From: a virus
IMG/VR virus record: IMGVR_UViG_3300044984_003188
Direction: 5' to 3' (one strand)
Length of the DNA stretch: 64,000 bases
The notes beneath the pieces are model-generated. The model saw nothing but the letters and a program-made list of their open reading frames with translations, did not search any database and had not been told where the DNA came from. How positions within the stretch are numbered: position 1 is the first letter of the stretch; every line of letters starts with the position of its first letter. Below, piece by piece: positions 1-64,000 of this stretch. The position numbers were made by a program, and so were the translations under genes.

Positions 1-137
1 ATGAAGCATCATTTTGGTCACCAGTAAGTTATTTTGACTATGAGGATGAAATTAATGAGAATAACAAATCAATTAGAGTAATGAACAAATCCTATTATAA
101 TGTTATAGCCCAAAATATGAAAGATATTATTGCGTAA
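1..137 (+). CDS. gp53: Baseplate wedge protein gp53, C-terminal fragment (truncated by window start)
   Basis: Frame 3 reads ...FWSPVSYFDYEDEINENNKSIRVMNKSYY...IIA*, resembling the gp53 C-terminus; its TAA overlaps the next ATG; synteny with hub/gp5. Confidence 0.6.
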   Translation, partial: EASFWSPVSYFDYEDEINENNKSIRVMNKSYYNVIAQNMKDIIA

Positions 138-1354
138 TGTCAAATACAGTAGGTGATATTTCAGTAGACACTCTTCTTATATCTTCTCCGAGAGGCAATT
201 TGGATCTATCATCCAGTTTTGTTGCGGCGTCAATATATGAAAGTGTTTTCACGCCAGGAACAATTTGTGATATTGTTGTTTTAGATTCAACTGATTTTAT
301 CAAAACTCTTAAAATTTCTGGTGATGAAACTGTTAACTTTAAATTTAAATCTTATGGTGGTGAACTAGCATCATTTGTATTTCATCTAAATCAAATTAAA
401 GATGTGCAATCAGTTGGTGCACAAAAAGCCAAAATGTATGCTTTTCAATGTATTTCCAAAGAAATTATGCACTCAAAGACAAATTTGATTCAGAAGTCTT
501 ATAATGTTCTTTGCTCAGAAATGATCAAGGATATCCACACAAATTATCTTAAAAGTACCAAACCATTATTGGATATTGAACCAACTGCAATCCCACAGAA
601 TATTCTAATTCCAAGTCATACACCATATCAAGCAATAAAAACTATTAAAAGAAGATCCATTTCAAGAGAAAATAAATCTTCCGTTTATGTATATTTTGAG
701 ACTAGAGAAAATAACCAGCAGGTATTTAAATTTCTGACATTTGAAAAAATGTTTGCAGCAAATACTGTAAAGACATTCCAGCAATCTGATGCCATCAATA
801 CTGATATCTTCAATATAATACCAGATAATAATATTATAGCATATACGGTTCCAAATCAAATATCATCTATCAATAAAATCAGATATGGTGGTCCTAGAGC
901 AGTAGCACAATTAAATTTTACTACTCAGGAAGAGAAAAAAAATATTATAGACACTACTGGTAATGATCCAAAGATGACTCAAACATTTTTCAATGAATTT
1001 TTTGATGGGGTTCGTAATCCACCACAATCAGTTATTCCAGTCGATATTTCACAAAGATCTGTTACTAAAATTTCAGAAACGACCCCATCAATTGAATCTT
1101 ATATGGCTTCTCTTATACAAAATTCAATGAAACTTAGAGTTCCAGGTGATACTATTCTAGCACCTGGGCAAACCATAGATTGTAAAATTCCATCAAGGAC
1201 AGCTCTTACGGCGCCAGTACAAGATGATTCTGAAATGTCTGGTAAGTTTCTCATTACCAGAATCCACCACAGAATTGGTATGCTTGTGGAAAGACCAAGA
1301 TATACATGTATAATAGAGTGCATCAAGGTAAACTATGAAAGTAATGAAGCATGA
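137..1354 (+). CDS. Baseplate hub / gp27-like tail protein
   Basis: 405 aa between gp53 and gp5; SIYESVF, VPGD..L.PGQ.I and SGKFLITRIHH motifs typical of hub proteins. Confidence 0.65.
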   Translation: MSNTVGDISVDTLLISSPRGNLDLSSSFVAASIYESVFTPGTICDIVVLDSTDFIKTLKISGDETVNFKFKSYGGELASFVFHLNQIKDVQSVGAQKAKMYAFQCISKEIMHSKTNLIQKSYNVLCSEMIKDIHTNYLKSTKPLLDIEPTAIPQNILIPSHTPYQAIKTIKRRSISRENKSSVYVYFETRENNQQVFKFLTFEKMFAANTVKTFQQSDAINTDIFNIIPDNNIIAYTVPNQISSINKIRYGGPRAVAQLNFTTQEEKKNIIDTTGNDPKMTQTFFNEFFDGVRNPPQSVIPVDISQRSVTKISETTPSIESYMASLIQNSMKLRVPGDTILAPGQTIDCKIPSRTALTAPVQDDSEMSGKFLITRIHHRIGMLVERPRYTCIIECIKVNYESNEA

Positions 1355-2979
1355 CAGAACGTAATTTAGGTGAAACAATTTCTTGGTGGGTCGGCACTGT
1401 TGTTGACGTTATGGATCCACATGAAGCAGGTCGACTAAAAGTTCGAATTTTTGGTCGTCATGATGATGTTGTTAATATTCCGGATTCTGCATTACCATGG
1501 GCTCTTGTAGTGCAATCGGTATCATCTGCTGCAATTGGGAAGATCGGTACAGCACCAGTTGGCGCCGTAAAGGGTACTAAAGTTATCGGATTATGGGCTG
1601 ATGAAGATCATCAATATCCTGTGGTTCTTGGTTCTATTGGTAAGTCGGGTGATCCGATCCCAGGTGAATTTGAGAACGGTGCGCCAAAGATTGATTGGTC
1701 ATATGGCAGTATTCCCTCACCTGCACAGGCATCTACTCCTCACCCTTTTAATCCATATGCACAAGTTGGATCCACTCAACCAAGATATAGAATATCTGAT
1801 ATTGATGCCGGGCGTCAATCTATTGCAAGCATTAGAAATAATGATGGGATTCGTATTACATATGCAGTCCAGGCTGGGATGCGCCATCAAAGTACACCAA
1901 GTATTGGATTTGCAAATCCAAGAGATAGGAGAGATGTTCTAGATATTTCTAGATCTGTAAACCCACTTTCAATTGGTTCTATATTTCCTTGCTTACTTTT
2001 AAATATGATAAGTCTTAAGGATCTATTGGCATTCACAACAAGTTTAGTTTCTGCAGCAGCATCGGTCATTCGAAATATAATTGTTGCCGCAATACAAAAT
2101 GCTATTCTAAACCTTGCACAGAGATTAGGTGTATTTAAAGTATTACAAACAATTAATGAAGTTGCAGGTCAAATTCAACAAATCCAAGACTTGTTTAATG
2201 CATTAAATATTCAGATCTGTGGTGTCAATCTTATTAATCAAGGTTTATTTGACGTTGGTAATTTAGCATTTTCCCAAGCACTAAATGGTTTAAATAGTAT
2301 CACAGGTTTTGTTTTGGGTGGTGTCCAAACTGCTATGCAAGTTTCAAGTCAAGTAGCAGCAAATCTATTTGATAATATTGTTACAAGACCAGCAATTGCG
2401 GTATTGACGCCAGATAGCCCTAGACCCATTGCATCACTGGTAGTTTCTGCACCACCGTCAGATTACGTAAGAAGATATTATGATGGCGTTGCACAACAAA
2501 ATCCATTTCCAGGTTATATTACATATGTTGATCCAGTATCGGGAGCAGCTGTTTACGTAAGATCACAGACCCCAGATTACGTGTCGGTATCACAACATAT
2601 GCAGTTTGCAGTTGAGGATTATTTTACTTCTGCTATTTCAGCATCACTTTTAAGTGGTAGGTTTGACCCATCTGTATTGGTTCAAGCTCTAATAGGTGCA
2701 ACTGGCTTTGCTCAAACATTTGCTGCTGCAGCATATCTTGGGCAAAACGTTCAATCATTAGCTAGAGGTATTTCACCAGTGCTGGCTGGATTGGTCGGTG
2801 CAGCACTATTTGTAAATATTTCACAGAATATAAGACCTGCATTAAGAGGGACCGTTCTTCAAGGTTCACTTGTAGAGAAAGCCCTTGACAATTTTGCACA
2901 AGGGCAAGCATTGTTAGCAAGTCGACTTAGGGAAATTAGAGTAGGTATTGGTCAAAGAGCAGCACAGGTAGTTTCATAA
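1351..2979 (+). CDS. gp5: gp5 N-terminal part (OB-fold) with a long non-lysozyme extension
   Basis: WWVGTVVDVMDPHEAGRLKVRIFGRH...LPWA...PVVLGSI is the Gp5 OB domain. Confidence 0.8.
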   Translation: MTERNLGETISWWVGTVVDVMDPHEAGRLKVRIFGRHDDVVNIPDSALPWALVVQSVSSAAIGKIGTAPVGAVKGTKVIGLWADEDHQYPVVLGSIGKSGDPIPGEFENGAPKIDWSYGSIPSPAQASTPHPFNPYAQVGSTQPRYRISDIDAGRQSIASIRNNDGIRITYAVQAGMRHQSTPSIGFANPRDRRDVLDISRSVNPLSIGSIFPCLLLNMISLKDLLAFTTSLVSAAASVIRNIIVAAIQNAILNLAQRLGVFKVLQTINEVAGQIQQIQDLFNALNIQICGVNLINQGLFDVGNLAFSQALNGLNSITGFVLGGVQTAMQVSSQVAANLFDNIVTRPAIAVLTPDSPRPIASLVVSAPPSDYVRRYYDGVAQQNPFPGYITYVDPVSGAAVYVRSQTPDYVSVSQHMQFAVEDYFTSAISASLLSGRFDPSVLVQALIGATGFAQTFAAAAYLGQNVQSLARGISPVLAGLVGAALFVNISQNIRPALRGTVLQGSLVEKALDNFAQGQALLASRLREIRVGIGQRAAQVVS

Positions 2980-3677
2980 TGTCAGACGTAAATTATAATA
3001 CAAGAAATCCGGATTCTTCGTTTAATACGGAATATCCTTATAACCAAGCAACAATTACTAGATCGGGGCATGAGTTTTATATCAATGATGCACCTGGTAT
3101 GGAAAGTCTACGATTAGCACACACGAAGGGAACATTTATTGAAATAAATGAAACCGGAAAGCTCAATCAAGTAGTTGTTGATAAAGCATATTTTTATTAT
3201 AAAGATGGCTTCACCGAAACCATCGACGGGCATAAAGATGTTATTATTGCAGGTGCTCTCAAAACCACAGTTGAAAATTCCATGGAAGAAATAGTTTCAG
3301 GGAATAGATATAACACCATTGGTGGCGATGGCGTTCTAACAGTTGCACAATCATATCAAGAAACAATTTTAAATGATCATGGTGAAGTTGTTGGTGGTAA
3401 AAGAACATCTAGAATAGAAGGTAGTTTAGAATCTAGCATACTTGGTGACAGAGTAGAAACGGTTGAAGGCGTAAAAGTTGATGGTCTATCCCAAGACTGG
3501 TTCACCAAAGCCGGTGGTGGAATTGAAATGCAAGCAGATGGAACCGTTCGATTTAAGTGTAAAAGATTTGTGGTTGATGCCGAAGAAATAGTTCTTACAA
3601 CATCCGCTGGTAATATTACCATAACAGCAGCAGGTATTATCAATGCTAGTGGTCAACAAATCCGTCTTAATGATTAA
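2979..3677 (+). CDS. gp5: gp5 C-terminal beta-helix spike, encoded separately
   Basis: YPYNQATITRSGHEFYINDAPG.E.L.L.H..GTFIEI followed by 8-residue VxGx repeats. Confidence 0.8.
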   Translation: MSDVNYNTRNPDSSFNTEYPYNQATITRSGHEFYINDAPGMESLRLAHTKGTFIEINETGKLNQVVVDKAYFYYKDGFTETIDGHKDVIIAGALKTTVENSMEEIVSGNRYNTIGGDGVLTVAQSYQETILNDHGEVVGGKRTSRIEGSLESSILGDRVETVEGVKVDGLSQDWFTKAGGGIEMQADGTVRFKCKRFVVDAEEIVLTTSAGNITITAAGIINASGQQIRLND

Positions 3678-3683
3678 ATAAAT

Positions 3684-3941
3684 ATGTCAAACATACTAAG
3701 AAAAAATATAGATTTTGCTGGTGGATTGATTGTTACAGGTTCGCCAAATGTTTTTGTTAATGGGGCTTCTGTAGTGCGAATTGGTGATACAGTAAATTCT
3801 CACGGTGATCATGGTGTTTCATATATGATAACCGGTTCTTCCAAAGTATTTGTCAACGGACTTGGGCTTTGTAGAGCAGGTGATATGGCTTCATGTGGTG
3901 ATTATGGTACTGGCGGCTCTCCAAACACCTTTGCAGGATAA
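3684..3941 (+). CDS. PAAR-domain spike tip protein (gp5.4-like)
   Basis: GSPNVFVNG..VVRIGD...H and GSSKVFVNG...RAGD..SCG repeats. Confidence 0.85.
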   Translation: MSNILRKNIDFAGGLIVTGSPNVFVNGASVVRIGDTVNSHGDHGVSYMITGSSKVFVNGLGLCRAGDMASCGDYGTGGSPNTFAG

Positions 3942-3946
3942 GTTAA

Positions 3947-4369
3947 ATGTCATTAAGAGCAGATAATATAACACAAATAACAAAAACCCCTGATATCTTT
4001 TCAGACTTTTTCACAGATTTTTCAAAACATCCTGTCACCAAAGAGTTAGCAAGACTTCGTAATGATCAGTCCATAAAGCAAGCATTACGAAATCTTATAT
4101 TGACAAATTATGGTGAAAGATTGTTTCAACCAAATATTGGATCCAATATTCAGAGATCCTTATTTGAACCAAACGATATTATAGCTGCCGAAGATATTAG
4201 ATATCACATTGAAACTACAGTTAGACAAAATGAATCAAGAGTCACTTTGCTTCAGGTCGAAGTATTTTCAGATCAAGCAAATGATTCTGTTATTATAAAT
4301 GTGGTATTTGCAATAATAAGCACTAATCAAATTCAATCACTAGATGTGGTTCTTAGAAGAGTAAGATAA
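3947..4369 (+). CDS. gp25: Baseplate wedge subunit gp25
   Basis: SIKQALRNLILTNYGERLFQPNIGS motif. Confidence 0.92.
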   Translation: MSLRADNITQITKTPDIFSDFFTDFSKHPVTKELARLRNDQSIKQALRNLILTNYGERLFQPNIGSNIQRSLFEPNDIIAAEDIRYHIETTVRQNESRVTLLQVEVFSDQANDSVIINVVFAIISTNQIQSLDVVLRRVR

Positions 4370-4373
4370 TCAG

Positions 4374-6194
4374 ATGCAAAACACTTCCATTTCACTTGTA
4401 TCACTAGACTTCGACACAATAAAAACATCACTCAAAACATATCTTAAGTCTCAAGATAGATTTAAGGATTATGATTTTGATGGTTCTAATATGTCAGTAC
4501 TACTTGATATTCTAGCATATAATACATATAAGAATGCTTTTTATCTAAACATGGTTGCAGCAGAGTCTTTTCTTGATTCTGCACAGATCAGAGATTCAGT
4601 TGTTTCAAAAGCAAAAGAGTTGAACTATACACCAAGATCTAGAAAATCATCCATTGCAAAACTAAATCTACAATTCCCACAGTCAGGATTGCAAACATTT
4701 GTTATACCTACAGGGACTAGATTCTCTGGGCAGAACTCAAATAGCACATATTCATATGTATCAAATCAAGCAGTCATCCTATATCCGAGTGGTGGATATT
4801 TTACCACAACCGATTATCCTGTATATGAAGGTCGCTTTTTAACCGAAGCATATATTATGGACTATTCAGTTGAAAGACAACGATTCCTTCTTTCAAATCC
4901 ACAGATAGACACAGATAGTCTTACTATAACTGTAAGTGAGGATAATGGAATCACTTTCACCGAATATACTTCCGCTGTAAGTCTATTTGATCTGACCGCA
5001 AATTCAACTGTATTCTTCATTCAAAGTGCCGAAAATAACAAGTATGAAGTAGTATTTGGTGACGGTATTCTAGGTAAAAGACCTATGGATAGTTCTATTA
5101 TCAGAGCACAATATAGAGTCACAAATGGTACTGATGGTAATGGATCCACAAATTTTGTTTTGGATGATAATTTGGGTGCAGTCAATGGTTTGGGGACTGC
5201 GGTTGTTCCAACTATAGTATCTTCTGCTGCTTATGGTGGCGCTGAAAGAGAATCAATTGATTCTATTCGCTATAATGCACCAAGACATTATGAAACTCAA
5301 GAAAGAGCCATTACAACCAATGACTTCAAAGCACTTCTACTAAACCAATTCACAAATATAAAAGCCGTAAACATATATGGCGGTGAAGATGTGAAGGATT
5401 CGGTGCGCTATGGTAGAGTCTATGTGGTACCTGTTACATATTCTGGTGTTACACTCACCACAAATGAAAAGTCGGATATTGAAAAATATCTTAAGGATAG
5501 AACAGTGCTGGGGATCACTCCATATGTAATTGATCCAGAAACTCTATATCTTGTTATTAATTCAAATGTCAATTATGACAAAAAGTTAACTTCACTCACA
5601 CCGACTGATATTGCTTCAATTGTGAAGTCTGCTATTGAAACTTACAATGTGAATAGTCTGCTTGATTTCAATATTGAATTTCTGCTATCTGATTTTACAA
5701 CAATGATTGACAATTCTTATACTGCAATAAGTTCAAATGAGACCAAGATTCAGTTGAAGAAAATTTCATCAATAGGTATAGACAAGCCAGCTTATATTGC
5801 AATTGAATATAATAATAAGATTATTCCTGGCACCGTAATCAGCAGTGAATTTTCATCGGGTGACAGAACTTATAGATATACTGACTATAATCCAAATAAC
5901 AATACACTCTCAATAGTGCAAAATGCAAATGGAACTACCATAATAAATAGTTCTAAGAACATGTACCTTTGCGACATCACTTCAGTAGGTCAACAAACCT
6001 ATACTGTGGCTGGAACAATCGACTACGAAATTGGTCATATTGATTTGAATCTCATAACTATAAATTCATTCAATGGGAATCTTGGGGTTGAATTTTACGC
6101 TACACCTATTGCTGAAAATATAAAAGCTGGTAGAAATGATCTGCTCACTATTGATGTGGAATATGGAATAAATGTTATTGCTAGAGAAGAATAA
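4374..6194 (+). CDS. gp6: Baseplate wedge subunit gp6
   Basis: LDFDTIKTSLKTYLKSQ..FKDYDFDGSNMSVLLDILAYNT; FGDGILG; RAITTND. Confidence 0.93.
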   Translation: MQNTSISLVSLDFDTIKTSLKTYLKSQDRFKDYDFDGSNMSVLLDILAYNTYKNAFYLNMVAAESFLDSAQIRDSVVSKAKELNYTPRSRKSSIAKLNLQFPQSGLQTFVIPTGTRFSGQNSNSTYSYVSNQAVILYPSGGYFTTTDYPVYEGRFLTEAYIMDYSVERQRFLLSNPQIDTDSLTITVSEDNGITFTEYTSAVSLFDLTANSTVFFIQSAENNKYEVVFGDGILGKRPMDSSIIRAQYRVTNGTDGNGSTNFVLDDNLGAVNGLGTAVVPTIVSSAAYGGAERESIDSIRYNAPRHYETQERAITTNDFKALLLNQFTNIKAVNIYGGEDVKDSVRYGRVYVVPVTYSGVTLTTNEKSDIEKYLKDRTVLGITPYVIDPETLYLVINSNVNYDKKLTSLTPTDIASIVKSAIETYNVNSLLDFNIEFLLSDFTTMIDNSYTAISSNETKIQLKKISSIGIDKPAYIAIEYNNKIIPGTVISSEFSSGDRTYRYTDYNPNNNTLSIVQNANGTTIINSSKNMYLCDITSVGQQTYTVAGTIDYEIGHIDLNLITINSFNGNLGVEFYATPIAENIKAGRNDLLTIDVEYGINVIAREE

Positions 6195-6200
6195 TCAATA

Positions 6201-9200
6201 ATGTATATTGACAAATATATATCGCCACTTATTGCTAACCAATTCCCTGCTTTCTATAAAGATCAGGGACCTAATTTTATAGCATTTGTAAAAGCCTATT
6301 ATGAATGGGCAGAGCAAAGTGGCAACTTCATAGAACAATCTAGATCTCTATTTGATAATCTAGACATTGACAGCACATCAGCAGAGTTCATAAGCCACTT
6401 TAAATCCCAATACGTTTCATTGCTCCCTGATTCCATTCTGGGTGATAAGCGTTTACTGATGAAACACATTTTGGATTTGTATAGATCCAAAGGTACACCT
6501 AGAGCATATAATCTATTATTCAGAATCCTATTCAATGAGGATATTGAGTTCTATATTCCAAATGATTATATTTTTAAAGCATCAGATAATGAATGGTTTG
6601 TTCCTAGATATATTGAGGTTACTGGATCCCCATATTTAAAGAATCTTATTGGCAAAAGAATATCATCAGTAGGTGAAACAAACTCCGCTGTTGTGGACAA
6701 TTTTGCAAACGTCGTTCGAAACGGCAAAGAAATAAACATTTTGTTTTTAATTGCAATCAATGGTGAATTTAATACCGGATCTAGAATAGTATGTGATGAT
6801 CTTTATATTGGAACATCTGGTGCTTTTATTGACAATTATGCATATTCTCAGCTATCAGATGCCGATAAAGCATCCTATTCTCTAGTCTACACAGATACCA
6901 ATGGTCCATTTATTACCGGTTCCTTAAGTTCTGTCATTATTGAAGATGGCGGGACTGGTTTTAGTGTTGGTGATACTCTAAGCATCCAGGATGGATCCGG
7001 ATCAGAAGGTAAACTAAAAGTACTTAGAATCGGTAATGATACAAGTGGTAAAGTTTCATTTGCTATTATTGATGGTGGTTCTGGTTATACTCTAAATGCA
7101 AATGTGGTAGTGAGTGGTGGCGGTGGTGCTGGTGCCACATTTAAAGTTGGTGGTCTAATAGATAAAGAGCTTATCTATATCAATACCGATCTTATTCCAA
7201 CATATAGTAATACAAGTCTAGAATCAAATACTGCAGGCATGACGCTTGGCATTTCCGGAAATGCGGCCGCATTCTCTGCCACTGGAAATTTAATCACTTC
7301 GAGCTCAAATGTCATTGTAGCAGATGTTACATCTACAACCCTGAATAAGATTGCCAATGGAACATATGTTTCCAATACCACTTTGGGTATAAATCTCTAT
7401 GCATATAGATCTGAAGGATCATTGGTTTGGTTTACTTCCACAACTGATTCAGATTTAAATAATGCAAATATAGTTGCTGGTGCTATTGTCGGCAATGCAG
7501 CACAGAATGCATTTGTAAGTCTTAATACCGTCTGGCCTAAAACAGCCGTGACTGGTAATGCTGTAATAGTATCCAGTAATTCAACCGCAATTATAGCAAA
7601 TACAGTCAATGGATATTTCATCACAACTGGTACTGTGCGAGATGTTTTCACCACAGGCACCACAAATGTAAATGCATCTATTACCTCCGTAACAAGAAAT
7701 ACCGATTGGACTTTTGCTAATTCGGTGTCAGCATTGGATAATCTAGATTCTGTTATTGGGCAAGTACTGAACTTTCAAGAAGTTGAAATTGGCACTATTG
7801 CATTCCTTTCAGAACAAAATCCAGGCTCAAACTACGTTGAGAATCCTACAGTCACGGTGACTCAACCTGAAGTTTATGCTTATTTTATTCCAGATGGGAG
7901 AGGTGGTTTCAAAGGTAATAATGCAATCGTTAAAGGTTATACATCATTTGCTAATGGAGTTGTCACCGGAGCCGAAGTTATTTCATCTGGATATGGGTAT
8001 ATTGATGGTGAAAGTATAACAGCACAAAGTGATACCACAAATAATTCCATTTCAATCATCACCGTTGTTGATTCAACTGGTAAAGGTATGGGCAGATGGA
8101 GAAATAGCAAGAGCTTTATCTCCGATATAAACTATCTTCAAGACAGCAAATTCTATCAGCAATATTCATATCAGATTCTTGCCCCAAGAATGCTTGAGAC
8201 TTATGATACATTTGTTCGTGATATCGTCCATCAATCTGGTCTTGCTCTATACGGTAAATATCAACTCAAGGATTTTCAGTCATCCGAGAGTACCTTTGAA
8301 TATGCATCAAATACCCAAACATTTGTCACAGACAATCCAGTCCTGAATCTAGATTTCACCACACAGACTATCAATTCACTTGCTATTTTCACTAGAACAT
8401 CCAATGGGTATTATCTAGATGCTAATGGTAATATGTCAGTGGCAAGTGCTAATACACCTAGATATGAATATTATTCTAATGGATCATTCCGTGGGCTTCT
8501 GATTGAATCTCAGAGAACTAATTCAATCAGAAATAATAGCATGACTGGCGCAAATACCACCACAAATGCACTTCCAACTAATTGGAGTATATTTGCTTCA
8601 AGTGGTTTGGCAACAAGAGTTGTGGGGACTGGTGTTGTAAACGGTATTGATTACATTGATCTAAGAATAGTTGGAACCTCAACCACCACTTTTTATGTGT
8701 TGGCATTTGACGGTTCTGTTATTGCTACAACTGCAGCACAGCGTTGGACAGAATCTTTCTGGATTTCATTGCTCTCTGGATCACTCACAAATATAACCAG
8801 TTGCAATATCAATATAAGATGGTCAGGTGGCACAGATGCAGATGGCGCATTTACTCCTACCTCTACATTTACAAGAATTTCACACACAGGGCTTTCACCA
8901 ACTGGAACAACCGGTGTTTATCCTGCTCTATATTTGAATTTCTCTTCTGGTGTCTATGTTGATCTTACATTGAGAATTGGCATGCCTCAGATGGAGCTAG
9001 GTACTTCCATGAGTAGTGTCATCAGAACCACAACTGCAACTGCAACAAGAGCAGGTGATGTTCTTACAGTCAATTCAACCAGTTTCTCTAGCATATATAA
9101 TGAGATATCTAGAGCTGGTGCAGTCTATATTGATGCAGTATTTCCACCAGTAACATCCTCCAATTTTGGTGTATTTGGCATTAGCAATAATAATGCCTTT

Positions 9201-9530
9201 GCAAATTCTTCATACTTTAGCTATTCAAATGCTTCGACAACATACTTTTGGTCTATTGGTGTTGCCACAGCTGCAGGTAATACCACAACACTTCTACCAG
9301 GAAGAAATAAAATTGCCGCTGCATGGACTAGCAATACAATTAAAACTGGTTTAAATGGTGTAATTGTTGGCGATGGCACCGGTACAATTGGATCACGATT
9401 TAATACATATAACCGTATGTACATTGGTGCTCTCTGGGATGGATCAAGTCAGTTTAATGGGCACTTCCGACAAGTAAAATTCTATAATAAAACAAAATCA
9501 AATACAGAAATTATTGCTTTAACTTCTTAA
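6201..9530 (+). CDS. gp7: Baseplate wedge initiator gp7-like protein with a fused C-terminal beta-sandwich module
   Basis: QFPAFYK..GPNFIAFVKAYYEW, LYRSKGT, LQDSKFYQQYSYQI, VHQSG motifs; position between gp6 and gp8. Confidence 0.75.
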   Translation: MYIDKYISPLIANQFPAFYKDQGPNFIAFVKAYYEWAEQSGNFIEQSRSLFDNLDIDSTSAEFISHFKSQYVSLLPDSILGDKRLLMKHILDLYRSKGTPRAYNLLFRILFNEDIEFYIPNDYIFKASDNEWFVPRYIEVTGSPYLKNLIGKRISSVGETNSAVVDNFANVVRNGKEINILFLIAINGEFNTGSRIVCDDLYIGTSGAFIDNYAYSQLSDADKASYSLVYTDTNGPFITGSLSSVIIEDGGTGFSVGDTLSIQDGSGSEGKLKVLRIGNDTSGKVSFAIIDGGSGYTLNANVVVSGGGGAGATFKVGGLIDKELIYINTDLIPTYSNTSLESNTAGMTLGISGNAAAFSATGNLITSSSNVIVADVTSTTLNKIANGTYVSNTTLGINLYAYRSEGSLVWFTSTTDSDLNNANIVAGAIVGNAAQNAFVSLNTVWPKTAVTGNAVIVSSNSTAIIANTVNGYFITTGTVRDVFTTGTTNVNASITSVTRNTDWTFANSVSALDNLDSVIGQVLNFQEVEIGTIAFLSEQNPGSNYVENPTVTVTQPEVYAYFIPDGRGGFKGNNAIVKGYTSFANGVVTGAEVISSGYGYIDGESITAQSDTTNNSISIITVVDSTGKGMGRWRNSKSFISDINYLQDSKFYQQYSYQILAPRMLETYDTFVRDIVHQSGLALYGKYQLKDFQSSESTFEYASNTQTFVTDNPVLNLDFTTQTINSLAIFTRTSNGYYLDANGNMSVASANTPRYEYYSNGSFRGLLIESQRTNSIRNNSMTGANTTTNALPTNWSIFASSGLATRVVGTGVVNGIDYIDLRIVGTSTTTFYVLAFDGSVIATTAAQRWTESFWISLLSGSLTNITSCNINIRWSGGTDADGAFTPTSTFTRISHTGLSPTGTTGVYPALYLNFSSGVYVDLTLRIGMPQMELGTSMSSVIRTTTATATRAGDVLTVNSTSFSSIYNEISRAGAVYIDAVFPPVTSSNFGVFGISNNNAFANSSYFSYSNASTTYFWSIGVATAAGNTTTLLPGRNKIAAAWTSNTIKTGLNGVIVGDGTGTIGSRFNTYNRMYIGALWDGSSQFNGHFRQVKFYNKTKSNTEIIALTS

Positions 9531-9543
9531 AATAGGCATAGTA

Positions 9544-12500
9544 ATGGCGATTCTCACCACCAAGCACTCAGTTGATGTAGCAAATTCATTCATCGACGAT
9601 GTTAAAAACAATAAAAATACTTACTATACTTTCATGGGGCATCCCGCACCATGGAGTACTGAACCTACTGCGCCTGCTGCAAACGATTCGGTAAATCAAG
9701 TAGAGCAATCAATTTATAACGATCTTGTCATTGGTAAGCTCATAGGGAACACAGATGTTTCACATGTAATACCAAGATATGATTGGACAAATAATACTGT
9801 CTATGCAAAATATGATAGAAATGATTCTGCGCTATTTGCTAAGCAGTTCTATGTCATGACAGATAGTTATGAGGTTTATAAAGTTATTGATAATTCCTCA
9901 AATGGATATTCAACCGTAAAGCCTTCTCTTATCTCCACATTAGGAACATTCCAGACCGGTGATGGGTATATTTGGAAGTACATGTATAGCGTTGATCCTA
10001 CCTCAAATACCAAATTTACATCAGCAGATTATATCCCTGTTGCAACAAATACCTCTGTGTCATCCAATGCCGTCGGTGGCACAATTGATACCATTTTTGT
10101 TTCCAATGCAGGTCTAAATTACAACACGTACCAGAATGGATATATTTTCAATTACGTAAGTTCATCTGAGATTCAATTACCAAATACGGCTACAATTTCC
10201 AATACCACAACTTCAACTGTAAATGACTTCTATAGTGGTGCTAGCATCTATTTGAAGTCTGGATATGGTGCTGGTCAAATAAGAACCATTAATAGTTACG
10301 CAGGTGCTACTAGACTTGTAACAGTCAGTGAACCATTTGATACCTATGCTAAAATAGATCTTTCCGACACTCAAGGGACAATTCAAGCTACTCAAATAGC
10401 AACTCAAACTATTGATAGCATAAATCCACTTTATGCCAAGGGATATTTTAGTGTCGGTGATGTTGTTGTGCAGGTGAATAACGGCGTGACAGGCACAGTG
10501 GCATCTTATAATGGCACCACACTAAGAGTAATTAGAAATAACCTTGCGGTCAACTTCTCTACCGCATTTCCAATTCGCAATACAAATAATGATGGAACAT
10601 TAAAGCCAAGCAGAGTCTCCACAACTGCAGGTTCAAATACCGTAACAGCTTTCCAGGCTACTTTTAATGCCAACTCTTCAGTCAATAGCACTGCGGATTC
10701 CATTAGTTTAGGTGCAAATCAATATTTCATTGATGGAGACTATGTCTACTATCAAGTGGCATCGGGTAATACCACAGTATCAGGATTGACTGCCAATACA
10801 TATTATTTCATTGTTGGTTCAAATGCCACTCATATAAAGCTATCCGCAACTGCTGGTGGCACTGCATGTAATATCACTGCTTCTGCCACATCAGAATCTG
10901 GTCATATACTATATGCACCACTTTCAAGCAGCTATGCTATAAATGATTATATCAGAGTTGGAACAAATGCAAATAATAACGTCAGAAGAATAACATCTGT
11001 TGGTACAACAACAGCTGCAGCTGAGAGTGGATTTGATACCACAACAATTGCTGATGTGCACTATTCACTCACAAATATTATTATGCCTGCAAATGTTTCA
11101 CCTACAACTGCAACTGGTACTGTGAGCAATGTAAATCTAAACTCTGTAAGACTCAATGTAAGCGCTGCTTCACTGCCAGGCAAAACTCTTATTATTGGTG
11201 AATCAGTCAAAATGGTTGATTCTTCAAATGTTGCTCAAGGTCCAATCGGTGTTGTTGCATATGCAAACTCTTCACAGGTTATTCTTGGTGGCGTTTCAGG
11301 GACTTGGGCTCTAGGCAATTACATCTTTGGTATGTCTTCTCTACAGAGACATTATATTGATCTTGCCGTATCAAGTCCAAATATAGTAATTTCAAATCCA
11401 GTAGGTATATTTGAAGCAGGGCAGAAAATTGTATTCAGTGGTAATGGTTCTGGTAATGCAGTTGCAACTGCTATCTCTGCTATTCCAAATAGTCTTACTG
11501 AATTTGTGATTAGTCCAAGAGTTACTATTACTGGTGACGGCACTGGCGCTCAAGCCTATGCGGTTGTAAACACCGCTTCTGGTAGTGCAAATACTATTCA
11601 ACGATTTGTAATGGTGAATCCAGGTTCCGCCTATACCAATGCTAGTGTAATTGTCACCGATGGATCTGGATCTGGTGGATCCGGTGCACTTGCAACGCCA
11701 TCCATTGCACCAGTAAAAGGGCATGGCTTTGATGCGGTTGAAGAACTGGGTGGTAAATATGTTGGTATCTATACTAAATTTGACACACTTGAAAATGATT
11801 CATTCTCTTATCCTTCCCATGGATCTTACAGAACAGTTGGCATTCTAGTCAATCCAACATTCCAAGATGTTATTGTGGATTTGGATTCATTTGATCGTGT
11901 TAAATTTACAATTACCGGTGCTTCAGGCTCTTATACTGTAAATGAAGTTGTAATCAATGCAAATGCAAGCATAAGCACTGGTTCTGCCAATCTTTACACA
12001 AATGCAACTGGTGTGGTGGCATATTCTAATAGCACTTATCTTGAATTAAAGAATGTCCGTGGTACTTTCTCCACTACGAGCAATACCGCAAATAGACTCT
12101 ATGGTATTTCATCGGGTGTATTTTCAACTCCAGTGTCATTTGCAAATGCGGCATTTGTTGCTAATTCAACATTTACTCAGGACACAATTACTGGTAATGT
12201 AAAAACCGTAATTACAAATACTAGACTTAGACTAAATGAAGTTGCTGGTAGACTTTCCACAAATGCAACTATTAGCCAAGCATCATCAAATGCATATGCA
12301 AATGTAACGGCGATATATACCTCAAATGGTCAAAAGAATGCTTCTACAAACTATGGTAGATATTTCAATCAGACTCTTAGATTGACTATTAATTCAAACA
12401 CTGGAAGCTTTCAAAGTGGTGAAGTTGTAAGTCAAGGTAATGCAGTTGGTTATCTAATGTCATCCGTTTATGAAAAAGATCTGTTGATCAGTGGAGTTAC

Positions 12501-12906
12501 AGGGTCTTTTGCCAATGGACAACAAGTGGTGGATATTACTTCTGGTGCAAATGGTTATGTAGTCTTTGCAAATTCAACTTATCTAAAGCTTACCGGCGTT
12601 TCTAATAACCTTTCATTCGCTGTGGGGAATTATATAAATAATAACTTAGGGGCTAATGCACAAGTCACCGCTGTTTATCCTGTTCTACTTCTTTCAGGTG
12701 TTTACGGAACAAGTGCATTTACCGCAAGTTCAGTTGATATCGTGGGAAGTAATTCTGCAGCACGTGGGCAAGCAACTGATAGTTCATTGATTACATATCC
12801 ACAACTGGTGAAAAATAGCGGAGAAGTCATGTATCTTGAAAACGTAGCACCTATTACTAAAACACCAGACTCACAAGAACAATTTAAAATTGTTATAAAG
12901 TTCTAG
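9544..12906 (+). CDS. gp8: Baseplate wedge gp8-like protein, greatly expanded
   Basis: IPRYDWT, FYVMTDSYEVYK, GDGYIWKYMY, GHGFDAVEELGG and C-terminal SGEVMYLEN..PI......EQFKIVIKF. Confidence 0.8.
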   Translation: MAILTTKHSVDVANSFIDDVKNNKNTYYTFMGHPAPWSTEPTAPAANDSVNQVEQSIYNDLVIGKLIGNTDVSHVIPRYDWTNNTVYAKYDRNDSALFAKQFYVMTDSYEVYKVIDNSSNGYSTVKPSLISTLGTFQTGDGYIWKYMYSVDPTSNTKFTSADYIPVATNTSVSSNAVGGTIDTIFVSNAGLNYNTYQNGYIFNYVSSSEIQLPNTATISNTTTSTVNDFYSGASIYLKSGYGAGQIRTINSYAGATRLVTVSEPFDTYAKIDLSDTQGTIQATQIATQTIDSINPLYAKGYFSVGDVVVQVNNGVTGTVASYNGTTLRVIRNNLAVNFSTAFPIRNTNNDGTLKPSRVSTTAGSNTVTAFQATFNANSSVNSTADSISLGANQYFIDGDYVYYQVASGNTTVSGLTANTYYFIVGSNATHIKLSATAGGTACNITASATSESGHILYAPLSSSYAINDYIRVGTNANNNVRRITSVGTTTAAAESGFDTTTIADVHYSLTNIIMPANVSPTTATGTVSNVNLNSVRLNVSAASLPGKTLIIGESVKMVDSSNVAQGPIGVVAYANSSQVILGGVSGTWALGNYIFGMSSLQRHYIDLAVSSPNIVISNPVGIFEAGQKIVFSGNGSGNAVATAISAIPNSLTEFVISPRVTITGDGTGAQAYAVVNTASGSANTIQRFVMVNPGSAYTNASVIVTDGSGSGGSGALATPSIAPVKGHGFDAVEELGGKYVGIYTKFDTLENDSFSYPSHGSYRTVGILVNPTFQDVIVDLDSFDRVKFTITGASGSYTVNEVVINANASISTGSANLYTNATGVVAYSNSTYLELKNVRGTFSTTSNTANRLYGISSGVFSTPVSFANAAFVANSTFTQDTITGNVKTVITNTRLRLNEVAGRLSTNATISQASSNAYANVTAIYTSNGQKNASTNYGRYFNQTLRLTINSNTGSFQSGEVVSQGNAVGYLMSSVYEKDLLISGVTGSFANGQQVVDITSGANGYVVFANSTYLKLTGVSNNLSFAVGNYINNNLGANAQVTAVYPVLLLSGVYGTSAFTASSVDIVGSNSAARGQATDSSLITYPQLVKNSGEVMYLENVAPITKTPDSQEQFKIVIKF

Positions 12907-12914
12907 AGGATTAA

Positions 12915-15900
12915 ATGACACTTCAAATAGATCTTTCCCGTAAGCCATATTTCGATGATTTTGACGAAGAAAAGAATTTTTATAGAGTTCTTTATCGTCC
13001 TTCCACTGCTGTTCAAACCAGAGAACTAAATCAAACACAGAGTATATTACAAGACCAGCTAGATAAATTCGGTCGTTCCATTTATAAAGATGGATCGGTT
13101 GTTGAAGGTTGCTCATTTACATTTGATAATAATTACTTCTATGTAAAGATTCAAGATAGATTTGCAAACGGATCTGTCATTGAATCCATTAGTGATTTAA
13201 TCGGATCATATGTGCGTTCTGGTAATAGCAGTAGCTATCTGGAAGCAATCATAGTAAATACAGCTGCAGGTTTGGAAGCACTTACACCAAACTATAATAC
13301 ACTTTATCTTAAGTATTTAAACTCATACGTATATTCAAATGGATCCATTAAATCTGAATATTCAAATAATGATGTGCTTGAGATATTTTCCTCTGCAAAT
13401 GTAGCGATTGCAAATGCAACCGTAGCAAATACCACCAATTCTACTGGTCGTGGTTATGCTATGACAACATCAGAAGGTGTGATCTTCAAGAATGGATTCT
13501 TTGTCAGAGTAGCACCACAAACTCTTGTTATTTCAAAATACAACAATATCCCTAGTGATGTGTCTGTAGGATTTGATCTAGAACAAGATATTATCACAGC
13601 CGAAACAGACCCAAGTCTTGTTGATAATGCTGCTGGTTCACCAAATGAAGATGCACCTGGCGCCCATCGTCTGAAACTTGTTCCTTATCTTTCCATTAGA
13701 GCTGCTTCCGATATTTCAAATACCGCAACATTCTTCTCTCTAGTTGACTTCAAGAGTGGTCTACCTGTAACAATTCGTACAGATCCACAATATTCTGCAC
13801 TAGGTAAGGAATTAGCTAGAAGAACATATGAAACAAATGGTGATTATGTTATCAATCCATTTATTCTTACCGTAGAGAATAAAAGTTCTACCGATGCAAA
13901 TAATACCTCATATCTAAATCTGGTAAGTTCACCAGGTATTGGTTATGTCAAGGGAAATAGAGTAGAATTTCTCAATAAGAATGTCACTGACATTAGAAAG
14001 GGGCTAAACACCTCAACCATTGCAGCACAACAAATTACTGCAAACTTTGGTTACTATATTAACGTTGATGAATATTGTGGTGATTTCAATAATGATCTGA
14101 TTGATCAAGTAGAATTACATTCAATTGCTAAGACCTCAATTTCAAATAGAACATTCCTAAGCACTGGTTATTCTTCTACATCTAAGATTGGTACTGCATC
14201 AGTTCGTGGTTTTGCATATGATGATGGCACTCCCGGAACACCACGTGGTAAGTACAGACTATATCTATTCAATATTTCAATGAACTCAGGCTTCAATTTC
14301 TCTGATGTTCGAAGTGTGATTCGTTATAGTTCTGGTGTCAAAGCCATGGCAGACTTGGTTCTTGATTACAATGGAACCTTGCAAGCCTATACTGCAACCA
14401 TTCAAGATAATGCAAACGAAATCATGATCCATCCTTTTGGTCAAAAGGCCATTAAGTCCGATGGATTTGCTAATGTTCAGTATATCTATAGAAATAGTTC
14501 GAATCAACAGTTCAATACCTCTGGTAGTATGACAATTTCTGTCACTACAGCAGGCACCGGTTCAGAAAGTTTTTACTATCAAGGATCACTATCATCTGTT
14601 GCGGAAGAATCATTTGTTATAATTCCAACACAGACTAGAATTTCATCTGCAAATCTTTCTGGTACTGTTGCAATATCCTCAACAAGTGCCAACGTTGTGG
14701 GCACAAGCACTACATTTGCCACAGACTTCGTTGTCGGTGAATATATCAATGCTAATACTGAAACAAGAAGAATTAATTCTATTGTCAATAATACTCTAAT
14801 TGTTGTTGACTCTGTATTCTCTGCAACTGGTTCTGGTAAGGCTTACTATAAGGAATTCCCAGCTGGCGTTCCAATTAATTTCGGCACTAGTGGTAGAACT
14901 ATCTCCATTTCTGGTAATTCTGCCACTCTTACACTAAATCACAACATTAATGCCACAATGCAATGCACCGTGTATTATGATGTAAAGCGCTCAGAAACCA
15001 AACCAATCGGCAAGGTTATTCAAAGAGATACTCATATTGCTATCTATACAGGTAATAATGCCGGTGGTACTACTGGTCCATGGTGCTTGGGTATCCCAGA
15101 CGTTTATAAATTAAAACATGTTTATGTTGGCACAACAAAAGCAAATACAAATCCAGATATGCTTATTGACTTTGATCTAGACAATGGTCAAAAAGATTCA
15201 TATTATGGTCTAGGCTATATTTCATCCAAGAAACCATTGGCAAATAATCAGTGGCTACTTGTTGTTGTTGACAACTTTACACAAGATATCACTCAGGGTA
15301 AAGGTTTCTTCACAGCAAATTCATACCCAATTGATGATGTCAATACTGCAAATACCCAAACCATCACTACTGCAACAATTCCAGTTTACAATTCTGTTGT
15401 GACCGGTAAAACATATGATCTCAGAGATTCACTAGATTTCAGACCATATGCTACAAATACTGCCGTTGCAAATGCCATCTCAAATACTGCTGCAACTGTA
15501 AATCCTGCCACCGCAGCCGCAACTATATTTGCGGTTGATCCTGTGAATGGTTCTTATCTACCTTCACCAGATTTACCTTATCAGTCAACAATTCAATACT
15601 ATCTACCTAGAAAAGACAGAGTATCTCTCACCACCGGTGGTGATATTTTAGTGACCGAAGGTATTTCTGCTCAAAGACCTATAGCACCTCTTGAAGTGCC
15701 AGATACCATGACTATTGGTATTATAGATGTTCCTGCTTATCCTACATTGACTCCTGCTGCCGCAGCATCAGCTGGTCGTTATGATTATGCCGTGCAGTCG
15801 TCTATTCAACAAATCAAACGCTATACAATGAGTGATATTGGCAAGCTTGCCAATAGAATTGATCGTCTAGAATACTATACTTCACTCTCACTTGTAGAGC

Positions 15901-17279
15901 AAGGCGCTAGTGCACTTCTTGTAAGATCAAGCACAACTGGTCTAAATCGTTTCAAGAACGGTATTCTAGTTGATCCATTCAAAGATCATACTATCGGCAA
16001 TACCAATAATCCATTATATCGTATTGCAATTGATTCTACCAGAGGTGAAGCAAGACCGCTATTCTCTCAAGGTTTTGTGAATCTGTATTATGATGATTCG
16101 TTGTCAACAAATACCACAAAGACTGGTGATATTATTACACTTGAGTACACTTCAGTTGTAAATCAAAGCCAGAATTTTGCTTCAAAACCAGTAAATCCAG
16201 CACTCGGCAATCAATATCACTTCAGTGGCACTATGACTTTGGATCCTCCTGGTGCTATCAGCGTGGATATTACCAAGGCACCAGATGTTATTGGTGATTT
16301 GGATCTTTCTTCCAATTGGGTAAATATGCAGAGATATATCTCTGCTGTTTATGGATCACAATGGAGCAATTGGACTAATACTCTAACCCCTGCTCAACAA
16401 TCTGCTCTTACCTCTTCATCATTTTCTAATCAAGTGGTGACCACAAATGTTCAGCAGTCTCAGAATTATGGGCGTGATATACAAGTTCAGAATACCCAGA
16501 GCTTGGTCACAAATGGCAATTATGTCACAAATGTAAGCACACTTTCGTACATTCAAGCAATCCCAGTGTTCTTCAAAGCTAGTGGTATGAAGCCACGCAC
16601 AACGCTCTATGCATATTTCAACAATATTCCGGTCACACAATATTGCTATCCAATGACCGTATATACCGGAACCGTTACAACCTCTGGTGGTTATAAAAAG
16701 ACCGATGATGGGCGCTTTGTATTTACTGATAAGAACTCTGTAAATTATGCTTATAGTAGTCTATTTGGAACAACATATCCTGCAAATCAAGCACTAAAAG
16801 CGGATGATTATGGCAATGTTTATGGTATATTCTTTATTCCGGATGCTACATTCAGAACTGGTGAACTTGAATTTGTTTTGACTGATGTTTCGGATCTTTC
16901 AAATATCATCAATTCCTCAACCGTTTCTAGAGATACATTCTTTGCAACAAACTTATTTGTACAGACAACCACAAATAGTCAAATTAGAAACCCAACGATA
17001 AATACATCAGAACAAACAAATCAAAACTCACTAAATCAAAATACCAATACACCACCATCAAACGATCCGGTTTCCGCTACTGCACCGCCACAATATATCA
17101 CATCAGAACAATACAATGGTGCTGATGGTGGTTGGGTCACAATAGAAACACCAGTTTTGAATGTGAGTGACACTTCACAACAATATACCGGTAGTGGTGG
17201 TGGATATGCAACATACTCAGTATATGCAAATTATAGTGGTAATCAAGATTTAAGTTCCTATCAGGGTGGTGCTAATTAA
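12915..17279 (+). CDS. Large virion structural protein, DUF4815/VrlC-like (N-terminal part)
   Basis: PYFDDFDEEKNFYRVLYRP..AVQTRELNQTQSILQ; APGAHRLK; LARRTYETNGDY; RLEYYTSLSL; RFKNGILVDPF. Confidence 0.8.
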   Translation: MTLQIDLSRKPYFDDFDEEKNFYRVLYRPSTAVQTRELNQTQSILQDQLDKFGRSIYKDGSVVEGCSFTFDNNYFYVKIQDRFANGSVIESISDLIGSYVRSGNSSSYLEAIIVNTAAGLEALTPNYNTLYLKYLNSYVYSNGSIKSEYSNNDVLEIFSSANVAIANATVANTTNSTGRGYAMTTSEGVIFKNGFFVRVAPQTLVISKYNNIPSDVSVGFDLEQDIITAETDPSLVDNAAGSPNEDAPGAHRLKLVPYLSIRAASDISNTATFFSLVDFKSGLPVTIRTDPQYSALGKELARRTYETNGDYVINPFILTVENKSSTDANNTSYLNLVSSPGIGYVKGNRVEFLNKNVTDIRKGLNTSTIAAQQITANFGYYINVDEYCGDFNNDLIDQVELHSIAKTSISNRTFLSTGYSSTSKIGTASVRGFAYDDGTPGTPRGKYRLYLFNISMNSGFNFSDVRSVIRYSSGVKAMADLVLDYNGTLQAYTATIQDNANEIMIHPFGQKAIKSDGFANVQYIYRNSSNQQFNTSGSMTISVTTAGTGSESFYYQGSLSSVAEESFVIIPTQTRISSANLSGTVAISSTSANVVGTSTTFATDFVVGEYINANTETRRINSIVNNTLIVVDSVFSATGSGKAYYKEFPAGVPINFGTSGRTISISGNSATLTLNHNINATMQCTVYYDVKRSETKPIGKVIQRDTHIAIYTGNNAGGTTGPWCLGIPDVYKLKHVYVGTTKANTNPDMLIDFDLDNGQKDSYYGLGYISSKKPLANNQWLLVVVDNFTQDITQGKGFFTANSYPIDDVNTANTQTITTATIPVYNSVVTGKTYDLRDSLDFRPYATNTAVANAISNTAATVNPATAAATIFAVDPVNGSYLPSPDLPYQSTIQYYLPRKDRVSLTTGGDILVTEGISAQRPIAPLEVPDTMTIGIIDVPAYPTLTPAAAASAGRYDYAVQSSIQQIKRYTMSDIGKLANRIDRLEYYTSLSLVEQGASALLVRSSTTGLNRFKNGILVDPFKDHTIGNTNNPLYRIAIDSTRGEARPLFSQGFVNLYYDDSLSTNTTKTGDIITLEYTSVVNQSQNFASKPVNPALGNQYHFSGTMTLDPPGAISVDITKAPDVIGDLDLSSNWVNMQRYISAVYGSQWSNWTNTLTPAQQSALTSSSFSNQVVTTNVQQSQNYGRDIQVQNTQSLVTNGNYVTNVSTLSYIQAIPVFFKASGMKPRTTLYAYFNNIPVTQYCYPMTVYTGTVTTSGGYKKTDDGRFVFTDKNSVNYAYSSLFGTTYPANQALKADDYGNVYGIFFIPDATFRTGELEFVLTDVSDLSNIINSSTVSRDTFFATNLFVQTTTNSQIRNPTINTSEQTNQNSLNQNTNTPPSNDPVSATAPPQYITSEQYNGADGGWVTIETPVLNVSDTSQQYTGSGGGYATYSVYANYSGNQDLSSYQGGAN

Positions 17280-17307
17280 TGAAAAACAATAAGGGTCTAT
17301 AAACTAA

Positions 17308-20094
17308 ATGAATCCTATAGCTCAAACTTTTATAGTCTCCGAGCCGGAAAATGGCGTTGATGCAGTATTTGTCACAGCTGTTGATCTATTCTTCAGAAAA
17401 AAGTCATCAAATTATGGCATAGAATTGCAGATCAGAGAAACACAGAATGGGGTGCCTACCAAAAGAGTCATCCCATATGCCTCAAAGGTATTGCAACCAA
17501 GTCAGATCAATATTTCTGGAACTGCTGCAACCGCTACCAAGTTTACATTTGATACTCCTGTAGTACTAAGAACAAATGTGCAATATGCAATTACAGTTTC
17601 ACCAGTAGGTGGCGATCCAAATTATGATATATGGATCGCTGAACTTGGTGCAAATGACGTTGCCAATCCAACTGTTCCAATTTACAAGAATAATCAGCTT
17701 GGTTCTTTGTTTGTTTCTTCAAATGATTTAAACTTTATCCAAAGACCTACGGAAAATATAAAGTATACCTTATACACAGCTCAATTTAGCCAGACTAGTG
17801 GTAATGCTGTATTCCGAAATGCAAATAATGATTTCTTCCGTGTTCGTGATATCATTGGAACATTTAGACCTGGTGAACAAATCATGGTCTCAAATGGATG
17901 GCTAGAACTTGCTGCATTGAATCTATCCGGTGCAAACGTATTTACAATCGGTGAAACCCTTTATCAAACTTCAAGTGGTTCTTCACCAAACACAGCCACC
18001 GGTAAAGTTTATTTTGCTAATACAACTGTTGTAAAAGTTTCAAATCTAGATGGTGCATTTGTCTCCACTGGTAATACCACTGTGGTCGGTGCCACTTCTA
18101 GCAAAACTTCTGTAATTACAGCAGCATACCAAAATGTCATCACGACATCTGCAACAAATGTGATTACAGTTCCGGATCCAAGTTACTCTGAGTTTGCAAA
18201 TGGCAACTACATTGCCGTATTTACCGCTTCAACTGCAAATGCTCAAATTTTACAAATCACAGCAAACAGCACCGTATCTAGAACTTTGACATTATCTGCT
18301 AATGTAAACTTTACAGATTCAGCAGCCAGAATCACTGCGGTTTATGCAAATGCTAATTTGCATGGATATCTGGCTTCTCAGACTCGTTCTTATCCTGAAT
18401 CTACATTTGTAATCGGTGGTGTAAACTCAAATACGACTGTAAACTTTGCAAATACATCTGGTAAACAACTTATCGGTAGAGATTCTGGTGCTTCCGCATA
18501 TATTATTTCTCTAGTGGATATGTATTTTGATTCCGTAACTTCACAATTCACGGAAGCAAAACCAAGATTCACTGATACAAATTGGGCTTTCCAAGGTATT
18601 TCAAATACTAAAAGTGTGGATGCATCATATAACACAGTGCGCCAAGATGTGCCATATGAATTTAATGATCAACAAAGAATGCTTATGTCCAGAAGTAATG
18701 AGCTTAAGGCATCACTTGCCGTTGGTGGCACCAGTGGTGCAAGTTCATTTAAGATTAGATCTGATTTGACTACAGCAAACAATAAAAGCTCACCTTATAT
18801 TGATACAATTAGAAATCAAGCTGTATTTACACACAACATGATTTTCCCTGAAGTATTCCTAAATGGTACAGCGCTTAATATTGCCAATCTGACTGGTTAT
18901 TTTGCATTAGGTGATACCGTTTGGCAGGCAAATGCCACAACAAATACCACTGGCACAGTTGTTATGTCTAATAGCACATTCATTGCGGTAAGTAATTTGG
19001 CAAGTAGCAATACAATGCACATTGCAGGATTTAATGTTGGTTCAAATATAACCTCTACAAATATCACAGCAAATGGTGTTGCAAATGTCTCAGCAATTAG
19101 AGTTTATAATGAGGCTTCATTTCCTGCAGCGGATCAATCCCGCTATATTTCCAAGAATGTAGTACTTGCAGATAAGCAAGACTCTGAAGATCTTATTTGC
19201 TATCTCACTGCATATAGACCACAAGAGACAAATCTATTAGTTTACGGGCAATTTAGTTCTGCGGATGATGCGGAATCACTTGGATCCAAGCATTGGTCTA
19301 GACTTCAAGAGAATACTATTTCAGTTGGTTTGTACAGCAGTCTAGTAAATAGAGATGATTATGTTGAATTAGCATATGATTTACCTACTTCTATTCAACT
19401 TCAAAATAACAATGTCTCCACAAATACCACTTCTGCAACTGTAAATTTTGTCGGCACAGCAGATAATTCCGGAATCAAACCAGGTAATTTTGTCTACATT
19501 AGAGATTTGAGTTATGGTGTAACAGGCGTAAGTATTGCAGCCGCAGGTTCTGGATATGCAACTGGTGATCAAGTAAGAATAGATGGTGGTGTTCCCGGCA
19601 TTCTAAACGCCAATGCAGTTCTAAGTGTTGTTGCAAATCCAACTGGCAATGTGGTTGGATTGTCTGTAATCTCCAAGGGTAGTTATCCAAATAACCAGGT
19701 GCTATCTGCAAATGCCACAGCAAATGTAACTGGTTCTGGAACAGGACTTACCCTAGGTGTGAGTGCACTTCAATTTGAACAATCAACAAAATTCAATGTG
19801 CGTAGAGTTATTGCAACTCCAAATACATCTTCAATTGTGCTAAATTCAAATAATTCTTTCATAACTGGTAATTCAACTGTTGGCGCTGGAGCCATTGGTT
19901 TAATTCCAGATTTAGAAACTCAATATGGTGCATTTAAATATGCAAATAATGAAGGTATTATTAGATATACAACCTCAACTGATCAGGTGTTTGATAGCTA
20001 CAAAACCTTTGCTGTAAAGATTGTTCTTGTTTCTAATAATTCTTACATCGTACCAAGACTCAATGATATGAGAGCAATAGCACTGCAGGTATAA
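17308..20094 (+). CDS. Virion structural protein, C-terminal part of the VrlC-like family
   Basis: Starts PIAQTF.V....VFVTAVDLFF..K and ends FAVKIVL......VPRLNDMRAIALQ, as at the C-terminus of these proteins. Confidence 0.7.
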   Translation: MNPIAQTFIVSEPENGVDAVFVTAVDLFFRKKSSNYGIELQIRETQNGVPTKRVIPYASKVLQPSQINISGTAATATKFTFDTPVVLRTNVQYAITVSPVGGDPNYDIWIAELGANDVANPTVPIYKNNQLGSLFVSSNDLNFIQRPTENIKYTLYTAQFSQTSGNAVFRNANNDFFRVRDIIGTFRPGEQIMVSNGWLELAALNLSGANVFTIGETLYQTSSGSSPNTATGKVYFANTTVVKVSNLDGAFVSTGNTTVVGATSSKTSVITAAYQNVITTSATNVITVPDPSYSEFANGNYIAVFTASTANAQILQITANSTVSRTLTLSANVNFTDSAARITAVYANANLHGYLASQTRSYPESTFVIGGVNSNTTVNFANTSGKQLIGRDSGASAYIISLVDMYFDSVTSQFTEAKPRFTDTNWAFQGISNTKSVDASYNTVRQDVPYEFNDQQRMLMSRSNELKASLAVGGTSGASSFKIRSDLTTANNKSSPYIDTIRNQAVFTHNMIFPEVFLNGTALNIANLTGYFALGDTVWQANATTNTTGTVVMSNSTFIAVSNLASSNTMHIAGFNVGSNITSTNITANGVANVSAIRVYNEASFPAADQSRYISKNVVLADKQDSEDLICYLTAYRPQETNLLVYGQFSSADDAESLGSKHWSRLQENTISVGLYSSLVNRDDYVELAYDLPTSIQLQNNNVSTNTTSATVNFVGTADNSGIKPGNFVYIRDLSYGVTGVSIAAAGSGYATGDQVRIDGGVPGILNANAVLSVVANPTGNVVGLSVISKGSYPNNQVLSANATANVTGSGTGLTLGVSALQFEQSTKFNVRRVIATPNTSSIVLNSNNSFITGNSTVGAGAIGLIPDLETQYGAFKYANNEGIIRYTTSTDQVFDSYKTFAVKIVLVSNNSYIVPRLNDMRAIALQV

Positions 20095-20303
20095 TGGAAA
20101 ATTTAAAAGTAAAAGATAATAGAAGTCTAGTACGACAAAAAGCTTCTAGTGCAATATTGACGGTTGATAATCAAAGCCTCCTGCGCTATAGGGAGGAAAG
20201 ATCCAGAGCCAATAAATTAAATAATGTGCACGAAGAAAATATTAAACTTAAGAATGAATTAGATGAGATTAAATCTCTAATCCAAGGATTATTAACTAGA
20301 TGA
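20094..20303 (+). CDS. Small conserved hypothetical protein (coiled-coil C-terminus)
   Basis: KVKDNRSLVR...S.AIL....LKNELDEIKSLI; overlapping starts and stops with both neighbours. Confidence 0.6.
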   Translation: MENLKVKDNRSLVRQKASSAILTVDNQSLLRYREERSRANKLNNVHEENIKLKNELDEIKSLIQGLLTR

Positions 20304-22141
20304 TAACTGTTTCACAGGTAATTAATACTCAGAGCTTTGGTGTTTGGCTTGAAAGAACAAATCAAGTCATCAGCATCATTTCGCAAAATACTGTCACAAC
20401 AGATTCAAGTACCGGTGGTTCACTTACCACTGGTAATTCTTATGTCAATGGCTACTTTGGTGCAAATTATGTTACCGTAAATACCGCCATTCGAGGTGGT
20501 AATCTTACTACCAGCGCCACACTTTCTATTAGTTCAAATGCAACTTTTAGTGGTGCAGTCAATACTGCAGGTCTTGTAAGTGCACTTAGTGGGATCAACA
20601 TAACCGGATCCGCAAACGTAAGCTCAGTACTAAATGTTGGTTCAAATGTTTCGGTGAATACCACACAAATAGGCATAGGTAATTCTACGGTAAATTCTGC
20701 TATCACAGCTGCTCAAATGGTGGTGGCAAACTCTACCAATACCGCAACATTGAATCCAATAAGTTTGACCATTGGTACCACCGTAGTAAACACCTCTACT
20801 GTGGCTGTTGGAACATCAACTGTAAATTCTAGCTTGGTAAATACGGCCGCTATCAATATTACGGGTCAAGTAAATGCTGCAACTTTGTTTGTTTCCACAT
20901 CAGCAAATGTAGGATCAAATGTTCAGCTCACTACAAGTCAATTGGCAATTGGTAATTCAACCGTAAATGCTATAGCAAATTCTACCACAATAAGATTAGC
21001 AAATTCTACAAATACCGTTACCTTAACCCCTGTCAGCATTACATTAGGCACAACTGTTGTAAACACAACCGCACTTGCTTTGGGATCATCATTCACAGCA
21101 AATAGTACTAGAGTTGTTCTTGCCACTACTGCTGGTTTACAGGTGAACGGATCAATCGGTACCGCTGGGCAATTCTTGCTCTCTAATGGCACAACTGCTT
21201 ATTGGTCTACGGTCACCACAGGATCTGTTACTTCTGTCGCCTCTGGTTCTGGTTTGACTGGTGGTCCAATCACATCAACTGGCACAATTTCAGTCCTTGC
21301 AAATTCTGGTATAATTGCAAATACCACTGGTATATTTGTAAATCCAAATACTGGTATAGTAGTAAATACCGCTGGTGTTTTTGTAAATGCAACTTATATT
21401 GGCACTCTCTCTGTTAATAATGCAACTTATCTGAATGGTCAATTAGCATCTTACTATACAAATGCCACAAATATTACCACAGGCACATTAAATACCGCTA
21501 GACTTCCTGCGACTGTAAATGTTGCAACTCTTCTGAATGTCGGTGCAAATGTAAATATCAATACATCCACCATATTTGTCGGCAATTCTTCCACAAATGT
21601 TATTGCTAATTCTTCCGCTCTTACTATTGGCGCAACATCTGTCAATAGCACAATGGTTAATTCCGGATCCGTAAATACCAATCTGCTTGCCGTATCAGGG
21701 AATGCCACATTTGCTAGCAATGTCAGTCTGACTTCTGGTTTACTTGTCGTTACAAATAATGCTACATTCTCTTCAAATGTTTCGGTTGCAAAAGTCCTTC
21801 TGGTTAATAATTCGCACTATTCTTCAAATGCTTATACTTTCAATAATTCAACTGCACGTGCTGTAGTTGATGTATTTGATACCGCAACTTATAGATCAGC
21901 TGAATATTTGATCCAGGTCACAGATTCTACAACAACCCCAAGGTCTTATCAGATAACTAAAATGACAGTTGTTCATGATAATACCACACCTTACTCAACC
22001 GAATATAGCAATATCTACACAAATATTCCAATGGGAAATTTTGATGTAAATATTGACACCGCAAATAATTTTCAATTGAGATTTACACCTACAACTGCAA
22101 ATTCTGTGGTCAAACTTTCTAGAAATTCAATTGTGGTTTAA
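20300..22141 (+). CDS. Fibre-like virion protein, N/S/T/V-rich
   Basis: N-terminal SFGVWLERTN anchor; repetitive beta-rich body; C-terminal DTATYRSAEYLIQ domain. Confidence 0.65.
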   Translation: MITVSQVINTQSFGVWLERTNQVISIISQNTVTTDSSTGGSLTTGNSYVNGYFGANYVTVNTAIRGGNLTTSATLSISSNATFSGAVNTAGLVSALSGINITGSANVSSVLNVGSNVSVNTTQIGIGNSTVNSAITAAQMVVANSTNTATLNPISLTIGTTVVNTSTVAVGTSTVNSSLVNTAAINITGQVNAATLFVSTSANVGSNVQLTTSQLAIGNSTVNAIANSTTIRLANSTNTVTLTPVSITLGTTVVNTTALALGSSFTANSTRVVLATTAGLQVNGSIGTAGQFLLSNGTTAYWSTVTTGSVTSVASGSGLTGGPITSTGTISVLANSGIIANTTGIFVNPNTGIVVNTAGVFVNATYIGTLSVNNATYLNGQLASYYTNATNITTGTLNTARLPATVNVATLLNVGANVNINTSTIFVGNSSTNVIANSSALTIGATSVNSTMVNSGSVNTNLLAVSGNATFASNVSLTSGLLVVTNNATFSSNVSVAKVLLVNNSHYSSNAYTFNNSTARAVVDVFDTATYRSAEYLIQVTDSTTTPRSYQITKMTVVHDNTTPYSTEYSNIYTNIPMGNFDVNIDTANNFQLRFTPTTANSVVKLSRNSIVV

Positions 22142-22153
22142 TGGAGAAAAACA

Positions 22154-22477
22154 ATGGCTGTAAAAACTAATATAGTCATAGATCAGGGCACTGATTTCAA
22201 CTCATCATTTACTTTTACCGATGAATCGGATGAGCCCATTGATTTTTCTATATACACCGCAAACTCACAATTAAGAAAAACCTATACATCTAGCATTTCT
22301 TATACCTTTCAAACTAGTTTAACTAATAATGGCATTATAATTTTATCGATGAATGCAGCCACAACATCCAATCTTTCTCCAGGAAGATATGTCTATGATT
22401 TAGAAGTTGAAGCCGCAGGTGTCAGATCCAGATTAGTAGAAGGTGTTGTAACGGTGACACCACAAGTCACTAGATGA
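22154..22477 (+). CDS. Small conserved virion/adaptor protein
   Basis: NIVIDQGTDF...GRYVYDLEV...RLVEGVVTVTPQVT, a family common in T4-like fibre regions; GGAG RBS. Confidence 0.7.
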   Translation: MAVKTNIVIDQGTDFNSSFTFTDESDEPIDFSIYTANSQLRKTYTSSISYTFQTSLTNNGIIILSMNAATTSNLSPGRYVYDLEVEAAGVRSRLVEGVVTVTPQVTR

Positions 22478-22516
22478 TTTTGTTTTTTTAATAAATAAAA
22501 ATAAAAGGGTTTTTAA

Positions 22517-23830
22517 ATGACTGAATATAATTTCATCGTAAAGAATGGGATAGTGGTAAATACTGCATTTACCGCTAATTCCACAGTGCTGACAGCAAAT
22601 GGTGTGACTATTAATTCTACCGCTGCTACATTTTCTGGTAATGTCAGTGGCACGCTTATTACAGCTTCACAACCATATATCACAGCTAATAATGCAAATT
22701 TTGTTGGAAGCACATCAGCCGCAAATGTTGTATCCAATTCTCAACTACAATCCAATCTAGCAAATTATGCACAGCTAGCAGGTGGCACATTTACCGGACC
22801 AACCAATTTCAATGCCAATGTAACAATTACCGGTAATCTAATTGTCACCGGCACCACTATATCCGCAAATGTCACAAACCTAGATGTAAAAGATCTTAAT
22901 ATTACAGTCGCTAAAGGTGTCGCCACCGCAGCTGCAGCTGATGGTGCAGGTCTTACCGTTGACACAGCAAATGTTACTTGGAATTATAATAATGCTACAA
23001 ACAGCTGGCAATCAAATGTCAATATAACTCCATCAAGCAATAATAATTTAAATCTTGGTACTAGTGCTCTTATATTTGCAAATGTCTATGCAAATAATGT
23101 CATGGGCACAAATCTTTATGGTACATTACAAACCACTTCTCAACCAAATATCACAGCTAATAATGCAAATTTTGTAAAAGCAAATAACGGTATCACATCA
23201 AATTCTTTCGGTGTTTTTGTCACCCAAGGAACTGGTGTTGTGGTAAATGCTACTGGTGTCCATGTAAATGCTACATATGTTGGCACTTTGACAGCAAATA
23301 ATGCTAATAATCTAAATGGTCAGCCTGCATCTTTTTATACAAATGCCACTAATATTACCACGGGCACTCTAGGTACCGCTAGACTTCCTGCAACTGTGAA
23401 TGTGGCAACCGTTGTAAATGTCGGTGCAAATGTAAATATCAATACAACTGCAATTGCAGTTGGCAATTCAACAGTTAACACATTTATCACATCGACTGAA
23501 ATTGATTTACCTTTTGCAATAATGAGTTCAGGTAATCTGGTTACCTCTGCAACAACCGCTAATCAAACTTTAGATCAATTTCCATTTGCCACATATAAAG
23601 CAGCCGAATATTTCATATATATTGCATCTGGGGCTGCATTTCAAATATCAAAACTATCTGTATTGACCGATGGCACAACTGCTTATTCAACTGAATATTC
23701 TACCATGATAACCTCTGCAACATTGGCTTCATTTGATGTTTCAATATCAGGTGCAAATGTGCTTATTAGAACAACACCTGTAAATGCAATTACTACATAT
23801 AAACTTCACAAGAAATTAATCAACATTTAA
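22517..23830 (+). CDS. Fibre-like virion protein
   Basis: N-terminal NFIVKNG motif; ADGAGLTV motif; C-terminal domain paralogous to that of 20300..22141. Confidence 0.65.
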   Translation: MTEYNFIVKNGIVVNTAFTANSTVLTANGVTINSTAATFSGNVSGTLITASQPYITANNANFVGSTSAANVVSNSQLQSNLANYAQLAGGTFTGPTNFNANVTITGNLIVTGTTISANVTNLDVKDLNITVAKGVATAAAADGAGLTVDTANVTWNYNNATNSWQSNVNITPSSNNNLNLGTSALIFANVYANNVMGTNLYGTLQTTSQPNITANNANFVKANNGITSNSFGVFVTQGTGVVVNATGVHVNATYVGTLTANNANNLNGQPASFYTNATNITTGTLGTARLPATVNVATVVNVGANVNINTTAIAVGNSTVNTFITSTEIDLPFAIMSSGNLVTSATTANQTLDQFPFATYKAAEYFIYIASGAAFQISKLSVLTDGTTAYSTEYSTMITSATLASFDVSISGANVLIRTTPVNAITTYKLHKKLINI

Positions 23831-23841
23831 TTTCTGAAACA

Positions 23842-23858
23842 CGGGGATAGTGAACCGA
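23842..23858 (+). promoter_or_regulatory. Conserved RBS-overlapping motif, copy 1
   Basis: CGGGGATAGTGAACCGA running into the ATG. Confidence 0.5.
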
Positions 23859-25384
23859 TGTCTATACCACAACCTTCAATGACCGTTAATTTTTCTAGAA
23901 CTCCGGATTATCTGGATTCCAGAATTACTTTTTCTAGAACATCAAATGCTACATTTGTCAACGATAATCGACTAATTGCCACTGCAAATATTAATACACC
24001 AAGATTTGAATACTCATCTTCAAATGGTATTCTGCTTGGTCTTCTAAGTGAAGAACAAAGAATCAACTATATACTTCAAAGTGAGAATTTCTCCACCACT
24101 TGGTCTGCAACAAATATTACAGTTTCAAATAACTATACAACAGCACCAGATGGAAACTTCACAGCGGATCTTCTTTCAGAAGGTATTGCCAATACTGCTT
24201 TGATGACACAACCCGTAACGGTTGCAACCGCAAACCTAGGTGCTGGTTCCATTTTCCTTAAAGCAGGACCAAATGTTAGTACTACTTGGGTAAAGGTATT
24301 TGTATCAGGTGCTGGCGCTGCAAATGGTGCAGCTGCATGGTTTAATTTAAGCACCGGTGCACTTGGATCCAATTCCATTATTGGTGGTGGATCTCAACCA
24401 ATAGCCGTAATTGATAGTTTTGTCGATGGTTGGTATAGATGCAGAGTCTCAGCAAATTGCCCTGGTGAAACAGCACTGAGTTTAAGTTTTCATTCTGCAT
24501 CAGCCGATGGTTCTAATACTCGAGTAAATAATGCCACTTATTATGCTTGGGGTGGTCAATTGGAAAATGCTAGACTATCTACTAGCTATATTCCAACAAC
24601 AACTTCTACCGCCACCAGAGCTGCTGATAGAATTGCAATTGAAGGCACCCAATTTGCAAATGTTTATAATACCAGACTTGGTGATGGAACAGTACTATTA
24701 AATATTAATTTTCCGCCTGAATTTGCTCTTGATGATACCACACGTGATATTATAGGTTTAAGTACATCAAATTCATTTACTAAAAGCATATATTTAGCAC
24801 AATCAAATGCTACTTCATATTGGACATTCGTTGGCGGCTTCGGTGTTTATGCTACCAGTGTGGCAGCAGGACCAAATGTTATTGCATTGACATATAGCAC
24901 GCTATCAAACTATATCAAACCCTATAGAAATGGTGTATCATCTATATCCACAGGAAATTATACAAAAAGTATCACTGCAAATACGGCAGGTGTAAATGCC
25001 ACAGCAGACGTAATTCTTTTAGCTACTGCTAGTGGCTCCTTTGTATCAGGTGAAAGAGTTTATTATCGTGTTCCAACAGGCAATACCGCAATTGGTGGAC
25101 TTACCGGTAATAGCTATTATTACGTTTCATTTTCTAATACCACATCTTTTGCACTATCTGCAACTCCTGGTGGAGCAAATATTGATCTAACAGAAGCAAG
25201 AACTACAAATCCAGGTGAAGCGCATAGTATGATTCTCAATATAGCAACACCTTATGATAGAATCTATCTTGGTTCTCTATGGACTTTTGGTTCTGGTTCT
25301 GGCCTGAATGGTCATTTTAAAAAGTTTGCATATTATCCAGCTGTATTAAGTAATACCCAAATGCAAGCCATAACTTCAGTATAA
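23858..25384 (+). CDS. Putative receptor/carbohydrate-binding fibre protein (beta-sandwich, LamG-like C-terminus)
   Basis: FSRTSNAT...PRFEY...GLLSEEQRIN, GWYRC, WGGQLE..SYIPTT..ATRAAD; paralogous to the gp7 C-terminus. Confidence 0.6.
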   Translation: MSIPQPSMTVNFSRTPDYLDSRITFSRTSNATFVNDNRLIATANINTPRFEYSSSNGILLGLLSEEQRINYILQSENFSTTWSATNITVSNNYTTAPDGNFTADLLSEGIANTALMTQPVTVATANLGAGSIFLKAGPNVSTTWVKVFVSGAGAANGAAAWFNLSTGALGSNSIIGGGSQPIAVIDSFVDGWYRCRVSANCPGETALSLSFHSASADGSNTRVNNATYYAWGGQLENARLSTSYIPTTTSTATRAADRIAIEGTQFANVYNTRLGDGTVLLNINFPPEFALDDTTRDIIGLSTSNSFTKSIYLAQSNATSYWTFVGGFGVYATSVAAGPNVIALTYSTLSNYIKPYRNGVSSISTGNYTKSITANTAGVNATADVILLATASGSFVSGERVYYRVPTGNTAIGGLTGNSYYYVSFSNTTSFALSATPGGANIDLTEARTTNPGEAHSMILNIATPYDRIYLGSLWTFGSGSGLNGHFKKFAYYPAVLSNTQMQAITSV

Positions 25385-25388
25385 GGGC

Positions 25389-25634
25389 ATGAATATGTTT
25401 GACTATTTTATTAAAGAAAAAACAGAAAAAACTTGGATAAACAATGCAGTACTAGATGGTGTTCTTATCCAGAATGATAACGGTGAATACCATTCAAATT
25501 ATAGCATTGATATTATTGGCGCTATTCCAGACATTACCGGTTACCATGTAAATATTAGATCACAAGAACCAATAGAGTTCAAAAATCTCACCACAATACC
25601 GGCGCCAAGTACACCAATGCGTGTTTGGTTATAA
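25389..25634 (+). CDS. Small hypothetical partner of the preceding fibre protein
   Basis: 81 aa; IDIIG...GYHVNIR...P.TPMRVW; AAGG RBS. Confidence 0.55.
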   Translation: MNMFDYFIKEKTEKTWINNAVLDGVLIQNDNGEYHSNYSIDIIGAIPDITGYHVNIRSQEPIEFKNLTTIPAPSTPMRVWL

Positions 25635-25637
25635 ATA
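25630..25637 (+). promoter_or_regulatory. T4-type late promoter
   Basis: TATAAATA about 40 nt upstream of the tailspike gene. Confidence 0.75.
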
Positions 25638-25653
25638 ATAAAAATTGCAATTT

Positions 25654-25670
25654 CGGGGACAGGGAACCGA
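25654..25670 (+). promoter_or_regulatory. Conserved RBS-overlapping motif, copy 2
   Basis: CGGGGACAGGGAACCGA 3 nt before the ATG. Confidence 0.5.
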
Positions 25671-25673
25671 TAA

Positions 25674-28600
25674 ATGGCCGAATCTAATTTCATTGTAAAA
25701 AATGGCTTGGTGGTAAATACTTCATTTACTGCCAATTCAACAGTATTGCAAGCAAATGGCTTGACAGTCAATTCTACACTTGCAAACGTTGCCGGTGGTT
25801 TAATTTCTGCTAATCTTACCACGCAAAATATTGGCGTAGGCGCAAATATACAGCTTACCACAACCCAACTTTTTGCCGGCAATTCAACTGCAAATCTCAT
25901 TGCTAACTCAACACAAGTAAGATTGGCAAATTCCACTAACACTGCAACTTTAAGCCCAGTAAGTTTAACTGTAGGCACCACAGTTGTAAACACCACTACA
26001 ATTTCAGCTGGTGCTTTTACAGCAAATAATACATTAGTAAATGCTGCAGCTGTCAATATTTCCGGTCAGGTAAATACAGCCACATTTTTTGCCACTACTT
26101 CTGCAAATGTGGGTGCTAATGTTCAATTGACCACAAGTCAACTTTTCATTGGTAATTCATCCGTAAATGCAACAGTAAATTCAACTGCATTTTCAGGTAG
26201 AGCAAATACAGCAAATACCCTAGTAAATACTGATGGTGTTGGTATTGACCCACTCTATCTTCCAAGAGCAATTGATCTCGGTACCGCCGCATTTGTTGAT
26301 ATTGATGCACTTTATCAAATCAAAGCATCAAATACCACAACATATAGAAGCGTCCAAGAAAGAGCAGCCGAACTTTATAACGTAAAAGATTATGGTGCTG
26401 TTGGTGATGGTGTTGCGGATGATAGAGCAGCAATTCAAACTACAATTGATGCTGTATATTCATCAGGAAAAGCCGCTTCTGTTTATATTCCATCAGGTAA
26501 CTATAAGATTGGAAAAACAGCAAACACTACTGGTATTGCCGATACTCTTGCTACAAATGGATTGATTACATATCCGTCTGTAAAGATTAAAGGTGAGCAA
26601 GGATCCACAACTCTCCTTGCTGGCAATAATGATATGACAATCATCGGATATAGAAATCTGGGAACATATCAACTAGCAAATGTGGTTTCAGCAAATATTT
26701 CCGGTACCACAGGGACAATTGTATTCAACTCTGCACACGGGCTTGTAACTAATAATAAAATTCGACTAATTGATTTTACTCCAGCTGCTTGGAATTCATC
26801 AAGTCTTTATACCGTCACAGTTTCAAATACCACAGCCGTTACGGTTACCGTACCTGGAGGCACTGCAAATGCCACAATTATGGGTACCGCTTGGTTTTCT
26901 AAATCAAATGCTAATAATGATCCTATTGACAATAATGGTGTTTCTAATTTCTATATTCAGGATATTAACTTCTCTAGTGCACTTGATACCTCTGATGAAT
27001 TTTACACAAATTGTACCGCTATTGCTCTAGTCGGTGATGTTGTGCAAAGCAACACAACTGTTTACAGCCCAACTGAATCTAGAATTGCCACCGTAAATCT
27101 TAAAGATATCTACATTACAGGTCTCAGAACTTATAGAAACGGTGTCTATCTAAGATATTGTGCTGGCACAACAATCAATAATGTAAAGATTCAAAGAGCA
27201 TTCAATGGCTTTGTCATTGATCGTTGCGGTGATACGGACTTCTCTGATTGTGAAGTATTCAATGGTATTACATGGTACCCAAGTATACTATCAATAACCC
27301 GCTCTGGTGCTACTGCTCCACAAACTGCAACTATCACATTTGATGATAAGCATGGCTCTAGAGTAGGCGATCAGATCAAACTCCATAATTTCCAAACTAT
27401 TGAGTGGAATCAAGAAGCAGATGTAACAAATAATCTATTCATTGTTACTTCCGTAACGGATAAAACTATCACTTTCAATACGGCTGCAGCTGGTGGAACT
27501 CCACTTCCTGCTCCAGTTGTTGGATCTGGAACAATTTATTCTATAAACAATGTTGGTTATAAGATCATCGGTGCACCATTTGCTTATGACGAAGGTGTTC
27601 GCATGGTAAACACCAATGTCAATGGGCAAGCTATAGGTCTATGGGTTCAAGGCCAAGAATGGGGTACTGCCGCATCTTGTTCTTTCTCTACTGCATTTGG
27701 TGGTGCTGCTATTTTCCAAGGGCTTTCATCCACATTGACCACTGCAAACTGGCGTTTGTCAGCATGTGATTTCTCTACTTCATATCCATCTATTTCAGGT
27801 GATGTTGTTGTAGGCAATCCTACCAAGCCAGGTGTCATTGTTGATGAAAACTGCTTCAATATTCTATTCAGCGGCTGTTATTTTGCTCTTAGCAGATCCG
27901 GTGCTGCAATTTATGGTAGAGAATGCTCTATTGTAGGAAGCTACTTCCTTGCAAATTATGATAATGATATTCTTCTATCAAATGCTAGAAACATTACAGT
28001 GGCAGATAATATCACTTCTAGCGCTGCAGCCACTAGTGCTAGATTTAATGCAAATACATCTGTTGATGGCGCCGCTGATTCCATCTTCCTAGGTTGGACT
28101 AATCAGAATTTTGCAAATGGTGATTATGTTTATTACACCGTTTCAACCGGTAATACTGCTGTTTCTGGTCTAACTGGAAATAGTTATTATTACATTGTTG
28201 GGGCAAATACAAATGTAGTCAAACTTTCTGCAACTGCCGGTGGTGCAGCCTGTAATATCACTGCATCAGCAACTTCTGAAAATGGGCATTTCTTATCTGC
28301 CATTAGCTCTAAAACATTCTCCATTAATGAAACCGGATCTAGTGTTGGTAATATCATTGTAGGAAATAAATATTCTTCACAGGTCACCACACCTTCCAGA
28401 ACTACAATTTGGAAGAATAATGCAAATCCACTTGATGAAGATGGTCAAAGCAGAAAAGTTAGATTAGGTGTTGGAACATCCATGGTCTATAGTGGATTTG
28501 GTCCACAATACTTTATTGCTAATAGCACATTTGTAAATCTAACAAATGAAACAATACAAATCAGTGCTGCATCACTAGGTGGATGGGCTGCAAATGATGT

Positions 28601-29669
28601 ATTTGCTGTAAATGATGTAATTTATTATAGAGCATTTGCAGAATCTGGTAATTCACCAATTGGTGGTCTAGCAAATGTAGGTTCTTACTATGTTTCATTT
28701 GCAAATGCTACACACATTGCTCTTTCCAATACTTTGGGTGGTGCAAATATCAATTTGACATCAGTACCATCTGGCTCACAAATTCAATGGATTTATCCAA
28801 ATGAAGATAATTTTGTTCAATTCAGTGCAGATAGAGTAGCAGTTATTGGTAAAAATAATCAGATTACCATAAGCGGAAAAACACCTGATATCACAATTGG
28901 TACTATTACCGGTAATAGTACCATCACTGGTAATAATGTGGTGCTGGTAAGTTATGCAAATACCCTAATCACGGCTGCAAATGCAGGTGCTTACATCACC
29001 GGTAATACTACTGCTCAAATTACCGCACAAGGCGCCGCTGGCAACGTTGTCATCTCAGCTATTAAAAATGTTGATATTAGCTCCAGTTCTGGAAATGTCT
29101 TTATCTATTCTGGTTCTGGGCAAGCAAATGTTTATGTTGCAAATACCATTTCTATCACTTCTGTTACCGGAAATGTAAATATTACCAGTTCAAGATTGAA
29201 TCTTGTTCAATCCAGCAGAATCATTGATCTTGCCGGTAATACTTCAATTCAGTCTAGTGGAAATGTAATTATCAATGCAAATAATATCGGATTCTTTGGT
29301 GGTAATACTGGTGCGTATTTACAATCTGTTACAGGAAATGTAAATATTACTACAAATTCCGGCAATCTTTATTTCTACACTGGTTCTGGACAAGCAAATG
29401 TTTATGTTGCAAATCAGATCTCTATCACATCTGTAACAAATACCGTAAGCATTGTCTCCGCAGGAAATATCACTATTCAGCCGAGCACTGGTATAATAAA
29501 TATCCCTGGGTCAAGCCAAATACAGATTAATGGAACAAAGGTTATTGGAACTCGTGGCGCCGCAATTGCAGACGCAATTACTGGTGCTAGTGCAACGGCA
29601 AATAATGCTGCAAATACTGTGAATTTAATATTGGCTGCTCTAAGAACACACGGTCTAATTGCTCCATAA
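25674..29669 (+). CDS. Tailspike-like protein with a pectate-lyase-3-type beta-helix (putative depolymerase)
   Basis: YNVKDYGAVGDGVADDRAAIQ...VYIPSGNYKI followed by beta-helix-like repeats. Confidence 0.75.
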   Translation: MAESNFIVKNGLVVNTSFTANSTVLQANGLTVNSTLANVAGGLISANLTTQNIGVGANIQLTTTQLFAGNSTANLIANSTQVRLANSTNTATLSPVSLTVGTTVVNTTTISAGAFTANNTLVNAAAVNISGQVNTATFFATTSANVGANVQLTTSQLFIGNSSVNATVNSTAFSGRANTANTLVNTDGVGIDPLYLPRAIDLGTAAFVDIDALYQIKASNTTTYRSVQERAAELYNVKDYGAVGDGVADDRAAIQTTIDAVYSSGKAASVYIPSGNYKIGKTANTTGIADTLATNGLITYPSVKIKGEQGSTTLLAGNNDMTIIGYRNLGTYQLANVVSANISGTTGTIVFNSAHGLVTNNKIRLIDFTPAAWNSSSLYTVTVSNTTAVTVTVPGGTANATIMGTAWFSKSNANNDPIDNNGVSNFYIQDINFSSALDTSDEFYTNCTAIALVGDVVQSNTTVYSPTESRIATVNLKDIYITGLRTYRNGVYLRYCAGTTINNVKIQRAFNGFVIDRCGDTDFSDCEVFNGITWYPSILSITRSGATAPQTATITFDDKHGSRVGDQIKLHNFQTIEWNQEADVTNNLFIVTSVTDKTITFNTAAAGGTPLPAPVVGSGTIYSINNVGYKIIGAPFAYDEGVRMVNTNVNGQAIGLWVQGQEWGTAASCSFSTAFGGAAIFQGLSSTLTTANWRLSACDFSTSYPSISGDVVVGNPTKPGVIVDENCFNILFSGCYFALSRSGAAIYGRECSIVGSYFLANYDNDILLSNARNITVADNITSSAAATSARFNANTSVDGAADSIFLGWTNQNFANGDYVYYTVSTGNTAVSGLTGNSYYYIVGANTNVVKLSATAGGAACNITASATSENGHFLSAISSKTFSINETGSSVGNIIVGNKYSSQVTTPSRTTIWKNNANPLDEDGQSRKVRLGVGTSMVYSGFGPQYFIANSTFVNLTNETIQISAASLGGWAANDVFAVNDVIYYRAFAESGNSPIGGLANVGSYYVSFANATHIALSNTLGGANINLTSVPSGSQIQWIYPNEDNFVQFSADRVAVIGKNNQITISGKTPDITIGTITGNSTITGNNVVLVSYANTLITAANAGAYITGNTTAQITAQGAAGNVVISAIKNVDISSSSGNVFIYSGSGQANVYVANTISITSVTGNVNITSSRLNLVQSSRIIDLAGNTSIQSSGNVIINANNIGFFGGNTGAYLQSVTGNVNITTNSGNLYFYTGSGQANVYVANQISITSVTNTVSIVSAGNITIQPSTGIINIPGSSQIQINGTKVIGTRGAAIADAITGASATANNAANTVNLILAALRTHGLIAP

Positions 29670-29689
29670 TGGGCACCGGAGATTATTAA

Positions 29690-38905: not shown

Positions 38906-40978
38906 ATGGCGTTCCCTGTAAGTCCTGATGTAAATGTGACCGAGGTCGATTTAACAACAATTGCGCCCAGTGTGGCTACAACAACTGGTGCAATTGCTGG
39001 TGTGTTTAACTGGGGTCCGATTGGTGAAAGAGTTTCAATTGCTACTGAAAGTGATCTTGTAACTTTCTTTGGTAAGCCAAATGCAAATAACTATGAAACA
39101 TTTTTCACAGCAGCTAATTTTCTATCATATAATAATTCATTATTGGTTGCAAGAGCTGCAAACACCACTAGCATGAATGCAAATGGCACATATGGTGCTT
39201 TTGCCAATGTAGGTGCTGTTACAAATACTGCAAATCAAACTGTAAAAAATAGTGTTGATTACGAAACAAATAAACTGACATTTGATGCAAATGTTGTTTA
39301 TGTTGCTAAGTATGCTGGCGCACTAGGTAATTCACTTCGAGTTTCCGTTTGCGATAGCGTTAATGCATATCAATCAAATGTTACACTAGTAAATACTGAT
39401 GCAAACAATACCGTTACTGGCACATTTGCTCTATCGGTTGGATCTAACACAGCAACTGTCCAATTTGCGGGTAGTAATGCTGCAGGCGCTAATACCTTTG
39501 CTGCAAACTTTGCTTCATCTTTCAGTGCTGGTGATTTAGTCACTATTGGTAATAGCACTGTTGGAACTCAACTTTTAACTTTATCATCCGTTTCTGCTCC
39601 ATCTGGCTCGCCGCCGACGTTAACAATGAATTTTACCGGAATCTATACCCTTGCTTCTGATTTCAGCGCAAATACAAATCTTACAAGAAGCTGGGAATTC
39701 TCGACTTTAGTTGATTCTGCACCAACAACTTCACAATTTGTTTCTAATTTTGGTAATTCAGCAGCAGTTGATACCATGCATGTTGTGGTTGTAGATCAAG
39801 ATGGTATGTTCACCGGTATCAGTGGTCAAATTCTAGAAGTATTCACTGATGTGTCTAGAGCTACAAATGCTAAATCCGTAGATGGTGCTTCAATTTATTA
39901 CAAGCAAGTAATCAATGAAGGCTCAAATTATATCTGGTGGGCAAATGATAGAGCAAATGCTGTAAGCAATACCGCATTAAATGTTACTAGCTCAACAAAT
40001 AATTCTGCATTAAATCTTCATTTTTCTGGTGGGCAGGATGGATTCACTGAATCAAATGCACCTGTTTCAATTCTAGCATCTGGATATGATCTATTCAATG
40101 CTAAAGAAACTTCCGACATCTCACTTGTTCTTCAAGGTAAGCCTACTGGTGGTACCACAACAAGTCAAGGTCTAACTGTAAATAACTTCCAGCTAGCAAA
40201 TTATCTAATCGACAATATTGCTTCTACCAGAAAAGATTGTGTTGTTCTCATTACACCAGATGATACTCTTGCAAGAGCAAATGCAGGGCAGGAAGCTAAA
40301 TATACCGCTGCATGGGCAAATATCATCCGTGATACCTCATATGCAATGATTGATTCCGGTTATAAATATATGTATGACCGTTATAATGATGTTTACCGTT
40401 ATGTGCCTCTAAATGGTGATATTGCAGGCCTCATGGCAAGAACAGAAAATACAAATGATGCTTGGTGGTCTCCTGCAGGTTTCAACCGTGGACAAATTAA
40501 AAATATTGTCAAGCTTCGTTGGAATCCAATTAAGGCCGATAGAGATACTCTATACAAAAATGCAGTAAATCCAGTTGTGACTTTCCCAGGCCAAGGTACT
40601 GTTCTATTTGGTGACAAGACAGCAACAAGAAAACCATCTGCGTTTGATAGAATCAATGTTCGTAGATTGTTTATTGTTCTTGAAAAGTCTATTTCTGAAG
40701 CAGCAAAATATTCACTATTTGAGTTCAATGATGAATTTACAAGATCACAATTTAGAAATCTTGTCAATCCTTATCTTCGTGAAGTTCAGGGTCGCCGCGG
40801 TATCACAGACTTCCTAGTTGTCTGTGATGGGACAAATAATACACCTGAAAGAATTGACAGAAATGAGTTCTGGGGTGATATCTATATTAAACCAGCTAGA
40901 TCTATCAATTTTATTCAACTAAACTTTGTTGCTGTTCGCACTGGTGTCCAATTCTCAACCGTAGTCGGTCAATTTTAA
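38906..40978 (+). CDS. gp18: Tail sheath protein
   Basis: SPDVNVTEVDLT; WWSPAGFNRG; FDRINVRRLF; YIKPARSINFIQLNF. Confidence 0.97.
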   Translation: MAFPVSPDVNVTEVDLTTIAPSVATTTGAIAGVFNWGPIGERVSIATESDLVTFFGKPNANNYETFFTAANFLSYNNSLLVARAANTTSMNANGTYGAFANVGAVTNTANQTVKNSVDYETNKLTFDANVVYVAKYAGALGNSLRVSVCDSVNAYQSNVTLVNTDANNTVTGTFALSVGSNTATVQFAGSNAAGANTFAANFASSFSAGDLVTIGNSTVGTQLLTLSSVSAPSGSPPTLTMNFTGIYTLASDFSANTNLTRSWEFSTLVDSAPTTSQFVSNFGNSAAVDTMHVVVVDQDGMFTGISGQILEVFTDVSRATNAKSVDGASIYYKQVINEGSNYIWWANDRANAVSNTALNVTSSTNNSALNLHFSGGQDGFTESNAPVSILASGYDLFNAKETSDISLVLQGKPTGGTTTSQGLTVNNFQLANYLIDNIASTRKDCVVLITPDDTLARANAGQEAKYTAAWANIIRDTSYAMIDSGYKYMYDRYNDVYRYVPLNGDIAGLMARTENTNDAWWSPAGFNRGQIKNIVKLRWNPIKADRDTLYKNAVNPVVTFPGQGTVLFGDKTATRKPSAFDRINVRRLFIVLEKSISEAAKYSLFEFNDEFTRSQFRNLVNPYLREVQGRRGITDFLVVCDGTNNTPERIDRNEFWGDIYIKPARSINFIQLNFVAVRTGVQFSTVVGQF

Positions 40979-41002
40979 TTTATAAAGTAGGGGTCAAGGC
41001 AA

Positions 41003-41605
41003 ATGGCTTTCAATATTAATGACTTCAAAGCAAGAGGGCTAGCGTTTGGCGGCGCTAGACCCTCACTATTCCAGGTGGATTTAACACCACCGTTTAGTAT
41101 AACAGATCCGGTAGCTAGTCAAAAATTTACTTTCACATGTAATGCAACTACAATTCCTCCAGCAAATATTGGTTCAGTTCCTGTTCCCTATTTTGGTAGA
41201 AAAATAAAGCTTGCAGGTGATAGAGAGTTTGATGATTGGAGCGTAACAGTTATGAATGATGAGGATTTCCTTGTCAGAAATATGTTCGAAAACTGGTCAA
41301 ATTTAATGAATACTCTAGCATCTAATCTTAAGATTACTCCAGGTAATTCTTATAAGTCAAATGATGCCACTGTTACACAGTTTGCAAAAGATGGCGCAAT
41401 TATTCGTCAATATTCATTTATTGGTCTATTTCCAATAAGCGTTTCAAGCATGGATTTGAACTGGGATGCTACAAACACCATTCAATCCTTTGGTGTAACT
41501 TTTGCATATGACTATTGGGTGCCTCGTAGATCCACAGCCGCACCTGCTTCTGATATTCCTACTGGTCAACCTGGTGCTGGTGCTGGTCTAGCTCCATCAG
41601 AATGA
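41003..41605 (+). CDS. gp19: Tail tube protein
   Basis: GGARPSLF; YFGRKIKLAGDREFDDWSVTVMNDEDF. Confidence 0.95.
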   Translation: MAFNINDFKARGLAFGGARPSLFQVDLTPPFSITDPVASQKFTFTCNATTIPPANIGSVPVPYFGRKIKLAGDREFDDWSVTVMNDEDFLVRNMFENWSNLMNTLASNLKITPGNSYKSNDATVTQFAKDGAIIRQYSFIGLFPISVSSMDLNWDATNTIQSFGVTFAYDYWVPRRSTAAPASDIPTGQPGAGAGLAPSE

Positions 41606-41643
41606 TAAGTATAATTAGTACAAATATTTGAAAGTAATATAGA

Positions 41644-43362
41644 ATGCGTTTATTCGGCTTCGAGTTTAAAAGAAATGTAGAAGCAGACGTGATTGCTCCG
41701 TCATTTGCCCCGAAAGAGGCTGATGACGGAGCACTTATTGTAGCCGCTGGTGGTGCGTATGGTACATATATTGATCTAGATGGTACTGTAAGAACAGAAG
41801 CGGAACTAGTAACAAAATACCGTGAAATGTCGCTTCAACCTGAAATTGATGCAGCCGTTGATGAAATAGTCAATGAATCAATTGATATTGGTGAAGATGA
41901 ACTAGTACAAATAATACTAGATGATTTAGAGATATCCGATAAGACTAAAAAAGCTATACGTGAAGAATTTAAAAACGTTTTGAATATTTTAAACTTCAAT
42001 AGTAAAGCATATGAAATTTTTCGTCGTTGGTACATTGATGGTAGATTATATTATCATGTGATCATTGACGATCAGGATACTAAATCCGGAATCAAAGAAG
42101 TTAGATATATTGATCCCAGAAAAATTAGAAAAGTTCGTGAAATAAATAAAAGAAGAGTGCCAGGGGGCATTGGAAATGAAGCCGTAATTCCCAAAGTACA
42201 AAATGAATACTTTATATTCAATGATAAAGGTTTCAATTATGGGAATAAAACTGCTGGTCCAACAACCACAGGCTTAAAGATAGCAAAAGATTCAATAGTT
42301 CATATTGTTTCGGGATTGACTGATACACAAGGAACTATGGTTCTTTCATATCTTCATAAAGCCATTAAACCACTCAATCAGCTTAGAACTTTGGAAGATG
42401 CTTTAGTTATCTATAGACTTGCACGTGCGCCAGAAAGAAGAATTTGGTATATTGACGTTGGTAATCTACCAAAGATGAAAGCAGAACAATACGTTCGAGA
42501 TATCATGGTAAAGCACAAGAATAGATTGATTTATGACGGTGCAACTGGTGAAGTACGTGATGACCGTAAATTCATGACAATGCTTGAAGATTATTGGCTA
42601 CCCAGAAGAGAAGGTGGTAAAGGTACTGAAGTAACTACACTCCCTGGTGGACAAACTTTAGGTGAAATGGATGACGTCTTATACTTCCAGAAAAAACTTT
42701 ATGGTACTCTAAATGTTCCCGTTAGTAGATTAAACTCAGATGCATTATTCTCTATCGGTAGAGCTACAGAAATAACCAGAGATGAAGTAAAATTTGCTAA
42801 ATTTTTAACTAGACTTCGTGGCAGATTCTCTCAACTATTCATGAGTCTATTAGAAAAGCAACTTGTATTAAAGCAAGTAATGTCTATAGAAGATTGGTAT
42901 AACATTTCATCCGACATTAAATTTGATTTTTCTAAAGATAATTACTTTATGGAACTCAAAGACTCTGAAATTATCCAAAATAGAGTTCAACTTGTTCAAC
43001 AACTTGATGGTGCCAATCTAATTGGTAAATATTACTCAAATGAATGGGTAAGAAAGAATATCCTCAAGCAATCAGATGATATGATTGAAGAAATGGATGA
43101 AGAAATGGATGAGGAGTCTAAAGATCCTAGGTGGAATATGGAAATGATGTCACCAACTGGTGATGAAATGCCAGCGGCTGATCCAAGTGTTTCTGGACTA
43201 CCCCAAAAAGAAGATGAAGCTCCACAAGATGATGATGCAAAAAAGATTGTAGATGCGCAAAAGACATATGATCGTTTGAGCAAAATGAAAAAAAGAACTA
43301 TACAAGATGAATCTAAATACCGATCAGCAGCGCTGATACTTGCTAGAAATAAAGGAGATTAG
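41644..43362 (+). CDS. gp20: Portal vertex protein
   Basis: FRRWYIDGR; YRLARAPERRIWYIDVGNLPK.KAEQY; EDYWLPRREGGKGTEVTTLPGG. Confidence 0.97.
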   Translation: MRLFGFEFKRNVEADVIAPSFAPKEADDGALIVAAGGAYGTYIDLDGTVRTEAELVTKYREMSLQPEIDAAVDEIVNESIDIGEDELVQIILDDLEISDKTKKAIREEFKNVLNILNFNSKAYEIFRRWYIDGRLYYHVIIDDQDTKSGIKEVRYIDPRKIRKVREINKRRVPGGIGNEAVIPKVQNEYFIFNDKGFNYGNKTAGPTTTGLKIAKDSIVHIVSGLTDTQGTMVLSYLHKAIKPLNQLRTLEDALVIYRLARAPERRIWYIDVGNLPKMKAEQYVRDIMVKHKNRLIYDGATGEVRDDRKFMTMLEDYWLPRREGGKGTEVTTLPGGQTLGEMDDVLYFQKKLYGTLNVPVSRLNSDALFSIGRATEITRDEVKFAKFLTRLRGRFSQLFMSLLEKQLVLKQVMSIEDWYNISSDIKFDFSKDNYFMELKDSEIIQNRVQLVQQLDGANLIGKYYSNEWVRKNILKQSDDMIEEMDEEMDEESKDPRWNMEMMSPTGDEMPAADPSVSGLPQKEDEAPQDDDAKKIVDAQKTYDRLSKMKKRTIQDESKYRSAALILARNKGD

Positions 43363-43366
43363 GTGA

Positions 43367-43573
43367 ATGACTGACTATACTATTACAGATTTAATAGCAT
43401 TTAGCTCTCAACAGAGACCAGCGGAATTTGAAGCAGCATTTAATAATGTTATTGCTTCAAGACTAGAAACCGCTATAAATGATAAAAAAATAGAAGTGGC
43501 TCAAAGAATGTTCAATAGAGTCGATCAAGAAGAAATAGATATAGAGGATACGGAAGATGGCGAAATCACTTAA
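43367..43573 (+). CDS. Small acidic prohead core protein (gp67-like)
   Basis: 68 aa directly after the portal gene; acidic tail; position of gp67. Confidence 0.55.
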   Translation: MTDYTITDLIAFSSQQRPAEFEAAFNNVIASRLETAINDKKIEVAQRMFNRVDQEEIDIEDTEDGEIT

Positions 43574-44435
43574 TGACATTTTAAAAGGCGTCAAGGCTTC
43601 TAAAGTAGTTCCAGGTTCAACTGGCACCGATCCAGGTGTAGATTATGCACCAAAAGCTAAAGTAGAACAAGACTTTGTTGCTAAGCACAAAACCGAAAAG
43701 CATGAAGATCGAGTAGGCAACAAAGATGATGTCTACAAAGGTAAAACTGAATATGTTTTAGATAAAGCATCAGAAAGTCGTCATGGCTATAAAAAAGATG
43801 AGGCTGAAAAAGTCTATGAGTCACTTCAAGAACTTGAAGAAGCTACAGCCAAACAAATTAATGATAGATTAGATTCACTTGTTGCTGCCAAGAAAGCAGA
43901 AAAAGCAGGTGATAAAAAAGCTCAGTATGGACATTTAGCTGACTATCACACTAAATATGCAACACATGTAAAAAAGAGTGCTGATATAGCACACCATAAG
44001 TCTCAAGCTGAAAAATATAGATCAGCATCAAAGGCTTTTGAAGAAGCCGCTTCATGTAATATGACAAATGAGGGTACACATTGCCCAGTTCATGAAATGG
44101 CATCATGTAAAGAATCATTAGCAGTTCCATTACTCGGTGGTGATGATGAATCAGCCGAAATGGCAAAGACCCAACTTAGAGCTCTAGCTAATAAAGCACT
44201 TGCTTTAGCAATGCACCTCAATGACGATCAAGTAGTTGAACCATGGGTGCAAGCAAAAATTGCTGTAGCTAAAGATAACGTCACCGCAGTTCATGACTAT
44301 ATGGTCTATGGTAATCATGACAAACCAGAAAAAGAACAAACAGCACCATACGAAGGCGGAATGGATATGTCTGGCTCTCCCAGAAATACATATCCAAACT
44401 TTGGTGCTGATGTAAATATTGGGAGAAGTGTATAA
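43557..44435 (+). CDS. Putative internal head / prohead core protein
   Basis: K/E/H-rich; EMAKTQLR...EPWVQAKI...HDYM motif; lies between portal and protease. Confidence 0.5.
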   Translation: MAKSLNDILKGVKASKVVPGSTGTDPGVDYAPKAKVEQDFVAKHKTEKHEDRVGNKDDVYKGKTEYVLDKASESRHGYKKDEAEKVYESLQELEEATAKQINDRLDSLVAAKKAEKAGDKKAQYGHLADYHTKYATHVKKSADIAHHKSQAEKYRSASKAFEEAASCNMTNEGTHCPVHEMASCKESLAVPLLGGDDESAEMAKTQLRALANKALALAMHLNDDQVVEPWVQAKIAVAKDNVTAVHDYMVYGNHDKPEKEQTAPYEGGMDMSGSPRNTYPNFGADVNIGRSV

Positions 44436-44680
44436 TGAATATAATTAAAGCTGGTGCTAATATATATTCTGTTACCACACAAAACTCAGTAAATAATACT
44501 GCAATTTTATTTGTGTCAACCACAGCAGCTGCACAGATTAATCTATACTCAAATTCTACAACACAGTATGGTTCATTTGTTCTTCCTGCAAATCAATATA
44601 TTTTTCTACAAAAAAAACCAACTGATTTGGTTTCATCAAATACTGCTGTAAACATCACACCTTCGGCTTATAGAGGTTAA
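44435..44680 (+). CDS. Small hypothetical virion protein
   Basis: 81 aa, coupled to both neighbours; beta-rich with three N-X-T sequons. Confidence 0.55.
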   Translation: MNIIKAGANIYSVTTQNSVNNTAILFVSTTAAAQINLYSNSTTQYGSFVLPANQYIFLQKKPTDLVSSNTAVNITPSAYRG

Positions 44681-44681
44681 A

Positions 44682-45359
44682 ATGAAGCTTATTCTAGAAG
44701 ATTCTACAGAATTTGAATTTATAACCGAAGCTAAAGAAGACGGCTCAAAAGATCATTATATCCATGGAGTATTCTTGCAAGCAGATGTTAAAAACAGAAA
44801 CGGAAGAATGTATCCAATGCCTATTATGGAGCGTGAAGTAGAACGCTATATGAATGAGGTAGTAAAAAATAATAGAGCTTATGGTGAACTTGGTCACCCA
44901 GCAGGACCACAAATTAATCTTGATAGAGTTTCACATATGATAACTGAACTCAAGAAAAATGGAAATAATTTCATTGGTAAAGCTAAACTTACCGATACAC
45001 CCATGGGTAATATTGCAAAAGGGCTACTAAAGTCTGGTGCTAATCTAGGTGTTTCATCTCGTGGTATGGGTTCACTTAAACCAAACAAACTTGGTATTAT
45101 GGAAGTTCAAGAAGATTTTCGTTTAGCCACTGCAGCAGATATCGTTGCCGATCCATCAGCACCTGATGCTTTTGTTAAGGGCATTATGGAAAATGTTGAT
45201 TGGCTATATGATTCCGTAAAGGACACATGGATCGAACAAAAATTACATGAAACTAGAAAAATTATGAAAAAAATGTCGATGGATGAAATTGAACAAACCA
45301 AGCTTGGCATATTTGAGAGTTACATGAAGTCTCTCTCGTCAAAGAATAATCTTTTATAA
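44682..45359 (+). CDS. gp21: Prohead core protease
   Basis: KNRNGRMYP; GELGHP; LGVSSRGMGSL; DIVADPSAPDAFV. Confidence 0.96.
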   Translation: MKLILEDSTEFEFITEAKEDGSKDHYIHGVFLQADVKNRNGRMYPMPIMEREVERYMNEVVKNNRAYGELGHPAGPQINLDRVSHMITELKKNGNNFIGKAKLTDTPMGNIAKGLLKSGANLGVSSRGMGSLKPNKLGIMEVQEDFRLATAADIVADPSAPDAFVKGIMENVDWLYDSVKDTWIEQKLHETRKIMKKMSMDEIEQTKLGIFESYMKSLSSKNNLL

Positions 45360-45362
45360 ATA
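45355..45362 (+). promoter_or_regulatory. T4-type late promoter
   Basis: TATAAATA upstream of gp22. Confidence 0.8.
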
Positions 45363-45390
45363 TTTAAAAATCTTTTAGGGAGACAGTTTA

Positions 45391-46425
45391 ATGTCAGAAG
45401 AATTAGAAACCAAAGATCTAGATGAATCCGTAGCTTCAGAAACATTGAAGCCAAATTCACGCTCAGCTGGATCAGACCCAAAGTCCAAGATTGAAACAAT
45501 TACTTCAGTCATTGGCGCTATGCATTCCATGCGTAAAGATGATTTAACTAAGTGGTACACACAAGCAATGTCCCTTATTGGTAAAGAAGCAGATTCACTT
45601 CCATCAGGCGCAAGTGCTGATGCAAATGCCTCTTCTATTGATATGAAGACCGGCAAAGGACCAAAGACTCGTGATGCCATGCCAAAACTTTCCGTTAAGG
45701 AAGATGTTGAGGAAATGTTTGATGGCCAAGATCTATCAGAAGAATTTAAAGATAGAGCTTCAACACTATTTGAAGCTGCTGTAAATGCAAGAATTATTCT
45801 TGAATCTTCACGTCTAGAAGAACAATATGAAGCTAGACTTGAAGAAGAAGTTACAGAGATTGCAGAAGCTCTAGAAAAGAAGTTAGACACATATCTAGAT
45901 TACGTGGTTGAGAATTGGATGAAGGAGAATGAAGTTGCTATTGAATCTTCTCTCCGCAATGAAATCATGGAAGAATTCATCGACGGACTAAAAGGTCTGT
46001 TCGCTGAACACTATATCGATGTTCCTGAAGAAAAGATTGATGTAGTTGAAGAACTAGCCACTAAAGTAGATGAGCTAGAAACAATGCTTGATGAATCCAT
46101 TACTGAGAACTCCGATCTCAAGAAAATGGTCGCTGAATCTAAGAGAATTGACGTTCTAGAAGAAATGGCAACTGATCTTACTATGGTTCAAGCTGAAAAG
46201 TTCGCAGCACTTGCGGAAGGAATTGATTTTACTGGAGACATTGATTCTTATAGAAAGAAGTTGTCTTACGTAAAAGAATCCTACTTCTCAAAGAAGTCAA
46301 CACCAACCACAAATATCGAAGAAGAAACTTTTGAGGGTGATAATACACTTAACGAAAGTGTAAAGTCTTTTGATCCAGATGTTAATAGATATGCACAAGC
46401 TATCGCAAGAACCATTAAAAAGTAA
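45391..46425 (+). CDS. gp22: Prohead core scaffold protein
   Basis: LSEEFK.RASTLFEAAV; YLDYVVENWM.EN; acidic coiled coil. Confidence 0.92.
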   Translation: MSEELETKDLDESVASETLKPNSRSAGSDPKSKIETITSVIGAMHSMRKDDLTKWYTQAMSLIGKEADSLPSGASADANASSIDMKTGKGPKTRDAMPKLSVKEDVEEMFDGQDLSEEFKDRASTLFEAAVNARIILESSRLEEQYEARLEEEVTEIAEALEKKLDTYLDYVVENWMKENEVAIESSLRNEIMEEFIDGLKGLFAEHYIDVPEEKIDVVEELATKVDELETMLDESITENSDLKKMVAESKRIDVLEEMATDLTMVQAEKFAALAEGIDFTGDIDSYRKKLSYVKESYFSKKSTPTTNIEEETFEGDNTLNESVKSFDPDVNRYAQAIARTIKK

Positions 46426-46430
46426 AATCT

Positions 46431-46438
46431 TATAAATA
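46431..46438 (+). promoter_or_regulatory. T4-type late promoter
   Basis: Intergenic TATAAATA upstream of gp23. Confidence 0.85.
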
Positions 46439-46471
46439 AAGATAACCTAACAAAGAAAAGGGAAATTCTAA

Positions 46472-47836
46472 ATGTATCTAGCTGAATCACTACAGAAGAA
46501 GTGGGAGGCCGTTCTCGACCACCAAGATCTTCCTAATATTAAAGACGCTCACCGTCGTTCAGTAACTGCGGTTGTTCTTGAAAACACCCAGCGTGCTCTT
46601 CGTGAGTCTGCTTCACACGGTCAATATCAAACTCTATTTGAAGCAGGTATTGCCCCATCTCCGGTAAATGCTATCGGTAACCCTGACTCCACAAATGCTG
46701 GTGCAATTGACACTTTTGACCCAGTTCTTATCTCTCTAGTTCGTCGTGCAATGCCGAACCTGATTGCTTATGACATTTGCGGAACTCAGCCAATGACCGG
46801 TCCTACTGGTCTTATCTTTGCTATGCGTTCACGCTACAGCAATCAGGCTGGTGACGAAACTTTCTATAACGAAGTTAATACCTCATTCACTTCAGTTGTT
46901 GCAGGTAACTCAACATTTGGTCAACAGTTTACAGGTACTATTCCTGGTCAAACTAACACCACTGCACTAGTAAATACCGCTGCTTATAACACAGGCTTTG
47001 GTATGCCAACTGCTACTGCTGAAGCACTTGGTTCCAATAACTCTGGTGCAGGCGATTTTGCACAGATGGCATTCTCAATCGAGAAAGTTACTGTAACCGC
47101 CAAGTCACGTGCCCTCAAGGCAGAATACACCATGGAACTTGCACAAGATCTAAAGGCAATTCATGGTCTAGATGCTGAAACCGAACTTGCAAACATTCTT
47201 TCAGCTGAAATTCTTGCTGAAATTAACCGTGAAGTAGTTCGTACAATCAACATCACCGCCGTTGTTGGTGCTCAAGATAACACCACAACTGCTGGTATCT
47301 TCGACCTTGACACCGATTCTAACGGCCGTTGGTCAGTTGAAAAGTTCAAGGGTCTTATGTTCCAGCTTGAACGTGAAGCTAACTTTATTGCTCGTACAAC
47401 TCGTCGTGGTAAGGGTAACATTGTTATCTGTTCCTCCGATGTTGCTTCAGCTCTACAGATGGCAGGCGTTCTTGACTATGCTCCAGCTCTTAACTCAAAC
47501 AACCTACAAGTTGACGACACAGGTAATACCTTTGCTGGTGTTCTCAATGGTCGCCTAAAGGTTTACATTGATCCATATGCTATCGGTGGTAACTATCTAA
47601 CTGTTGGCTATAAGGGATCTTCTGCATTTGATGCTGGTCTGTTCTATTGCCCATACGTTCCTCTCCAAATGGTTCGTGCAGTCGATCAGCAAAGCTTCCA
47701 GCCTAAGATCGGCTTCAAGACTCGTTACGGAATGGTTGCAAATCCATTTGCTCAAGGTATTACAGCTGGTAATGGTGCACTCACCACAAACACCAACCTC
47801 TACTACCGCAAGGTAATTGTTAACAATCTTATGTAA
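46472..47836 (+). CDS. gp23: Major capsid protein
   Basis: LVRRAMPNLIAYDICGTQPMTGPTGLIFAMR; SRALKAEYTMELAQDLKAIHGLDAE; FQPKIGFKTRYG. Confidence 0.98.
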   Translation: MYLAESLQKKWEAVLDHQDLPNIKDAHRRSVTAVVLENTQRALRESASHGQYQTLFEAGIAPSPVNAIGNPDSTNAGAIDTFDPVLISLVRRAMPNLIAYDICGTQPMTGPTGLIFAMRSRYSNQAGDETFYNEVNTSFTSVVAGNSTFGQQFTGTIPGQTNTTALVNTAAYNTGFGMPTATAEALGSNNSGAGDFAQMAFSIEKVTVTAKSRALKAEYTMELAQDLKAIHGLDAETELANILSAEILAEINREVVRTINITAVVGAQDNTTTAGIFDLDTDSNGRWSVEKFKGLMFQLEREANFIARTTRRGKGNIVICSSDVASALQMAGVLDYAPALNSNNLQVDDTGNTFAGVLNGRLKVYIDPYAIGGNYLTVGYKGSSAFDAGLFYCPYVPLQMVRAVDQQSFQPKIGFKTRYGMVANPFAQGITAGNGALTTNTNLYYRKVIVNNLM

Positions 47837-47866
47837 TCTGAACTTTTAGTTCTAATTACGAAAATG

Positions 47867-47900
47867 ACCCCGGAGGGAAACTTCCGGGGTTTATTTTATT
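47867..47900 (+). terminator. Rho-independent terminator after gp23
   Basis: ACCCCGGAGG-GAAA-CTTCCGGGGT stem-loop followed by TTATTTTATT. Confidence 0.9.
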
Positions 47901-47931
47901 CTAAAATAAATAGCAATAAAGGAGGATTAAC

Positions 47932-48453
47932 ATGTCAGTTGTTGATAATAGACCAGAAAATATGAATTTTCTTTCACCACTTAATTTTAAATTTCAGATC
48001 AAAAGAACACCATCACTAAACTTCTTTGTGCAAAAAGTCAATCTTCCTGGTTTGACATTGCCAAATATAGATGAAAATACCCCATTGATTCGTATTCCAT
48101 ATTCAGGTGATCATTTGCTTTTTGATGAGCTTGTGGTAACATTTAAAGTGGATGAAAATTTAATAAATTATATGGAAATACATAATTGGCTTAGAGGTTT
48201 GGGCAAGCCTTCATATGAAGAATATAAAAATCTCAAGTCAAAATCTATATACACTGGTGAATCACTTAATTCAGATATATCACTTTCAATTCTTACAAGC
48301 TATAAAAATCCAAATTATGAAGTTATATTTACAGATGCATTTCCTGTTTCATTGAGTGGTATTGATTTTACAACCACCGCAGAAGATATTTCATATCTAG
48401 AAGCAACTGCTACTTTCAAATATTTAACTTATACCATCAAAAAAACAAATTGA
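47932..48453 (+). CDS. gp3: Tail completion / tube terminator protein gp3
   Basis: NFLSPLNFKF; FFVQKVNLPG; F.VDENL.NY.EIHNW; F.DAFPVSLSG. Confidence 0.9.
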   Translation: MSVVDNRPENMNFLSPLNFKFQIKRTPSLNFFVQKVNLPGLTLPNIDENTPLIRIPYSGDHLLFDELVVTFKVDENLINYMEIHNWLRGLGKPSYEEYKNLKSKSIYTGESLNSDISLSILTSYKNPNYEVIFTDAFPVSLSGIDFTTTAEDISYLEATATFKYLTYTIKKTN

Positions 48454-48478
48454 CAATTGTTCTTATTTAGTTTATAAT
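48450..48478 (+). promoter_or_regulatory. Sigma70-type promoter for uvsY-uvsW
   Basis: TTGACA-17 nt-TATAAT, perfect consensus. Confidence 0.85.
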
Positions 48479-48506
48479 ATACTATTATTGATTAATGGAG
48501 ATATTT

Positions 48507-48941
48507 GTGAATTTTGAAGAACTTTTCAATGAGTGGGATAAAGATTCAGAACTAGATAAGACTAGATTGGATGATGAATCTCTGAAAATTCCAAAGCTTC
48601 ACCATAAGTATTATCGCCTTTTTGTGGTTGAGAAATCAAAACTGAGACAGTTTGAAGGTGATATGAAAAAGCTTAAACTTGAAAAACATGAATTTTATAG
48701 TCAAGGGCATAATGATGAAACCAGAGCAAAAGGATGGAAACTTCCAGCTAAAGGAATCATTATTAAGAATGATGTTCCCATGTATGTAGAGGCGGATACA
48801 GATGTGATAGACTTATCACTTAAAATTGGTGTTCAACAAGAAAAAATTGAATTTCTTGAGTCAATCATAAAGACCTTAAATAATAGAGGTTATAACATAA
48901 AAACTGCAGTTGAATTTATTAAATTTGTGAATGGATCATAA
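48507..48941 (+). CDS. uvsY: Recombination mediator UvsY (GTG start after GGAG; alternative ATG at 48495)
   Basis: W.KDS.LD...LD.ESLKIPKLH.KY; RGYNIK.A.EF. Confidence 0.9.
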   Translation: MNFEELFNEWDKDSELDKTRLDDESLKIPKLHHKYYRLFVVEKSKLRQFEGDMKKLKLEKHEFYSQGHNDETRAKGWKLPAKGIIIKNDVPMYVEADTDVIDLSLKIGVQQEKIEFLESIIKTLNNRGYNIKTAVEFIKFVNGS

Positions 48942-50380
48942 TGGATACGGTAACTATAAGAAAATATGATGAGGTATATAATAAAATAGTCTGTGATCCA
49001 GGTATTGCCATGGAACTTGCAGATCATTTTACGTTTGAAGTGCCTGGTGCAAAGTTTATGCCTACTGTTCGTAATAAGATATGGGATGGAAAAATAAGAC
49101 TTCTTAATCCACTCACATGTCTACTTTATTCCGGATTAGCAGAAGAAGTCATAAAGTTTTGCCAATCCCGTAAATATGAATGTGAATTAGATGGAATCTC
49201 TAGTGATGAAGAGTTTTCAATCCATGAAGCACAAAAAAGGATAGAATCTCTAGGATTGACTAAAACTCCCAGAGATTATCAATTAGATGCATATGTACAT
49301 GCAATCAGAAAAAGAAGAGCAGTACTGCTCTCTCCAACAGCATCTGGTAAATCACTCATAATATATCTCATAACAAAACATTATAAAGAAAAAACTCTTA
49401 TCATAGTTCCAACTACATCTCTTGTTCATCAAATGGCATCCGACTTCAAAGACTATGGTCTAGAAGAAGAATGCCACAAGATTATGAGTGGTGAAGAAAA
49501 GATTACAAATAAAAACATTGTGATTTCAACATGGCAGTCTATATATAAACTTCCACAAAGTTGGTTCAATCAATTTAAATTAGTGATTGGAGATGAAGCA
49601 CATCTATTTAAAGCCAAATCTCTCACTACTATTATGACTAAACTACCCAATTGTAAATACAAATATGGTTTTACAGGGACCTTAGACGGCACCGATACTA
49701 ATAAGTTAGTATTAGAAGGGCTGTTTGGTCCGGTCAGAAAAGTTACAACCACAGCAGAACTCATGAATAAGGGAACTGTGGCTCAATTGCTAATTAAAGC
49801 ATTGGTTCTTAAATATACCAATGAAGATAAAAAACTTGTAAGCAATTATGACTATCAAGCTGAACTAGATTTTATAGTCACTAATCCAAAAAGAAATAAT
49901 TTTGTTAAAAATCTAGTTCTTTCACTTAAAGGTAATACCCTTGTATTCTTTAACTTTGTTGATAAACATGGTAAAATTCTATATGATTTAGTAAAATCTG
50001 AAGCCAAAGATAGAAATGTTTATTTTATATCCGGTGAAGTAAGTGCCTTAGAAAGAGAAGAAATAAGAAAGTCAGTCGAGAATGATAGAAATTGTATTAT
50101 CTTTGCTAGCTCTGGCACTAGTTCTACTGGTGTTAACATGGTAAATTTACAAAATATAGTATTCACAAGCCCATCAAAATCTAGGGTTAGAAATCTACAA
50201 TCTATCGGGCGTGCTCTCAGAAAATCTGAAACCAAAGTAAATGCCACTCTTTATGATTTAGCTGATGATTTGACCTGGAAGTCAAAAAGAAACCACACAC
50301 TCAATCACTTTATTGAAAGGATCAAAATCTATAGCTCCGAGTCATTTGACTACAAGATTTATAATATTGATCTAAACTAA
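48941..50380 (+). CDS. uvsW: DNA helicase UvsW
   Basis: WDGKIRL; SPTASGKS; GDEAH; GFTGT; QSIGRALR. Confidence 0.96.
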   Translation: MDTVTIRKYDEVYNKIVCDPGIAMELADHFTFEVPGAKFMPTVRNKIWDGKIRLLNPLTCLLYSGLAEEVIKFCQSRKYECELDGISSDEEFSIHEAQKRIESLGLTKTPRDYQLDAYVHAIRKRRAVLLSPTASGKSLIIYLITKHYKEKTLIIVPTTSLVHQMASDFKDYGLEEECHKIMSGEEKITNKNIVISTWQSIYKLPQSWFNQFKLVIGDEAHLFKAKSLTTIMTKLPNCKYKYGFTGTLDGTDTNKLVLEGLFGPVRKVTTTAELMNKGTVAQLLIKALVLKYTNEDKKLVSNYDYQAELDFIVTNPKRNNFVKNLVLSLKGNTLVFFNFVDKHGKILYDLVKSEAKDRNVYFISGEVSALEREEIRKSVENDRNCIIFASSGTSSTGVNMVNLQNIVFTSPSKSRVRNLQSIGRALRKSETKVNATLYDLADDLTWKSKRNHTLNHFIERIKIYSSESFDYKIYNIDLN

Positions 50381-50407
50381 TCCATTATTTCCTTTTCCTC
50401 AATGCCT

Positions 50408-50435
50408 ATTATACCTATACTATGAAAGTTGTCAA
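50408..50435 (-). promoter_or_regulatory. Antisense sigma70-type promoter in the gp55 leader
   Basis: Minus strand reads TTGACA-16 nt-TATAAT; shares a 17-mer with the site at 37181-37197. Confidence 0.65.
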
Positions 50436-50437
50436 CC

Positions 50438-50965
50438 ATGAATTTAACCACTAGACCAAAAAAACATTACGTGAACAATGCTGATTTTGTTAAGGCTTTA
50501 AATGAATATAAAGAAAAACTTAAAACCAATCCAGAAGCCAGGATTCCAGATTATATTGGGATATGCATAAGCGCCATTTGTAACAAAATGGCAACACGCC
50601 CAAACTTCTCTGGATATACTTTTAAAGAGGAAATGATAGGTGATGCCATAGAAAATTGCCTTGAGGCAGTTGGCAATTTTGATCCTGCAAAATCCATAGA
50701 AAGATCCAGAACATCGACGGTTAATGCATTTGGTTATTTTAGCTGGATAGCATGGAATGCTTTCATTAGAAGAATAGCAAAGGAAAAAAAGCAGACTTAT
50801 ATTAAGTATAAGAATATGCAGAACCTACAAATATTTGATGACTCAACTGTAAATCCATATAATAATGAAGCTACAAATCAAATTATAGAGGAGTTCGAAT
50901 CCAAGTTGACAAAAACAAAGAAAAGTGGTATAGTAGGGATAGAAAAATTTGTTGATAACGATTAA
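50438..50965 (+). CDS. gp55: Late-transcription sigma factor (alternative TTG start at 50429)
   Basis: HYVNNADF; RPNFSGYTFKEEMIGDAIENC; NAFGYFS.I.WNAFIRRI.KEKKQ. Confidence 0.94.
   Translation: MNLTTRPKKHYVNNADFVKALNEYKEKLKTNPEARIPDYIGICISAICNKMATRPNFSGYTFKEEMIGDAIENCLEAVGNFDPAKSIERSRTSTVNAFGYFSWIAWNAFIRRIAKEKKQTYIKYKNMQNLQIFDDSTVNPYNNEATNQIIEEFESKLTKTKKSGIVGIEKFVDND
50906..50934 (+). promoter_or_regulatory. Sigma70-type promoter for gp47, inside the 3' end of gp55
   Basis: TTGACA-17 nt-TATAGT with extended -10 TG. Confidence 0.7.
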
Positions 50966-50973
50966 GGACTATC

Positions 50974-52044
50974 ATGGAAATAGCTATTATAGCCGATACT
51001 CACTGGGGCATTCGTGGTGACAATTTAACATTTATGAATGCCACTAAAAAATTCTTGGATGATATTTTCTTCCCTGAACTTGATAAAAGAAATATCAAAT
51101 GTGTTGTTCATTTAGGGGATTTATTTGATCGTCGAAAGATGACAAATACAATTACAGCACATCGTTTAAGAAAAGATTTCATCCAGCCAATGATTGACCG
51201 TGGCATTGATTATCATCAAATTATTGGTAATCATGATACCTACTATAAAAATACAAATGAAGTAAATGCTGTTGATGAGTTCTTCAGTTTTAATAGTATG
51301 AAAGTATATCGTGATCCTATCGAAGTAAAACTTTTTGATGAAAAAATTTTAATGCTTCCTTGGATCTGTGATTCTAATAGAGAAGCAAGCATGAAAGCAA
51401 TTGCTGATTCTAATGCTAGATACTGTTTCGGTCATTTAGAATTGGAAGGGTTTGAAATGTATCGTGGGCATTTTGCCACACATGGTGAAAAATCCACTTT
51501 ATTTGATAAATTTGAATTGACTTTATCTGGTCATTATCATCATAAATCAAATAAGAATTCCATAGTATATGTAGGATCACATGCTCAATTTACATGGTCT
51601 GATTACGGTGATGATAGAGGATTTCACATTCTAAATTTACAAGATTCAGAGTTGACATTTATCAAAAACCCATATATAATGTTCAATAAGATCTTTTATG
51701 ATGATGTAGGTGTAAAATCACTTGAACCTCTAATAAACAAAGATTGGAACATTTATAAAAATACTCTTTGTAAAGTGATTGTTCAAAATAAAACCAATCC
51801 TTATTGGTTTGATCTTTTTTGTGAAAAATTAGAGAATGCAAACCCAGTTGATTTCCAGATTGTGGAAGATCATCACAATTTAGACAATATTAATGAAGAT
51901 GAATTAGTGGATGAAGCGGAATCAACCATGGATATTTTTAAGAAACATATATCCCAACTAGAAGATTCTTCAGTCGATGTAAAAAAACTGGAAAAAGTTA
52001 TTACAGAACTTTATAATAAAGCTATATCAATGGGTGTAGAGTGA
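50974..52044 (+). CDS. gp47: Recombination endonuclease subunit (Mre11/SbcD-like)
   Basis: ADTHWG; HLGDLFD; GNHD; GHLE; SGHYH. Confidence 0.95.
   Translation: MEIAIIADTHWGIRGDNLTFMNATKKFLDDIFFPELDKRNIKCVVHLGDLFDRRKMTNTITAHRLRKDFIQPMIDRGIDYHQIIGNHDTYYKNTNEVNAVDEFFSFNSMKVYRDPIEVKLFDEKILMLPWICDSNREASMKAIADSNARYCFGHLELEGFEMYRGHFATHGEKSTLFDKFELTLSGHYHHKSNKNSIVYVGSHAQFTWSDYGDDRGFHILNLQDSELTFIKNPYIMFNKIFYDDVGVKSLEPLINKDWNIYKNTLCKVIVQNKTNPYWFDLFCEKLENANPVDFQIVEDHHNLDNINEDELVDEAESTMDIFKKHISQLEDSSVDVKKLEKVITELYNKAISMGVE
51652..51680 (+). promoter_or_regulatory. Sigma70-type promoter inside gp47
   Basis: TTGACA-17 nt-TATAAT, perfect consensus. Confidence 0.6.
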
Positions 52045-53756
52045 TAGTATTTAAGAAAATCCGTTTTAAAAACTTCCTTTCAACAGGAAATCAATTTACA
52101 GAAATCGACTTATATAATTCTGGTAATACTCTTATTGTCGGAACAAATGGTGCTGGGAAATCAACACTTCTTGATGCTTTAACTTTTGGTTTATTTGGTA
52201 AAAGTTTTAGAAATATCAATAAACCACAACTTATGAATACTATAACCAAACGTGATCTTTTGGTAGAGATTGAATTTTCAATTGGTAAAAATAACTTCCT
52301 CATAAGAAGAGGAATGAAGCCCAATGTATTTGAAGTATTCTGTAATGATTCACTTCTCAATCAATCTGCTGAGATGCGAGACTATCAAGAAATTCTTGAA
52401 AAGCAGATTTTGAAATCAAACTATAAAACATTTTGTCAGGTTGATATTCTTGGATCGGCTTCATTTGTTCCATTTATGCAATTACCTGCCGCTCAACGAA
52501 GAGCTGTAATTGAAGATTTACTTGATCTACAAGTATTCAGTAATATGAACGTTCTATTGAAAGAACAGATTCAGCAAAACAATCAAGATATTCTAGAAAA
52601 TTCTTATAAAAAGAAAATTATTGATGAAAAGATGAAGTTCCTCAAAGATCATCTTGAAGAACTTACAAAAAAGAGTGCAGCTTTTATTGGGGAAAAGAAA
52701 AATACTATCCAAACCCTTAAGGAAAATATTGTCGAGAAACAAAAAGATATTAGATTAAATAATGCTAATATTAATCAATTAGTTTCCTCAATTAAACATA
52801 TTGACTATTCTACTGTAAAAACAAAACTCTCAAAATTTGAAACTTTGAAAATTGAATTAAATTCTAAAATGGATTTACTTAATAGAGAAATCCATTTTTT
52901 TGAGAATCATGAACATTGTCCAACATGCAATCAAAATATTGACTCTAAGCTTAGTTGTGATAAAATTGAGAATGGGCAAAAAAGAATCAAAGAACTTGAT
53001 GCTGGTTTGATAAAACTTAATACAATGATTTCAGAAATCAGAGATTCAATTATGTTTTATGATTCTACAAATGCAATTATTATTGCGCATAAAAATACTA
53101 TTAATTCAATAGAATTGAGTATCAAGCAAGTTGAATGGAAAATTTCCTCAATTGAGGAAGAAATCAAAGCAGCAAGTGAAAATATTTCCGATTCATCTGA
53201 TTTAAAAATTGTTGATTTGGAAAAAGAACTTGCTGATGTTGCTAAAGAACATAATGATCTTCATGAACATAGATCAGTACTATCTCATGCTGCATCCCTA
53301 CTAAAAGATGGTGGTATTAAAACCAAAATCATAAATCAGTATATTCCAATTATTAATAAGCTAATTAATAAGTATCTATCTTCTATGGATTTCTTTGTTG
53401 ATTTTCAATTGAATGGACAGTTTGAGGAAACAATTAAATCCAGACATCGTGATGAATTTAGTTATGCTTCATTTTCAGAGGGTGAAAAACAACGAATTGA
53501 TCTTGCTCTACTCTTTACATGGAGATCAATAGCCAAACTTAGAAATTCAATGAGTACAAATCTATTAATTTTGGATGAGGTATTTGATTCAAGTCTGGAT
53601 AACAATTCAACCGAAATGCTTATGCAGATTTTAAATACCATAGGCTCAGAGTGTTCTCTCTTTGTGATTTCGCATAAAGATCATTTAATTGAGAGATTTC
53701 CAAATATTATTAGATTTACAAAAAATAAAAACTTTAGCAGAATTGAGGGACAATAA
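52041..53756 (+). CDS. gp46: Recombination ATPase subunit (Rad50/SbcC-like)
   Basis: GTNGAGKST; CPTCNQ zinc hook; FSEGEKQRID; LDEVFDSSLD. Confidence 0.96.
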   Translation: MIVFKKIRFKNFLSTGNQFTEIDLYNSGNTLIVGTNGAGKSTLLDALTFGLFGKSFRNINKPQLMNTITKRDLLVEIEFSIGKNNFLIRRGMKPNVFEVFCNDSLLNQSAEMRDYQEILEKQILKSNYKTFCQVDILGSASFVPFMQLPAAQRRAVIEDLLDLQVFSNMNVLLKEQIQQNNQDILENSYKKKIIDEKMKFLKDHLEELTKKSAAFIGEKKNTIQTLKENIVEKQKDIRLNNANINQLVSSIKHIDYSTVKTKLSKFETLKIELNSKMDLLNREIHFFENHEHCPTCNQNIDSKLSCDKIENGQKRIKELDAGLIKLNTMISEIRDSIMFYDSTNAIIIAHKNTINSIELSIKQVEWKISSIEEEIKAASENISDSSDLKIVDLEKELADVAKEHNDLHEHRSVLSHAASLLKDGGIKTKIINQYIPIINKLINKYLSSMDFFVDFQLNGQFEETIKSRHRDEFSYASFSEGEKQRIDLALLFTWRSIAKLRNSMSTNLLILDEVFDSSLDNNSTEMLMQILNTIGSECSLFVISHKDHLIERFPNIIRFTKNKNFSRIEGQ

Positions 53757-53757
53757 T

Positions 53758-54879
53758 ATGTTTTTATCTATGCTTTATAAACGAACTGCAACAGGTGCAG
53801 TTCAAACATGGGTTATTGAGGTTGAAGGTGATTCATGGAGAACAATTTCTGGTCAACACGGTGGCGCTATGGTCACCTCAACTTGGCACAAATGTTTTGC
53901 TAAAAATACTGGTAAAAAGAATGCTACCACAAATGAAGAACAAGCTGTAATTGAAGCAAAAGCTAAACATAAAAAGCGACTTGAACTTGACTATTTTGAA
54001 AGCATGGATGATATTGATAATGATATCTATTTTAAACCCATGCTTGCAGCAAAATATAAAGATCGTGTAAAAAAACTTGATTTTAAAAAGCAGGTATGGA
54101 CACAACCCAAACTAGATGGGATGCGTTGTATTGTCACAATGTCTGGAATGTATTCACGAGCAGGTGAACAAGTTGTATCTTCACCGCATATTCATGAATA
54201 TATGCTTCAGAATGGATTTTGGGATCAAGATGAATCTTTGGTCTATGATGGCGAGCTATATAATCATGAGTTCCATGAAAATTTCAATGAGCTCATGAGT
54301 ATTGCTAGACAAACCAAACCAACGGCAGAAGATCTAAGCAAGTCAAAAAATCTATTACAGTACCATATCTATGATATCACTGGTGAAAAAGAAGAAACAT
54401 TTAATGAACGATTTGTTTCCAAACCACACCAAAATAGCACATGCGGAACAATTCAATTTGTTCAAACCGATGAAGTCAATAGTCTTGAACAAATTGATGC
54501 TATGTATGAAAAATATCTAGAATTAAATTATGAAGGACAAATGGTCCGAGTCAATGATTTATATCATAATAAGCGTTGCAATACACTCTTAAAAAGAAAA
54601 GAATTCATTGATGAAGAATATAAGATTCTTGATATTGTTGAAGGTAATGGTAATCGTGCTGGTATGGCAGGTAGAATTACTCTTCAGAAGGAAGATAAGC
54701 GTACCTTTGGTGCTGGGATTAAAGGATCACATGAATATTGTAAAAAACTATTACTTGAAAAAGATAAGTATCTCAACAATAATTCAGAGGCAACCATTCG
54801 GTATTTTAAATTAACACCAGATGGAATTCCTCGCTTTCCTGTTGCTGTTTATCTTTATGAAAATGGTAGAAAGGAATAA
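53758..54879 (+). CDS. gp30: ATP-dependent DNA ligase (ATG at 53758 after GAGGGA)
   Basis: PMLA; QPKLDGMRC; YDGELY; YEGQMVR; LLKRK; PRFP. Confidence 0.9.
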   Translation: MFLSMLYKRTATGAVQTWVIEVEGDSWRTISGQHGGAMVTSTWHKCFAKNTGKKNATTNEEQAVIEAKAKHKKRLELDYFESMDDIDNDIYFKPMLAAKYKDRVKKLDFKKQVWTQPKLDGMRCIVTMSGMYSRAGEQVVSSPHIHEYMLQNGFWDQDESLVYDGELYNHEFHENFNELMSIARQTKPTAEDLSKSKNLLQYHIYDITGEKEETFNERFVSKPHQNSTCGTIQFVQTDEVNSLEQIDAMYEKYLELNYEGQMVRVNDLYHNKRCNTLLKRKEFIDEEYKILDIVEGNGNRAGMAGRITLQKEDKRTFGAGIKGSHEYCKKLLLEKDKYLNNNSEATIRYFKLTPDGIPRFPVAVYLYENGRKE

Positions 54880-55229
54880 TGAAAGTTATTATTGCTGGAA
54901 GTCGTAAAATAAAAGATCCTGAAATAGTTTTAAATGCTATAGAAAATTCTGGCTATAATATAACTGAAGTTGTTTCTGGTAAAGCCAAAGGTGTTGATAC
55001 CATAGGTGAGGCCTATGCTAATATGATGGAAATTCCAATAAAAGAATTTCCTGCAGAATGGACTAAATATGGTAAAACTATTGCTGGACCCATCAGAAAT
55101 AAAGAAATGTCCTTATATGCTGATGCTGCAATTATAATTTGGAATGGTACCTCAACTGGTACTCATAATATGATCCAAAATATGAAAAAAGTTAAGAAAC
55201 CATATTTTTTAGTGAAAGTTAAACAATGA
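54879..55229 (+). CDS. SLOG / YspA-like (DUF2493) protein
   Basis: KVIIAGSR; VVSGKAKGVD; AGPIRNKEM; W.G.S.GT..M. Confidence 0.8.
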   Translation: MKVIIAGSRKIKDPEIVLNAIENSGYNITEVVSGKAKGVDTIGEAYANMMEIPIKEFPAEWTKYGKTIAGPIRNKEMSLYADAAIIIWNGTSTGTHNMIQNMKKVKKPYFLVKVKQ

Positions 55230-55702
55230 ACTTAATTGAATATACAGACCCAATTTTAAAAGAAATTAGCAAACAATTTGATTTTCAAAATCCACCATTT
55301 GACGCTCTTGAGTTCTCTCAAGAGCTAGTTAAGACAATGTATGATAATAATGGGATTTGTCTTGCCGCTATTCAAGTTGGAATCCCTCTTAGAATATTTG
55401 CTATGAGAGGAACACCAGAGAATTTTGTTTGCTTTAATCCAAGAATTGTGCAACCCTCAGAACAAATGATTCGACTTGAAGAAAAGTCATTGACATACCC
55501 TGGCTTATGTGTTAAAGTAAATCGACCACAACATTGCAGAGTAAGATTTGCTACTCCGAATGGTGAGGTTAGAACAGAAACATTTACAGGGATAACAGCT
55601 CGTGTATTTCAACAATCCATGGACTTTCTTGATGGGCAGCTATTTTACTCAGCTGCTAATTTTATTCATCGTCAGCAAGCTCTAAGGAAATGGAAGCGGT
55701 AA
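55226..55702 (+). CDS. def: Peptide deformylase-fold protein, catalytically degenerate
   Basis: GICLAAIQVG, FNPRI, EEKSLTYPG and ARVFQQSMDFLDG align with PDF motifs I-III, but the metal ligands are absent. Confidence 0.8.
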   Translation: MNLIEYTDPILKEISKQFDFQNPPFDALEFSQELVKTMYDNNGICLAAIQVGIPLRIFAMRGTPENFVCFNPRIVQPSEQMIRLEEKSLTYPGLCVKVNRPQHCRVRFATPNGEVRTETFTGITARVFQQSMDFLDGQLFYSAANFIHRQQALRKWKR

Positions 55703-55703
55703 A

Positions 55704-56243
55704 GTGAATATTTTCTATCTATCAACTGATGCAGCCGAAGCCGCACAATGGATGGTTGATAAACATGTTGTCAAAATGATTCTAGAATCAGCACAACTAT
55801 TATCTACAGCACACCGTATTTTAGATGGACTTGAAGTTTCCGGTAAATCCAAGACCGGTCGTAATGTAAAGCGTTGGGTACTAAATGATGGGCGTGAATC
55901 TATCATTTATACTGCTACTCATGTAAATCATCCTAGTGCTGTTTGGTGCCGGCAATCAATTGAAAATTATAATTGGCTTGTAGAGCATTTTCACGCTTTA
56001 GGTCAAGAATATACATATCGCTATGGTAAGACACACAAATGTTTTCAGGGTGATTTAGCATATATGCTATCTTCACCCCCAAACAATCTTAAGAACTATG
56101 AATGGACTAAAATGCCATCGGCTATGGCTGATGAGTATAAAATCAGCGATGATCCCTTGACAAACTACAGAAATTATTATAAAGTAGCAAAATCACGGAT
56201 GCACTCGTGGAAAAATCGTCAACCCCCAGAATGGATTATATAA
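55704..56243 (+). CDS. Pyrimidine-dimer DNA glycosylase / DenV-like family protein
   Basis: MNIFYL...DKHVVKMILESAQLLSTAH; HVNHPSAVW; EYTYRYGKTH; YRNYY. Confidence 0.75.
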   Translation: MNIFYLSTDAAEAAQWMVDKHVVKMILESAQLLSTAHRILDGLEVSGKSKTGRNVKRWVLNDGRESIIYTATHVNHPSAVWCRQSIENYNWLVEHFHALGQEYTYRYGKTHKCFQGDLAYMLSSPPNNLKNYEWTKMPSAMADEYKISDDPLTNYRNYYKVAKSRMHSWKNRQPPEWII

Positions 56244-56244
56244 T

Positions 56245-56451
56245 ATGGCTAATTTTTTAGAAGAACATGGTTCTACTTTAATTGTGTTTGTTACAGGAAC
56301 AATTGTACTTGTATCGCTAATCATCGGTGTCTCTATTAGTACTATGAATGGTAATCAGCATTATTATGATGGTATGGAAAAATGTATTAATGCAAAAGGA
56401 ACATGGATCCCTCAACATAATGTTGGTATTTGTCTAGTAAATAAGGTGTAA
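56245..56451 (+). CDS. Small membrane protein
   Basis: One hydrophobic segment (LIVFVTGTIVLVSLIIGVSI) followed by C...GTW...C. Confidence 0.55.
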   Translation: MANFLEEHGSTLIVFVTGTIVLVSLIIGVSISTMNGNQHYYDGMEKCINAKGTWIPQHNVGICLVNKV

Positions 56452-56455
56452 AAAA

Positions 56456-56824
56456 ATGACAAAATATTCACTCACATTTCAAGAAATTAATGCACTTACC
56501 AGTATTCAAAATAAGCTTTATGGTCAATCCAAGGAAATGGGTTGGCATGATAAACCACGTGAAATTGGAACTAGAATTGCACTTTGTCATTCTGAGCTTT
56601 CTGAAGCACTAGAAGGTGCTCGTAAAAATCTAATGGATGATCATTTGCCTTCTCGCAAGATGCTTGAAGTTGAACTAGCAGATTGTATTATTCGTATCTT
56701 TGATCTTGCCGGTAGTGAAGGTCTAGACGTTGCTGGTGCTATTGCTGAAAAGCATGACTATAATGCCAATCGTGCTGATCACAAGCGTGAAAATCGTGCA
56801 GCAGCTGGTGGTAAAGCTTTCTAA
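56456..56824 (+). CDS. MazG-like nucleotide pyrophosphohydrolase
   Basis: ALCHSELSEALEG...EVELADCIIRIFD...K..YN..R. Confidence 0.85.
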   Translation: MTKYSLTFQEINALTSIQNKLYGQSKEMGWHDKPREIGTRIALCHSELSEALEGARKNLMDDHLPSRKMLEVELADCIIRIFDLAGSEGLDVAGAIAEKHDYNANRADHKRENRAAAGGKAF

Positions 56825-56826
56825 AC

Positions 56827-57276
56827 ATGCTACACGATAGTGAGCGTAGAACAAAAACTGGTGCACTTGGTGAAAAATTGGTTGCACGTTACTATCGCTC
56901 ACTTGGTTTCACAGTTGAAGAATCATTAAATCTTAATGATAGCAAAAAAGATATGCTTGTAGGTAATAAAACATGTGAAGTAAAAACACAACAAGTTTGG
57001 CATAAAGAAAACTCTTTTTCTATCAGGGTAAATCAACTAAAAAAATGTAATGATGTTGATATTCTAATATTTGTGGAAACTCCTTCTAAATACAATCAAA
57101 ATACCGTTCGACTACATGAAATGCCAAAAGATAAACGAAAAGTCAAAACACTTACAACATCAGATGGTCGAACAATGCACTTATTCTCTAAGAATAATGC
57201 TATTCTATTAAAAACTATTACTGATGAAGATATCGTAAAACAATTTGAACGATATTCACTTTCAAAATGGAAATAA
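56827..57276 (+). CDS. PD-(D/E)XK-family nuclease-like protein
   Basis: G.LGE..V..YY...G..V.......KDM......EVKT pattern. Confidence 0.6.
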   Translation: MLHDSERRTKTGALGEKLVARYYRSLGFTVEESLNLNDSKKDMLVGNKTCEVKTQQVWHKENSFSIRVNQLKKCNDVDILIFVETPSKYNQNTVRLHEMPKDKRKVKTLTTSDGRTMHLFSKNNAILLKTITDEDIVKQFERYSLSKWK

Positions 57277-57581
57277 AGATGGAAATTAAAGACACATCAA
57301 AAGATTACGAGGACTTAATTGGCTTTAAATCAAAAGAAACAATCCCTGTAAGTCTTGCTGAATTTCTTGGCGAGGAAATTGATACCAAACCAAGAATCAA
57401 ACCAAAACCGGTGGATAAAGAATATCCAGAAGATTGGCAAAATCTTTTTGTGAATTTTAGATCGGAAGAAGATTATATTCAGTTCATGAAAAAAATCAAT
57501 AAAAATCCAGATCCAAAAACATCTGTTTTTGTTTATACAAAAGATAAACAAAATAGTATCCTTGATTTTATGGAATCTTAA
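57267..57581 (+). CDS. Hypothetical protein associated with the glycosyltransferase gene
   Basis: WQNLFVNFRSEEDY.QF...I; similar to the next ORF. Confidence 0.6.
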   Translation: MEIKMEIKDTSKDYEDLIGFKSKETIPVSLAEFLGEEIDTKPRIKPKPVDKEYPEDWQNLFVNFRSEEDYIQFMKKINKNPDPKTSVFVYTKDKQNSILDFMES

Positions 57582-57583
57582 TT

Positions 57584-57847
57584 ATGCTGTTAGCTGAAAC
57601 CGTTGAAGATCTTCAAAATGAATGGCGCAATCCATACCTTCAATGGTATGCAGCAGGTATGCCAGCATTTAATACGTACGATATTTCACCATATAAACAG
57701 ATTAAACTTAAGTTTAAAACTATGGAAGATCGTCAAGCATTTGCCGACTATCTAGAATATCCATTGACAGAAAAAACAAATGTGATATGGTATCCAGATA
57801 AGGGTAGAGAGAAGAATATTATGAACAGGATTATTGAAGATGAATGA
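57584..57847 (+). CDS. Hypothetical protein associated with the glycosyltransferase gene
   Basis: W..AGMPAF....PYKQIKLKFKTMEDR.AF...L...LTEKT..IWYP. Confidence 0.6.
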   Translation: MLLAETVEDLQNEWRNPYLQWYAAGMPAFNTYDISPYKQIKLKFKTMEDRQAFADYLEYPLTEKTNVIWYPDKGREKNIMNRIIEDE

Positions 57848-58784
57848 TATCTATCATACTAGATTTCCAATTTATATTATTTCCAAAGGTCGGTGGGAGT
57901 CTAGGTATACTTCCAAGGCTCTAGAAAGCATGGGTGTTCCGTATTTCATTGCGGTTGAACCTCAAGAGTATGAGCAGTATGCTGCAGTCATTGATCCCAA
58001 AAAAGTTTTAACACTACCTTTTTCCAATCATGGTAAAGGTTCTGGACCAGCCCGTAATTGGTGCTGGGAACATTCGCAGGCTAATGGATTTAAACGCCAT
58101 TGGCTAATGGATGATAATATTTTTGAGTTCTGGCGCTTTCATAATAACAAACGCTATAGAATTGGTCGTGGTTCTGCTTGTTTTAGATCAGTAGAAGATT
58201 TTGTTGATCGCTTTGAAAATGTTGCTCTAGCAGGACTTCAATACAAGTTCTTTTGTGTTGATGATTATCCTTATCCTCCTTATATTCTAAATACACGAAT
58301 TATGTCATGCTTTCTTATTGATAACGATTGCCCACATAAGTGGCGTGGTCGCTATAATGAGGACGTTGATCTTTCTATTCGAGTACTTAAGGAAGGTCTA
58401 TGCACAATGCTTTTCTACTCTTTTCTATGTGGTAAAGCAAGAACCGGCACAATTAAAGGTGGTAACACTTCAGAAATTTACAACAATTATCAAGAAGATG
58501 CATCACTAAAAAAGTCTCAAATGCTTCTAGAGATGCACCCTGATGTGGTGACTCTACAGGAAAGATATGGTAGAATCCATCATCAAGTTGACCTTGAAGC
58601 AATCATTAATAAAAATGGTCAACCTGCTAGACTAAATCCACTTATTCTCAAAAAAGATGTAAAAATTGTGAATAAAAATGATAACTACGGTATGAAACTA
58701 ATTCGTGAGTTTGGCACTGATCAAGCTTATGAGGATACCGAATATTCAATTGAAAAATATCCAAGCGGTAGGAAAAACTTTTAA
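57840..58784 (+). CDS. GT-A glycosyltransferase, TET-associated (TAGT)/GREB1-like family
   Basis: PIYIISKGR; VEPQEY..Y; GPARNWCWEHS; HWLMDDNI; WRGRYNEDVDLSIRVLK.G; KGGN. Confidence 0.75.
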   Translation: MNDIYHTRFPIYIISKGRWESRYTSKALESMGVPYFIAVEPQEYEQYAAVIDPKKVLTLPFSNHGKGSGPARNWCWEHSQANGFKRHWLMDDNIFEFWRFHNNKRYRIGRGSACFRSVEDFVDRFENVALAGLQYKFFCVDDYPYPPYILNTRIMSCFLIDNDCPHKWRGRYNEDVDLSIRVLKEGLCTMLFYSFLCGKARTGTIKGGNTSEIYNNYQEDASLKKSQMLLEMHPDVVTLQERYGRIHHQVDLEAIINKNGQPARLNPLILKKDVKIVNKNDNYGMKLIREFGTDQAYEDTEYSIEKYPSGRKNF

Positions 58785-59740
58785 TGGCTCATATTTTTAT
58801 TACAGGTATTGCTGGTTTTATTGGCTTTCATCTAGCACAAAAGCTACATGAAGCTGGTCATGAAGTTTCTGGGATGGATAATTTTAATGATTACTATGAT
58901 GTAACTCTTAAAAATACACGTGCTGATATTTTAGATAAAAATTATATTTTTGTTTATCGACGTAATTTACTAGATAAAAATGATACTTTCTACACTTTAA
59001 AGAATGAAAACCCAGATATGGTCATTCATCTAGCTGCATATGCTGGTGTCCGACATTCATATGATCATGCTATGGATTATATCCAAAATAATATTGTTGC
59101 TACACAGAATCTTATTGAAGTGCTTGAAGAACTTAATATCAATAAAGCAATCTATGCTTCTACTTCTTGTGTCATGGCAGGCAATCAACTACCATGGAAA
59201 GAAGATGAACCTACTGGGCATCAACTAAACCCATATGGATATACCAAGCGCACAAATGAATGTCAGTTTAAAACTTCCAAGATCAAGCAAAATATTGGTC
59301 TAAGGTTCTTTACTGTTTATGGTCCATATGGTCGACCTGATATGGCGCTATTTCAGTTTGCCGAAGCTGCTGTAAAAGGTAAAACCATCGATGTTTATAA
59401 CTACGGTGATATGAAACGTGATTTTACCTATGTAGATGATATTGTGAATGGAATTGAAATCTTGATGAATCATATTTTAAATACTGAAGAATCACAAGCA
59501 GAAATCTACAACATTGGTCGTGGTCAACAAGTTCAGCTTATGGACTTTATTTCAGAGATCGAAAAGAATATGGGTCATGAAATCAAGAAAAATCTAGTAC
59601 CACGCCATCCTGCTGATACACTAGAAACTTGGTCAGATACCACAAAGCTCCAAGCACTTGGATGGAAACCAAAAGTTTCTATTTCAGAAGGTGTTGCTAA
59701 ATTTTGTGAGTGGTATAAGCAATATTATAAGGTGAACTAA
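58784..59740 (+). CDS. NAD-dependent nucleotide-sugar epimerase, UDP-glucuronate 4-epimerase-like
   Basis: TGIAGFIG; HLAAYAGVRHS; YGYTK; LRFFTVYGPYGRPDMA; RDFTYVDDIV. Confidence 0.85.
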   Translation: MAHIFITGIAGFIGFHLAQKLHEAGHEVSGMDNFNDYYDVTLKNTRADILDKNYIFVYRRNLLDKNDTFYTLKNENPDMVIHLAAYAGVRHSYDHAMDYIQNNIVATQNLIEVLEELNINKAIYASTSCVMAGNQLPWKEDEPTGHQLNPYGYTKRTNECQFKTSKIKQNIGLRFFTVYGPYGRPDMALFQFAEAAVKGKTIDVYNYGDMKRDFTYVDDIVNGIEILMNHILNTEESQAEIYNIGRGQQVQLMDFISEIEKNMGHEIKKNLVPRHPADTLETWSDTTKLQALGWKPKVSISEGVAKFCEWYKQYYKVN

Positions 59741-60189
59741 TGAAATGGCACTGGAACTATCTAAATCTTGCTAAAGAGATTTCAACTTGGTCTAAGGACC
59801 CATCCACAAAAATTGGTGCTGTTGCGGTGGGTAAACATGGTCAGATATTAGCGACCGGTTATAATGGCTTTCCTCGTAAAATTAAAGATACTGAGAAAAG
59901 ACTTAATGATAAAGAAATTAAATACTCATACACAATTCATGGAGAAATGAATTGCATTTATAATGCAACGCTCACTGGTGTAAGTTTACATAAAGCAACT
60001 CTTTATGTACATGGATTACCAGTTTGCTCCGAATGTGCTAAGGGTATTGCGCAAGTTGGCATTAAGCGTGTTTTTGCTTGTCATCCAATAAATGTTAATG
60101 TTAAATGGGAACAATCAAACTACTTAAGTCAACAAATTTTCAATGAAGCTGGAATTGAATATAACAGCATAATCTCTGAAAGACAATAA
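59740..60189 (+). CDS. cd: dCMP deaminase
   Basis: SKDPSTKIGAV; GYNGFPR; HGEMN; PVCSEC. Confidence 0.9.
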   Translation: MKWHWNYLNLAKEISTWSKDPSTKIGAVAVGKHGQILATGYNGFPRKIKDTEKRLNDKEIKYSYTIHGEMNCIYNATLTGVSLHKATLYVHGLPVCSECAKGIAQVGIKRVFACHPINVNVKWEQSNYLSQQIFNEAGIEYNSIISERQ

Positions 60190-60192
60190 AAT

Positions 60193-60585
60193 ATGAATTA
60201 TGAAAATGATACATATCACTACTATAATGGTCTAAAAGCTTCTGATAATCCAGATCCACTAGATACTTCGGAATATACTTTACAACAATATAAAACTTAC
60301 AAGAATACCCCAAGCATTGATTATAAATACTCTGAAGATATGATTATTCAGGATCTATCTGAGTACATTAATTGTACCTATGGTGAGCACTATAAAGCAC
60401 AAGATGAAATTGAATGCTTTGATGCTTGGATTGCCCTAGGTACTGCTTCCGGCACATTTCGTGATAATGCAATGAAATATCTATGGCGATATGGCAAAAA
60501 GAACGGATCTAATAAAGATGATTTAATGAAAGCTTTGCATTATATCATGTTACTACTTCACAATGATTTTTATAAAAAGGGCTAA
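60193..60585 (+). CDS. DUF3310-like protein (related to T7 gp1.7 nucleotide kinase)
   Basis: HY....IECFD......F...NAMKYLWRYGKKNG...DLMKALHY. Confidence 0.7.
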   Translation: MNYENDTYHYYNGLKASDNPDPLDTSEYTLQQYKTYKNTPSIDYKYSEDMIIQDLSEYINCTYGEHYKAQDEIECFDAWIALGTASGTFRDNAMKYLWRYGKKNGSNKDDLMKALHYIMLLLHNDFYKKG

Positions 60586-60589
60586 ATGA

Positions 60590-61438
60590 ATGGAAATTAA
60601 AATTGATATGGATGTCCTCCGCCAGAGGAAGTTATTTGTAGCCACACCCATGTACGGTGGGCAATGCGCTGGTATGTTTACCAAATCAGTAGCAGATTTA
60701 GCCGCTATTTGCTCTGCAAATGGTCTGGATCTTAGATCATATTTTCTCTTTAACGAATCTCTTATTACTAGAGCTAGAAACTATTGTGTCGATGAGTTCA
60801 TGCGCTCTGATTGCACACATATGATGTTCATTGACTCTGATATTGGATTTGATCCACGAGATATTATTGCAATGCTTGCCCTTCAATCAGAAGAATCTGA
60901 ATATGATGTTCTTGCAGGACCATACCCAAAGAAAACAATTTCTTGGGAAAAGATCAAGATGGCAGTCGATAAGGGTATTGCGGATGAAGACCCATCGGTT
61001 CTAGAAAAGTTTGTTGGTGATTATGTTTTCAATCCAAAAGCCAATACAACACAAGTAAGAATTGATGAACCAGTCGAAGTTTCTGAAGTCGGTACTGGGT
61101 TCATGATGACCAGACGTTCAGCTTTTGAAAAGTTTGCAAAGGCTTATCCTGATTATTCTTATAGACCAGACCATGTTCGTACCGAACATTTTGATGGTTC
61201 TCGTGAAATCATGCAGTACTTCCAAGCTGAAATTGATCCTGCTTCAAAGCGTTATCTATCTGAAGACTACTGGTTCTGCCAAAAGCTAATGGCTATCGGT
61301 GGAAAGATTTGGTATTGCCCATGGATGAAACTACAACATGTTGGTTCTTATATCTTTGGTGGATCACTTGCTGACCTAGCATCTATTGGAGCCCCTGCTA
61401 CTGCAGATCCTTCTCAACTCCGTAAAGGAAAGAAATAA
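60590..61438 (+). CDS. GT-A-fold glycosyltransferase-like protein
   Basis: LFVATPMYGG; NESLITRARN; HMMFIDSDIGF (DxD); GTGFMM..R; YLSEDYWFC; L.HVG. Confidence 0.7.
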   Translation: MEIKIDMDVLRQRKLFVATPMYGGQCAGMFTKSVADLAAICSANGLDLRSYFLFNESLITRARNYCVDEFMRSDCTHMMFIDSDIGFDPRDIIAMLALQSEESEYDVLAGPYPKKTISWEKIKMAVDKGIADEDPSVLEKFVGDYVFNPKANTTQVRIDEPVEVSEVGTGFMMTRRSAFEKFAKAYPDYSYRPDHVRTEHFDGSREIMQYFQAEIDPASKRYLSEDYWFCQKLMAIGGKIWYCPWMKLQHVGSYIFGGSLADLASIGAPATADPSQLRKGKK

Positions 61439-61442
61439 TATT

Positions 61443-62039
61443 ATGAATAAAGTTTATATTCTACTTGATCGTTCTGGTTCAATGGCTTCAATGTGGAAGC
61501 AAGCCATTGACGGTATCAATTCTTATGTAAGGAATATTGAAAATACCCAAATTATGATTGCTGCTTTTGATACAGTTGATTATACAGTTGTAAGAAATTG
61601 CACAAAGGAAAACTGGGATCCATTAAGTTATAATGAAATTACTCCCCGTGGTGGAACTCCACTTCTAGATGCTTCTGGTAGAATCATGTGGTCTATGCAT
61701 GATTCTAAGGCTAAAAGAGCAATCTTAGTTGTAGTCACTGATGGGCATGAAAATTCATCAACCAAGTTCAAAGCATCTGAAATCAAGGACATGACTAAGA
61801 AGTTGACAACTGATTTAAATTATGATATAGTCTTCCTAGGTGCTAATTTTGATGGCATTGGTGAAGTTGCAAATAAAAATTTCGGGTGGAGTGACCAATC
61901 TAGAATGGTGCAAACCTCTGTTAGAGGATTTGGTGATGTAATGGTTGGTCTAAGCGCTAAGACCTCAGATTATTTTACCACTGGTGCAAAAGCCACTGCA
62001 TTATATAATGCAGATGAATTAAGTAAAGCAAAGTCCTAA
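61443..62039 (+). CDS. von Willebrand factor A domain protein (ATG at 61443)
   Basis: MIDAS motif LLDRSGSM; GGTPLLDA; VVTDGHENSS; FLGAN. Confidence 0.85.
   Translation: MNKVYILLDRSGSMASMWKQAIDGINSYVRNIENTQIMIAAFDTVDYTVVRNCTKENWDPLSYNEITPRGGTPLLDASGRIMWSMHDSKAKRAILVVVTDGHENSSTKFKASEIKDMTKKLTTDLNYDIVFLGANFDGIGEVANKNFGWSDQSRMVQTSVRGFGDVMVGLSAKTSDYFTTGAKATALYNADELSKAKS
61803..61831 (+). promoter_or_regulatory. Sigma70-type promoter inside the vWA gene, upstream of gp45
   Basis: TTGACA-17 nt-TATAGT with extended -10 TG. Confidence 0.6.
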
Positions 62040-62058
62040 TAGGAGATTATATTATATC

Positions 62059-62709
62059 ATGAAGCTAAGTGCCCGTACTCTACATCTACTAAAGAACTTC
62101 AGCACAATCAATCCTTCCATTGTGCTGAAGCCGGGAGGGATTGCAACAACAATCTCTCCTAACAAGACTATTCTAGCCCGTGCATCCATTGGTGACGAAA
62201 TTCCAAATGTTGTAGCAATTTATAATCTCAGTAGGTTTATTTCTACACTATCATTATTTGAAAATCCTGATTTGGATTTTAGTGATAAGTCCGTCCGAAT
62301 TTCCGATGGAAATCGTAGTGTTGTGTATCATTATGCTGATGCATCTATTATTATGGTGCCACCTGAAAAGCAAATTAAGCTTCCATCAACAGATGCTGAA
62401 TGCTTTATTACCAATAAGGACTTTCAGAATATCACAAAAGCACTTAGTGTTCTAGGTCTACCAGAAATTGCCATTGTTGGCGATGGTGAAAATATTTCAC
62501 TGCAAGCAATTGATACCAAGAATCCAGCGGATACATTCAGTATTATTGTTGGTCAATCTTCAAATGTTTTTCGTGCCATTTTCAAGTCCGAAAATCTCAA
62601 AATTATGGATGGTGATTACACCGTATCTATTTCCTCTAAAGGTATTTCTCAGTTTGTTGGTACTGAGGTGTCTTATTGGATTGCGGTTGAGGCTACTTCT
62701 ACTTTTTAA
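62059..62709 (+). CDS. gp45: Sliding clamp
   Basis: MKLS..TL.LLKNFSTIN.SI; IYNL..F; ENLKI..GDY.V.IS; YWIAVE. Confidence 0.94.
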   Translation: MKLSARTLHLLKNFSTINPSIVLKPGGIATTISPNKTILARASIGDEIPNVVAIYNLSRFISTLSLFENPDLDFSDKSVRISDGNRSVVYHYADASIIMVPPEKQIKLPSTDAECFITNKDFQNITKALSVLGLPEIAIVGDGENISLQAIDTKNPADTFSIIVGQSSNVFRAIFKSENLKIMDGDYTVSISSKGISQFVGTEVSYWIAVEATSTF

Positions 62710-62718
62710 TTGAATTGT

Positions 62719-62749
62719 GTGCCTAATCTTATGGATTAGGCACTTTATT
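62719..62749 (+). terminator. Stem-loop between gp45 and gp44 (weak terminator or processing site)
   Basis: GTGCCTAATC-TTATG-GATTAGGCAC, a perfect 10-bp stem, followed by TTTATT. Confidence 0.6.
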
Positions 62750-62762
62750 ATGGAGATTGTGA

Positions 62763-63701
62763 ATGCTTGAACATATTCAGTGGGTTGAAAAGTATCGTCC
62801 AAAGAAGGTAGCAGATACCATTCTTCCGTGCGAGCTTAAGTCAATCTTTCAGGGATTTGTAAATGCTGGTAATATTAATAACATGACTCTAGCAGGCGGT
62901 GCAGGTGTTGGTAAAACAACTATTGCACGTGCCATGCTAGAGGAACTTGGTTGTGATTATATTGTTATCAACGGTTCAATGAACGGTAATATTGATACAC
63001 TACGAAATGAAATTCTACAATTTGCTTCATCTGTTTCACTTATGGGTGGCAGAAAGTATGTCATTCTAGATGAGGCTGATTATCTTAACCCAAACTCTAC
63101 ACAGCCAGCTCTTCGTAACTTTATGGAAGAGTTTTCTAAGAACTGTGGTTTTATTCTTACCTGCAATTATAAAGATCGAATTATTAAACCACTACATTCT
63201 CGAGCACCAATTATTGAGTTTCGTATTCCAAAGAAAGAAATGCCAAAACTTGCTACACAATTTATGAAGCGAGTGGAGATGATTCTTACTACTGAGAATG
63301 TAAACTATGATAAACAGGCAGTTGTGGAAGTCATCCAAAAATTCTTCCCTGATTGGCGCCGAATCCTAAATGAACTCCAGACATACTCAATTAATGGTAA
63401 AATTGACTCTGGTATTTTTAGTTCTTTCACCACTTCCACAGTGAAGGAAGTGATTGGTCATTGCAAGACTAAAAACCTAGAAGGCATCCGTAAGTGGATT
63501 CATGATAATTCGGATTCTGATTCAACATCAATCTTTAGGGCTGTTTATGACAACTCTTGTGAACTATTCACAAAACGTTCTATTCCAGCTTTAATTTTAA
63601 AGATTGCTGATTATCAGTACAAGGCGGCATTTGTTGCCGATTCCGAGATCAATCTCATGGCTTTCTTTGTTGAAATTTGCATGGAGTGTGAATTTGTATG
63701 A
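62763..63701 (+). CDS. gp44: Clamp loader large subunit
   Basis: WVEKYRP; GGAGVGKTT; ILDEADYL; QPALRNFMEEFS.NC; PLHSR. Confidence 0.96.
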   Translation: MLEHIQWVEKYRPKKVADTILPCELKSIFQGFVNAGNINNMTLAGGAGVGKTTIARAMLEELGCDYIVINGSMNGNIDTLRNEILQFASSVSLMGGRKYVILDEADYLNPNSTQPALRNFMEEFSKNCGFILTCNYKDRIIKPLHSRAPIIEFRIPKKEMPKLATQFMKRVEMILTTENVNYDKQAVVEVIQKFFPDWRRILNELQTYSINGKIDSGIFSSFTTSTVKEVIGHCKTKNLEGIRKWIHDNSDSDSTSIFRAVYDNSCELFTKRSIPALILKIADYQYKAAFVADSEINLMAFFVEICMECEFV

Positions 63702-64000
63702 GCCAAACATCAACCCTATTTGGGATTGTAGAGCATAGGGAAGAGCCAACTGAAAAATCCACCCTTAATGTGTGGACTTTCATTGGTGATATCTCAAAGG
63801 ATAAACAATATCTTTTAGATGATAATACAGCACGTCTATATGAGCCATGGATTGTAAATAAATCTTTTATGGCGCATCCAGATACACTGGTGTTTGCAGA
63901 ACAAGCAAATAGAATGCATCATTTAGATAAAAAGTTGCAACATGACTTCATGTTTTATTCCGTTGAAGCACGAGCCAAAAGGTATAAACCATGGCTCAAA
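63698..64000 (+). CDS. gp62: Clamp loader small subunit (truncated by window end)
   Basis: ATG overlaps the gp44 stop; reads ...YEPWIVNKSFMAHPDTLVFAEQANRMHHLDKKLQHDF...KRYKPWLK. Confidence 0.85.
   Translation, partial: MSQTSTLFGIVEHREEPTEKSTLNVWTFIGDISKDKQYLLDDNTARLYEPWIVNKSFMAHPDTLVFAEQANRMHHLDKKLQHDFMFYSVEARAKRYKPWLK

What the first reader, a model, noticed from the sequence alone, without database searches (positions are those of the whole stretch)
55226..55702. Intact peptide deformylase with every catalytic residue replaced
Seen: motif I GxGLAAxQ reads GICLAAIQ, motif II EGCLS reads EKSLT, and motif III QHExDH reads QQSMDF. The metal-binding Cys, both His and the catalytic Glu are all gone. 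The ORF is nevertheless full length, has no frameshift, keeps the scaffold residues and ends in a basic helix (HRQQALRKWKR). Established: phage PDFs are normally active, and bacterial PDF docks at the ribosomal exit tunnel through a basic C-terminal helix. Inference: concerted loss of only the catalytic positions suggests a repurposed pseudoenzyme, for example an exit-tunnel competitor, an fMet-peptide binder or an anti-defence decoy.
Basis: partly seen in the sequence, partly recalled or inferred. Interest (0 to 1): 0.72.

Follow-up and report, generated by a model that had tools for sequence, protein, structure and literature searches.

The report
Conserved catalytically dead phage peptide deformylase
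A lake-water T4-like phage carries a full-length peptide deformylase whose metal ligands and catalytic glutamate are all replaced, yet the gene is as tightly conserved as its active relatives, so it is a working pseudoenzyme of unknown job, not a decaying gene.

Summary
Its AF2 model (pLDDT 96) superposes on type 1B deformylases (TM about 0.9). Motif II Cys is Ser, HExxH reads QSxxF, and the second Gly of motif I is Cys; only Gln50 survives.

It is not a one-off. The query sits in a supported clade of 107 sequences, all lacking the catalytic set. It is the positional orthologue (gp46 … PDF, then a phrog_624 gene) of active PDFs 61-68% identical in related T4-like phages.

- dN/dS is 0.12 in the dead clade and 0.125 in the active group.
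- The former motifs are about 3-fold less constrained than in active forms.
- The basic C-terminal helix is at least as constrained as in active forms.
- A single origin of all dead forms is rejected (AU p 0.0009).
- About a fifth of the nearest 50%-identity cluster representatives also lack catalytic residues.
- No second PDF was found in the window or in five partial genomes.

Most likely it is a non-catalytic factor acting through the conserved C-terminal helix, probably docking at the ribosome exit. That mechanism is inferred, not shown. I found no paper describing dead phage PDFs. First-stage notes of this scan flagged similar dead PDFs in other genomes.

The parts
55226..55702 (+). CDS of the catalytically dead peptide deformylase homologue (158 aa). 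Its ATG overlaps the stop of the upstream gene (ATGA), and the next gene starts 2 nt after its stop.
55352..55375 (+). Motif I (residues 43-50), GICLAAIQ. The second Gly is Cys45 (Cys in 85% of the dead clade, Gly in 100% of active relatives). Gln50 is invariant in both groups.
55481..55495 (+). Motif II (residues 86-90), EKSLT. The metal-ligand Cys is Ser88 (99% Ser in the dead clade, encoded by both TCN and AGC codons). The Gly before it is replaced by K/I/T/V.
55610..55627 (+). Motif III (residues 129-134), QQSMDF. HExxH is lost: His to Gln130, Glu to Ser131, His to Phe134 (Phe in 95% of the dead clade).
55661..55699 (+). Basic C-terminal helix (residues 146-158), FIHRQQALRKWKR. His148, Arg149, Ala152, Lys155 and Trp156 are nearly invariant in dead and active relatives alike.
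55535..55537 (+). Cys104 codon: a cysteine newly fixed in the dead clade (94%), where active relatives have Val or Ile.

Best explanation
The gene encodes a folded, expressed-type PDF pseudoenzyme. It is the orthologue of the active deformylase of related T4-like phages, but it has lost the metal site and the catalytic Glu and cannot deformylate by the known mechanism. It is kept by purifying selection for a non-catalytic job. Pseudoenzyme status is shown with about 0.9 confidence. The most likely job is inferred with about 0.4 confidence. In that reading the protein still docks at the ribosomal exit site through its conserved basic C-terminal helix, as type 1B PDFs do. There it occupies the host PDF site or otherwise modulates co-translational handling of nascent chains without removing the formyl group. 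The fixed changes (Cys to Ser, His to Tyr/Phe, Gly to Cys) look like a conversion of the metal site into a metal-free packed core, so the scaffold stays stable without iron.
For: - Homology and fold: Pfam 116 bits; AF2 pLDDT 96.2; Foldseek TM 0.88-0.91 to type 1B PDFs, with about 160 aligned columns against E. coli PDF, i.e. nearly the whole model.
- All four catalytic residues are replaced.
- The query lies in an all-dead clade of 107 rows (support 96 in FastTree, 95 SH-aLRT in IQ-TREE) on trees built without the motif columns.
- dN/dS is 0.118 in the dead clade and 0.125 in the active group; query versus L001 gives dN 0.033, dS 0.271.
- By region, the dead clade shows motifs 0.12, C-terminus 0.107, rest 0.106; the active group shows 0.044, 0.187, 0.146. 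Only the former active site is relaxed, and the helix is not.
- Per-site profile: the scaffold is shared, with switches at residues 45, 88 and 134, and the helix residues are nearly invariant.
- Ser88 is held across the two serine codon families.
- The gp46 … PDF – phrog_624 neighbourhood is the same in dead and active loci, which makes them positional orthologues.
- Only one PDF homologue occurs in the window and in five partial genomes of up to 108 kb.
- Recurrent independent loss: at least 8-12 state changes on the trees; a single origin is rejected (lnL difference 147, AU p 0.0009); intermediates carry only C to S or only H to F/Y.
- E. coli PDF binds the ribosome near uL22 through its C-terminal helix (10.1101/2022.04.20.488877; PMC12690207).
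Against: - No binding data exist, and ribosome docking is inferred only from helix conservation and homology.
- The helix is 8-10 residues shorter than in E. coli PDF (E. coli sequence from memory).
- The host and its ribosome are unknown.
- A C-terminal PDF helix can serve another partner, as B. subtilis DefA does with PtkA (PMC11194573).
- Invariant Gln50 and the newly fixed Cys45 and Cys104 are not explained by a pure docking role.
- No complete genome of the dead clade was examined, so a second, active PDF elsewhere in the phage is not excluded.
Confidence: 0.45

Rival explanations
1. Formyl-peptide reader or trap: the cleft still recognises N-formyl-Met termini but cannot cleave them. The protein would then shield or mark formylated nascent chains, with or without the ribosome.
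For: Gln50, which in PDFs contacts the formyl group or the metal-bound water (established knowledge), is invariant in all 107 dead-clade rows while its neighbours 43, 47 and 49 are relaxed. Ser88 is isosteric with Cys and is strictly kept. The former motif region still evolves at dN/dS 0.12, not neutrally.
Against: Two glycines whose backbone lines the substrate cleft are replaced by side chains: Gly45 by Cys, Tyr or Asn, and Gly87 by Ile, Thr, Lys or Val. These probably intrude into the cleft, though this is inferred because no coordinates were available. More distant dead lineages have lost Gln50 as well (P0157, P0159, P0160).
Confidence: 0.2
2. Protein-protein regulator: the dead PDF uses its C-terminal helix and scaffold to bind and control a host or phage protein, as B. 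subtilis DefA inhibits the tyrosine kinase PtkA.
For: DefA inhibition of PtkA needs its C-terminal alpha-helix, and that study tested H2O2-inactivated and apo DefA on PtkA; I read only its abstract and figure legends, not the outcome of those assays (PMC11194573). The dead clade has newly constrained positions outside the active site: Arg83, Arg116, Glu118, Thr119, Gln151 and Pro146.
Against: The helix residues are equally conserved in the active orthologues, so the partner predates inactivation; the ribosome is the known partner of that helix. No candidate partner was identified. The gene-content differences between dead and active loci track phylogeny.
Confidence: 0.15
3. Still an enzyme with a rewired site: the new cysteines (45, 104, often 131), with His130 or His103, form a different metal or thiol centre that catalyses deformylation or another hydrolysis.
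For: Cys45 (85%) and Cys104 (94%) are gained and conserved. Most clade members read His130-Cys131. In the query's subclade Cys95 appears where Cys131 is lost.
Against: No candidate nucleophile-base pair is invariant: position 45 is C/Y/N/S/T, 130 is H/Q/N, and 131 is C/S/N/T/A. The query itself has Gln130 and Ser131. Constraint on the motifs is 3-fold weaker than in active forms. Independent dead lineages use unrelated residues.
Confidence: 0.1
4. Decaying relic: a gene on its way to loss after the phage stopped needing a deformylase.
For: Catalytic residues are lost, and the losses are recurrent across the family.
Against: dN/dS is 0.12, equal to active orthologues. There are no frameshifts or stops in 81 loci. 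The clade holds 107 distinct sequences with a conserved scaffold. Ser88 is kept across codon families.
Confidence: 0.03

Closest known systems
Active phage peptide deformylases (Synechococcus phage S-SSM7 PDF, PDB 3uwa/3uwb; Vibrio phage Vp16 PDF, PDB 5mtc)
   Same: Same Pfam family and fold, and also carried by phages (S-SSM7 is a T4-like cyanophage). About 30% identity to S-SSM7 PDF.
   Different: Those enzymes keep all three motifs and are active. Viral PDFs are described as having short C-termini that lack the ribosome-binding helix (PMC5591237; PMC3660681). This protein has no catalytic set but keeps a basic C-terminal helix.
Active orthologues in related T4-like phages (uncultured loci L031-L079; cultured Stenotrophomonas phage DLP6, Caulobacter phage Cr30, Methylophilales phage Melnitz)
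   Same: Uncultured active forms are 61-68% identical, show the same gene neighbourhood after gp46, and many end in the same C-terminal helix; others carry a longer, different tail. DLP6 is the closest cultured phage: capsid 71% and PDF 40% identical.
   Different: All of them carry GxGxAAxQ / EGCLx / QHExDH.
Type 3 and accessory inactive PDF paralogues of bacteria (S. aureus, S. pneumoniae), Archaea and trypanosomatids
   Same: PDF homologues with substitutions in the conserved motifs, reported as weakly active or inactive, with no known function (PMC12690207; PMC5591237).
   Different: Those are extra paralogues beside an active PDF and form a separate phylogenetic type. The protein here is type 1B-like by sequence and fold. 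It is the only copy found on its contig, replaces the active orthologue in position, and belongs to a phage.
B. subtilis DefA as an inhibitor of the tyrosine kinase PtkA
   Same: A precedent for a non-catalytic PDF function that depends on the C-terminal helix (PMC11194573).
   Different: DefA is still an active deformylase of another type in a Gram-positive cell. No kinase partner is known or indicated here.

Membership tests
Peptide deformylase superfamily (Pfam PF01327, fold) | Significant sequence match over the whole domain | tested here: met
   116 bits against a cut-off of 22.8, profile positions 3-151 of 156; phrog_2890, E 2e-32.
Peptide deformylase superfamily (Pfam PF01327, fold) | PDF alpha/beta fold | tested here: met
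   AF2 pLDDT 96.2; Foldseek TM 0.88-0.91 to AtPDF1B, P. falciparum and E. coli PDFs.
Active peptide deformylase (EC 3.5.1.88) | Motif I GxGxAAxQ | tested here: not met
   It reads GICLAAIQ: the second Gly is Cys45 and Gln50 is kept.
Active peptide deformylase (EC 3.5.1.88) | Motif II EGCxS with the metal-ligand Cys | tested here: not met
   It reads EKSLT: Cys is replaced by Ser88.
Active peptide deformylase (EC 3.5.1.88) | Motif III HExxH (two metal His and the catalytic Glu) | tested here: not met
   It reads QSMDF (Gln130, Ser131, Phe134).
Active peptide deformylase (EC 3.5.1.88) | Deformylase activity and a bound Fe, Ni or Zn ion | not testable with these tools
   This needs an enzyme assay and metal analysis.
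Type 1B PDF (ribosome-docking form) | C-terminal alpha-helix after motif III | tested here: met
   DSSP helix 146-157 in the model. About 160 alignment columns against E. coli PDF cover nearly the whole 158-residue model.
Type 1B PDF (ribosome-docking form) | Binding to the 50S subunit near uL22 | not testable with these tools
   The host ribosome is unknown and the interface includes rRNA. No complex job was sent.
Type 3 PDF (inactive or weak paralogues) | Membership of the separate type 3 branch, beside an active PDF in the same genome | tested here: not met
   The best solved relatives are type 1B. The nearest sequence relatives are active phage orthologues in the same gene position. No second PDF was found in the window or in five partial genomes.

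The most novel reading that the evidence does not exclude
T4-like phages have repeatedly and independently converted their deformylase into a metal-free, catalytically dead ribosome-exit ligand because the dead form is advantageous. It would act as a dominant-negative blocker of host co-translational deformylation or of other exit-site factors. That would make it a previously unrecognised host-takeover device acting on nascent chains.
Probability: 0.2. Interest if true: 0.85.

Novelty: new variant of a known kind. Interest (0 to 1): 0.7.

Why it matters
PDF is among the most abundant genes in aquatic viromes, and it is treated as an active auxiliary enzyme. The 2017 survey states that phage PDFs show perfect motif conservation and are presumed active (PMC5591237).

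This finding runs against that view. A large lake-phage clade, plus many smaller independent lineages, keeps the protein under undiminished purifying selection after discarding the metal site. So the PDF scaffold must have a second, non-catalytic function that selection can maintain alone.

This makes that function directly testable. Natural dead/active orthologue pairs at about 65% identity are ready-made controls for ribosome binding, N-terminomics and toxicity assays. It also warns against counting PF01327 hits in viromes as deformylase capacity.

Tried and rejected
- Megablast of 10 kb around the gene against 50,697 phage records found no match; the phage has no close cultured relative.
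- No whole genome is held for the window.
- An IQ-TREE codon model (GY+F3X4+G4) timed out on one CPU. dN/dS therefore rests on pairwise NG86 only, and many pairs are near synonymous saturation (median dS about 1.5).
- Model coordinates are not delivered to the script box. Whether Cys45, Cys69, Cys95 and Cys104 cluster, or whether the cleft is occluded, could not be measured.
- Gene-content association around the PDF: several small ORFs between gp46 and PDF occur only in active loci. The contrast follows the phylogeny and gives no functional lead.
- RNA evidence: contigs from two metatranscriptome libraries cover 55510-55699 at about 93% identity. Of the seven differing positions listed, five are at third codon positions and two turn codon 146 from Phe to Pro, the clade consensus. 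They come from a relative, DNA carry-over cannot be excluded, and the rest of the gene is uncovered. This is only a weak hint of expression.
- Complex prediction was not used. The only partner I claim is the ribosome, where the host is unknown, the interface includes rRNA, and a stand-in uL22 would not give an interpretable answer.
- Searches for a second PDF covered only partial genomes (63% complete at most).

Full report
**Observation.** The ORF at 55226-55702(+) is real and intact: 158 aa, ATG start, TAA stop. Its ATG overlaps the stop of the upstream gene (ATGA), and the next gene starts two bases after its stop, so it sits in a tightly packed co-oriented block. It matches Pfam Pep_deformylase over nearly the whole profile (116 bits, cut-off 22.8) and PHROG 2890.

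The HMMER alignment to Arabidopsis PDF1B (3m6o) maps the motifs:

| Motif | Active PDF1B | This protein |
|---|---|---|
| I | GIGLSAPQ | GICLAAIQ |
| II | EGCLS | EKSLT |
| III | QHEYDH | QQSMDF |

The metal-ligand Cys, both metal His and the catalytic Glu are therefore all replaced (Ser88, Gln130, Ser131, Phe134). The second Gly of motif I is Cys45. Only Gln50 of the catalytic set remains. By the established PDF mechanism (Cys-His-His metal site plus general-base Glu, as summarised in PMC5591237) this protein cannot deformylate.

An AlphaFold2 model built on a 136-sequence alignment is very confident (pLDDT 96.2). It superposes on type 1B PDFs of Arabidopsis, Plasmodium, Pseudomonas and E. 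coli at TM 0.86-0.91 over nearly its full length. The model has a C-terminal helix at residues 146-157.

**Context.** The window is part of a T4-like myovirus: large terminase, tail sheath, portal, gp23-type capsid protein, gp46/gp47 nuclease and clamp loader. GC content is 36.7%. The capsid protein is 71% identical to Stenotrophomonas phage DLP6 and 66% to Methylophilales phage Melnitz and the Sinorhizobium phiM12 group. No nucleotide-level relative exists among 50,697 phage records.

The DNA occurs in 17 lake-water metagenome runs from 2020-2025. The exact protein is called on at least 20 contigs from several samples. It is therefore a real and widespread freshwater phage gene.

**A family, not an accident.** The word-index search returned 379 relatives. 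The best 120 are 63-95% identical. IMG/VR gave 215 loci, of which 80 were kept with DNA. Reading the motif columns shows several states:

- xICLxAxQ / ExSLT / QHCMDF is the commonest set.
- The query's own subclade reads QQSMDF.
- Smaller groups read GVGIAANQ / ESCLT / QQHLDY and GIGISANQ / ESSLT / QQMxxN.
- Fully canonical forms (GIGLAANQ / EGCLT / QHELDH) are 61-68% identical to the query.
- Intermediates have a single hit: Cys to Ser only (L062, L080), His to Phe only (L049), His to Tyr only (L042).

On trees built with the three motif blocks removed, the query lies in a clade of 107 sequences, all dead. Support is 96 in FastTree. The 39 sampled members are again one clade with SH-aLRT 95 in IQ-TREE.

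Outside that clade, dead forms are scattered among active ones. Parsimony needs 8-12 changes of state. A tree forcing all dead forms together is 147 log-likelihood units worse (AU p 0.0009).

Among the 150 nearest 50%-identity cluster representatives from the exhaustive search, 113 have the full catalytic set. Thirty-six others depart from it; a few of these are fragments or still keep all four catalytic residues, leaving about thirty (a fifth) with catalytic residues replaced, in many different patterns. Many of them still end in an ANxxHRxxAxKKWKK-type helix. Three that I looked up lie in T4-like neighbourhoods: P0250 and P0159 sit just downstream of gp46, and P0238 sits near RNase H and PhoH genes.

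The cultured relatives DLP6, Cr30 and Melnitz all carry active motifs.

**Orthology.** In both dead and active loci the gene lies downstream of gp46 (sbcC-like). It is followed immediately by the same 179-aa phrog_624 protein. The dead forms are thus positional orthologues of the active enzyme, not extra paralogues. Only one PF01327 match exists in the window and in five dead-clade contigs of 51-108 kb (63% complete at most). A second copy elsewhere in a complete genome remains to be excluded.

**Selection.** Pairwise Nei-Gojobori estimates on codon alignments from the loci give a median dN/dS of 0.118 for the dead clade and 0.125 for the active group. The query against its closest locus L001 has dN 0.033 and dS 0.271. 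Split by region:

| Group | Former motifs | C-terminal 19 residues | Rest |
|---|---|---|---|
| Dead clade | 0.12 | 0.107 | 0.106 |
| Active group | 0.044 | 0.187 | 0.146 |

The only relaxation is at the former active site, which now evolves like average scaffold. The C-terminal helix and the body are at least as constrained as in the enzyme.

The per-site profiles agree:

- Fixed switches: Gly45 to Cys, Cys88 to Ser, His134 to Phe.
- Relaxed positions: 43, 47, 49, 87, 130 and 131.
- Nearly invariant in both groups: His148, Arg149, Ala152, Lys155 and Trp156.
- Newly constrained in the dead clade: Cys104 (94%; Val/Ile in active forms), Arg83, Arg116, Glu118, Thr119, Pro146 and Gln151.

Ser88 is encoded by both TCN (23 loci) and AGC (9 loci) codons. 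Each is one step from TGC, and one clade member still has Cys (P0076). So serine was either reached more than once or held across a codon-family switch. Tyr-bearing intermediates at position 134 fit a His to Tyr to Phe path. Together this looks like directional remodelling of the metal site into a metal-free packed core. That reading is inference.

**Expression.** Contigs from two metatranscriptome libraries of different studies cover 55510-55699 at about 93% identity. Of the seven differing positions listed, five are third-codon changes and two turn codon 146 from Phe to Pro, the clade consensus. This is a relative, not this phage, and DNA carry-over cannot be ruled out. I count it only as a weak hint.

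**Mechanism.** Shown: the protein is a PDF-fold protein without the catalytic apparatus, and it is maintained by selection as strongly as the enzyme.

Inferred: what selection maintains is an interaction. The best candidate is ribosome docking. In E. coli the C-terminal helix anchors PDF beside uL22 at the tunnel exit (PMC12690207). In this family that helix is the most stubbornly conserved exposed-type element in dead and active forms alike.

A dead PDF parked there could compete with host PDF or other exit-site factors. It could also simply keep a scaffolding role that the active phage enzyme already had. I put about 0.4 on this.

The rivals, with my odds:

- A formyl-peptide reader (0.2). 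Invariant Gln50 argues for it; side chains at the cleft glycines 45 and 87 argue against.
- A DefA-PtkA-like protein regulator (0.15; PMC11194573).
- A rewired cysteine-based enzyme (0.1). Cys45 and Cys104 are gained, but no invariant catalytic pair exists and the query lacks His130 and Cys131.
- Neutral decay (0.03), which is effectively refuted.

**Comparison and novelty.** Inactive PDF homologues are known as type 3 or accessory paralogues in S. aureus, S. pneumoniae, Archaea and trypanosomatids. A non-catalytic PDF role is known for B. subtilis DefA. Phage PDFs have been described only as active enzymes with perfectly conserved motifs and short C-termini.

Full-text searches for inactive, pseudoenzyme or deformylase-like phage proteins found nothing. 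First-stage notes of this scan flagged similar dead PDFs in other genomes. Their motif strings match lineages in my alignment, for example GIGISANQ / ESSLT / QQMVDN in P0119.

I class this as a new variant of a known kind: an orthologous, recurrent, strongly selected pseudo-deformylase lineage in T4-like phages.

Noticed in passing
window:54879-55229 (+) and window:53689-54879 (+): A 116-aa YspA/SLOG-family protein (PF10686, phrog_289) and an ATP-dependent DNA ligase lie between gp46 and the PDF. Among 80 related loci the SLOG gene was found only in L002, L003 and L066, and the ligase only in L001-L003. This looks like a variable insertion slot.
   Followed up: partly
window:55704-56243 (+): A 179-aa phrog_624 'DNA binding protein' with a sub-threshold Pyr_excise (T4 endonuclease V-like) match directly follows the PDF in nearly all dead and active loci. 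Its start lies 2 nt after the PDF stop. Its function and the reason for the fixed adjacency are unknown.
   Followed up: partly
P0121-P0270; L093-L096: About a fifth of the 150 nearest 50%-identity PDF cluster representatives have catalytic residues replaced, with very diverse substitutions (motif II Cys to Ser, Asp, Thr or Asn; last His to Phe, Tyr, Ile or Val). Three that were checked sit in T4-like phage contexts. Catalytic death of phage PDFs seems pervasive well beyond this clade.
   Followed up: partly
L031-L080 versus L001-L030, 150-750 nt upstream of the PDF: Active-PDF loci usually carry one to three small ORFs (50-70 aa) between gp46 and the PDF. These are absent from all dead-clade loci, where the PDF mostly follows gp46 directly. 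The contrast is confounded with phylogeny.
   Followed up: no
window:57834-59740 (+): A TAGT / beta-glucosyl-HMC-alpha-glucosyltransferase-like gene (phrog_842, PF20691) is followed by a nucleotide-sugar epimerase (phrog_540). This suggests glycosylated, hypermodified DNA in this lake phage. A MazG-like pyrophosphatase lies at 56456-56824.
   Followed up: no
L032, L036, L037, L044-L048, L054-L058 and others: Many active orthologues are 178-181 aa and carry a different C-terminal tail ending ...YEYLLHR / ...EHLLR in place of the ...RKWKR ending. A few dead forms (P0034, P0056, P0062, P0118) also have long tails. The tail's role is unknown.
   Followed up: no
window:6201-20094 (+): Four consecutive very large ORFs (1109, 1120, 1454 and 928 aa) lie upstream of the head and tail genes. 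They are presumably tail-fibre or baseplate proteins and were not examined.
   Followed up: no

What the first reader, a model, noticed from the sequence alone, without database searches (positions are those of the whole stretch)
56456..61438. Compact nucleotide/sugar cluster suggesting DNA hypermodification
Seen: nine tightly coupled genes encoding a MazG-like pyrophosphatase, a PD-(D/E)XK nuclease, two small paralogues, a TAGT/GREB1-like glycosyltransferase, an NDP-sugar epimerase, dCMP deaminase, DUF3310 and a second GT-A enzyme, shortly upstream of the clamp and clamp-loader genes. Established: TAGT-family enzymes are linked to glycosylation of hydroxymethyl-pyrimidines in DNA, and MazG-like enzymes, dCMP deaminase and gp1.7-like kinases reshape dNTP pools in phages with modified bases. 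Inference: the cluster removes a canonical nucleotide and adds a sugar to a modified pyrimidine. No hydroxymethylase or TET/JBP gene is visible in this window.
Basis: partly seen in the sequence, partly recalled or inferred. Interest (0 to 1): 0.75.

Follow-up and report, generated by a model that had tools for sequence, protein, structure and literature searches.

The report
Clamp-linked split DNA sugar transferase module
A T4-like environmental phage carries, inside its DNA-replication genes, a two-piece TAGT sugar transferase with a partner enzyme that probably makes UDP-galacturonic acid, which points to sugar-decorated DNA even though no known enzyme for the acceptor base was found.

Summary
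They are not one conserved pathway. Across 70 related viral contigs the constant unit is a 104-aa ORF, an 87-aa ORF, the TAGT gene, and usually an NDP-sugar enzyme. The MazG-like, nuclease-like, dCMP deaminase and DUF3310 genes come and go. The second GT-A is a lineage core gene that TAGT-less phages also carry.

New points:
- The 87-aa ORF is the detached N-terminal domain of TAGT. It is fused in 21 of 67 relatives and in all six cultured-phage homologues aligned.
- The 104-aa ORF is its paralogue. It ends in a tail like that of the phage's own DNA polymerase, which in T4 binds the sliding clamp.
- In other phages the same domain sits on a ParB_N protein directly before TAGT.
- The epimerase keeps the signature residues of UDP-glucuronate 4-epimerases.

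A GT-A plus epimerase pair that puts hexuronic acid on 5hmC DNA is already published, so the kind is known.

Unresolved: no ThyA-like hydroxymethylase or TET/JBP appears in about 135-150 kb of this genome or 170 kb of a relative. ThyX plus dCMP deaminase indicate ordinary thymine, and GGCC/CGCG are avoided. DNA glycosylation is the best reading (about 0.5), with the acceptor unknown. Other first-stage notes of this scan describe this same stretch.

The parts
56456..56824 (+). MazG-like all-alpha NTP pyrophosphohydrolase, 122 aa. Variable accessory gene, not part of the conserved core.
   Evidence: phrog_5658, E 1.3e-55. No Pfam hit. Acidic motifs visible. Present in 15 of 70 related loci.
56827..57276 (+). 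Probable PD-(D/E)XK-fold nuclease, 149 aa. Variable.
   Evidence: Atlas search: PDDEXK_16 lead and TM 0.62 to a SmaI-like domain. D..ExK motif readable. Present in 12 of 70 loci.
57267..57581 (+). 'o104', an acidic 104-aa protein. It has a conserved N-terminal DTSxDYDDL motif and a copy of the TAGT N-terminal domain. Its C-terminal tail is hydrophobic-acidic: ...SILDFMES here, ...G(I/L)L(D/N/S)FFGD in relatives. Proposed sliding-clamp adaptor.
   Evidence: hhalign against o87: 96% probability, E 1.8e-9. Present in 61 related loci, next to o87-TAGT wherever the contig reaches that far. Family alignment. The phage's own gp43 ends ...TLESFFG or ...TLEDFFG. This kind of tail is rare: 6 of 934 ORFs, 4 of them gp43 or o104. 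No homologue in the syntenic small ORFs of DLP6, Cr30 or phiM12. Predicted complex with the gp45 trimer: weak support, 0.49 against a best control of 0.21.
57584..57847 (+). 'o87', the detached N-terminal domain of TAGT, 87 aa. Motifs W..PY.QWYAAGMPxF and LTxKTNVxWYP.
   Evidence: Fused in frame to TAGT in 21 of 67 relatives, giving 405-411 aa proteins. It forms the N-terminus of the TAGT homologues of Kuja, GD1, PTm1, Aeromonas 65 and Vibrio 1.076.O. Profile search: 2441 cluster representatives; of 45 long hits, 9 carry ParB_N and 8 carry TAGT. In two unrelated contigs a protein with this domain directly precedes TAGT.
57834..58784 (+). TAGT-family GT-A glycosyltransferase, catalytic part, 316 aa from TTG 57834. 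The likely start is the ATG at 57840, which overlaps the end of o87.
   Evidence: PF20691, 163.8 bits against a cut-off of 27.5. phrog_842. GT-A fold in the model of a fused relative. Invariant WLMDDN and NEDVDLS motifs. A public gene call that starts at 57930 cuts off the conserved N-terminus.
58784..59740 (+). SDR most like UDP-glucuronate 4-epimerases, 318 aa. Predicted to supply UDP-galacturonate.
   Evidence: Best solved relatives are 5u4q (272 bits), B. cereus UGAepi 6zl6 (167 bits) and MoeE5. The equivalents of BcUGAepi Thr126, Tyr149, Lys153, Thr178 and Arg185 are kept (role of Arg185 from PMC12338863). It scores below the GalE equivalog cut-off, 141 against 262 bits. Start and stop codons overlap TAGT and the deaminase by 1 nt.
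59740..60189 (+). dCMP deaminase, 149 aa. An ordinary dTMP-supply gene. Variable.
   Evidence: PF00383, E 2e-18. HGE and CSEC zinc motifs. ThyX-NrdA-NrdB module elsewhere in the same or a near-identical genome. Present in about 15 of 70 loci.
60193..60585 (+). DUF3310 protein, 130 aa. Related to families labelled as T7 gp1.7-like nucleotide kinases. Role here unknown.
   Evidence: PF11753, E 2.4e-8. phrog_480, plus weaker hits to 'nucleotide kinase' PHROGs. Present in about half of the related loci.
60590..61438 (+). Second glycosyltransferase with a GT-A fold, 282 aa, with a DSD motif. A conserved lineage gene placed upstream of the clamp gene. Independent of TAGT. Acceptor unknown.
   Evidence: phrog_1574, E 4.7e-61. 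Model pLDDT 84; Foldseek hits to STIV A197, the LH3 GT domain, mimivirus R699 and GalNAc-Ts. 66% identical in DLP6, 57% in Cr30 and 48% in phiM12, at the same position.
61443..62039 (+). VWA-domain protein, 198 aa. Context only; found only in the closest relatives.
   Evidence: PF13519. phrog_7371. Matched in L006 and L018 only.
62059..62709 (+). gp45 sliding clamp. Proposed docking partner of o104.
   Evidence: PF09116. Terminator-like hairpin at 62719-62743. Complex prediction.
62763..64000 (+). Clamp loader gp44 (62763-63701) and the start of gp62 (63698 onward). Context.
   Evidence: PF00004, PF21328 and PF16790.

Best explanation
The functional unit is 57267-59740, not all nine genes. It is a two-piece TAGT-family GT-A glycosyltransferase: the catalytic ORF plus its detached N-terminal domain, o87. 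An extra paralogue of that domain, o104, comes with it, and so does a translationally coupled UDP-glucuronate 4-epimerase-like enzyme.

Proposed mechanism:
1. The epimerase converts host UDP-GlcA to UDP-GalA.
2. o87 plus the catalytic ORF form the active transferase.
3. o104 carries the same domain and a C-terminal tail like that of the phage's DNA polymerase. It docks the enzyme on the gp45 sliding clamp.
4. Newly replicated phage DNA is then decorated with a uronic-acid sugar, probably to evade host nucleases.

Shown:
- gene identities
- the split/fusion relationship of o87 and TAGT
- the paralogy of o104 and o87
- epimerase signature residues
- conservation and synteny of the core unit
- absence of known hydroxymethylase or TET families in the parts examined

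Inferred:
- DNA is the acceptor
- the donor sugar is a uronic acid
- o104 tethers the enzyme to the clamp

Unknown: which base accepts the sugar and how it is prepared.

The flanking MazG-like, nuclease-like, dCMP deaminase and DUF3310 genes are variable nucleotide-metabolism accessories. The downstream GT-A is a separate, older lineage gene.
For: Family and precedent:
- TAGT scores far above the Pfam cut-off.
- The characterised relatives named in the papers I read act on DNA. These are the T2/T6 beta-glucosyl-HMC-alpha-glucosyltransferase (PMC13216743) and JGT-like GT-A enzymes.
- GT-A plus epimerase pairs are epimerase-dependent DNA glycosylases. One pair gives hexuronic-acid-5hmC.

Epimerase:
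- It is closest to UDP-GlcA 4-epimerases and keeps the Tyr149, Lys153, Thr126, Thr178 and Arg185 equivalents.
- Relatives replace it with a UDP-Glc dehydrogenase plus a UXS-like SDR and a second TAGT. UDP-GlcA chemistry is therefore a theme of the lineage.

Conserved core:
- o104-o87-TAGT is the constant block across the 70 loci wherever the contig reaches that far.
- o87 is fused to TAGT in 21 of 67 relatives, and in the six cultured-phage homologues aligned.

DNA context:
- The module lies among replication genes here. It directly follows the DNA polymerase gene in L049.
- In henriette it lies between the clamp loader and the dUTPase/polymerase genes, and in GD1 it follows the helicases.
- In other phages the o87 domain is fused to ParB_N and sits directly before TAGT.

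Clamp link:
- The o104 tail matches the phage's own gp43 tail.
- T4 gp43, gp33 and gp55 bind gp45 through such hydrophobic-acidic C-termini (PMC2988020).
- T4 alpha-GT binds gp45 (PMC13216743).
- GD1's TAGT itself ends ...DIEDFMC.
- The complex prediction of the gp45 trimer with o104 gave weak support: ipSAE 0.49 against a best control of 0.21. The runs agreed in at least 78% of contacts, and the partner pLDDT was at least 52. That mark was reached by 58 of 80 solved complexes and 2 of 110 mismatched pairs. At 0.60 or below, only 7 of those solved complexes passed, and both mismatches did. A solved clamp-peptide complex exists, so the pass may reflect likeness to it.
Against: - No PF00303 or PF12851 gene was found in five relative contigs, up to 170 kb. 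The PF12851 search rang in no control genome, so its sensitivity here is unproven.
- No such family appeared in the precomputed Pfam lists over about 135-150 kb of this or near-identical genomes. PHROG scans of unannotated ORFs there found none either.
- ThyX plus dCMP deaminase argue for canonical thymine.
- GGCC is depleted (O/E 0.26 in the window, 0.54 downstream) and so is CGCG (0.19 and 0.09). This argues against blanket cytosine protection.
- o104 and o87 look acidic by eye, which is unusual for DNA binders.
- In the NEB enzymes the active-site motif is R...DDD...EDY/F. Here it reads DDN and EDV.
- The same TAGT subfamily occurs in cultured phages without a hydroxymethylase: Aeromonas 65 and Aeh1, henriette and GD1. 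No DNA modification of these phages came up in the papers I read.
- One o87-like protein lies beside a Type ISP/GmrSD defence locus with no TAGT among the genes shown.
Confidence: 0.5

Rival explanations
1. All nine genes form one pre-replicative hypermodification pathway. MazG removes a canonical dNTP. The deaminase and a gp1.7-like kinase reshape the pools. A hydroxymethylase encoded elsewhere makes an hm-pyrimidine, which the two GTs then glycosylate.
For: - The gene labels are right.
- In Pyle et al.'s contig mining, dCMP deaminase was specifically associated with ThyS- or 5mYOX-containing GT neighbourhoods.
- T4 uses a dCTPase, a hydroxymethylase and a dNMP kinase for hmC (PMC2993671).
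- Part of the genome is unseen: the region upstream of the window start and any gaps between the walked contigs.
Against: - MazG, the nuclease-like ORF, the deaminase and DUF3310 are each absent from many TAGT loci.
- No ThyA-family or TET/JBP gene was found in about 135-150 kb of this genome or in a 170-kb relative.
- ThyX-NrdAB is present, so the deaminase has an ordinary job.
- The second GT is conserved in TAGT-less phages.
- GGCC and CGCG are avoided.
Confidence: 0.12
2. The TAGT pair, the second GT-A, or both glycosylate something other than DNA. Candidates are virion proteins, a host envelope polymer that contains galacturonate, or phage tRNAs. The position in the replication module is only synteny.
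For: - No acceptor-base pathway was found.
- About 65% of mined GT contigs lack a neighbouring base-modification enzyme, and the authors allow for other acceptors.
- Foldseek neighbours of both GTs include protein- and teichoic-acid-glycosylating GT-As.
- In Vibrio phage 1.076.O the TAGT lies between the portal and head-morphogenesis genes. In Aeromonas 65 it lies among tRNA genes.
- N-X-S/T sequons are modestly enriched in the fibre and baseplate ORFs: 240 observed against 193 expected, z about 4.
- The phage carries other sugar and lipid genes, including a GT4 and an aldolase.
Against: - The characterised TAGT-family enzymes named in the papers I read act on DNA.
- The o87 domain is shared with ParB_N proteins placed directly before TAGT.
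- The o104 tail matches the polymerase's clamp-binding tail.
- The module sits in replication modules of several unrelated phages.
- No signal peptide or membrane segment is evident by eye in TAGT or o87; I ran no predictor.
Confidence: 0.25
3. There is no joint function. The stretch is a mosaic of independently acquired accessory genes in a hypervariable gap between gp46 and gp45. The split TAGT is a decaying gene.
For: - The region is a variable slot. DLP6, Cr30 and phiM12 hold different small ORFs there.
- TAGT is split, and gene content differs between close relatives.
Against: - The split form is conserved, with intact frames, in dozens of contigs at 65-94% identity. TAGT motifs are invariant.
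- Split partner-plus-TAGT pairs recur in unrelated phages.
- o104, o87 and TAGT co-occur strictly where the contig allows.
- TAGT and the epimerase are translationally coupled by a 1-nt overlap.
Confidence: 0.08

Closest known systems
'Subclass II' phage DNA-glycosylation clusters: a JGT-like GT-A paired with a sugar epimerase (Pyle et al., bioRxiv 10.1101/2023.12.21.572611; cited as Cell Rep 2024)
   Same: A GT-A/TAGT-type transferase lies directly beside an SDR epimerase. In the published pairs the epimerase is required, and one pair installs a hexuronic acid on 5hmC. Their mining also found neighbours such as gp45/clamp, DNA polymerase and dCMP deaminase.
   Different: The published clusters sit next to a C5-methyltransferase and a TET-like 5mYOX that make 5hmC. 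Neither is found here, nor is a ThyA-like enzyme. Here the enzyme is split into o87 plus the catalytic ORF, with an extra clamp-tail paralogue. The motif reads DDN/EDV instead of DDD/EDY. I could not compare sequences with their GT57 directly.
T2/T6 beta-glucosyl-HMC-alpha-glucosyltransferase, the founding TAGT (PF20691)
   Same: Same Pfam family, and a T4-like phage.
   Different: The T2/T6 enzyme adds a second glucose to glucosyl-hmC made by gp42 plus alpha-GT. This phage has no gp42 and none of the PF00303 family gp42 belongs to. I did not search for alpha-GT or beta-GT directly; none appeared in the Pfam lists. The donor here is probably a uronic acid rather than UDP-glucose. It is one of the 'solitary TAGT' cases noted as unexplained in PMC13216743.
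T4 alpha-glucosyltransferase and its binding to the gp45 clamp
   Same: A DNA sugar transferase in the replication/recombination gene block that binds the sliding clamp. Here a clamp-type tail sits on the TAGT-associated o104.
   Different: Alpha-GT has a GT-B fold, is unrelated in sequence and binds gp45 itself. Here the predicted tether is a separate small protein, and binding is predicted only weakly.
UDP-glucuronic acid 4-epimerases: B. cereus UGAepi (6zl6), MoeE5, Klebsiella 5u4q
   Same: Best sequence matches in the PDB. The catalytic Tyr-x3-Lys, the carboxylate-contacting Thr residues and the Arg185 equivalent are conserved.
   Different: Phage-encoded, with no assay. 5u4q is deposited under a dehydratase name. 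Relatives of this phage use a different SDR plus a UDP-Glc dehydrogenase.
ParB-like partners of phage DNA base-modifying enzymes (ParB-dependent T-dioxygenases, PMC13229309)
   Same: A DNA-associated accessory protein is encoded next to, and needed by, a DNA-modifying enzyme. In other phages the o87 domain is fused to ParB_N just before TAGT.
   Different: This window has no ParB_N domain and no dioxygenase. I did not test whether the ParB_N-o87 proteins belong to the published ParB group.

Membership tests
TAGT (Pfam PF20691) | Profile match above the curated cut-off over the whole domain | tested here: met
   163.8 bits against 27.5; profile positions 1-205 of 205. phrog_842, E 4e-49.
TAGT (Pfam PF20691) | GT-A fold | tested here: met
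   Model of the fused relative L049 (pLDDT 73.6). Foldseek hits to GT-A enzymes at E about 1e-5. The window's own protein was not folded.
TAGT (Pfam PF20691) | [quoted passage not shown] | tested here: inconclusive
   The motifs read SKGR, WLMDDN and NEDVDLS. They are invariant in the lineage and shared with cultured-phage homologues, so the acidic pairs are kept but the third positions differ.
TAGT (Pfam PF20691) | Genomic association with TET/JBP or a ThyA-like pyrimidine hydroxymethylase | tested here: not met
   No PF12851 or PF00303 in five relative contigs or in about 135-150 kb of this genome's Pfam lists. The PF12851 search had no positive control.
TAGT (Pfam PF20691) | Transfers sugar to DNA | not testable with these tools
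   Needs LC-MS or an enzyme assay.
GT-A plus epimerase 'subclass II' DNA hypermodification cluster (Pyle et al.) | GT-A gene adjacent to an SDR epimerase gene | tested here: met
   57834-58784 and 58784-59740 overlap by 1 nt.
GT-A plus epimerase 'subclass II' DNA hypermodification cluster (Pyle et al.) | Neighbouring C5-methyltransferase and 5mYOX | tested here: not met
   None among the window ORFs from 43.5 kb to the end or downstream.
UDP-glucuronate 4-epimerase | Closest to characterised members; Tyr-x3-Lys catalytic pair; carboxylate-binding Thr126/Thr178 and Arg185 (BcUGAepi numbering) | tested here: met
   6zl6 at 167 bits and MoeE5 at 119 bits, ahead of the GalE structures. The aligned residues are STS, YGYTK, FFTVYGP and GRPDMA. 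Role of Arg185.
UDP-glucose 4-epimerase GalE (TIGR01179 equivalog) | Score above the equivalog cut-off | tested here: not met
   141.2 bits against 262.3.
T4-type hmC pathway (gp42, gp56, gp1, glucosyltransferases) | dCMP hydroxymethylase of the thymidylate-synthase superfamily | tested here: not met
   No PF00303 match. ThyX is present instead.
T4-type hmC pathway (gp42, gp56, gp1, glucosyltransferases) | dCTPase and a dNMP kinase for the modified nucleotide | tested here: inconclusive
   MazG-like and DUF3310 genes exist. Their specificity is unknown and they are absent from many TAGT loci.
dCMP/cytidine deaminase (PF00383) | Profile match plus HxE and CxxC zinc motifs | tested here: met
   66.6 bits against 25. 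HGE and CSEC motifs present.
PD-(D/E)XK nuclease | Fold and D...(D/E)xK catalytic motif | tested here: inconclusive
   No HMM hit. Atlas structural TM 0.62 to a SmaI-like domain, and a PDDEXK_16 lead on 33% of one cluster's members. The motif was read by eye.
T4-type sliding-clamp ligands (gp43, gp33, gp55 C-terminal epitope) | Short hydrophobic-acidic extreme C-terminus resembling that of the phage's own polymerase | tested here: met
   The o104 family ends ...G(I/L)L(D/N/S)FFGD. gp43 ends ...TLE(S/D)FFG. Definition from PMC2988020.
T4-type sliding-clamp ligands (gp43, gp33, gp55 C-terminal epitope) | Binds gp45 | tested here: inconclusive
   Prediction only: weak support, 0.49 against a best control of 0.21.

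The most novel reading that the evidence does not exclude
A widespread two-component TAGT system attaches a uronic-acid sugar to phage DNA in phages that have no hydroxymethyl- or hydroxy-pyrimidine pathway. Its two parts are a small adaptor domain and a catalytic GT-A. The adaptor delivers the enzyme to DNA through ParB_N in some phages and through a sliding-clamp tail in T4-like ones. This would imply either a new acceptor base or atom, or an unrecognised precursor-making enzyme. It would also explain the many 'solitary TAGT' phages, including Aeromonas 65 and Aeh1, henriette and GD1.
Probability: 0.22. Interest if true: 0.8.

Novelty: new variant of a known kind. Interest (0 to 1): 0.6.

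Why it matters
Sugar-decorated DNA is a main way for phages to escape restriction enzymes and CRISPR, and it is a source of enzymes for DNA labelling. A recent paper counted 288 of 753 GT-bearing phage genomes with a TAGT homologue but no alpha-GT or beta-GT, and left their role open.

This locus offers concrete handles on that question:
- The enzyme comes in two parts, and the partner domain links it to DNA-bound proteins: ParB_N elsewhere, probably the sliding clamp here.
- The donor is probably UDP-galacturonate.
- Cultured relatives exist (Aeromonas phages 65 and Aeh1, Vibrio phage henriette) in which the DNA could be analysed directly.

If the DNA proves to be modified without any known precursor pathway, that would be a new chemistry. 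If it is not, the large 'solitary TAGT' group needs a non-DNA explanation.

Tried and rejected
Searches that found nothing or could not run:
- Megablast of the cluster against 50,697 phage records: no match.
- No whole genome is held for the window. Metagenome contigs could not be searched by family. I therefore walked the genome with nine lookups of contigs that encode identical proteins.
- Sequence search of solved structures found nothing for TAGT, MazG or DUF3310, and only chance hits for the second GT.
- Pfam at E up to 5 gave nothing for the MazG-like ORF, o149 or o104.
- The Atlas search gave no family for o87.
- A word-index search for longer o87 relatives found only one fused TAGT. 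The full profile search was needed.
- PF12851 rang in no control genome, so its silence is weak evidence.

Ideas considered and rejected:
- BLASTP of o104 against o87 showed nothing. Only profiles show the paralogy.
- o104 as the T4 late co-activator gp33. Both are small and acidic with a clamp tail. I rejected this because there is no PHROG or Pfam match. o104 shares its domain with o87. In L047 a single ORF joins the o104 N-terminal motif to the o87 domain. TAGT-less relatives have no homologue at the syntenic position.
- A programmed frameshift joining o87 to TAGT. It would need a +1 shift, and the linker simply differs by indels between fused and split forms. Ordinary gene fission is simpler.
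- ThyX acting as a hydroxymethylase. It is a typical ThyX (about 140 bits in relatives) and sits next to NrdA and NrdB. Nothing supports a changed function.
- A late promoter for the second GT. One TATAAATA lies 260 nt upstream, inside DUF3310, but the window's count of nine equals chance expectation.

Complex prediction of gp45 with o104: weak support only.

Full report
**What the window is**

All large ORFs lie on the + strand. The window encodes:
- the T4 prohead protease, scaffold and gp23
- UvsY and UvsW
- gp55, gp47 and gp46
- DNA ligase
- the gp45 clamp and the gp44/62 clamp loader

gp23 is 71% identical to that of Stenotrophomonas phage DLP6, and about 66% to those of Methylophilales, Pelagibacter and Sinorhizobium T4-like phages. 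This is an uncultured 'far-T4' myovirus of about 36% G+C. An identical copy of the cluster lies on JGI metagenome contigs of 44 and 91 kb.

**Observation**

The nine ORFs are exactly where stated, with gaps of 2-4 nt or overlaps of 1-14 nt. The labels are confirmed or plausible:
- MazG-like: phrog_5658 with no Pfam match.
- A probable PD-(D/E)XK protein.
- TAGT: PF20691, 164 bits.
- SDR epimerase, dCMP deaminase with intact zinc motifs, and DUF3310.
- A second enzyme whose model (pLDDT 84) has a GT-A fold.
- The two small ORFs are paralogues only at profile level: 96% probability, E 1.8e-9, over 46 columns.

**What is conserved**

A TAGT query recovered 70 related viral contigs at 65-94% identity. 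I mapped 19 window proteins onto them.
- Where the contig reaches that far, o104 (57267-57581), o87 (57584-57847) and TAGT travel together.
- An SDR usually follows them, and further on come the second GT-A, gp45 and gp44.
- MazG occurs in 15 loci, the nuclease-like ORF in 12, the deaminase in about 15 and DUF3310 in about half.
- The SDR is either the window's type or a different one at about 25% identity.
- In the 170-kb relative (L049) the order is DNA polymerase, o104, fused o87-TAGT, a UXS-like SDR, a second TAGT, an exonuclease, a UDP-glucose dehydrogenase, then the second GT-A and gp45. One search shows a similar layout.
- The second GT-A is 66%, 57% and 48% identical in DLP6, Cr30 and phiM12. 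These phages have no TAGT, and the gene lies between gp46 or the deformylase gene and gp45. It is a lineage core gene, not part of a TAGT pathway.

**The split enzyme**
- o87 is fused in frame to TAGT in 21 of 67 loci (405-411 aa). Otherwise it overlaps the TAGT start by up to 68 nt, usually 14-17.
- The same domain is the N-terminus of every cultured-phage homologue I aligned: Kuja gp32 and gp33, GD1 gp80, PTm1 gp209, Aeromonas 65 p128 and Vibrio 1.076.O. Its motifs are W..GMPxF and LTxKTxSIWYP.
- o87 plus the catalytic ORF is therefore one enzyme in two pieces.
- A public gene call that starts TAGT at 57930 removes the conserved RFPIYIISKGR segment. The real start is at 57834 or 57840.
- A profile search of 1.84 billion representatives found 2441 clusters with this domain.
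- Of 45 long hits, 9 carry ParB_N and 8 carry TAGT.
- In two unrelated contigs a protein ending in this domain, one of them a ParB_N protein, directly precedes a short TAGT gene. One of these lies in a replication module with ERF, DnaB, MT-A70 and SSB genes.
- One further example lies beside a Type ISP/GmrSD locus with no TAGT among the genes shown.

**The clamp link**
- The o104 family has a conserved N-terminal DTSxDYDDL motif, the shared domain, and a conserved extreme C-terminus...G(I/L)L(D/N/S)FFGD, or ...SILDFMES in the window.
- The phage's own DNA polymerase ends ...TLESFFG, and ...TLEDFFG in the relative.
- Among 934 ORFs of this genome and L049, such a tail occurs in six: gp43 twice, o104 twice, one 59-aa ORF and one that looks like chance.
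[quoted passage not shown] T4 alpha-GT co-purifies with gp45 (PMC13216743).
- GD1's TAGT itself ends ...DIEDFMC. In another T4-like group, the ORF placed before o87 ends ...FIDDFFS.
- A predicted complex of the gp45 trimer with o104 gave weak support. The score was 0.49 against a best control of 0.21, with at least 78% contact agreement between runs and a partner pLDDT of at least 52.
- The tool states that passes at this level are more often wrong than right unless the guess was already likely. A clamp-peptide complex is also solved, so the model may be drawing on memory.
- I treat the tether as a well-motivated inference, not a result.
- o104 is not gp33. It has no family match, it shares the o87 domain, and the TAGT-less relatives have no homologue at that position.

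**The donor sugar**
- The SDR's best solved relatives are 5u4q (272 bits), B. cereus UDP-GlcA 4-epimerase (167 bits) and MoeE5.
- It keeps the equivalents of Thr126, Tyr149, Lys153, Thr178 and Arg185.
- In BcUGAepi, Arg185 holds the carboxylate of UDP-GalA (PMC12338863).
- It fails the GalE equivalog cut-off.
- Relatives carry a UDP-glucose dehydrogenase and a UXS-like SDR instead. The lineage therefore builds its donors from UDP-GlcA.
- A published GT-A plus epimerase pair installs a hexuronic acid on 5hmC. An acidic sugar on DNA therefore has a precedent.

**The missing acceptor**
- PF00303 (which covers dCMP and dUMP hydroxymethylases and 5-hydroxy-dCMP synthase) and PF12851 gave no match in five relative contigs of 55-170 kb. 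ThyX was found in three of them.
- Walking from the window through contigs that encode identical proteins covered roughly 70-85 kb beyond its end. Together with the window, that makes about 135-150 kb.
- The precomputed Pfam lists there show RegA, NAD-salvage genes, gp43, UvsX, gp41, primase and a ThyX-NrdA-NrdB block. They show no ThyA-family or TET/JBP gene.
- PHROG scans of ten ORFs there (nine without an informative Pfam hit, plus ThyX) added none.
- dCMP deaminase plus ThyX is the ordinary route to dTMP.
- GGCC is depleted (O/E 0.26 in the window, 0.54 downstream), and so is CGCG (0.19 and 0.09). This would be unnecessary if every cytosine were protected. These sites contain no A or T, so the result says nothing about thymine or adenine modification.
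- The same TAGT subfamily occurs in cultured phages without a hydroxymethylase.
  - Aeromonas 65 and Aeh1 lack genes 42 and 56 (PMC2993671).
  - The only ThyA-family gene of phage 65 is td, next to frd.
  - Henriette's lies near genes for dihydrofolate reductase and thymidine kinase.
  - GD1's scores like a canonical synthase, at 408 bits.
- This matches the 'solitary TAGT' phages flagged as unexplained in PMC13216743, and the 65% of mined GT contigs with no neighbouring ThyS or 5mYOX.

**Verdict**

The best reading, at about 0.5, is a DNA-directed, probably clamp-tethered, two-piece TAGT that uses a UDP-GlcA-derived donor. The surrounding dNTP genes and the second GT-A are bystanders.

The main rival, at about 0.25, is a non-DNA acceptor. 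A mild sequon excess in the fibre proteins (240 observed against 193 expected) keeps virion glycosylation open, mainly for the second GT-A.

Against the published GT-A/epimerase clusters this is a new variant. It has a split architecture, a candidate clamp adaptor, and no known precursor pathway.

DLP6 has the second GT-A but no TAGT and no ThyA-family gene. Its DNA is reported to resist restriction enzymes. Its locus also has 0 GGCC sites where 55 are expected, so site avoidance may explain part of that resistance.

Noticed in passing
whole window; L082, L091, L097; L001: GGCC and CGCG are strongly under-represented against a Markov expectation. In the window: GGCC 16 observed against 60, CGCG 4 against 21. 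Downstream: 32 against 59 and 2 against 21. CCGG is close to expectation, and GCGC is not depleted (O/E 1.5 downstream). The 19-kb DLP6 locus has 0 GGCC against 55 expected. The distant relative L049 shows no depletion.
   Followed up: partly
window 6201-32644: N-X-S/T sequons in the nine large baseplate and fibre ORFs exceed the composition-matched shuffle expectation by about 24%: 240 observed against 193, combined z about 4. The strongest single ORF is 20300-22141, with 35 against 23.5. The excess is modest and could reflect beta-solenoid repeats rather than glycosylation.
   Followed up: partly
window 57834-57930: The public (JGI) gene call for TAGT starts at window 57930 (284 aa). That omits the conserved N-terminal RFPIYIISKGR segment. 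The conserved start overlaps the end of the 87-aa ORF.
   Followed up: yes
L082:5542-5721 (about 12 kb beyond the window's end): A 59-aa ORF ends ...DDGRILDMMD, another hydrophobic-acidic tail of the clamp-binding type. It could be a further small clamp ligand, or gp33-like.
   Followed up: no
L035:3124-6411: A different T4-like phage contig carrying o87-TAGT also encodes curli secretion components (CsgG, CsgF, a curlin-repeat protein and a FecR-domain protein), about 7 kb from gp23, with the TAGT genes in between.
   Followed up: no
L081:12184-12561 (- strand), about 1 kb beyond the window's end: A second, shorter cytidine/dCMP deaminase-family gene (125 aa) lies on the opposite strand just after RegA. 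The phage therefore has two deaminases.
   Followed up: no
protein P0076 (JGI sample 3300072015; no DNA was fetched): A 249-aa protein ending in the o87-like domain lies directly before a Type ISP restriction enzyme and a GmrSD-family gene. The domain is therefore not confined to TAGT neighbourhoods.
   Followed up: no
window 61443-62039: A VWA-domain ORF lies between the second GT-A and gp45, where DLP6 has DsbA. It is found only in the two closest relative contigs.
   Followed up: no
KU682439.2 (DLP6) 49878-50366: DLP6 has no ThyA-family gene. Its only thymidylate-synthase-like match is a weak ThyX-like one (36 bits) inside a 343-aa ORF. Its DNA is reported to resist restriction enzymes.
   Followed up: no
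L091:10861-15019; L082:15423-17203: Downstream auxiliary genes include a DUF2828/vWA (Ro60-like) protein, a NadR-like NMN adenylyltransferase-NUDIX protein, NAMPT, PstS, RpiB, AdoMet decarboxylase, and a metallophosphoesterase plus GT4 pair.
   Followed up: no
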